Positions 1 through 32,000 of a stretch of 32,000 nt of DNA are shown here, piece after piece. Each line of letters starts with the position of its first letter. Position 1 is the stretch's first letter. The stretch comes from Promethearchaeia archaeon (GTDB lineage Archaea; Asgardarchaeota; Lokiarchaeia; Sigyniarchaeales; SOKP01), in contig JAHQWH010000016.1 of NCBI GenBank assembly GCA_029856105.1, forward strand, positions 24,580 through 56,579, written 5' to 3'. Position numbers and translations under genes: made by a program. The notes beneath the pieces are model-generated. The model saw only the letters and a program-made list of their open reading frames with translations. It did not search any database and was not told the DNA's origin.

Positions 1-577
1 CGAAAGTTTGAACTGTGCTCATCCACTTATTTAAAGCTAATTGAACCAAACTGGCTCCTTCTGCCTCCATGAACATAGGTACAACTGCCGCGCTTTCCCG
101 GGCATCTCCAATGGCAAAATAGACTTTTCGATTAATATCTTTTAACATAACGAAGTTTACGCATTCATCTAGTTTCCTTTCAACTAGAATAGTTTTAAGG
201 ATGTCAGTTTTCATTGAACTATCTTTCGTTAAAAATTTTTCTTTTCTATTCTTTAGTTTAGGCTGAACACTGGTGATTAATTTATCCCCACTACTTCCTT
301 CAGGGAAGTATTTTGTAATTCTCAAAGAATTCTCTAGAGTTTCGATCTTTATAAATTTCTTAGTGTTTGAATATAGTATAGCCTGAGAACCGCCTTTACT
401 TTCAGAGGTAGATAGTTTTATAAAAATATTTCGCATTGCAACAGTATTACTCGTATGATACGCTAATTCAAATAATTCTCGTAAAGTTACTGGTTCATTG
501 TTTTCTTCGATTTGTTTAAAAGGCCATTGAGTTGATATGACATTATTAAATTGATTTAAGAGTAAATTTTCTACCAT
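1..577 (-). CDS. hypothetical protein, N-terminal ~192 codons (3' end lies beyond the window start; not in the supplied ORF track)
   Basis: Hand translation of the minus strand from ATG (complement of 575-577) gives MVENLLLNQFNNVISTQWPFKQIEENNEPVTLRELFEL...RKVYFAIGDARESAAVVPMFMEAEGASLVQLALNKWMSTVQTF. It is open down to position 1. No family recognised. Confidence 0.5.
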   Translation of the reverse strand, partial: MVENLLLNQFNNVISTQWPFKQIEENNEPVTLRELFELAYHTSNTVAMRNIFIKLSTSESKGGSQAILYSNTKKFIKIETLENSLRITKYFPEGSSGDKLITSVQPKLKNRKEKFLTKDSSMKTDILKTILVERKLDECVNFVMLKDINRKVYFAIGDARESAAVVPMFMEAEGASLVQLALNKWMSTVQTF

Positions 578-722
578 CGTTAATAACCCTAAATATTTAG
601 TATAATATTGTTCTTCTAGTTTTTATTATTTAGTATTGAATAATTATTATGTCATCGTAATTTATTATTAAAAGCGGTATTATATCTTTCCTAACTTAAA
701 TTGAAATAATATTAGAAAATTA

Positions 723-2090
723 TTATTTTTGAGTTATTTGATCGTAAGCTTTTTCAAACCTCTCAACAGCAGATATAATATCTTCTGATGTTGCCCCAAT
801 AGCAGCGTTCAATACGATATATGGCGTTATATATTCAGTACTACATGTCCCAAATATGCTTTCTTCGGGATTATATACTCGTGGACCAGTGACTCTTAAG
901 TTATATAAAGCACCTCCTAAAGCGAATAACTGTTCTTTTTTCAAGTTATTTAAAGATACGGCAACAGCTACTGGATTAAACACATCGAGAATTTTTTCGT
1001 TGATTTTTTCGGCAACTCCTTTTAATTTACTTTCTAGTAATTTTCGATTATGTTGTTGTTCTTTTAAGAGTTTTTGGTACCCTTCTATTCCTAAAGATAA
1101 CATTGATATAAGAAAGTTCACAATTGGAGCCGCAGAAGCACGACCTGCGTAAGCTTGGCTGATTTTGGTTATAATTTCTTCGCTTGGAGATGCGATTATA
1201 GCTCCACCAACAGGAGTAAGAACATTTTTATCAGTTGATTGAATAATTGCATCCACTTTTCCAGCGTCGATACCAACTCGGATTAATTTCATCCATTCCG
1301 GACTTTGTACACCATAGGCGTTAATAACTATATGAACCAGATCGTTTTTTTTAGCAAACTTGCTAATCTCTTTAATATTGTCGTGTTCTCGAGGAGGAAA
1401 AAAGCTTGTTAAAGATATTACAGCAAAACAATCACTATCTAAACTAGCTTCAATGTCTTCGATCGGTATTCTAACTGCATCCCCAAAAATTTTCCCTTCA
1501 ACGGTTTTTATTCTCATTCCCATTAAATTAATTGCTTTTATTAGAGATTTGTGGTCAATTTGAGGAACAATTACAGTTCTTTTATTTATTAATTCTTTTT
1601 TATTCCAATTAGGTTTGAGAGCCCCTAGACATAAAGCTAAAGACATACCAGTGCATTGAGGGACGACTATTGCTTTCTTTATGTTTAACATTCCAAATTT
1701 TCTAAGGAAATTAAGAGCTAAATAATTACTGAGTTCATACATTATAGAACCTCCAGGAGCTTTTGGTTGAGGGGCTGTTAAGAATCCACTTCGTCCTATC
1801 CCGTGACAAAATCCACTTGAAGATTTTAAGTGTAAACTCGATGCAATTCTTGCTTCACGCTCTCCTACTCGAGAAGCTTTATCATCTTTGTCTGTATCCA
1901 TATTTGAAAGCATTTGAAGCAAAAATTCGATTTGACCTTCACTCCAAGGCTTTTGAGGGACAATTCTTTGCTCAAAAAGCGTTTTTATTGGTTTTAAGAA
2001 ATTATTTAAAACTAACTGCCCTCTATCTAACATATTTTGTGGAATTGATGTGCTCTTAAAATAATCAATAATTTTATTAAAGTCAAACAT
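723..2090 (-). CDS. spcS: O-phosphoseryl-tRNA(Sec) selenium transferase (SepSecS), PLP-dependent
   Basis: 455 aa. Near-collinear with my memory of human/archaeal SepSecS: VGEREARIAS, HGIGRSG...QPKAPGGS, NAYGVQS, the PLP-lysine motif QSTDKNVLTPVGGAII, and YAGRASAAP. tRNA-Sec lies immediately upstream. Confidence 0.92.
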   Translation of the reverse strand: MFDFNKIIDYFKSTSIPQNMLDRGQLVLNNFLKPIKTLFEQRIVPQKPWSEGQIEFLLQMLSNMDTDKDDKASRVGEREARIASSLHLKSSSGFCHGIGRSGFLTAPQPKAPGGSIMYELSNYLALNFLRKFGMLNIKKAIVVPQCTGMSLALCLGALKPNWNKKELINKRTVIVPQIDHKSLIKAINLMGMRIKTVEGKIFGDAVRIPIEDIEASLDSDCFAVISLTSFFPPREHDNIKEISKFAKKNDLVHIVINAYGVQSPEWMKLIRVGIDAGKVDAIIQSTDKNVLTPVGGAIIASPSEEIITKISQAYAGRASAAPIVNFLISMLSLGIEGYQKLLKEQQHNRKLLESKLKGVAEKINEKILDVFNPVAVAVSLNNLKKEQLFALGGALYNLRVTGPRVYNPEESIFGTCSTEYITPYIVLNAAIGATSEDIISAVERFEKAYDQITQK

Positions 2091-2142
2091 AAACTTCCCT
2101 TGAAATTACTTAAATTTTGAGTTTGGCGGCCCCCAGGGGGAT

Positions 2143-2172
2143 TTTCTCGAAAAGAACAAATCTCTTTCCATA
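2143..2172 (-). other. putative intron/insertion in the T loop of tRNA-Sec
   Basis: 37 nt lie between the T-stem strands instead of 7. Deleting 2143-2172 leaves UUCGAAU. The insert contains its own 7-bp hairpin, GGAAAGA (2169-2163) with UCUUUUC (2155-2149). Exact splice sites not determined. Confidence 0.45.
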
Positions 2173-2230
2173 TCGAACCCCTATCCCTCCGCAGGATAAC
2201 TGGGTTTGAAGCCCAGCGTCAGAGACCACT

Positions 2231-2262
2231 TATCGTATGAGATCGAAATGATCAAATCAAAT
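2231..2262 (-). other. putative intron/insertion in the D loop of tRNA-Sec (boundaries approximate)
   Basis: 39 nt lie between the D-stem strands. The 3'-most 7 nt (AGUGGUC) look like an ordinary D loop. The remaining ~32 nt contain a GAUC-AUUUC-GAUC hairpin. Confidence 0.35.
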
Positions 2263-2363
2263 TCCGACCGCCGGGGGCCAAATTATTTATTATAGAGATT
2301 TACTGTTAATACTTAATATTTATAGATTTAAATGAATTTTATGTTTATTTTAAATTTTCGATA

Positions 2364-3032
2364 TTATCCAATTATTCTATCTTTAATGTCTTCACAATTT
2401 ATTCGTCGACATCCAGGTGTCATTAATCCAAGATTATAGATTATGTCAATATAATTGACTATAATATGAGATGTCGCGCCAAATATGACGTATTTTTTAT
2501 TTTCTGCGGATCTGTAATTAAATTTACCTACTCCAATTAGGTCTCCTTTGAGATCGTAAGTCCTTTCTTTGTAGTTTTTTTTATTCGCAAAAAAAGTTAT
2601 TGGTATTTTTACAATTTCTTGTACTTCGTTTTCTTCTTTTACCATTCTTACATCTTTGTCGATATAGGCTACAATAGCGGTAATAATGAATCCTTTAGGT
2701 GTAAGATGGTCGTCAATAGCGCCCAAAACATTGACATTTTTTTTCGAAACTCCTAGTTCTTCTTCGAGTTCTCTTAACGCCGTATCTAAATAAGATTTAT
2801 CAAGTATTGGGTCGAATTTACCTCCGGGAAATGACATTTCTCCCGAATGTTTATCTGTTTTACTTTTGGTTCTTCGAATTAAAACTAAATCATACGGTTT
2901 ATCCTTGTATTGAAGAATTAGAAAAACGATGGCAGAATTAGTAAAATGTTCATGCGACATAGCCAAGCGATCTGAAGAGTTAAAGGCTTTCAGCTTCTTT
3001 CTAATAAAGGTGTCATCAAAAATGAAATTCAT
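2364..3032 (-). CDS. Nudix hydrolase, CoA pyrophosphatase-like (paralog 2)
   Basis: 222 aa. Nudix box GGKFDPILDKSYLDTALRELEEELGV, preceded by a CoA-pyrophosphatase-type motif LVLIRRTKSKTDKHSGEMSFPGG. Confidence 0.8.
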   Translation of the reverse strand: MNFIFDDTFIRKKLKAFNSSDRLAMSHEHFTNSAIVFLILQYKDKPYDLVLIRRTKSKTDKHSGEMSFPGGKFDPILDKSYLDTALRELEEELGVSKKNVNVLGAIDDHLTPKGFIITAIVAYIDKDVRMVKEENEVQEIVKIPITFFANKKNYKERTYDLKGDLIGVGKFNYRSAENKKYVIFGATSHIIVNYIDIIYNLGLMTPGCRRINCEDIKDRIIG

Positions 3033-3065
3033 AGGTATCAGTATTTTAGATAATGTATTAAATTA

Positions 3066-3776
3066 TTAAAATTTCTTAGTAATTTGGTTTCGATATTTGA
3101 TATACTCTTTTAAATCTTTTATTTTCTCAAGTTTAAATCGCTCCAATCCTAAATTTGAAAGAGAAAATCCATATAAGTCTTCTAGAAAAGTTACAATCAT
3201 ATAAGCTGTTGCTCCCCAAATAGTATATTTTTTGCCATTTTCTTTATTGATGTAATTAAAGTAAAATATTGGGAACTTATTGCCATCAATGTCTACAGCT
3301 TGTTCTCGAAATTTTTTTTTGTTTAAGAAAAAATCGATAGGAATTTTTAATATTTTCTGAACCTCTCTATCCTCTTTAATTAATTTTTGATTTTGATCAA
3401 TGATTGCTACAAATGGGGTGATAATATACTTCGTCATTGTAGGAAAATCGTCAAGACAACCTAGAATTTTAATATTTTTCCTTGGTACACCAATTTCTTC
3501 TTCAGTTTCTCTTAAAGCAGTGTCTTTTAAGGATTTATCGTTATTATCTTCGAATTTCCCCCCTGGAAACGACATTTCACCTCTATGGCTTGTTCCTCTA
3601 TTTGAACGATGAATTAATATTAATTCGTAGGGTTTTTCTTTGTATGGAACGATAGAAAAAAGCACTGCTGAACTTGTAAAAAAATTGTCTTTAAGAGATA
3701 CTCTCAAAGGCGAATCGCAGTCATAAAGTTTGCTCTTAATAAGATTTTCATCGAAAATTAAGTTCAAAGAATCCAT
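3066..3776 (-). CDS. Nudix hydrolase, CoA pyrophosphatase-like (paralog 1)
   Basis: 236 aa. LILIHRSNRGTSHRGEMSFPGGKFEDNNDKSLKDTALRETEEEIGV. Collinear with the neighbouring 222-aa protein over the full length. Confidence 0.8.
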   Translation of the reverse strand: MDSLNLIFDENLIKSKLYDCDSPLRVSLKDNFFTSSAVLFSIVPYKEKPYELILIHRSNRGTSHRGEMSFPGGKFEDNNDKSLKDTALRETEEEIGVPRKNIKILGCLDDFPTMTKYIITPFVAIIDQNQKLIKEDREVQKILKIPIDFFLNKKKFREQAVDIDGNKFPIFYFNYINKENGKKYTIWGATAYMIVTFLEDLYGFSLSNLGLERFKLEKIKDLKEYIKYRNQITKKF

Positions 3777-3850
3777 GAATTTTAGGAAAAATTTTAAGAT
3801 GGTAATTAATTTAAGATTATAATATTGAATCCTAATAAAATTTTTAGTAA

Positions 3851-4162
3851 GTGTTAAAATTGAAGTTACCTAAAGAACTTAGAGAGAAAGGAGACCTTAG
3901 CGCTACAGCAAGTAAGGGAAAAAGTTGTTCAGTGAAAGGCTGTGGAGAACTCGCTATAAGATCGCTTTCAGAAAATAAATGGAAAACTTACATTGAGAAA
4001 GCAAATTTAAAAATTATTGAAAACAGGCAGCATAAAATTTACCTCTGTAAAAAACATTATAAAGACGCGAATAAATATAGAAAATCCCAAGAAAAAGTAT
4101 ACCAGAAGAAGGGTTTTTTAGAAAATTCCGCTGCTCTAGGTAAAGAGAAACGTTGGGATTAA
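3851..4162 (+). CDS. hypothetical small basic protein with a putative Zn-binding C-x4-C...C-x2-H pattern
   Basis: 103 codons, GTG start directly after an in-frame TAA, no internal Met. Contains CSVKGC...(35 aa)...CKKH and is Lys-rich. No family recognised. Confidence 0.45.
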   Translation: MLKLKLPKELREKGDLSATASKGKSCSVKGCGELAIRSLSENKWKTYIEKANLKIIENRQHKIYLCKKHYKDANKYRKSQEKVYQKKGFLENSAALGKEKRWD

Positions 4163-4187
4163 CTGATACTCTTAACCTAAAACGTTT

Positions 4188-4313
4188 TTATGTAAAAAAA
4201 TTCATTTGCTCGTAAAGAGAATTAATTCTAAGATAATCGTTATTTATGATTCCTAGTGTTAGTAGAGACAAAGCGATAATAAAAATTATAAGACCAATTA
4301 GTTTTTTTCTCAT
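4188..4313 (-). CDS. possible 41-aa single-pass membrane peptide
   Basis: Hand translation gives MRKKLIGLIIFIIALSLLTLGIINNDYLRINSLYEQMNFFT*. It is below the ORF-track size cut-off and is supported only by ORF integrity and a hydrophobic segment. Confidence 0.25.
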   Translation of the reverse strand: MRKKLIGLIIFIIALSLLTLGIINNDYLRINSLYEQMNFFT

Positions 4314-4363
4314 GTTAATCAAATATTATAATATTTGAAATAAATTAAAAATTTAGGTTTATA

Positions 4364-5239
4364 TTATTTAGTAAGATTTACTAGAGTCTTAATTTTTATA
4401 TCAATTTTTTTAAGTTTTAAATCAAAATCTTTGCTTTTAGCTTTAAAATCGTCTTCAGAAATTTCTTTTGCTGAAAATCGTCCTTTGTTTAAGTTTCTCT
4501 CCGATTGGAGTTCGGCTTTTTCCATTTTTAATTCCTTAATCCAAATTTTCATTCCTTCTGTCAAGTCTTTTTTCTCCGTTTCGAAGTCCTTTTTTTCTTG
4601 GTTGTACTTTTCTCGTAGATTTTCAAACGATTCTTTATCGACTTTGTGTAATTTAAATTCTTTTGAAAGGTTTTTTAATTGAAAGATTTTCTTTTCAATA
4701 TCGTCTTGAATTCTCTGAACTATAAATGGTTTCTCTACTTTTTGCTCTAATTCGCCTTCTTTTTGTTTTAGTTCAGTTATTAAAGTTTTAATCGCTTCGA
4801 GTTTTATATTAACAGTTTTCTTAAATTCTGGATCTACATCGTATCTTGGATCTTTTACAGATTTTTGAAGTTCTTTTAGTTTTTCAATCAATAATTGTTT
4901 ATTTAATTGAGTATCATTATATTCTATGTTCAAGATCATCTGCTCCTTAACTTCAAACGGGAGAGGTTTCTCTACAATTTCTTTTTCGTCTTTTTTATCC
5001 TTTTTCTTTTTGCCTTTTTCTTCTGGTTTTTCTGATAATTCTTCGACATCTTCTTCTTTAATAGTTTCCTCCGCGGGTTCTTCCCTAAATTTTTTCTTGT
5101 CTTTAATGAATTCTTTAGCTTTTTCGACCTCGGTTTTTTCTGGCTTTTTCACGCTTGCTAGAACTGGCTTCCCACAGATTATACAGAATTTGTCATTCTC
5201 CTTTAAGGGATTGCCGCAATAAACACAGTATTTAGCCAT
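4364..5239 (-). CDS. N-terminal zinc-ribbon protein with a K/E-rich linker and long coiled-coil region
   Basis: 291 aa. YCVYCGNPLKENDKFCIICG (CxxC...CxxC), then an EEPAEETIKEEDVEELSEKPEEKGKKKKDKKDEKE tract, then heptad-like K/E/L-rich sequence. Confidence 0.7.
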   Translation of the reverse strand: MAKYCVYCGNPLKENDKFCIICGKPVLASVKKPEKTEVEKAKEFIKDKKKFREEPAEETIKEEDVEELSEKPEEKGKKKKDKKDEKEIVEKPLPFEVKEQMILNIEYNDTQLNKQLLIEKLKELQKSVKDPRYDVDPEFKKTVNIKLEAIKTLITELKQKEGELEQKVEKPFIVQRIQDDIEKKIFQLKNLSKEFKLHKVDKESFENLREKYNQEKKDFETEKKDLTEGMKIWIKELKMEKAELQSERNLNKGRFSAKEISEDDFKAKSKDFDLKLKKIDIKIKTLVNLTK

Positions 5240-5340
5240 TTAACTTTTCATTTCTCGGTTTGTTTTAAAATAAGATATAATAAAATCATATTACATTTAT
5301 AATTAAATTTTATTGGAGTCCAATAATTAAAATCGATACC

Positions 5341-5466
5341 AGCTTTAAAATTATGGTTTTATCTTTTAATATTTTTTACATTAAAAAAAATTAACTTTAA
5401 ATAACTATTTAGTCGCACCATAGATTTAATTGGTTTTTACTTGCTATTCAAATGCTAGAAATTGAG
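5341..5466 (+). repeat. copy A of a 126-nt promoter/leader/start-codon cassette (paralog of the selB upstream region)
   Basis: Gapless alignment to 7019-7144. I count 100/126 identical positions. Both edges are sharp. Confidence 0.85.
5396..5404 (+). promoter_or_regulatory. TATA-like box (TTTAAATAA) inside cassette copy A
   Basis: Sits at the same cassette offset (55) as the TATA-like box upstream of selB. About 50 nt upstream of the ATG at 5452. Confidence 0.4.
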
Positions 5467-5577
5467 CAATGGGTTAAAGAGAGTGAAGATAGATTTAAGT
5501 GTCCTCATTATTGAAAAGCAGTATCGGTATCAAGTAGAGTTTGTTATCATTGCGATGTTAAACTTTCAGGTTTATAA
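5452..5577 (+). CDS. candidate small ORF with an in-frame TGA (41 codons if UGA is decoded, 20 aa if it is a stop)
   Basis: ATG 5452, TGA 5512-5514, TAA 5575-5577. Translation: MLEIEQWVKESEDRFKCPHY[TGA]KAVSVSSRVCYHCDVKLSGL. It starts with the duplicated selB start context. No convincing SECIS seen. Confidence 0.3.
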
Positions 5578-5584
5578 AAATAAA

Positions 5585-5637
5585 AAGATGTAGATGAAAA
5601 ATCTCGGTTTCATGGATTTAGTTCAAATAAACATCTT
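5585..5637. terminator. bipartite stem-loop filling the convergent intergenic gap (possible bidirectional terminator)
   Basis: Outer stem is 7 bp, AAGATGT (5585-5591) with ACATCTT (5631-5637). Inner stem is 6 bp, ATGAAA (5594-5599) with TTTCAT (5608-5613), with an 8-nt loop. Confidence 0.4.
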
Positions 5638-6406
5638 AAGTTGGAAATAAGTGTTTCCTGCGACCTTCTGTTTTCACAAATATTAAATGATTTTTCAAAA
5701 GTTTGTCAACATGGTATTTTACTGAGTTTCTCTTCAAATTTAATTGATGGGCAATTTTGCTTGAATAAATCCCTGGTTGAGATTCAATCAAATCTAAGAT
5801 TTTTGTACTCTGTTTTGACTTAAGAAGAGACTTTATGGAATCTAAGTTTTGATCTTCATAATAAATTGGATAAAATATTGAATATTGTCCTAATTTTTCC
5901 TTTCTTATAATATTGAATTCAATTAATAAAGATAAATGCCATTGCAATTGCCCTCTATGTATTTTGCATTTTCTAATGAGATCGTTATGGTGAATTCCGG
6001 GTTCTTTAAGAATAGTATCTATTATTTTCTTACGAATTTCACTTTCAAAAATCTCATCAAACGATAAATTGTGGTTTTGGTAAATTTGAGCACTCTTTTT
6101 TTTACAATAATATTTGTAGTCATTTAGAGAAAGAACAGCGTCAATAGAGGCGATATATATCAAGTATGACGATAGTATAATTATGAGAATTAGGATTAAA
6201 TTTGGATTAAGTAATAAAAATATTATATCGAACTCATGTTGATCGTCTACAATTGGATAACCTAAATCTATTAAATTTTGACGTAGATTTATTAATATAA
6301 CTAAAAATACAGATATAAATGTGATTGGAAATAATAGGGAGTATTTAATTTTGGAAATTAGATTGGGGTTACATTCATTTATTTTTTTTTTTTGATTCAT
6401 CTTCAA
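5636..6406 (-). CDS. membrane-anchored protein with two winged-helix (ArsR/MarR-like) DNA-binding domains
   Basis: 256 aa. Two N-terminal hydrophobic segments (LLFPITFISVFLVILINL, LILILIIILSSYLIYIASI). Two wHTH-like units follow (IIDTILKEPGIHHNDLIRKCKIHRGQLQWHLSLLIEFNIIRKE and ILDLIESQPGIYSSKIAHQLNLKRNSVKYHVDKLLKNHLIFVK). Confidence 0.65.
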   Translation of the reverse strand: MKMNQKKKINECNPNLISKIKYSLLFPITFISVFLVILINLRQNLIDLGYPIVDDQHEFDIIFLLLNPNLILILIIILSSYLIYIASIDAVLSLNDYKYYCKKKSAQIYQNHNLSFDEIFESEIRKKIIDTILKEPGIHHNDLIRKCKIHRGQLQWHLSLLIEFNIIRKEKLGQYSIFYPIYYEDQNLDSIKSLLKSKQSTKILDLIESQPGIYSSKIAHQLNLKRNSVKYHVDKLLKNHLIFVKTEGRRKHLFPT

Positions 6407-6437
6407 TAATTTAATTTATTGATATTTACATAAAACT

Positions 6438-6851
6438 TTAGGTATTAATCATTCTGAAAGGTAGTCCAAAAAAAGTGCTACTACCAATTAGTTTCAATAT
6501 TTCTATTTGTTGATCAATTGTACAATAGTATATAACTAATTCCCCCTTTCCTTCACACCTCTCTTCCAAGGATACATGAATACAATCAGGATGAATTTTT
6601 TCAATAGCATCAATAATATCCTGATGATCATCTACAATTTGACGTGCTGTTTCTATATCTGGAAGAGTTTCGCAAGTGTGATACCTACCATAAAAAAAAG
6701 TATTAAATATATTAGTAGCAACAAAAGTTAGAGGAATTGCTAGAATAGAAATAATAAAGACTAGTATTATAATTAAACCAATTAACTTTTTTCCCTCTAT
6801 GAGTCTTTTAGAGTCACCATTATTTTGATAATTAAATGCACTTTTTCGCAT
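6438..6851 (-). CDS. hypothetical membrane-anchored protein with a Cys-containing extracytoplasmic domain
   Basis: 137 aa. One N-terminal TM segment (LIGLIIILVFIISILAIPLTFVA) and four Cys in the C-terminal domain. No family recognised. Confidence 0.55.
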   Translation of the reverse strand: MRKSAFNYQNNGDSKRLIEGKKLIGLIIILVFIISILAIPLTFVATNIFNTFFYGRYHTCETLPDIETARQIVDDHQDIIDAIEKIHPDCIHVSLEERCEGKGELVIYYCTIDQQIEILKLIGSSTFFGLPFRMINT

Positions 6852-7018
6852 GGGTTCTGTTCATCTATTGCTATCTTATAAGAAGAAATAAACCTATGCA
6901 ATTTTTAAATAAATTGGTCTACCTTTAGAACAATCAGCAAGTAGTGTTTTACAAACCTATACAGTAAATAAATCTGCTTCTCTTCCAATAATGAATCAAT
7001 GGGAACTCTTAAATAAAG

Positions 7019-7144
7019 AGCTTTAAAATTACATATTTATCTTTTAGTATTTTTTATATTAAAAGATATTAATTTTAAATAATTATTAAATTACATCATA
7101 GATTCATTTTATTTTTCCTTTTTATTTCAATGTTAAAAATTGAG
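7019..7144 (+). repeat. copy B of the 126-nt cassette (native selB promoter, leader and first five codons)
   Basis: See 5341-5466. Includes the selB ATG at 7130. Confidence 0.85.
7074..7082 (+). promoter_or_regulatory. TATA-like box (TTTAAATAA) upstream of selB
   Basis: A/T box about 50 nt upstream of the selB ATG. Conserved in the duplicated cassette. Confidence 0.45.
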
Positions 7145-8572
7145 AAGAAAATTCCCGTCCACATTGGTCTTTTTGGCCATATAGATTCCGGCAAGACGGC
7201 AGTAGTCGCTGTTTTAAGTGAGTTTATTTCAACTGCAGGAATTGACGCTCATCCTCAGAGCAAGGAAAGGGGAATTACAATAGATTTAGGTTTTACGAGT
7301 TTAATTTTAGAGGAATATTTGATCACCTTAGTAGATGGTCCTGGTCACGCCGATTTGATTAAAATTAGTGCTTCTTCAGTGGAGATTATTGATTGTGCTC
7401 TAATCGTAATTGATATAACTAAAGGCCCTCAGATTCAAACTGGAGAACATTTAATAATGATAGAATCGCTCGACATCAAAGATGTTATAGTAGTACTTAA
7501 CAAAATTGACTTATTTAAAGGAGATTTAGATGCAGAAGTTAAGAAAATTAGAGAATTTTTTAAATCGACCTCATATGGTTCGGATATACCTATTTTTTCG
7601 GTTTCTGCAAAAAATCAACTCGGATTTGAAGATTTAAAGAAAGGAATTTTAGAGAAAATTAAAGCTTTAGATATTAAAAGAAATTACGAAGGAAGCGTTA
7701 TTATCCCAATTGATCACCATTTTTTAATAAAGGGAAGAGGAGCGGTAATTACTGGTACGATATTGGAGGGGAGGTTAAAACCAAACCAGGATATAGATGT
7801 GATCCCGGTTAATACTTCAGGTAGAGTCAAAACTATTCAAATTTTTCATCAGAATGTTGATGAAGCTAAAGCAGGCGATAGAGTTGGAATAAATATAAAG
7901 GGATTAGATATTAAAAAGGTATATCGAGGTTGTTACGCTACAAATAACAAGAAAGCATTCGATTTTTGCGACCTAATTGATATTCAAGTAAATCAAAGTA
8001 AATTATTCAAACCTAAGACTCAATTTGGAACCCAAGTGCATGTTACAATAGGGATGTTCACAGTTACGGGAAATTTATTTCCATATTATGAAAATAATGG
8101 GAAAAAGATTCAATTAGAAAGTTCGGGTGATTTAAATACATACAATGCCTTTTTATGGTTAAACGAAAAGGTTTTTATTAATAAGGAAAGGAATACAATG
8201 CTTTTAAGTCGATTGGACCTTCCACCGACAACCCTAAGGATACTCGGTGCAGCAAAATTGATCGCAGTAATTAAAGACCCTCCAAAATTGTATAAGTTTA
8301 AACTTAAGAAAGGATATGTTCAAAACCCTGAACAGACTCAAGGGATCGTTTGTAGTGGTTTAGCCCAAAGCTACGAAGGAGCTAAAAAAATCATTGGTCG
8401 CAAATTGGAGCCCCCATTTACTAAAATTATTGATACTTTTGGAACGAAAGGATTAGTAATTGTAGGAATTGAAACAAAAGACCAAACCTTGAAAAAAGGA
8501 GACCCAATCGCTTTAAAAGAATTACGGAGTTTCACATTGAAATCTAAAAAAGATTTAAATTTGCTGAATTAA
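7130..8572 (+). CDS. selB: selenocysteine-specific translation elongation factor SelB (archaeal/eukaryal EFSec type)
   Basis: 480 aa. GTPase motifs GHIDSGKT (G1), DGPGH (G3), NKID (G4) and SAK (G5). EF-Tu-like domain II (GAVITGTILEGRLKPNQDIDVIP). C-terminal extension. Lies close to SepSecS and tRNA-Sec. Confidence 0.85.
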   Translation: MLKIEKKIPVHIGLFGHIDSGKTAVVAVLSEFISTAGIDAHPQSKERGITIDLGFTSLILEEYLITLVDGPGHADLIKISASSVEIIDCALIVIDITKGPQIQTGEHLIMIESLDIKDVIVVLNKIDLFKGDLDAEVKKIREFFKSTSYGSDIPIFSVSAKNQLGFEDLKKGILEKIKALDIKRNYEGSVIIPIDHHFLIKGRGAVITGTILEGRLKPNQDIDVIPVNTSGRVKTIQIFHQNVDEAKAGDRVGINIKGLDIKKVYRGCYATNNKKAFDFCDLIDIQVNQSKLFKPKTQFGTQVHVTIGMFTVTGNLFPYYENNGKKIQLESSGDLNTYNAFLWLNEKVFINKERNTMLLSRLDLPPTTLRILGAAKLIAVIKDPPKLYKFKLKKGYVQNPEQTQGIVCSGLAQSYEGAKKIIGRKLEPPFTKIIDTFGTKGLVIVGIETKDQTLKKGDPIALKELRSFTLKSKKDLNLLN

Positions 8573-8599
8573 TTAATAATATTAAGTGAGGTTGTTAAA

Positions 8600-9037
8600 A
8601 TGGAAAAAATTGAAACATCAGAAATTAATATCGATCCAGAAATATTAAGTCAAATTATGCAAAATTTAGAGAAGTTAGAAAGTTCTACAGACTTGGAGGG
8701 TTCTGCAATCGTATCAAAAACGGGACTGAGAATAGCTAGCTCTGAAACTGCCGATATTGTAGCAGATATTTATAGTGCGAGCCCTGCCACATTAATTTCA
8801 TTGGGAGAAAAAATTAGTCGGGGTTTGGGACAAGGAGATTTAAGAGAAATAGTAATTAGAGGGGTAAAAGGTTATACTATTATTTTAGTTGGAGATTCAG
8901 ACAATAAATTCATGCTATTTACGAATTGTAGTAAAGGCTATAAGCTTGGCTATTATTTCCATAAAATTCGTAAATCCTTTAAAGAAATGGAGCCCGTTCT
9001 TAAGAAAATTGAATCAAAAGGTTTACATACTTCATAA
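8600..9037 (+). CDS. Roadblock/LC7 (MglB-like) domain protein
   Basis: 145 aa. LEGSAIVSKTGLRIASS...SLGEKISRGLGQGDLREIVIRGVKGYTIILVGD fits the Roadblock/LC7 pattern. A GAGGT sequence lies about 8 nt upstream of the ATG, and the gene starts 27 nt after the selB stop. Confidence 0.7.
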   Translation: MEKIETSEINIDPEILSQIMQNLEKLESSTDLEGSAIVSKTGLRIASSETADIVADIYSASPATLISLGEKISRGLGQGDLREIVIRGVKGYTIILVGDSDNKFMLFTNCSKGYKLGYYFHKIRKSFKEMEPVLKKIESKGLHTS

Positions 9038-9065
9038 ATTATAAGATTTGTAAGGTTACTTCTTT

Positions 9066-9455
9066 TTAAACGAGTTGCCATGTAACAAGATCACCAGATT
9101 TTAAGGGATATACTGATGCTCCTACACTGGGGCTAAAACTATTTATCATATATATCCAACTTCCACTAACACCGTCAATCGCTCTAACTATTATACCCCA
9201 ACCGAAATCGTCATATATAATAATACACCATTTCTCTAAGGCATCGAAGGCTGTAGTTTTACCATTATCAAGGGTAAAATTCGTTCTTGTTTTGATAGTT
9301 CCATTATTATAGTCTACAAACAACGAGATATCCTCTACGCTCTCCAATGTCTCCAATGTCTCAGGTTTTTCATACAAAATAGTGAAAATTATCAAAGACG
9401 CAAAAGCTGAGATACCAACAAGAGCAATTATTATAAACTTGACTTTTTTTCTCAT
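9066..9455 (-). CDS. membrane-anchored DUF4430-like (transcobalamin-like fold) protein
   Basis: 129 aa. N-terminal TM anchor. C-terminal TTAFDALEKW...IVRAIDGVSGSWIYMINSFSPSVGASVYPLKSGDLVTWQ resembles the DUF4430 pattern. Confidence 0.5.
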   Translation of the reverse strand: MRKKVKFIIIALVGISAFASLIIFTILYEKPETLETLESVEDISLFVDYNNGTIKTRTNFTLDNGKTTAFDALEKWCIIIYDDFGWGIIVRAIDGVSGSWIYMINSFSPSVGASVYPLKSGDLVTWQLV

Positions 9456-9486
9456 AAAATCTTCACGACAATATAAAAAATAATAA

Positions 9487-10320
9487 TTATTGAATACCTT
9501 TTTTTTTCCTACTTACTTTCCACGTTATTAGTATTAAAGCACCAGTTAAAATTATTCCGAGAAATAAGGTTGGGAAAGAAGGTATCGTTTCATCGGGTGG
9601 TTCAGTCTTTTGAAAATTTAATTCATAATCACTTAATTGTATCTCGAAATCAGGCCCAAAAATACTCTGGACTTTGCTATAGACAAGAATACCAGTTGTT
9701 CTATCATAAATCATTGTACTATTTTGATTCTTATTATCTTGTTTAAAAGTAAATTCAATCATGTAATCATATTCCTTAAAAATGAATTCTCCTGGTAAGT
9801 ATCCTGAATCTAATACCTGTTCTGCGGCTAAAGTTGTTAAGTTTCCTAAATTATTAATTTGAATTAGAAACCCAGAATGAAATGAATTATAACCAATAGC
9901 TAAGGATAATCCTGATTCGCTATTAGATACATTGTAGAAGGTTGTGTTAGTAACCAACATTCCAGTGATATTTTCAATGAAAGAGATGTTGATGTAAGGA
10001 ATCGGATTGTTAAAACATGAAGCTCCAAATGCTAAGGGATCATCATCATAAAACCCTGTAAAATTAACAACAATCTGGCCACTTGTATTTGTAATAGCAT
10101 CACCACGCGGAACCCAATTTAAATCAAGCCACGTAAATTTTGAATCAAATTGCGAGACATTGTAAATATAAGTTCTGTCTAATTCTAACTGTTGGGAATA
10201 TTTTTCGGGGATTTCTTGATTAGCTTTAGCATTTGGGGTTGAGACTAGAAAAAGTCCCTGAAATATCAGTGATAAGGCAAAAATACTTAGAAATGTAGTT
10301 TTTTTATTCATAATATCCAT
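9487..10320 (-). CDS. secreted, C-terminally anchored surface protein rich in N-glycosylation sequons
   Basis: 277 aa. Signal-like N-terminus (FLSIFALSLIFQGLFLVSTPNAKA). C-terminal TM plus basic tail (LFLGIILTGALILITWKVSRKKKG). Many N-x-S/T sites. Confidence 0.65.
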   Translation of the reverse strand: MDIMNKKTTFLSIFALSLIFQGLFLVSTPNAKANQEIPEKYSQQLELDRTYIYNVSQFDSKFTWLDLNWVPRGDAITNTSGQIVVNFTGFYDDDPLAFGASCFNNPIPYINISFIENITGMLVTNTTFYNVSNSESGLSLAIGYNSFHSGFLIQINNLGNLTTLAAEQVLDSGYLPGEFIFKEYDYMIEFTFKQDNKNQNSTMIYDRTTGILVYSKVQSIFGPDFEIQLSDYELNFQKTEPPDETIPSFPTLFLGIILTGALILITWKVSRKKKGIQ

Positions 10321-10468
10321 TTTTTGTAATTATAGGTTATGGAGTATATAGTGAATGGAGATTTTTAAACATAAGGAAAGTTATCCTATTTTTTCCGAAC
10401 TTTTAATACTCACCCTTCATAATCTATACCTATCATATTAACCAAAAAAAGTTGAAGATAATAGAAAT

Positions 10469-11143
10469 ATGAACCTTAGTTCAGATACACCCAAGAACCA
10501 TAATAAATCTCAAACTATAATCACTAATAATGCTGAGAAGATAGAAACTGAAAGAGTTACTAGTTCAGTTTGGTTGGAAAGGAAAACCTTTCGGATTGCT
10601 CTTATTGGCACATTTACGGCTTTAGCTATTGTTTTAGGGTATCTATTGGTACACCTTCCCAATATCGAGGTGTTTACTATGATGATCTTCTTAGCAGGAT
10701 TTATAATGAGCAAAAAGGAAGGAGCGATTATTGGACTATTAAGTGCATCTATTTTTACATTCTTTAATTTGGTAGGAACTTCCATAATTATTCCACAACT
10801 TTTCGTATACCAATTAATTCACTATTCTATGACGGGAGCTTTAGGTGGACTTGCTAAGGATTTCCTACGTAAAAAAGAGTATTTTAAACCAACAGAGGAC
10901 CTATATATTTTTCGGATAATGTTACTATTCGGATTTTTAGGAGCAATTATTACGTTTATATTTGATATTTTAAGCACGTATTTTTTTTTAAGCGGTTTTA
11001 CGGTTTCTATTACATTAGATTACTTTGTAGTTTCATACTTAATAAATATAGTTTTTACTACGGTCCACTTAATAGGAAACATTTTAGTTTTTGTATTCCT
11101 ACTACCAGGATTAATTCAGGTAATAACGAGATTACTAGATTAA
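10469..11143 (+). CDS. polytopic membrane protein, possibly ECF-transporter S-component-like
   Basis: 224 aa with about 5-6 hydrophobic helices after a 40-aa hydrophilic N-terminus. The assignment rests only on overall topology and the nearby DUF4430-like gene. Confidence 0.4.
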   Translation: MNLSSDTPKNHNKSQTIITNNAEKIETERVTSSVWLERKTFRIALIGTFTALAIVLGYLLVHLPNIEVFTMMIFLAGFIMSKKEGAIIGLLSASIFTFFNLVGTSIIIPQLFVYQLIHYSMTGALGGLAKDFLRKKEYFKPTEDLYIFRIMLLFGFLGAIITFIFDILSTYFFLSGFTVSITLDYFVVSYLINIVFTTVHLIGNILVFVFLLPGLIQVITRLLD

Positions 11144-11194
11144 CCTTAACGATTAATAAATTAAGAAGTTAATTAAAAAATTAGTAAAATTTGG

Positions 11195-11674
11195 TTAATT
11201 TGCTTCCGAAAGGAGTGTAACTTTACCACCAGCAGACTCAATTTTCTCAATGGCTCGTTTTGAAGCTTTGTCAACTGTTAGATTAATTTTTTTATTAATA
11301 TCTCCACGACCTAAGATTTTTTGGATATTTATATCTTTTAAATTAATGGTGTAAGTATTTCCCGTCTTAGTGGCAACATTTTTTACTGTGAGATCTTCAA
11401 TTTTTGAATCTAAATCTTTTATGTTTAGAGCGTTTACGCGGTAGATTCTGTTAATGTCTTGTGGTCTTTTAAAACCTCGTTTTCCAAAATCCCAATCTGG
11501 GTCTGGGAACCCAAGTTCTTTTTGCTTGAGATAATAACTTTTTTTACTTTTCTTCCATTGAGTTGTTTTACCTTTTCCAGCTCTCTGACCTGCTTTTCTG
11601 TGTTGACCTACTCTCCCATATCCATGTGTACGGGTCCCTCTCATTTTTCTAACTTTTTTTGGGAATTTTCGCAT
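11195..11674 (-). CDS. rpl15: 50S ribosomal protein uL15 (L15/L27Ae)
   Basis: MRGTRTHGYGRVGQHRKAGQRAGKG. Last gene of the r-protein operon. Confidence 0.92.
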   Translation of the reverse strand: MRKFPKKVRKMRGTRTHGYGRVGQHRKAGQRAGKGKTTQWKKSKKSYYLKQKELGFPDPDWDFGKRGFKRPQDINRIYRVNALNIKDLDSKIEDLTVKNVATKTGNTYTINLKDINIQKILGRGDINKKINLTVDKASKRAIEKIESAGGKVTLLSEAN

Positions 11675-11695
11675 AGTTTTATTTCACCTTTCTAA

Positions 11696-12241
11696 TTAAA
11701 TCATTTTATGAATTATCTCATTAATATATTGCTCTACATATCCCAAGGTGCCACCTTCATTATAATGCTTTTTAATCGTACCACGGTGCCCTTTCCTTGG
11801 AGGGTGCAATCGAAACACGGGTTTTATTTTATTTATATCATTCGTTTTGTACTGAATTTCTCCAGATATTAAAGCTTTTGTAAGTTCTTTTAAATCCTTA
11901 TATTTAGTTAGATTTTTAACATGCTCGTCGGTGAGTGGTTTATTTCCTTCTACTTTCCCTCTTGCTCTCAATAATCTCAACAGTGTTTTTTCATCGATTT
12001 CACCATAAGCTATATAATCTTTACATTTTTTAAGCATACCAACATAGCTTATTTCACCCCAAATAAGAACTCCATGGTTAACCCTGTGCATTCTCAACAT
12101 TTTCAGTGTGTCTAAAATTACTCGTTTCATTCCTGGTGCGCCTCTTATACGAACTGCGAAGTACAGGACAGGGGGTTTCGGTTTTTTTATTTTAGATTTT
12201 TTTCTAACTATAACATTATTTTCAGCCATCATATACACCAC
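11696..12241 (-). CDS. rpl30: 50S ribosomal protein uL30 (L30/L7e)
   Basis: LYFAVRIRGAPGMKRVILDTLKMLRMHRVNHGVL and operon position. The start is ambiguous: GTG at 12241 or ATG at 12232/12229. Confidence 0.9.
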   Translation of the reverse strand: MVYMMAENNVIVRKKSKIKKPKPPVLYFAVRIRGAPGMKRVILDTLKMLRMHRVNHGVLIWGEISYVGMLKKCKDYIAYGEIDEKTLLRLLRARGKVEGNKPLTDEHVKNLTKYKDLKELTKALISGEIQYKTNDINKIKPVFRLHPPRKGHRGTIKKHYNEGGTLGYVEQYINEIIHKMI

Positions 12242-12248
12242 TCATCAT

Positions 12249-12902
12249 CTATAAATTGAAATTAAATTTGTGAGCATTTTTAAGCGCGGTAACAGTAGCT
12301 TTTACAAGATTTTCGCTTGTTCTAGTATCGCCGAAAGTTTTGCTCCAGATATCTTCGATACCTGCTAATTTTAATACTTGTTTAACTTTATCTGCACAAG
12401 CTAACCCCACTCCTTGTGGCGCCGGGATCAATCGTATTTTCACAGAACCACATTTTCCATCTACCTTAAATGGTACGCTGTGAGTATGACCACAACCACA
12501 TTCTTTACTACCACACCCTCTAAGAACGGGTATAACAGAAAGCTTAGCTCTATCAATTGCCTTTCTTATTGCAGGTCCTACTTCTCGTGACTTTGCTGAG
12601 CCTACACCTATAAAACCATCAGTTCCGACAAGTACAACTGCTTTGAATCTAGATCGTTGACCGCTAGCAGTCATTTGTTGTACCATGGAGATAGAAACCA
12701 CACTCTCATTTAATTGTGGGAGAAGAATGTCGATAATTTGTTTCTCCTTGACAATGAGATTATTAGCAAATATTTTTTCTAATGTGATTAGGCCTTCTTT
12801 GACCAATTCGCCCAAGCGTGTTTTTGGAACCCATCCTTCGGTAGGATTTCTTGGTTTTCTTTTTCCTTGATTTCTTTGTCTTTGATTTCTTTGTTGACTC
12901 AT
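12249..12902 (-). CDS. rps5: 30S ribosomal protein uS5 (S5/S2e)
   Basis: FKAVVLVGTDGFIGVGSAKSREVGPAIRKA...IPAPQGVGLACADKVKQVLKLAGIEDIW. Confidence 0.93.
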   Translation of the reverse strand: MSQQRNQRQRNQGKRKPRNPTEGWVPKTRLGELVKEGLITLEKIFANNLIVKEKQIIDILLPQLNESVVSISMVQQMTASGQRSRFKAVVLVGTDGFIGVGSAKSREVGPAIRKAIDRAKLSVIPVLRGCGSKECGCGHTHSVPFKVDGKCGSVKIRLIPAPQGVGLACADKVKQVLKLAGIEDIWSKTFGDTRTSENLVKATVTALKNAHKFNFNL

Positions 12903-12916
12903 TTTAACTCACTTGT

Positions 12917-13510
12917 TTAAGCATTATTTTCAATTGTTTTGAATGTATTCGAAACAATTTGACTAATTTTTAATGGATTTATTTTATTTTTCTTTAGATA
13001 ACCTGAGAAAATTTGATCGTATTTTTCTGGATTCTCGTTTTTTAGAAGATTCGCAAATTTTTCTATTTGAGCCCCAGTGATTCGTTCGTCCAAATCGTCT
13101 GGAAAGAAGCTTTCCTTATAGGGTACCTCTAATTCTGATTTTAAAATACCTTTAAAAGCCGCGAGTACTCGAATTCTATGGTAAAAGATGCCTAAATCGA
13201 GAATGGCTTCATGAATATTTTGTTTTTTAGCCCTCAGACCTGCTAAAAAACCAGTTAAATATGCTGCTGGGACATTTCCAGTATTTGCTTTATATCCAAA
13301 TTTTGAAGTTAATTCCGTAGAATGGGCAGAGACTAAAACTTTATCGCCACCGAATTTAGATTGAATAATTTGGACAATAATATGATTGTTTGAAGCCCTA
13401 ATTACAACTCTTAACTTTTTTGATTTTAGTAACCTTAATCTCCTATGGTAATTTGTTTTACCTTCTTCTCTCCTTCGATTAGATCGACGATATCTCGGTC
13501 CTTTTGCCAT
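12917..13510 (-). CDS. rpl18: 50S ribosomal protein uL18 (L18/L5e)
   Basis: GPRYRRSNRRREEGKTNYHRRLRLLKSKKLRVVIRASNNHIIVQI. Confidence 0.93.
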   Translation of the reverse strand: MAKGPRYRRSNRRREEGKTNYHRRLRLLKSKKLRVVIRASNNHIIVQIIQSKFGGDKVLVSAHSTELTSKFGYKANTGNVPAAYLTGFLAGLRAKKQNIHEAILDLGIFYHRIRVLAAFKGILKSELEVPYKESFFPDDLDERITGAQIEKFANLLKNENPEKYDQIFSGYLKKNKINPLKISQIVSNTFKTIENNA

Positions 13511-13969
13511 TTACGACCTACCTCTCTTGATTAAATCTTTTTCTTTAATATGACGGTTCATTTGAGCGACGCTATTAAACATTCCACCTTTAGCGTTTTT
13601 GTATAGCTTTCTATATGTTGCTGTAGTGATTAATTTTCTATCCCTCAACTTCTTCAATTCTCGTCTCTGAGGACGAATGCGTTTCATCCAAGCTTTTTTC
13701 TTGGGAGTTCTTGCGCCTTTAGTTCCCTTTCTTTTGCCTATTCCCCTAGCCCTGCCTTTTTTCTTTCTTTCGTGGCGGATATTTTTCCTAAATTTTGAGT
13801 TTCCTTTTTTATATTTTTTCTGAATTATTCCTTCTTTAATTAAATTTCGGATATCCTGTCGAGTAATTGCCATTTTAATCTCATCGATTAAATAGGGATC
13901 GCAATAAACTCGATTTTCCCCACATTTTAAAATTTCTGCAGCCATTCTTTTTTGGGCTTTTAAACTCAT
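13511..13969 (-). CDS. rpl19e: 50S ribosomal protein eL19
   Basis: LKAQKRMAAEILKCGENRVYCDP...RKGTKGARTPKKKAWMKRIRPQRRELKKLR. Confidence 0.93.
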   Translation of the reverse strand: MSLKAQKRMAAEILKCGENRVYCDPYLIDEIKMAITRQDIRNLIKEGIIQKKYKKGNSKFRKNIRHERKKKGRARGIGKRKGTKGARTPKKKAWMKRIRPQRRELKKLRDRKLITTATYRKLYKNAKGGMFNSVAQMNRHIKEKDLIKRGRS

Positions 13970-14010
13970 TTTTTATCACACAAATCTATTATTAATTATA
14001 AATATTCTTT

Positions 14011-14475
14011 CTAATCCTCATCGTCAAGCAAATCATCGTCGTCCAAATCTTCAATAGACGACTCCAACATTGCCTCTAATCCTTCTAATTCTTTTTGAGA
14101 GATTCCTGAATTAAGAACTTTAAATCCTCTACTTTGAGCGTAATCAATTAAAACGATCCTTTTTTTAACACCTAATTTACTTGATATTTTAAGCGCGTGT
14201 TTTTTGTTACTTAAGCCTTTAATATCGTTAATATTGACAACTCTTACTTCTTCATATCCAGATGGATGAAGTCCTCTAACTTTTTTAGGTCCTCTATACC
14301 CTATGGATGGAGATTTAACACCAGATTTTGATTTTATTCGAGTTCGTGAATCGATCCCTCTAGCCTTTCTCCAAGGATCTTTTACTCTCACATATCTCCA
14401 CGATTCTACACGTCTAAAAGATGGTCGTTTTTTATTGATTTTTTTCCTGAGTTCTATTAATCTTTTTTGTTCCAT
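14011..14475 (-). CDS. rpl32e: 50S ribosomal protein eL32, with an acidic C-terminal tail
   Basis: RPSFRRVESWRYVRVKDPWRKARGIDSRTR...GLHPSGYEEVRV. Tail is LDDDDLLDDED. Confidence 0.92.
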   Translation of the reverse strand: MEQKRLIELRKKINKKRPSFRRVESWRYVRVKDPWRKARGIDSRTRIKSKSGVKSPSIGYRGPKKVRGLHPSGYEEVRVVNINDIKGLSNKKHALKISSKLGVKKRIVLIDYAQSRGFKVLNSGISQKELEGLEAMLESSIEDLDDDDLLDDED

Positions 14476-14490
14476 CGTTTTTACCTCAAT

Positions 14491-15069
14491 TTATTTTATT
14501 TCCCAAGTAACTTCTTCTCCAATCTGTCTTTTGTAGAGGTATACTCCATCTTGAAAAACTCTTGGATCTTTCTTCCTAATTCTGCAGCATTTTTGTATAT
14601 TTGCTGCAGTTTGTCCCAATGTTTCTTTATCGGGTCCAGTCAAAATAACATCTTCGCCTTTAACTTTAACTTCTACATTATCTAAATAATGTGTAACTCT
14701 TGGAGCTCTTTCTCCAAGAAAATTGACTACATGTATTTCTTTTTTGTCAGGCTTCACTTCCACCGTACATGGAAAATGACTGTAGCACACTTTACAAATA
14801 TATTTATAATTTGTTTGAACCCCAACTATTAAATTTTTAATTAAATTGATAATTGTCTTAGTTAAGGCGAGAGTTCCGCTTTTTGGGAAGTTTGTAGAAA
14901 ACATTATTTTATTCCCTTCAATTGAGACCTTTATACCCCTCACATGAGAGAAATCTTTTGTTATTTTTCCATTGGGCCCATTTACAGTAATATGATGATT
15001 TCCATCAAGGGTAACTTTCACTCCTTCCGGAATTTCCAATTCTTCCTTATAAAATGCTACTTTTACCAT
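14491..15069 (-). CDS. rpl6: 50S ribosomal protein uL6
   Basis: Two-repeat L6 pattern (VKVTLDGNHHITVNGPNGKITKDF...YSHFPCTVEV) and operon position. Confidence 0.92.
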   Translation of the reverse strand: MVKVAFYKEELEIPEGVKVTLDGNHHITVNGPNGKITKDFSHVRGIKVSIEGNKIMFSTNFPKSGTLALTKTIINLIKNLIVGVQTNYKYICKVCYSHFPCTVEVKPDKKEIHVVNFLGERAPRVTHYLDNVEVKVKGEDVILTGPDKETLGQTAANIQKCCRIRKKDPRVFQDGVYLYKRQIGEEVTWEIK

Positions 15070-15091
15070 TTACTATTACCTTCTTTCAATA

Positions 15092-15454
15092 TTAATAAAT
15101 ATAACATAAAGTCATGCCGCCAACATGTTTTTCTTCTGCCTCTTTCATGGTCATTATACCTTGGTTAGTGGTTAATACAATTATTCCTAACCCTGGCGCG
15201 GGAAGCAACCTTCTTTCGAGTGATTCAAATTGATTAGTCGTATAGTTAAGCCTCAATAAACCCGCACATTGGTTTATTTTACCTAATAGGGCAATTTTAA
15301 ACTTTCCTTGCCTTCCATCGTCATATCTCTCAAATTCTCCAATATATGCGTGCTGCTGGAAGATGCGAAGAATTTTTTGTGTTAATTTCGAAGCAGGGTT
15401 AATTATTACTTCTTTTTTTCTTGCTCTTTCTGCGTTCTTGAGATTGTTGCACAT
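15092..15454 (-). CDS. rps8: 30S ribosomal protein uS8 (the true start may lie upstream at 15475; see findings)
   Basis: NNLKNAERARKKEVIINPASKL...GGMTLCYIY matches archaeal S8 end to end. Confidence 0.9.
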   Translation of the reverse strand: MCNNLKNAERARKKEVIINPASKLTQKILRIFQQHAYIGEFERYDDGRQGKFKIALLGKINQCAGLLRLNYTTNQFESLERRLLPAPGLGIIVLTTNQGIMTMKEAEEKHVGGMTLCYIY

Positions 15455-15497
15455 ATCGGTAAGTGTGTTTGTTATTTTTTACACCTCATTCCTAATT

Positions 15498-15644
15498 TTA
15501 ATCGTACCTATAAAATCCAATTTCTTTTCCAATTTCATAAAAACAACGACGACATATATATAAACCATACCTTCTTATAACGCCTCTATGGGTATGGCAG
15601 CGCCTACATTCTCTCTGACCCTTACCTATCTTACCTTGTGGCAT
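15498..15644 (-). CDS. rps14: 30S ribosomal protein uS14 (zinc-binding S14/S29e type), 48 aa
   Basis: Hand translation, below the ORF-track cut-off: MPQGKIGKGQRECRRCHTHRGVIRRYGLYICRRCFYEIGKEIGFYRYD*. Has CxxC...CxxC and sits between uL5 and uS8 as expected. Confidence 0.9.
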   Translation of the reverse strand: MPQGKIGKGQRECRRCHTHRGVIRRYGLYICRRCFYEIGKEIGFYRYD

Positions 15645-15669
15645 AATTATCAAAATTATTTTTTTTTCT

Positions 15670-16287
15670 TTACATATATTCTAATTCTAATTTCTCTACT
15701 ATTTCGATTCCAAAATTTTTTTCTAAAAAATATTGAGCTTCTGAACGAGAAACATAATGGTGTTTAGGAACTTTAGTTCGACTTTTTCTTCTGTACTTAA
15801 CTCTCATACCAGGTCTAACTATTCGACCAACAACATCAAGGCCCCAGATGCCAATCGCGTTATCATATTCTATTCCTGGAATGGTGATATGTTCAGTAAT
15901 ACCAAAACCAAAATTACCATAATTATCAAAACTTTTTCTTAACATTTTATCGTTATTTACAACAAAAAGCCTTTTTAGCAATTTTTCAGCTTCTTTTCTC
16001 CGTATAGTTACCATCGTTCCAATTGGGCGTCCTATCCGTAAGTTGAATTCTTTTACATTTTTCTTAGAAAGAGTTTTTATAGGAGTTTTACCAGAGATCG
16101 TTTGTAATACCGTAAAGGCTCTTTCTAATTCTTCACCCCCAGCACCTACTCCAATATTTAGAACCACTTTGTCTAAGTAAGGTTTTTTCATTGGATGAGT
16201 CCACATCTCTTCAAATATCTTTTCTTGCTCTTTTCGTGATTTTTTCTGAGTTTTTTTTGCTGCTTTGACTGACATAATTGAATTCAC
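15670..16287 (-). CDS. rpl5: 50S ribosomal protein uL5
   Basis: LDKVVLNIGVGAGGEELERA...NFGFGITEHITIPGIEYD. Confidence 0.92.
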   Translation of the reverse strand: MNSIMSVKAAKKTQKKSRKEQEKIFEEMWTHPMKKPYLDKVVLNIGVGAGGEELERAFTVLQTISGKTPIKTLSKKNVKEFNLRIGRPIGTMVTIRRKEAEKLLKRLFVVNNDKMLRKSFDNYGNFGFGITEHITIPGIEYDNAIGIWGLDVVGRIVRPGMRVKYRRKSRTKVPKHHYVSRSEAQYFLEKNFGIEIVEKLELEYM

Positions 16288-16296
16288 TTCTTTATT

Positions 16297-17049
16297 TTAT
16301 TCTATTTTTGGTAAACTAATTTCGGATTGATCCTCTCCTATAATAAAAGTATAATCGTAAAGAGTTTCTGTATGTTCAGAATTATGTTGTATAGATACCG
16401 TACTTGCTTTCGGACCAAACCGCTTTAATATATTTATAACTTTTCCTAATTGTCCGATGTTTTTCCCGGACATGATAATCGCTAAATTTCCTTCTTTAAA
16501 TTTTAAAACTTTAAGAATTTCTTGTTCTGGGATTGAAATTTTTAAAACATCCATTCTTTTGTAAATATCCTCTTTAGTGTTACTTGGGTCTTTAACTCGT
16601 ATTAGAATGTTCTTTCCATCGTGTAAGTTTAATTGAATATGTCCTCCCTTTATCGTGGTTTTTTGGGTTATTCTACATAATTTAAAGGTACTTTCTGCTT
16701 CATTTATTTCATGTAGTATTAATCCGTAGTGAGAATCTGGTAGAATTCGATAATGTTTGTTTATTTTTTCTATACTTAGCACATCCATTAAACCAACTGG
16801 ATATGTTGTATCTTTTACTATCCTTCCATCTACCTTAAATTTACCGAGTCCTATTAATTTTTTCGCTTCTCTATGGTTATCGACTATCTTCAGAAGATCC
16901 CTGACAATATGGAGTAAAGGCAAGCAGAATCTGATTGGATGAGGGCCAGATGATGCCTTCATAAAGAACTTGCCGTGCTTTCTTTTTATTTGTAGAAATT
17001 TAGGCGTGTTGAGTCTTTTTAACGCTCTAGAACCACCATGTCTAGTCAT
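16297..17049 (-). CDS. rps4e: 30S ribosomal protein eS4
   Basis: HGGSRALKRLNTPKF...GPHPIRFCLPLLHIVRDLL...VDGRIVKDTTYPVGLMDVLSI. Confidence 0.93.
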   Translation of the reverse strand: MTRHGGSRALKRLNTPKFLQIKRKHGKFFMKASSGPHPIRFCLPLLHIVRDLLKIVDNHREAKKLIGLGKFKVDGRIVKDTTYPVGLMDVLSIEKINKHYRILPDSHYGLILHEINEAESTFKLCRITQKTTIKGGHIQLNLHDGKNILIRVKDPSNTKEDIYKRMDVLKISIPEQEILKVLKFKEGNLAIIMSGKNIGQLGKVINILKRFGPKASTVSIQHNSEHTETLYDYTFIIGEDQSEISLPKIE

Positions 17050-17481
17050 CTATTTCTCCTCCTCCTCTTTTTGTTTTTTTGGAGCTCTTAACTCATCTTC
17101 CCTTAATCCAAAAACGGCTTTCCTGTCAATCATACCTGCCCGCCAAGGGTCCATTTTTTTTTCTTTAGCGAATTTTGTTATTATCAAATTCGATATATGA
17201 ATGGCTGGATGAAACTGAGTTCCATCTGCTTTATCAAAAGTTGCTTCCTTAATTTTTGCCCTCTGTTCTTTCGTGATCTCCATAACTTCTCCCTCAAAAT
17301 TTTTGAATTCACCCGTCACAACTTTAACTCCATCACCAACTCTAAGGGGAAGTGTTCTAATCCCATACTCATCTCTTACAAAATCGGCAACTCTTGTTGA
17401 TAATAGTTTTGACCTTTGATGATTCTTATAAGTAAATAACGCTTTCCGCTGCTTTTTAGGCTGTTTTGATTTTGCTTTCAT
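17050..17481 (-). CDS. rpl24: 50S ribosomal protein uL24 (L24/L26e)
   Basis: KOW-type LPLRVGDGVKVVTGEFKNFEGEVMEI and operon position. Confidence 0.9.
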   Translation of the reverse strand: MKAKSKQPKKQRKALFTYKNHQRSKLLSTRVADFVRDEYGIRTLPLRVGDGVKVVTGEFKNFEGEVMEITKEQRAKIKEATFDKADGTQFHPAIHISNLIITKFAKEKKMDPWRAGMIDRKAVFGLREDELRAPKKQKEEEEK

Positions 17482-17504
17482 ACTTTTTAACCTTATGATC
17501 TTAA

Positions 17505-17930
17505 TTATATAATTAATGAAGAAATGGATGCTAAACGTGGAAATAATTCAGCAGCTTCCCTCGCAATTGGACCCCGAATTTCTGTACCTTTAGGGTCGCC
17601 TTCCCGGGTTATTAAAACTCCTGCATTATCTTCAAAAGATAATCTTGTGCCGTCTACTCGCTTATATATCATCTTTTGTCTAACAATTACAGCTTTTAAT
17701 ATCGTTCCGCGTAAATCTGGGCGACCTTTTTTAACAGTTACTGTGCAGACTGACCCTACAGAAGCTTGTGGCAGCCTTCTTAAACGGGTTTTTGCATGGT
17801 CGACATTAATTATTTGGGCAATTTTTGCGCCAGAATTATCAGTAATAAAAATTTTTGAACCATTTTGTACACCGTAACTAGTTCTTGATTTCATCTGCGT
17901 TTTTCTTCCCATTTTTCTTCTGGTTCCCAT
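17505..17930 (-). CDS. rpl14: 50S ribosomal protein uL14
   Basis: ITDNSGAKIAQIINV...GSVCTVTVKKGRPDLRG...DNAGVLI. The ATG abuts the uS17 stop. Confidence 0.92.
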   Translation of the reverse strand: MGTRRKMGRKTQMKSRTSYGVQNGSKIFITDNSGAKIAQIINVDHAKTRLRRLPQASVGSVCTVTVKKGRPDLRGTILKAVIVRQKMIYKRVDGTRLSFEDNAGVLITREGDPKGTEIRGPIAREAAELFPRLASISSLII

Positions 17931-18281
17931 CTACATCGCCCCACTCTTTATTTTATCTAATACTATGAACGCTTTTGTCTTTGAGAGTTTTCTGCTTTCT
18001 CCTACACGCACTAAATCTCCTACTTGAATTTCTGGAGTTAAACATTCGGGTAAATGACATGCAAGGCGCGAATTACGCCTTTCATATCGTTGATACTTCT
18101 TAACAAATTGAACATAATCTTGTCTAATAACTACAGTGTTTTTTGATTTTTTATTAACTACTACTCCTTGAGTAATCTTACCTCTTATTCGTGTATTTCC
18201 GTGAAATGGACAATCCTTATCGCTACATTCACGCATTTTTGGAGGATTTACTCCAGGAATACCGATATTTCGAACGCTCAT
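17931..18281 (-). CDS. rps17: 30S ribosomal protein uS17
   Basis: CSDKDCPFHGNTRIRGKITQGVVVNKKSKNTVVI...YERRNSRLACHLP. Confidence 0.92.
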   Translation of the reverse strand: MSVRNIGIPGVNPPKMRECSDKDCPFHGNTRIRGKITQGVVVNKKSKNTVVIRQDYVQFVKKYQRYERRNSRLACHLPECLTPEIQVGDLVRVGESRKLSKTKAFIVLDKIKSGAM

Positions 18282-18282
18282 T

Positions 18283-18576
18283 TTATTTTCTCAACCACTT
18301 CTTTTTTTTTAAACTTCTTAATCTGTTTTCAGGAACGCCAACAATTTTAGATCCATTTAATTCTAACGTTCCTTCTTCAAGCTTGAATCTAAAAATATAA
18401 TCTTTTTTGATGTACTTTTTTAGTGAATTATTTTTTTCTGATATCAACATATTTCGGGTATCGTCAATTATCGTACCAATATCCGAGAATGTGGTACTAT
18501 TTGATTTTGATTTAAGTTTAGCATACGCCTTAAAGCCAATTAAATCGTGGTAAATCAAATATTTTGAACTTATCAT
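18283..18576 (-). CDS. rnp1: RNase P protein component 1 (Rpp29/Pop4 homolog)
   Basis: 97 aa. LIGFKAYAKLKSKSNSTTFSDIGTIIDDTRNMLIS...LNGSKIVGVPENRL fits the archaeal Rpp29 pattern. Canonical position between uL29 and uS17. Confidence 0.8.
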   Translation of the reverse strand: MISSKYLIYHDLIGFKAYAKLKSKSNSTTFSDIGTIIDDTRNMLISEKNNSLKKYIKKDYIFRFKLEEGTLELNGSKIVGVPENRLRSLKKKKWLRK

Positions 18577-18788
18577 TATACATTCAACTTTTTAATTTCA
18601 TTTTTTACTGTTAGAACTCTTGCTATTTGTTTCCTTAAAATTTTTGCCTTTGCGGGATTATCAGCGATACCACCACCCGTTTGTTGGCTATATAACATCA
18701 TTAATTCTTCTCTTAACGTTAATAGGGTCCGCTCCCTTTCTCGTTCGTCCATTTCTCGGACTTTTGCCACGGTAATAATATCCATCAT
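18576..18788 (-). CDS. rpl29: 50S ribosomal protein uL29
   Basis: 70 aa. VREMDERERERTLLTLREELMMLYSQQTGGGIADNPAKAKILRKQIARVLTV. Confidence 0.9.
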   Translation of the reverse strand: MMDIITVAKVREMDERERERTLLTLREELMMLYSQQTGGGIADNPAKAKILRKQIARVLTVKNEIKKLNV

Positions 18789-18800
18789 TTACACTCTTTT

Positions 18801-19613
18801 TTACTTTTTAACTTTTTTTTCCTTTACAGTATCTTTTTCTTCTTCTTCTTTTTCTGGCTCTAGCGAAATTTCAGAAATATCTTCTTCTTCTACTTCTTCA
18901 AATAATTCTTTTTCTACTTCGGTGAGCTCTCCTTCTTCTACGGTAATTTCGTAATCTTTCTCTGCTCTCGTTTTGGTAAATTCTGCTTCCTTTTTTACTT
19001 GCACTTTTGCTAGTGCTTCATGATTAATTTTAACTGTGTCTCCCAATCTTATGTCCGCTTGCATAATTTTTACTATGATACCTAAAGTGCCACTTTTTTG
19101 GACGCACTGCGCCACGCCTTTGTCCACTCCTTCTTGAGCAGGTTGGCCCGATTTTTTCATTGTACCCGCGCGAAACACGGTCGTTCTGGCACGTTGGCTC
19201 GTGACCTTACCTGAAACTATAATCTCTGTACCTCTTGCGCCAGAATCCATTATTTTGCGTAAGATGTAATAACCAGCCCTTCTATAATGCCGGCCTCTAT
19301 CGAGACTATACGCTAACCTCTCAGCCATAATTTGGGCGTTTAAATCGGGGTTAGCGACCTCTTCGACCTCGATCTGGGGTAATTCCAGGTCAAATTTCTG
19401 CTGTAAGATGTCCGTAATCTCTTGAATGCGCTTGCCACCTTTGCCTATCACGAGGCCCGGACGGGAGGTTCTTAGAGTGATTCTAACGCCGAGTGGTGTC
19501 TGTTGCATATCAATACCTGCAAATCCAGCTCTAACAAACTCTTTACGCAAAAATTCGTTTATTTGCATCAACTTGATGCCTTGTTCGATGAAATGTTTTG
19601 CTAAGGGACTCAT
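18801..19613 (-). CDS. rps3: 30S ribosomal protein uS3, with a long acidic C-terminal extension
   Basis: KH domain (RPGLVIGKGGKRIQEITDILQQKF), then GARGTEIIVSGK. The tail is E/K-rich (EEVEEEDISEISLEPEKEEEEKD). Confidence 0.93.
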   Translation of the reverse strand: MSPLAKHFIEQGIKLMQINEFLRKEFVRAGFAGIDMQQTPLGVRITLRTSRPGLVIGKGGKRIQEITDILQQKFDLELPQIEVEEVANPDLNAQIMAERLAYSLDRGRHYRRAGYYILRKIMDSGARGTEIIVSGKVTSQRARTTVFRAGTMKKSGQPAQEGVDKGVAQCVQKSGTLGIIVKIMQADIRLGDTVKINHEALAKVQVKKEAEFTKTRAEKDYEITVEEGELTEVEKELFEEVEEEDISEISLEPEKEEEEKDTVKEKKVKK

Positions 19614-19650
19614 TATCTTTAATATTTAATTTTTTTTTAATTTGTTTTCA

Positions 19651-20130
19651 TTAACTTGGAAATTCGTAAATTACAATTTCTACATGACTTAAATGCCTAA
19701 ATTTTGCGGTCGATCTACCTTGAGCGCGTTCAATGTAGCGCTTTATGATTCGACCCCTATGTGTAGCAGCGTGAATAATCCTGCATTGATCGACATCTAA
19801 GCCTTTATACTCTGCGTTGGATTCGACGGAAGTGAGAAGTTCATAGATTCTTGCGGCAGCTTTTTGAGGATATCTACCGGCATACCAATTGAATTGCTTT
19901 AAATCTTTTCTATGAGCTTGTTTTTTTTTATGTCTTCTGAAAGGTACTGATTGTTTTAACTGAATAACTTTTTCAAGATACCTTTTAGCTTGGTCCAATT
20001 TCATACCATTTATCACGGCACAAATTTCTCTTGAGGGTTTTGGCTTTATCCGTAAATCTCTCCCTGAAGCTTTAGCCAATCTATCTACATCGTATTTTTC
20101 TTCGCTAAAGGAATAACCCCAGTTAGGCAT
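19651..20130 (-). CDS. rpl22: 50S ribosomal protein uL22 (L22/L17e)
   Basis: KPSREICAVINGMKLDQAKRYLEKVI...VPFRRH...GRYPQKAAARIYELL. Confidence 0.92.
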   Translation of the reverse strand: MPNWGYSFSEEKYDVDRLAKASGRDLRIKPKPSREICAVINGMKLDQAKRYLEKVIQLKQSVPFRRHKKKQAHRKDLKQFNWYAGRYPQKAAARIYELLTSVESNAEYKGLDVDQCRIIHAATHRGRIIKRYIERAQGRSTAKFRHLSHVEIVIYEFPS

Positions 20131-20172
20131 TTTGTATCATCTCAATTATTTATTTTATTATTATAATATTGA

Positions 20173-20706
20173 TTATTTTAAAGGAACATATTTACTTGAA
20201 CGTGTAGCTCCAATTCCGGGAGAACCATGTTGAACGCGTCTTCTAGTGAGTGAAAACTCTCCTAAGTAATGTCCAATCATTTCAGGTTTTACATCAACAA
20301 CTTCATATTGTTTTCCGTTATAAACGCCTATTCTCAAACCTACCATCTCAGGAAAAATCAACATATCTCTCACATGTGTTCGCGTAAGAAGATCTTTTCC
20401 TCTTTTTTTGGCTCTGTAAGCTCGTCTTAGTCTTTCAAGAAGTTTTCTCTGTCTAGGAGGTAACCCTCTCTTTAGAGATCTTCGCGCTCGTGCTGGTAAC
20501 AATTGAATAAACTCGTCCATATTCATTCTCTTTAATTGGTCTAATGTATGGCCTCTATAATGAAATTTAAGACGATCTCTTTCTTTTGCAAGATCTAATT
20601 CTTTGGTATCTTCTACTTCTTCAGATTCTTTAGAAGATTCTTTTGCAGCATCTTCTGTTATCGTTTCTTTTTGTTTTCCATCGTTCTGTTCTTCATTTGG
20701 AGCCAT
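20173..20706 (-). CDS. rps19: 30S ribosomal protein uS19 (S19/S15e), with a ~45-aa acidic N-terminal extension
   Basis: [24 protein letters not shown]...[59 protein letters not shown]. Confidence 0.93.
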
Positions 20707-20730
20707 TTTTCCACCAATCTACTTGTTCCA

Positions 20731-20743
20731 TTTAATTTATAAT
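20731..20743 (-). promoter_or_regulatory. candidate TATA-like box for the r-protein operon
   Basis: The minus strand reads ATTATAAATTAAAT about 30 nt upstream of the uS19 ATG. GGTGG lies just upstream of the start codon. Confidence 0.35.
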
Positions 20744-20939
20744 GTTTTTTTTTACACTTTTATTACTTCGTGTAATGATAGAAGTTATCTATCAAATTTT
20801 AATTTTATTAAAACAAAGGAACTAAAAACACAAAATTTAAAAGGTTGGAATGTGACCTCCAAGGAAAACTATATCATCTCAAAATCTCATATTTTATCGG
20901 ATCAAATGAGTTCTAAATTCTTACTTTCGTGAATTATAT

Positions 20940-21647
20940 TTAATGATAATTATTGGGGTTAAACGCTCTTATTATGTCTTCTTCGTCGAATTCACCGCTC
21001 CATTTTTCTTCAATTAAAACAAATCGTTCAGGATTGTTGTTTGGATTTATAACGGAGTGGTAAGTCCTTTTTGCGTTTAAGAACTCTGTTTCATTTTCAA
21101 CAAAATAATGTACTTTATTCCCGTTAATTATTATTGGTTTACCTTTCAATATTTTCCACGATTCACTCCTAAATTTATGAGTTTGGATGGAGATTCCTAT
21201 CTTTGGTTTAATAAATATTAAATTATAATCAGGGTATGTGAATTTAATACTGTACCACTTAGCTAAAGTGTCAATGTATCCATCTGGAACTTTATATTTC
21301 TTGCAAAATCGAATTGGGTCAAATATTTCTTTTTTAGACGATTCGTACACATAAGGTTCATAAATTACTATATGACTAGAAATATCGCTACTATATTTTA
21401 GATTAATTTCCCCATCTCCTTTATTAATTACCATGTAATAATCGTTTGGTTTGACAATTAGATTAGATGCGCTTAAATTTTGAGTAAAAAAAGTGGTCCC
21501 ATTTATAAGATATATTTTTTTTAGAGCATTAGAATCTATTAGAATTGTTAGTTCTTCTTGTCCATTTTTTCTAAGATTTGTGCCTTTCTCAGGTTGAATT
21601 ATCTCTTCTAACATCCTTTTAACACCTACATCCTCTATATCACACAA
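20940..21647 (-). CDS. cupin-domain protein, type II phosphomannose-isomerase-like
   Basis: 235 aa. C-terminal SIQTHKFRSESWKILKGKPIIINGNKVHYF...YHSVINPNNNPERFVLIEEKWSGEFDEEDIIRAFNP resembles the PMI type II cupin. Overlaps the ribokinase 3' end by 13 nt. Confidence 0.55.
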   Translation of the reverse strand: MCDIEDVGVKRMLEEIIQPEKGTNLRKNGQEELTILIDSNALKKIYLINGTTFFTQNLSASNLIVKPNDYYMVINKGDGEINLKYSSDISSHIVIYEPYVYESSKKEIFDPIRFCKKYKVPDGYIDTLAKWYSIKFTYPDYNLIFIKPKIGISIQTHKFRSESWKILKGKPIIINGNKVHYFVENETEFLNAKRTYHSVINPNNNPERFVLIEEKWSGEFDEEDIIRAFNPNNYH

Positions 21648-22606
21648 ATATCTTTATATTTTTTGAAGTGTCTTTCAATTTCATCAATAAATGGCATTGA
21701 TTCTTGCGCTCCTTTCCTCGTCACTGCTATTGAGGCGGCTACTGTTGCGTACTTTACCGAAGTGATTAAATCTTCGCCTTGGTTTAATTTGCTTGCTAAA
21801 ACTCCGTTAAAGCAATCTCCAGCGCCTACTGTATCGACTGGCTTAACCTTAAAAGCGGGTATTTCAATAATTTTTTCTTCTGCAGCGTTATATATCATAC
21901 ATCCTTTACTACCTAATGTAGTTACGATTGTTTTAACTCCTATTTTTGAAATATCTTTTGAAGCTTGAATAATTTTACCTTTAGATTCGCCAACTAACTC
22001 TTTAAGATTTAAAAGAGAATGTAATCGTAGTAATTCTCCCTCGTTGGGGATTAATACATCAATATTTCTCAAAATTGATAAACTAATTGGTTTTAACGGC
22101 GCAGGATTAAGAATTTTAACAGCCTTCCCTTGAACTGCTATTTTAAAAATTTCTTCAATTGAATCAATGGGAATCTCCATCTGAACGATCAAAGCGTTAG
22201 CGTTTTTTATGACTTCGGAATTTATTCGGATGTCTTCTGGCGTTAAATTGAAGTTTGCTCCGGGCGCTACACTAATCATATTCTCTCCGTTCTCGTCTAT
22301 CATTATAAAAGCGATCCCGCTCGATTCGTAAGGATCCCTTATAATATGTTCTATGTCCACGCCTTCATTGTTTAATTGAGAAGTCATTTGATCTCCATAC
22401 GAGTCTATGCCGACCTTACCAATAAAAATAGTATTAGATCCAGATCTCACAGAAGCCACCGCTTGATTCGCGCCTTTTCCTCCCAGGAATTGCTTAAATG
22501 TGCCCCCAGTTACAGTTTCACCTGGTTCCGGTAACCGTTGCGAGTATATGTTTAAATCCATATTACTCGAACCAATAATTAGAACGTATTGGTTGCTATT
22601 TGACAT
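21635..22606 (-). CDS. rbsK: ribokinase (PfkB family)
   Basis: 323 aa. GGKGANQAVA and the DTVGAGDCFNG signature motifs. Confidence 0.85.
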   Translation of the reverse strand: MSNSNQYVLIIGSSNMDLNIYSQRLPEPGETVTGGTFKQFLGGKGANQAVASVRSGSNTIFIGKVGIDSYGDQMTSQLNNEGVDIEHIIRDPYESSGIAFIMIDENGENMISVAPGANFNLTPEDIRINSEVIKNANALIVQMEIPIDSIEEIFKIAVQGKAVKILNPAPLKPISLSILRNIDVLIPNEGELLRLHSLLNLKELVGESKGKIIQASKDISKIGVKTIVTTLGSKGCMIYNAAEEKIIEIPAFKVKPVDTVGAGDCFNGVLASKLNQGEDLITSVKYATVAASIAVTRKGAQESMPFIDEIERHFKKYKDICVI

Positions 22607-22801
22607 AATTTTACCACTTTAAAATCGCGATTTTTAGAACTCTCTTCGCTTTATATTATCAATTTATGAAACATCACAATTAAAACCAAGTGATTCTTAA
22701 CGAATGGTTTTAATTTAATATAATTTTAAAAATAATATTAAGCAATGTAAATATGCTTGAAAAAATATACTAAAAACTTAATATAAACAAAGGTATTGAT
22801 A

Positions 22802-23119
22802 ATGGCAAAAGATAAGATAATTGGCCTAATCGTAATGCTCCTTGGTATCCTTATCGCGGTAGTTTATACCATGGGAAGCGTCGTTGATTTATGGTTTGGC
22901 ACTCTTGGTGCAAACCCAAATTGGGACGTTGCCTTCCGATTATTTGGTATCGATTGGCTCGATTGGAGATTATTCACTGTTCTACCACTCTGGATTATGG
23001 TTCTTCTAATAGCAATTATTGCTATATGGATAGGATATTCGATGCTCACGACTCCAGCACCAGTTCCGCTCGAAGAATTGGAAGAGGAGTTAGCTGCTGA
23101 AGAAGAATCGGGAGAGTAG
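22802..23119 (+). CDS. small two-TM membrane protein with an acidic C-terminal tail
   Basis: The ATG at 22802 is preferred over the TTG at 22796. Contains IIGLIVMLLGILIAVVY and LPLWIMVLLIAIIAIWIGY. Tail is LEELEEELAAEEESGE. Confidence 0.6.
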   Translation: MAKDKIIGLIVMLLGILIAVVYTMGSVVDLWFGTLGANPNWDVAFRLFGIDWLDWRLFTVLPLWIMVLLIAIIAIWIGYSMLTTPAPVPLEELEEELAAEEESGE

Positions 23120-23136
23120 AAAGGATATAATTAACC

Positions 23137-23152
23137 TTTTTTATTTTTTTTT
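23137..23152 (+). terminator. oligo-T tract after the 22802-23119 gene
   Basis: TTTTTTATTTTTTTTT. Archaeal terminators are oligo-T runs. Confidence 0.4.
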
Positions 23153-23174
23153 ATTTAAAATTATATATTTATAC

Positions 23175-23915
23175 CTAAAATTCTAGTTTCATCGCATTCA
23201 GGTTTAGGTTATTTAAATCAATTTGAATTAAAGAGTAATTAGGAATTTCTTTCGCATTCTCAGTTAAGGGAGTAGTGCTTACAAGGATTTCTTTTTGTTT
23301 TTTACTTAAAAATAAGGTGTGGTGCCTGCCGTTAAAATTAGTTTTATGATTAGTGATGACATTGCATGTGTGCGAATTAAATAGAAATGCGTTCGCGCCA
23401 GCACCTATCTCAATCTCTTTAAAAAGGGATTCCAAGGTATTCTTTAAATTTTTACCATCTTGTAGTTCGTCTATAATAGCACATAGATATTTTCGAGTGT
23501 CCAAGTTAGTATTACTATAAATACTTTCCAATTTTGGGTTTTTTAATTTTTTATCTGGAAAACCTTTTATGATTCCATTATGAGTTATGATATATTTCTC
23601 ACCAATATCGATAGGATGTACGTCTCTAAAGGTCTTTTTCCAAGGGAGAGTTTTTCTCGCGTGGACTAAAAGGAAACGAGTTTTAATCTTAGTGAGGTTT
23701 TTCCAGTCCGCGTGGTAAATTTGAGTTATATCTCGCTTTATTACGAGTTTGTTGTCATCTTCAGAGATATAAGCGAAACCCCAACCCAATCCATGGTGCC
23801 CAAAAAGGTTATACTTCCTTAAATAATGCCAATGGCACGAGGTTACAAATTTTTTTAAAATTTTAAAATCAATTTGAAAGGGTTCAAGCGAACACTGAAA
23901 AAACATACGACACAT
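23175..23915 (-). CDS. class II (Ntn-type) glutamine amidotransferase domain protein
   Basis: 246 aa. Starts with Met-Cys (MCRMF), the position of the Ntn nucleophile. Also GWGFAYI...LLVHARKTL...VHPI...ITHNGII. Confidence 0.65.
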   Translation of the reverse strand: MCRMFFQCSLEPFQIDFKILKKFVTSCHWHYLRKYNLFGHHGLGWGFAYISEDDNKLVIKRDITQIYHADWKNLTKIKTRFLLVHARKTLPWKKTFRDVHPIDIGEKYIITHNGIIKGFPDKKLKNPKLESIYSNTNLDTRKYLCAIIDELQDGKNLKNTLESLFKEIEIGAGANAFLFNSHTCNVITNHKTNFNGRHHTLFLSKKQKEILVSTTPLTENAKEIPNYSLIQIDLNNLNLNAMKLEF

Positions 23916-23953
23916 AGTTATTCGTTTAAAAAAATTTTATTCAAATATCAAAG

Positions 23954-25075
23954 TTAAGACTCCGCTAAAAAGTAAGCGAATATTGAACCGTTATCGTGAC
24001 AGGCAATTAAAATATTTGAGTTAAAATCATATTTTAGGTCGTTTAAACACGATTTTTTTTGAATTTTAGTAATAATTTTGCCAGAAACTTCGTCAATAAT
24101 CAACAATTTCCCCTTAGTCGTTCCTAAAACAATATAACTATTCGAACCTATTTTAGTTTGAATCAAGCATTCCGTATTTATATGTGTTATGTCCCATTTT
24201 TTTTCTAATTTTTGGTTCAAACACATAAGTTTTGAGCTGAATTCGATATCTTCGATGTTAACAGACTCGTCAAAATATTCAAACGAATAGGTACTTACTA
24301 ATAAATAACTTTCGTCATTATGAAGGAACGAAAGGCATTTCCAGACATAATCGTCGAATTGAATTGATTTAATTTCTTCTTGAGTAAGTTTATCGATTAA
24401 GTGAAGTTTTTTATCGTCTCCCCCACAAACAATCAATTCTCTATTTTTTGATTTGAAAATCGAAACGCAACGAATTTTATCTTTAAATCGTTTAAACCAA
24501 ACTAAAGCTCCATCTTTTCCCTTAAAAACTCTGATTGATCCATCGTTTCCACATGCAATTACTTCTTTTGTTCCAAAGTCAGCAGAATCTCTATAAGTTA
24601 TTGCTTCACCTATTCCATCTTCAAAAATCTGCCCCCAGATTAAAGAACCATCAATAGGGTTTAAAACTCTTAAGCTTTTATCTATCGAATACGCGATAAT
24701 TTCGTCTATGTTATCGTGGTTTATGTCCTCAAACAAAAATCCGCTAATAGACGCACCAAATTGATGTGCCCAAAATGGTTTCAATTCATAGGAGAGATTG
24801 CATTTAAACACTCTTAATAAGCCATCTAAACCCCCCAAGATAACTTCGTTTTTTCTATCGCTATCTATATCGCATATCTTTCCGTTCCAAATCGAAGATT
24901 CTTTTGCGATTTCTAATTCAGATATTAACTTACCTTTCATAGAAAGTATAAGAAGTCTCCCGGATTTAGAGAATGCTATAATTTCATAGCTTCCGTTATT
25001 GTTAATATCTCCTACTTCAATCCCAAGAATTGACTCGCTATTAAGGAAATCCCATCGTTCTTTAATATACATCAT
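23954..25075 (-). CDS. cytoplasmic beta-propeller protein with FG-GAP-like repeats
   Basis: 373 aa, no signal peptide. Repeated D-x-[DN]-x-[DN]-x3-E-[IV] loops followed by DG-x-[LI]-R-V-[FL] (GDINNNGSYEIIAF, CDIDSDRKNEVILGGLDGLLRVF, EDINHDNIDEIIAYSIDKSLRVL, KEVIACGNDGSIRVF). Confidence 0.6.
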   Translation of the reverse strand: MMYIKERWDFLNSESILGIEVGDINNNGSYEIIAFSKSGRLLILSMKGKLISELEIAKESSIWNGKICDIDSDRKNEVILGGLDGLLRVFKCNLSYELKPFWAHQFGASISGFLFEDINHDNIDEIIAYSIDKSLRVLNPIDGSLIWGQIFEDGIGEAITYRDSADFGTKEVIACGNDGSIRVFKGKDGALVWFKRFKDKIRCVSIFKSKNRELIVCGGDDKKLHLIDKLTQEEIKSIQFDDYVWKCLSFLHNDESYLLVSTYSFEYFDESVNIEDIEFSSKLMCLNQKLEKKWDITHINTECLIQTKIGSNSYIVLGTTKGKLLIIDEVSGKIITKIQKKSCLNDLKYDFNSNILIACHDNGSIFAYFLAES

Positions 25076-25217
25076 TATTACTATTGCTAAACTGTTATTT
25101 CAATATAGGAAAATGTTTTTTGAAACATCAATAATTTTTTATAAAATATAATTATAAATAAAATTAAAATCAAATTTCTTTTTAATTAATAAAATTTTTA
25201 ATAAAGAGGAATAAAAA

Positions 25218-25682
25218 ATGTCTAACGAGAGAAGTGAAGTTCCAACATCGATTTTTTTCATGGGGGCATTAATCACCAGCGCTATTGGTGGAATTTTGCT
25301 CTTAGCCTTAGATTTCGGTGGATGGGACGGTTCAAATTATTACCTTGGAGTTTATATATTTGGAGGAATAGATGCGTGGAACAGTATTTATAGTATTCCA
25401 ATAGTGATCTCAGGATTCTTGCTCTTATACTGTATGGGTATTTCAATACTTGTACTTAGATTTCCTGATAAAATCCCTGATAAGAAATATGTTAAATACG
25501 GGCTTTATATGTCAACAATGGTATTTTTTCTTAGCTTAATTGGAGGTATTATTTTTGCCGTGGCGATGGAATTAGAGGATGTTTGGTGGTGGTTTGATGC
25601 AGGTTTTTATGGTGGAATAATTGGTGGGTTCTTAACGGCTATATTGTATTACCTAGGTTTAAAAAATCTTGATTTACCTTAA
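25218..25682 (+). CDS. hypothetical 4-TM membrane protein
   Basis: 154 aa with four hydrophobic segments, rich in Gly and aromatic residues. No family recognised. Confidence 0.55.
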   Translation: MSNERSEVPTSIFFMGALITSAIGGILLLALDFGGWDGSNYYLGVYIFGGIDAWNSIYSIPIVISGFLLLYCMGISILVLRFPDKIPDKKYVKYGLYMSTMVFFLSLIGGIIFAVAMELEDVWWWFDAGFYGGIIGGFLTAILYYLGLKNLDLP

Positions 25683-25694
25683 ATTTATAATATC

Positions 25695-25704
25695 TTTTTT
25701 TTTT
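25695..25704 (+). terminator. oligo-T tract after the 25218-25682 gene
   Basis: A run of 10 T, 13 nt after the stop codon. Confidence 0.4.
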
Positions 25705-25853
25705 AAAGAAAAAAATTTTCTATCAATTATTTCCCAAAATAAGAAAGAAATTTAAATTTTTTACGCAATTCTCAATATCAAAGATAATTAATTTATCTAT
25801 ATTCAGAAAAAAAAACTTCGAAAAGAAACAAAAACAACAAAAAGGTATTAATT

Positions 25854-26051
25854 ATGGGATTCGGAATCAAAATTGATATGGATGCTTGCACTGGATGTGG
25901 AACATGCTATGAAGTCTGCCCAAGCGAGTGCTTTGGCGAACCAGAGGGTGGAAAAGTGCATGTACTCGAAGATAATAGAGACGATTGCGTTGGTTGCATG
26001 GCATGTGAAACACAATGCCCTGAAGAAGCCATAACAATAACTGAGGATTAA
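25854..26051 (+). CDS. 2x[4Fe-4S] ferredoxin
   Basis: 65 aa with two CxxCxxCxxxCP motifs (CTGCGTCYEVCP, CVGCMACETQCP). Confidence 0.88.
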   Translation: MGFGIKIDMDACTGCGTCYEVCPSECFGEPEGGKVHVLEDNRDDCVGCMACETQCPEEAITITED

Positions 26052-26088
26052 AATTCAATAAATTCCTCTTAGATTTTTTAGAAAACTC

Positions 26089-26105
26089 TTTTTTTTTTTA
26101 TTTTT
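26089..26105 (+). terminator. oligo-T tract after the ferredoxin gene
   Basis: 11 T, then A, then 5 T, beginning 38 nt after the stop codon. Confidence 0.45.
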
Positions 26106-26246
26106 AAATTAAATTTTATTATTTTCAGATCGTGAAACACACCTTTCACGAAAATTTGTATGTATTACCGAAATATGCTAAGATATATCGGTGTAATACA
26201 ATTTATAAAAACATAAGAAGAATAAAAAAATTTGTTGAGTTATCGA

Positions 26247-27533
26247 TTACAAATCCGCGCAGAGAAAAACAATGAGCTCCTTTATATAAGTTTTAACTTC
26301 TTTTAATTTAACATTTTCGTTTACTGCGTGGTCATTAGAACCAGGATTTCCTACTCCATGAAGGATAATATCTTTAGTTTTTAGAATTTCAGAGACGTAA
26401 CCCATATCAGTACTTCCAGCGTTTCCAATCACCATAATTCTATTTTCTGGTACTTTTTGGACCTCCATCATAACTTTTTTCATCCTAGTTATATCGGGAG
26501 CGTTTGGATCTGCGACCATAGGTGGGTAATCGTAAACAAAAGTAGTTTTAACATCTAGTAATTTGCTTTTTGCTTTTCCTCTTTCTATTGCTTCAGAGAT
26601 TTCTTTCTTAACATCCTCGAGATTTTCGTCAGGGATTACTCTTCGGTTAATAGTTAAAGTACATAAATCCGGCACTATATTCGTTTTTGTTCCCGAATGT
26701 ATAATGTCTAGGTTGAACATGGGGGTCATATTTCGTTTTTCGCCCGTTCCAAATCTAGGTAACCCCGGAATGTTTTTACTTTCGCGAACTTCAACGATTT
26801 TTTTTAATTTCATTAATTCTACTAAGATTGGAACAGTTTCTTCTAAGGCATTTATTCCTAAAAAGTTCATTCCTGAATGGCAACTTTTTCCAAAAGATTC
26901 GACTATAACATTTAACGCCCCCGCCGTTCCTATAGGAATTATGGGGTTAATTACGCCTTCCATACAGAACACCGTTCCTTTAATGTATCCTTTTTCTGCA
27001 AGATAACGTATTCCGGGCCATATACCAATTTCTTCGTCAGTACAATTCATTACATTGATGTTATATTTTGGAGTTAATTTTAGTTCTTCAATTATTTGGA
27101 GGGCTAAAATCAGACAGACCATAGCACCTTTCATGTCAGAAGTTCCCCGACCATATATCTTTCCACTTCCAATCATAGTTGCTTCAAATGGTGGGAACCG
27201 CCATTTTTTTTCTCCATCATTCGGAGCTGGTACAACATCCATGTGTCCATAAAAACTGACATCTTTATCTCGTCCGAAACTTTTTGTAGCAACAAGATTA
27301 ATTCGAGGTCCTTCTAAAGAATATGGTATCTGTTTTACCAATTCTTCTGGCACAACAACTTCTTCCAAAGAGTACCCTAAATTTCTGAAAAAGGGGATTA
27401 AAGCATCCACATATTGGCGATATGCATTTCCAGGAGGGACTGTAGTATCAATATTGATAAAGGTTCTCATAACGCTCATTACTTTTTCCCTATCTAAATT
27501 ATCTACAACATTATAAATTTGCTCTAAACTCAT
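26247..27533 (-). CDS. M20-family metallopeptidase (ArgE/DapE/ACY1/CPG2-like deacylase)
   Basis: 428 aa. FYGHMDVVP, GRGTSDMKG and CTDEEIG metal/catalytic motifs. Confidence 0.8.
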   Translation of the reverse strand: MSLEQIYNVVDNLDREKVMSVMRTFINIDTTVPPGNAYRQYVDALIPFFRNLGYSLEEVVVPEELVKQIPYSLEGPRINLVATKSFGRDKDVSFYGHMDVVPAPNDGEKKWRFPPFEATMIGSGKIYGRGTSDMKGAMVCLILALQIIEELKLTPKYNINVMNCTDEEIGIWPGIRYLAEKGYIKGTVFCMEGVINPIIPIGTAGALNVIVESFGKSCHSGMNFLGINALEETVPILVELMKLKKIVEVRESKNIPGLPRFGTGEKRNMTPMFNLDIIHSGTKTNIVPDLCTLTINRRVIPDENLEDVKKEISEAIERGKAKSKLLDVKTTFVYDYPPMVADPNAPDITRMKKVMMEVQKVPENRIMVIGNAGSTDMGYVSEILKTKDIILHGVGNPGSNDHAVNENVKLKEVKTYIKELIVFLCADL

Positions 27534-27623
27534 AATCTTAAATCACCTTAAATTAGAATATATATTGAAAAATAAGTAATGTAATAAAATATTTCTGAAA
27601 GGAGATCTATTTTATATCACAAA

Positions 27624-28736
27624 TTACCACAGCAATATTTTGCCGCAATTCTTACAAGTTCCTTCATTAATCTGCATATTAAGACAGTTTTCGTGGTAAT
27701 TTGTACCACATGCTTGGCACATGTATATTTTACCTGTGTAATCACCAAAGTCATAGCCGCAATAACTGCATTTGTTTGCAAAAGAAAAATTACTACTATT
27801 TACATCCACTTCAACTATTTGCGAAGTCCCTGTTAACCCTGTATTTGTACTAGAAGGGGTTAAAAACGAACTATCTTGAGAAGGTGTAACCGTTTGTTGT
27901 TGCTGAGAATAAGGCTGAGGTTGTTCCCAGTTTGAAATGTATCCTTGAGCAGGTTTTTTAGATATTCCCATCTTTAAAGAAACTTTCTCGTCTAAAATAT
28001 TTGTTAATATTAAAGCTGAGGCGTATTTACCTTTTGCCCCGCCTTTTTGTAGGTGCGTATGAGAAATTAAATGAATAACGCGCCCTCCAGTTTTACCATG
28101 ATCAAAATAACATAAAACGGGAGCTTCGCCCCACTTTTGCTGAATTCGCAAAGAAGAGATTAATACTCGTACGGATGGATTAAGAACTTGAATTGGAAAA
28201 GATCTATTTTCAAGCCACCACTTAAATTCGGTTTTTTTGGTGTTTTTTGACGATCCTTTTTGCCATTTTGCTTGTTGTATTTCACTTATTACTCCATCTA
28301 AGAAAGGATGATTTGGCTCAAGTATTTGACACGCAACAACAGCGTCGGCAGTTCTTTCTTTGTTCCATCGGATATAACCCGGGAATATTGGTTCCACAAT
28401 ATGTTTTATAGCCCAGTCTGTTGTTATTATCCACCCTCCTTTTAGCGAAACATATTCACTAATTTTAGGGAAAGCCGAATGTGGTATTTTATCTCCTGGA
28501 CACCCAATCAACACGACATCGTAATCACTTAAATTATACTTCATGATATCGGTAGGTTTAATAGTTATATGTTTTGCCGCATACATATGATCTATTACTT
28601 TTTTAGGTTTTTCATAGCGACCTTCGACCGCGAGTATTCTGCCGTGCTTCTCGACTGCTTTTACAACATCTTTTTTATCGAGCGCTTCCATTTTACGCTG
28701 TTTAACTTCAGAATAAAGATCCTTCCAACTACTCAT
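27624..28736 (-). CDS. two-domain protein: alpha/beta (GATase1/ThuA-like?) N-domain, Q/S/T-rich linker, C-terminal C4HC3 PHD-like zinc finger
   Basis: 370 aa. C-terminus is CSYCGYDFGDYTGKIYMCQACGTNYHENCLNMQINEGTCKNCG, i.e. C-x2-C-x13-C-x2-C-x4-H-x2-C-x9-C-x2-C. Linker is QPQPYSQQQQTVTPSQDSS. The N-domain call (DYDVVLIGCPG...GGWIITTDW...NHPFLDGV) is weak. Confidence 0.6.
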   Translation of the reverse strand: MSSWKDLYSEVKQRKMEALDKKDVVKAVEKHGRILAVEGRYEKPKKVIDHMYAAKHITIKPTDIMKYNLSDYDVVLIGCPGDKIPHSAFPKISEYVSLKGGWIITTDWAIKHIVEPIFPGYIRWNKERTADAVVACQILEPNHPFLDGVISEIQQAKWQKGSSKNTKKTEFKWWLENRSFPIQVLNPSVRVLISSLRIQQKWGEAPVLCYFDHGKTGGRVIHLISHTHLQKGGAKGKYASALILTNILDEKVSLKMGISKKPAQGYISNWEQPQPYSQQQQTVTPSQDSSFLTPSSTNTGLTGTSQIVEVDVNSSNFSFANKCSYCGYDFGDYTGKIYMCQACGTNYHENCLNMQINEGTCKNCGKILLW

Positions 28737-28835
28737 TAAATAACCTCTTTTATTAATATTATAAGGTATTAAATATTATTTTTACTAAGTAATAAAAAAT
28801 AATTCATATTTATATTTTCATTGGAAGCGAGAATT

Positions 28836-30341
28836 ATGGAAAATTTTAAAAAACTTGGAGAGCCTTTAGAGTTTTGGCAATATTTTTTTCAAATCACTAA
28901 AATTCCTCGATGTTCAGCTCACGAAGATCAGATGAGAGAATATATTAAGAAAGAAGCGGAGAAATTAGGTTTTCAAACTGAGGTTGACCAAATAAAAAAT
29001 ATTGTTGTGCGAATTCCATCCAAAATAGGGTATAATTCAGGGATTTTAGGAGTAGTTTTGCAGAGTCACATGGATATGGTGTGTGAAAAGAATGAAGATG
29101 TTATTCACGATTTCTCAAAAGATCCATTAAAATTAAAGATCGTTGAAATTGAAGGTGAAAGATGGCTAACTGCGGAAGGGACAACATTGGGAGCAGATAA
29201 CGGCGTGGGAATCGCGTATCAGCTCGCTATTATGAAGAAAATCCACGATGGTAGTTTAAACTTTGATTCAATTAATTTAGACTTATTATTTACTGTAGAT
29301 GAAGAGAGAGCCCTTACGGGTGCGAGACAAATAAGTAAAAACTTGATTAAAGGAAAATATCTATTAAACCTTGATTCGGAAGAAGATGACCGTTTCACAA
29401 TTGGTTGTGCAGGAGGGAGAACATTTACTGTAAAGATAAAAAGAGAAAAAATAAAGAAAAATAGTATTGATACAAATTTAACACCAATTAAAATTTCCGC
29501 AACTGGTTTAGTTGGGGGGCATTCAGGCGGAGATATTCATAAAGGTCGGGGTAATGCGCTAAAAATTATTGCCCAAATTTTATGGAAATTGAATAAAAAA
29601 TATAAAGTTTATATCAGTTCTTTAAAAGGGGGTAATCTATCGAATGCTATTCCAAGAGAATGTCATGCTATTATTTTTATAAATAAAAATCAGTTTATAG
29701 AAATTGGTTCTTATATAAAAAAGTTGGAATTAAATATTCAAATGTTGTATAATGAAATCGAGCCAAATTTTAAGATTTCTTTCGAAAAATTAGACGCATT
29801 TACAGAAGATCTCACATTGACTAAAGAAATTCAAGATAAATTGTTAAACTTGTTATATTTGATGCCTAACGGCCCTATTTCTCTACATCCAACGAGTAAA
29901 GGATTAGTTCATACGTCTTCTAATTTGGCGTCTATAAAAACACATGAAGATTTTATTGAATTTCAAATAAGTCAAAGGAGTTTGACCCAGTATGACAAAG
30001 ATGTTATCCATGAAAAATTTACAACTTTAATGAAGATGTCTGGCTTAGAATTCAATAAAACTATTGATACGGAATATCCTAGTTGGCCGCCGGATTTTGA
30101 TTCAAAAATTACGAGCATATCTAAATCGGTATATAAAGAACTATTTGGCGAAGAAGTTATAATTCAAGCAATTCACGCGGGATTAGAATGCTCCTATTTT
30201 GGACACCATTTTCCAGAGATGGAAATGATATCTTTTGGCCCTGATGTTTTGGGAGGCCATTCTCCTGACGAAAGGCTGAAAATAAGAAGCGTAGAAAAAG
30301 TCTGGAAATTTTTAGTAACTTTACTTAAAAATTTAGGTTAA
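28836..30341 (+). CDS. pepD: aminoacyl-histidine dipeptidase (PepD, M20C)
   Basis: The ATG at 28836 is preferred over the TTG at 28821. Contains FFQITKIPRCSAHE, LQSHMDMV, GADNGVGIA, FTVDEERALTGA and GLECSYF. Confidence 0.82.
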   Translation: MENFKKLGEPLEFWQYFFQITKIPRCSAHEDQMREYIKKEAEKLGFQTEVDQIKNIVVRIPSKIGYNSGILGVVLQSHMDMVCEKNEDVIHDFSKDPLKLKIVEIEGERWLTAEGTTLGADNGVGIAYQLAIMKKIHDGSLNFDSINLDLLFTVDEERALTGARQISKNLIKGKYLLNLDSEEDDRFTIGCAGGRTFTVKIKREKIKKNSIDTNLTPIKISATGLVGGHSGGDIHKGRGNALKIIAQILWKLNKKYKVYISSLKGGNLSNAIPRECHAIIFINKNQFIEIGSYIKKLELNIQMLYNEIEPNFKISFEKLDAFTEDLTLTKEIQDKLLNLLYLMPNGPISLHPTSKGLVHTSSNLASIKTHEDFIEFQISQRSLTQYDKDVIHEKFTTLMKMSGLEFNKTIDTEYPSWPPDFDSKITSISKSVYKELFGEEVIIQAIHAGLECSYFGHHFPEMEMISFGPDVLGGHSPDERLKIRSVEKVWKFLVTLLKNLG

Positions 30342-30427
30342 ATAACTTGAATAATTATTTCTTTTTTAAAAAAATTTTAATTCAAAAGAAATTTATAAAA
30401 CAAAGAAAATAAAATTCTAAGATTATA

Positions 30428-30958
30428 ATGCAAAAAGAAAGAAGCACCAAAACAAAGCTTGTTAAAGAAGAAGTTATTGGTTCAGAGACGGTTTTTGAAA
30501 AAATCAAAGATAAAACTCCTTGGGTCTTTGGTAAAACACTAAGAAAACCTAAATTATTGTTTCCTGACATAAAAAGGCCTAGAATGGATATGCCTCTTCC
30601 AGGAAAATCATTGGCTGCGATAGTGGTTTATATTGTTTTGTTCCTTTTACAAACTGGAATTGTATATTTAATAATTAGAAACCCTCCAGCTTTGGGATCT
30701 AATCCACAAACAGGTGCACCTATGTTTCTTTATCCTAACATTAATGAATCGTTTATAATTGAAGGAATTGTCGCTTCAATATTTATTTTTTTGTGTTCTT
30801 TAGGCTTTATTTTTTTATATCAAGCATCTCAATATGTTTATAATAAGAATACTGCAATAAGGTATTTAATTGTAGGGATTATTTTAATTGTAATTGCTTT
30901 TGCTACATTACAAGCAATGATTACGATTAAACTTGGTGACACATTATTTAATGTGTAA
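30428..30958 (+). CDS. OSTC/DC2-like (Ost3/6-related) membrane protein
   Basis: 176 aa. PKLLFPDIKRPRMDMPLPGKSLAAIVVYIVLFLLQTGIVYLIIRNPPALGS...NESFIIEGIVASIFIFLCSLGFIFL aligns by eye with my memory of human OSTC ([47 protein letters not shown]...[25 protein letters not shown]). Confidence 0.55.
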   Translation: MQKERSTKTKLVKEEVIGSETVFEKIKDKTPWVFGKTLRKPKLLFPDIKRPRMDMPLPGKSLAAIVVYIVLFLLQTGIVYLIIRNPPALGSNPQTGAPMFLYPNINESFIIEGIVASIFIFLCSLGFIFLYQASQYVYNKNTAIRYLIVGIILIVIAFATLQAMITIKLGDTLFNV

Positions 30959-31183
30959 TATTGACCTTACCGGTAATTGCCCTAAATAGGATAAAACTCT
31001 TTATATTTATTATAATAAGCTTAAAATAGTTAAATCTCAGATGCCATTGAGGATAGACACTAATTTTTTGAATCCAGTCCATTAATACTCAAGTTGAACT
31101 TATTGAAGTAGTTTAAAAGTTTTCACGGAAAAAGAAAAAAAAGAAAAAATTATAAATTTTCTAAGTAAGACTAAAAACTTGAT

Positions 31184-31585
31184 TTATTTAAGCGAATCTG
31201 TAAACGCGTTATAGGCGGCTTCGTCTAATAAATTACCTTTTTCTGCGTCCCAATTTGAGGCATCGATCTTATATAACCAAGCTGAGAAGCCATCTTCGTT
31301 AATTTTCTCAGGCTCGTCCATCAAATCGCCATTTACTTCTTTAACTGTTCCAGAGACCGGACTATATACATCTCCAACAGCTTTACTTGACTCAACTGTG
31401 GCGTCAATTGGATCCGAAGTTGGTTCATCTCCATCCATTGTTAGCTGAGTAAGTTCAGCACCTTCAAGTGCATCAACATCAACAAAAGAGATCTCTCCTA
31501 ATTGCTCAGCTGCAAAAGGAGTAAGTCCTACTTCGCCATTTGCATCATTATACCATTGGTGGGTTTTAGTATACCAAATCGTCAT
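31184..31585 (-). CDS. gcvH: glycine cleavage system H protein / lipoyl carrier
   Basis: 133 aa. HQWYNDANGEVGLTPFAAEQLGEISFVDV and the lipoyl-lysine motif VESSKAVGDVYSPVSGTV. Confidence 0.85.
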   Translation of the reverse strand: MTIWYTKTHQWYNDANGEVGLTPFAAEQLGEISFVDVDALEGAELTQLTMDGDEPTSDPIDATVESSKAVGDVYSPVSGTVKEVNGDLMDEPEKINEDGFSAWLYKIDASNWDAEKGNLLDEAAYNAFTDSLK

Positions 31586-31722
31586 GTTATATTCAACTTT
31601 TTGTTTAAAATTTTTTAAATTTTTATAATATCGAATTTAAGTGTATGATAAGACTAATTATATAATAGATTTAAAATTTTTTTATTCCAGAAAAAAATTT
31701 TTAAAATAAAACAACGGTATAA

Positions 31723-32000
31723 ATGAAACATTCACTTAAGAAACAGATAGATTCGTTTGTTGAATTTAAACAGTGGTATATTAAGATACTGCAAGATTTT
31801 AATTTTGATCTTCAAAAAGATCGAGAAGCAAGGGATTTATTATCTCGTATTTTAGAAGAAAAACACTATTCGTATAACCTTGAGGAGATTTTGCTTTCTT
31901 TTAAGGAAATTATACAAAAAAAAGCGTATATCTGTGTTTTTGGATGTGGTCCTTCATTAGAAGAATCAGTTGATTATATACTAAGAAATTTAGGAAAAAA
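31723..32000 (+). CDS. MptE-like (DUF115; 6-hydroxymethylpterin diphosphokinase family) protein, N-terminal fragment running off the window
   Basis: Hand translation gives MKHSLKKQIDSFVEFKQWYIKILQDFNFDLQKDREARDLLSRILEEK...AYICVFGCGPSLEESVDYILRNLGK. The W..Y..I...F.F....D..A...L, then G.GPSL pattern resembles MptE-like proteins. Assigned from memory only. Confidence 0.45.
   Translation, partial: MKHSLKKQIDSFVEFKQWYIKILQDFNFDLQKDREARDLLSRILEEKHYSYNLEEILLSFKEIIQKKAYICVFGCGPSLEESVDYILRNLGK

What the first reader, a model, noticed from the sequence alone, without database searches (positions are those of the whole stretch)
5341..7144. Gapless 126-nt duplication of the selB promoter, leader and first five codons, placed in front of a different tiny ORF
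Positions 5341-5466 and 7019-7144 align without any indel. I count 100 of 126 identical positions, far above what two A/T-rich intergenic stretches should give.

Both edges are sharp. The 10 nt upstream (5331-5340 vs 7009-7018) share 1/10 positions, and identity is lost right after ...ATTGAG.

The cassette carries an A/T box CTTTAAAATTA at its 5' edge and a TATA-like TTTAAATAA at offset 55. It also carries a ~25-nt leader, the ATG, and codons 2-5 (M-L-[E/K]-I-E).

Copy B is the native 5' end of selB. Copy A heads the 41-codon TGA-containing ORF. A conserved block this long is more than a core archaeal promoter needs. It suggests a shared cis-regulatory module or 5' leader that co-regulates selB and the small ORF, or a recent promoter-capture event.
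Basis: seen in the sequence. Interest (0 to 1): 0.75.

Follow-up and report, generated by a model that had tools for sequence, protein, structure and literature searches.

The report
Duplicated selB promoter bordering an imported island
The 126-base repeat is real. It is a second, older copy of the selB promoter and start codon at the edge of a small accessory gene island that this Lokiarchaeal lineage acquired upstream of selB. The tiny "TGA-containing" gene it heads is a broken zinc-ribbon gene, not a selenoprotein.

Summary
Window 5341-5466 and 7019-7144 match at 100/126 positions without gaps. Typical per-offset maxima across the window are 53.5±3.5, and there is no third copy.

The window comes from a Promethearchaeota (Lokiarchaeal) genome. 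Five genomes with the closest selB (87-96% nt) carry only one cassette. They lack window ~5330-7050. This segment is therefore an accessory island holding copy A, a tiny ORF, a membrane wHTH regulator and a 137-aa protein.

A distant lineage (selB 76% nt) carries the same island at 91% identity, with only the first 57 nt of the left copy. The window's selB is nested inside the island-free clade, so the island was most likely imported by recombination.

- **Copy B:** its last ~90 nt are the native selB promoter.
- **Copy A:** it is closer to the distant lineage's selB promoter (87%) than to copy B (79%).
- **The small ORF:** in two relatives copy A heads an intact 43-aa CPHCG...CYHC zinc-ribbon ORF. 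In the window that ORF has C20Y, Gly21→TGA and a 6-nt deletion.
- **Sec signals:** no Loki-type SECIS follows the ORF, and the leaders share no structure.

A Sec link is not supported, and co-regulation remains untested. Interest is low to moderate.

The parts
5341..5466 (+). Copy A of the cassette: upstream element, TATA box, about 26-nt leader, ATG and first 5 codons (MLEIE). It is the divergent, island-borne copy.
   Evidence: It matches the group-2 selB cassette at 109/125 and its neighbour copy B at 100/126.
7019..7144 (+). Copy B: the working selB promoter, leader and first 5 codons (MLKIE). It is a hybrid. Offsets 1-38 occur only in island-bearing genomes. Offsets 39-126 are the native sequence.
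   Evidence: Offsets 39-126 match island-free relatives at 87/88; offsets 1-38 match the group-2 cassette at 36/37 and island-free L001 at only 20/37.
5396..5403 (+). TATA-like box TTTAAATA of copy A, 56 nt before the ATG at 5452.
   Evidence: Read from the sequence. Archaeal promoter function is inferred and the transcription start is not mapped.
7074..7081 (+). TATA-like box TTTAAATA of copy B, 56 nt before the selB ATG at 7130.
   Evidence: Read from the sequence. It is conserved in all selB loci examined.
5370..5390 (+). A/T palindrome TATTTTTTA-N3-TAAAAAA(T)A just upstream of the TATA box in copy A. It is a possible operator.
   Evidence: one mismatch to the palindrome. The only other close match in the window is in copy B. 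The count is not significant on its own (8 of 100 shuffles reach it).
7048..7068 (+). The same palindrome in copy B.
5452..5577 (+). Decayed tiny zinc-ribbon ORF (pseudogene). Codons 1-5 come from the cassette. TAT at 5509-5511 replaces a Cys codon. TGA at 5512-5514 replaces a Gly codon. A 6-nt deletion lies between 5541 and 5542.
   Evidence: L023 and L035 encode an intact 43-aa M[L/I]KIEQ[G/W]VKESEDR[S/F][K/N]CPHCGKAVSVSSRVSKCYHCDVKLSGL.
5402..5570 (+). Segment running from about the TATA box of copy A to the end of the small ORF. It is absent from group-2 loci and L022. It is bounded by the microhomology TTTA(A/T)AAATAA.
5585..5637 (+). Hairpin between the convergent small ORF and the wHTH gene. 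It is not a SECIS.
   Evidence: z-score 0.03. It is conserved in group 2, which lacks the small ORF. It does not fit the lokiSECIS rules.
5636..6406 (-). Island gene: a 256-aa protein with a hydrophobic N-terminal half and two winged-helix domains.
   Evidence: Pfam HTH_HVO_0163_N at 1e-19 and HTH_24 at 5e-12. Homologues reach 99% identity.
6438..6851 (-). Island gene: a 137-aa protein with no family assignment. It always lies next to the wHTH gene.
5330..7050 (.). Extent of the accessory island relative to island-free relatives. They carry about 45 unrelated nt at this position.
5616..6945 (.). Core two-gene module. It also occurs in a different genomic context in L019 (81% nt identity) without the cassette.
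7130..8572 (+). selB (archaeal EFSec), 480 aa.
   Evidence: Pfam GTP_EFTU, GTP_EFTU_D2 and aSelB_III.
4364..5239 (-). Left-flank gene, 291 aa, with an N-terminal zinc ribbon. It is conserved next to selB in island-free genomes.

Best explanation
The two 126-nt copies are the borders of a small accessory island of about 1.7 kb. The island sits between the 291-aa zinc-ribbon gene and selB in some Promethearchaeota (Lokiarchaeal) lineages.

The island carries its own older copy of the selB 5' end: upstream element, TATA box, leader, ATG and five codons. That copy serves as promoter and start for a tiny 43-aa zinc-ribbon ORF. The ORF is thus a chimera of 5 selB codons and 38 unrelated codons.

This window's lineage belongs to an otherwise island-free clade. 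It most likely gained the island by homologous recombination with an island-bearing relative. The left crossover fell in the conserved intergenic flank (about 5290-5329). The right crossover fell inside the selB cassette (about 7048-7063).

As a result selB keeps its native core promoter but gains the island's upstream 38 nt. Copy A is a foreign, diverged paralogue.

In this window the small ORF is already dead (Cys20Tyr, Gly21stop = the TGA, and a 6-nt deletion). In other lineages it has been deleted outright. The repeat therefore reflects island architecture and 5'-end duplication, not selenocysteine biology.

Shown here: the repeat, the presence/absence polymorphism, the identity patterns and the ORF lesions. 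Inferred: the recombination route, promoter activity of both copies and the origin of the first duplication.
For: The repeat is real and unique in the window.

Five genomes have a single cassette and lack window ~5330-7050. Their selB is 87-96% nt identical to the window's, and their alignment is colinear on both sides.

In the selB NJ tree the window is sister to island-free L001 (96.1% nt) and nested among island-free genomes. Group 2 selB is 76% identical. The island module is nevertheless 91% identical to group 2 while the flanks are 76-78% identical.

Copy B offsets 39-126 match island-free genomes at 87/88. Copy B offsets 1-38 match the group-2 cassette at 36/37. Copy A matches the group-2 selB cassette at 109/125 and copy B at 100/126.

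Group 2 and L022 have only 57 nt of the left copy. L020 and L021 have only about 14-17 nt.

Intact 43-aa CPHCG...CYHC ORFs follow copy A in L023 and L035. The window reads TAT TGA where they read TGT GGA, and it also has a 6-nt deletion.

No lokiSECIS-like element lies on the + strand downstream of the ORF, and Rfam finds nothing.

A scan of JGI metagenome contigs with an upstream-element pattern found true matches only at selB loci (L029, L030). The other matches were unrelated A/T-rich DNA.
Against: Island-free genomes are not the clean reciprocal of the insertion. They carry about 45 unrelated nt where the island and cassette offsets 1-38 would sit. The exact ancestral site is therefore uncertain.

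Loss of the island in the island-free clade, or spread of an empty allele by recombination, cannot be formally excluded.

Three cassette types give only an unrooted comparison. The direction and date of the original duplication are unresolved.

The 104 nt unique to the small ORF have no detectable source.

L020 shows an inverted arrangement that I cannot explain.

No transcription data exist, so promoter activity of either copy is inferred from sequence alone.

The complete source genome could not be searched for further copies.
Confidence: 0.7

Rival explanations
1. The cassette is a shared cis-regulatory module. Its upstream part (offsets 1-57, with the palindrome TATTTTTTA-N3-TAAAAAATA abutting the TATA box) would be an operator, perhaps bound by the island's own membrane-anchored wHTH protein. 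That would place selB and the island-border gene under common control. On this view the repeat is kept by selection.
For: Offsets 1-57 are present on both island borders in every island-bearing lineage, even where the rest of copy A is deleted. In the selB-proximal copy, offsets 1-38 match between the window and group 2 at 36/37. The spacer just upstream matches at only about 75-85% and offsets 58-126 at 55/69. This suggests constraint. The palindrome occurs in both copies with one mismatch. A DNA-binding protein is encoded in the island.
Against: Island-free relatives lack offsets 1-38 yet keep an intact selB with the same core promoter, so the element is not needed for selB. The palindrome count is not significant. 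The module in L019 has no cassette nearby. The left copy of the element is less conserved (about 84%). The co-regulated partner ORF is dead or deleted in most lineages. No binding or expression data exist.
Confidence: 0.15
2. The repeats are attL/attR-like scars or a long target-site duplication. They would have been made by a mobile element that inserts site-specifically into the selB 5' end, carrying a copy of the target so that selB is restored.
For: Direct repeats flank a block that is present or absent among close relatives. The block is more conserved than its flanks. The core module occurs in a second context (L019). The left junction varies between lineages, and L020 joins selB codon 11 to the other end of the module. 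This could mean repeated insertions at one hotspot.
Against: The island encodes no integrase, transposase or relaxase. Pfam, PHROGs and PADLOC give only generic wHTH hits. There are no terminal inverted repeats. The repeats are only 79% identical and have no identical core. The empty site is not a clean attB. L019 shows no flanking repeats.
Confidence: 0.1
3. The small ORF is a new selenoprotein. Its TGA would encode Sec in a C-x3-U motif, and it would be co-expressed with selB from the duplicated promoter.
For: The ORF has an in-frame TGA, lies next to selB and shares its promoter. Reading through the TGA restores a zinc-ribbon-like sequence (Pfam Zn_ribbon_3, E 0.005 with U replaced by C).
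Against: The TGA aligns with Gly (GGA), not Cys, in two intact orthologues, and the neighbouring ligand Cys is lost. The same allele carries a 6-nt deletion. No AUGA / 9-bp stem / A-rich 11-nt loop / GA element lies on the + strand between the ORF and position 17495. The 3' hairpin has a z-score of 0.03 and persists where the ORF is absent. Rfam finds nothing.
Confidence: 0.02
4. The match is a chance similarity between two A/T-rich intergenic regions.
For: The region is only 27-29% G+C.
Against: The match is 100/126, against a background of 53.5 ± 3.5. The BLASTN E-value is 1e-27. The homology is reproduced in other genomes.
Confidence: 0.01

Closest known systems
Chimeric or new genes formed by duplication of a neighbouring gene's promoter and 5' end (promoter capture, 5'-end segmental duplication)
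   Same: A second copy of the promoter, leader, ATG and first five codons of selB is fused to unrelated coding sequence. Relatives carry this as an intact 43-codon ORF.
   Different: The duplicate sits at the border of a laterally exchanged island rather than arising in place in this genome. The fused ORF is an orphan zinc ribbon with no detectable parent. It is decaying or deleted in most lineages.
Genomic islets or flexible indel islands exchanged by homologous recombination between related strains
   Same: The block is present or absent among close relatives. It is more conserved than its flanks (91% vs 77%). Its ends lie in sequences shared by donor and recipient.
   Different: The island is very small, with two or three genes. 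It lies directly in the promoter of a translation factor gene. One recombination end falls inside a duplicated promoter.
Integrative elements that carry a copy of the target gene's end (attP overlapping a tRNA or protein gene)
   Same: Direct repeats include part of the target gene, and the target gene stays intact after insertion.
   Different: There is no recombinase. The repeats are diverged (79%). There is no clean empty site.
Lokiarchaeal selenoprotein genes with a eukaryote-like SECIS (Mariotti et al. 2016, PMC4989117)
   Same: Same organism group. The window holds selB, SepSecS and an intron-bearing tRNA-Sec candidate.
   Different: The small ORF has no SECIS, and its TGA replaces a Gly codon.

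Membership tests
Selenoprotein gene (UGA = Sec) of Lokiarchaeia | The in-frame UGA aligns with Sec or Cys in homologues | tested here: not met
   The TGA at 5512-5514 aligns with GGA (Gly) in L023 and L035. The preceding Cys codon TGT is TAT in the window.
Selenoprotein gene (UGA = Sec) of Lokiarchaeia | lokiSECIS in the 3' UTR: AUGA, 9-bp stem, 11-nt loop starting with A's and ending in G, then GA (PMC4989117) | tested here: not met
   A pattern and pairing scan of both strands finds no candidate on the + strand between 5452 and 17495. The 5585-5637 hairpin has a 5-bp stem, a non-A loop and AG after the stem. Rfam gives no hit.
Zinc-ribbon small protein (CPxCG ... CxxC) | Four Cys ligands in two knuckles within one open frame | tested here: not met
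   The window has CPHY-stop ... CYHC. Relatives have CPHCG ... CYHC intact. With the TGA read as Cys, the window ORF scores 16.7 bits on Pfam Zn_ribbon_3, below the cutoff of 27. The window copy is therefore a pseudogene of such a protein.
Archaeal selB / EFSec | EF-Tu GTPase domain, domain 2 and archaeal SelB domain III | tested here: met
   PF00009 at 2e-33, PF03144 at 7e-15 and PF21440 (aSelB_III) at 1.6e-10, all above their cutoffs.
Archaeal core promoter (BRE/TATA about 26 nt upstream of the TSS) | TATA box TTTAWATA at the proper distance from a mapped transcription start | not testable with these tools
   TTTAAATA lies 56 nt before each ATG and is conserved in all selB loci. No transcript data are available.
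Integrative mobile element with att duplication | Element-encoded integrase or recombinase | tested here: not met
   The island ORFs give only wHTH domains or no family in Pfam, PHROGs and PADLOC.
Integrative mobile element with att duplication | Identical core in both repeats and a clean empty site in uninserted genomes | tested here: not met
   The repeats are 79% identical. The longest exact run visible in the alignment is 15 nt, at the 5' edge. Island-free genomes carry 45 unrelated nt in place of cassette offsets 1-38.
Transposon with target-site duplication | Terminal inverted repeats and a transposase | tested here: not met
   No inverted repeat pairs the island ends. No transposase is present.
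Structured 5' leader / riboregulator | A stable, conserved secondary structure shared by the copies | tested here: not met
   The selB leaders of the window and L011 fold no better than shuffles (z 0.01 and 0.49). The copy A fold (z -1.7) pairs with A-specific coding sequence. The selB-like fragment in the L020 contig lacks about 30 nt of the leader.
Dispersed repeat / regulon-wide motif | Further copies upstream of other genes | tested here: inconclusive
   There is no third copy in the 32-kb window. The JGI metagenome scan with an upstream-element pattern found true matches only at selB loci. The complete source genome could not be searched.

The most novel reading that the evidence does not exclude
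The upstream 57 nt of the cassette always travels with the island and is nearly invariant in front of selB. It could be an operator through which the island's membrane-anchored double-wHTH protein takes control of selB transcription. In that case a small mobile regulatory islet would rewire expression of the selenocysteine elongation factor in Asgard archaea.
Probability: 0.1. Interest if true: 0.6.

Novelty: new member of a known kind. Interest (0 to 1): 0.25.

Why it matters
The result removes a tempting false lead: a new tiny selenoprotein co-regulated with selB in an Asgard archaeon. It also shows why an in-frame TGA next to Sec machinery should be checked against orthologues and for a SECIS before it is interpreted.

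On the positive side, it documents a concrete case of flexible-genome dynamics in Lokiarchaeia. A two- to three-gene islet is exchanged between lineages whose selB genes differ by about 24%. It is inserted in the promoter of an essential recoding factor. Its border shows the birth and decay of a chimeric micro-gene built on a duplicated promoter and start codon.

If the conserved upstream element proved to be an operator for the island's regulator, it would give a first handle on selB regulation in Asgard archaea.

Tried and rejected
- **Rfam.** I searched the whole window at gathering threshold and the locus at E≤10. Nothing was found at the locus.
- **SECIS.** I folded the 3' region of the small ORF. 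I also wrote a lokiSECIS scanner from the rules in PMC4989117. No candidate appeared.
- **Homologues of the 43-aa ORF.** The word-indexed search of 5.8 billion proteins found only the query itself. The full HMMER scan of 1.8 billion representatives found only weak Cys-repeat hits. tblastn and blastn against all fetched loci found it only in the window, L023 and L035 (L035 seen).
- **Further cassette copies.** nhmmer and BLASTN in the window found none. A degenerate 29-nt pattern was scanned against metagenome and viral contigs. Eight of ten metagenome hits and the one viral hit were unrelated A/T-rich DNA.
- **Mobile-element signatures.** PHROGs and PADLOC gave only generic wHTH similarity. 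No flanking repeats surround the module in L019.
- **Leader RNA structure.** None is shared between the copies.
- **The palindrome as a statistically supported motif.** It is not significant.
- **Direction of the original duplication.** Three-way distances among the cassettes are uninformative without a root.
- **L020's inverted arrangement.** I could not decide between a real rearrangement and an assembly chimera.
- **Exact-match lookup of the window's wHTH protein.** It is not on record.
Full report
**1. The observation**

The repeat finder reports window 5341-5466 and 7019-7144 as a gapless 126-nt pair at 79% identity. My own count is 100/126.

I compared every pair of 126-nt windows in the 32-kb sequence. 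The best match per offset averages 53.5 ± 3.5. The only other outlier scores 84/126 and joins two paralogous NUDIX genes. BLASTN gives E = 1e-27 between the copies. An nhmmer profile of the two copies finds no third copy in the window.

Identity drops to background in the 60 nt upstream and immediately after ...ATTGAG. Each copy holds TTTAAATA (5396-5403 and 7074-7081), then 48 nt, then the ATG (5452 and 7130) and four more codons.

**2. What the genes are**

- **7130-8572 (+)** is archaeal SelB/EFSec, with GTP_EFTU, D2 and aSelB_III domains.
- **5452-5577 (+)**, the ORF behind copy A, reads MLEIEQWVKESEDRFKCPHY-TGA-KAVSVSSRVCYHCDVKLSGL.
- **5636-6406 (-)** lies between the copies. It encodes a 256-aa protein with a hydrophobic N-terminal half and two winged-helix domains (HTH_HVO_0163_N 1e-19, HTH_24 5e-12).
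- **6438-6851 (-)** also lies between the copies. It encodes a 137-aa protein with no family.
- **4364-5239 (-)**, to the left, encodes a 291-aa protein with an N-terminal zinc ribbon.

**3. Relatives show that the repeat borders an indel**

A scan of one genome per species found selB loci in Promethearchaeota (Lokiarchaeal) MAGs at 89-96% amino-acid identity.

In five of them (L001-L004 and L006, "group 1"), window 3001-5466 and window 7023 onward both align to the same single cassette. Everything in between is absent. The multiple alignment gives three further points:

- The last ~90 nt of copy B match the single cassette of these genomes at 87/88 positions.
- Copy A is the divergent copy.
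- The first ~38 nt of both copies (AGCTTTAAAATTA....TTTATCTTTTA.TATTTTTTA) do not occur in group 1. Those genomes carry about 45 unrelated nt there.

**4. Other lineages carry the island**

Homologues of the wHTH protein led to contigs with the same synteny: 291-aa gene, wHTH, 137-aa gene, selB (L011-L018, L029, L030, "group 2").

Their flanks, including selB, are only 76-78% identical to the window. The two-gene module (window 5571-6950) is 91% identical. Group 2 has a full cassette in front of selB but only the first 57 nt of the left copy. Window 5402-5570, which runs from the TATA box to the end of the small ORF, is missing. That segment is bounded by the microhomology TTTA(A/T)AAATAA.

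Other contigs add variants:

- **L022:** its island and selB 5' end are 95.8% identical to the window overall, and selB's first 404 nt are 97% identical. It has the native-type selB cassette plus the same 57-nt left remnant.
- **L020 and L021:** they retain only about 14-17 nt of the left copy.
- **L019:** it holds the two-gene core (window 5616-6945, 81% identity) in an unrelated context, with no cassette and no flanking repeats.

**5. Direction of the event**

In a neighbour-joining tree of selB, the window is sister to island-free L001 (96.1% nt). It is nested among the island-free genomes, with group 2 far outside at 76%.

All island-free genomes share the same 45-nt filler (L003 has a further internal deletion). 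One gain in the window's lineage is therefore more parsimonious than several identical losses. The module's excess similarity to group 2 points the same way.

The mosaic of copy B fits import by homologous recombination, with the right crossover inside the cassette at about 7048-7063. Offsets 1-38 match the group-2 cassette at 36/37. Offsets 39-126 match group 1 at 87/88. Two informative sites in the left intergenic flank suggest the left crossover lies near 5290-5329. This route is inferred, not demonstrated.

**6. Copy A is not a recent copy of copy B**

| Comparison (full 126 nt) | Identity |
|---|---|
| Copy A vs group-2 selB cassette | 109/125 |
| Copy A vs copy B | 100/126 |
| Copy B vs group-2 selB cassette | 108/125 |

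The duplication therefore predates, or arose outside, this lineage. With three cassette types the comparison is unrooted, so I cannot say where or when the first duplication happened. The source of the 104 nt unique to the small ORF is also unknown. They occur only in the window, L023 and L035 (L035 seen).

**7. The small ORF**

L023 (wHTH protein 94% identical to the window's) and L035 (99%) carry a full copy A followed by intact 43-codon ORFs. These encode M[L/I]KIEQ[G/W]VKESEDR[S/F][K/N]CPHCGKAVSVSSRVSKCYHCDVKLSGL, a canonical two-knuckle zinc ribbon.

Where they read TGT GGA (Cys-Gly), the window reads TAT TGA. The window also lacks six nt (Ser-Lys). The TGA is thus a nonsense mutation beside a lost zinc ligand.

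The Loki SECIS is described as AUGA, a 9-bp stem, an 11-nt loop that begins with A's and ends in G, then GA (PMC4989117). A scan for this architecture finds no candidate on the + strand between the ORF and position 17495.

The hairpin at 5585-5637 is no more stable than shuffled sequence. It is also retained in group 2, where the ORF is absent. Rfam finds nothing at the locus.

The 43-aa protein is an orphan. Between L023 and L035 there are four non-synonymous changes and one synonymous change. This gives no sign of strong constraint.

**8. Regulatory reading**

The leaders of the selB copies do not fold better than shuffles. The fold of copy A's leader depends on A-specific coding sequence. 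The selB-like fragment in the L020 contig lacks about 30 nt of the leader. A shared leader RNA is therefore not supported.

The upstream 57 nt remains intriguing for four reasons:

- It is present on both island borders wherever the island occurs.
- It is nearly invariant in front of selB across lineages whose neighbouring spacer is about 75-85% identical.
- It contains a 9-nt-arm A/T palindrome abutting the TATA box in both copies.
- The island encodes a DNA-binding protein.

Against this, island-free genomes do without the element. The palindrome is not statistically significant. No binding or expression data exist. I give this reading 0.15 as a rival explanation and 0.1 in its strongest form, where the island's own wHTH protein controls selB.

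**9. Mobile-element reading**

No recombinase or transposase is encoded. There are no terminal inverted repeats. The repeats have no identical core, and the empty site is not clean. I keep a low probability for this reading. The varied left junctions and the odd L020 contig could reflect repeated events at a hotspot.

**10. Dispersal**

A degenerate pattern of the upstream element was scanned against JGI metagenome contigs. It returned only two true matches, both at selB loci. The remaining hits were unrelated A/T-rich DNA, and the single viral-contig hit was likewise unrelated. The full source genome could not be searched, so dispersal is unlikely but not excluded.

**11. Verdict**

The repeat is real. 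It reflects an old duplication of the selB promoter and start codon. The copy heads a tiny zinc-ribbon micro-gene at the border of a small, laterally exchanged accessory island. In this window the micro-gene is a pseudogene and its TGA is a nonsense codon. The finding is an instructive but ordinary piece of flexible-genome architecture. It is a new instance of a known kind of event.

Noticed in passing
window 2128-2244 (-): A tRNA-Sec candidate (Rfam RF01852, 28 bits, below the gathering score of 47). Its anticodon loop is CUUCAAA. It has a 31-nt insertion in the T-loop, as described for Lokiarchaeal tRNASec (PMC4989117). ARAGORN missed it. The acceptor stem aligns poorly.
   Followed up: partly
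window 723-2090 (-), 2128-2244 (-), 7130-8572 (+): SepSecS (PF05889 on the syntenic 455-aa gene in L011 and L015), the tRNA-Sec candidate and selB lie within 8 kb. This is a loose Sec-machinery cluster. In the original Loki assembly SecS was reported on a different contig from EFsec.
   Followed up: partly
window 2710-2835 vs 3448-3573: This is the second-best 126-nt self-match in the window (84/126). It lies in the two tandem NUDIX genes (2364-3032 and 3066-3776, minus strand), which are evidently paralogues.
   Followed up: no
L020 1-277 and 1574-1766: The contig carries a 193-nt inverted duplicate (94% identity) of the left flank plus cassette plus 11 selB-like codons (MKEIEKKVPIH). It is joined at the microhomology CCAATT to the opposite end of the two-gene module. 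It may be a real rearrangement or an assembly chimera.
   Followed up: partly
L011 about 5170-5430 (and L012, L013, L015, L016, L030), corresponding to window ~6950: Group-2 islands hold about 190 extra nt between the 137-aa gene and the selB cassette. In L011-L013 a 43-47-aa ORF is called there (in L011, MKEKQINLLYRFANHNDWVLFLDERYYLNIDLASLGGSTTFSR). The stretch is absent from the window.
   Followed up: no
window 8600-9037 (+): A Roadblock/LC7-domain protein (PF03259) lies immediately downstream of selB and is syntenic in all related loci. [quoted passage not shown] I did not check whether that is this gene.
   Followed up: no
window 5260-5340: The intergenic flank left of copy A (…ATTGGAGTCCAATAATTA) is 90-97% identical even to group 2, whose coding flanks are about 77% identical. 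It is probably the conserved promoter region of the 291-aa gene, or it may be part of the recombination tract.
   Followed up: no
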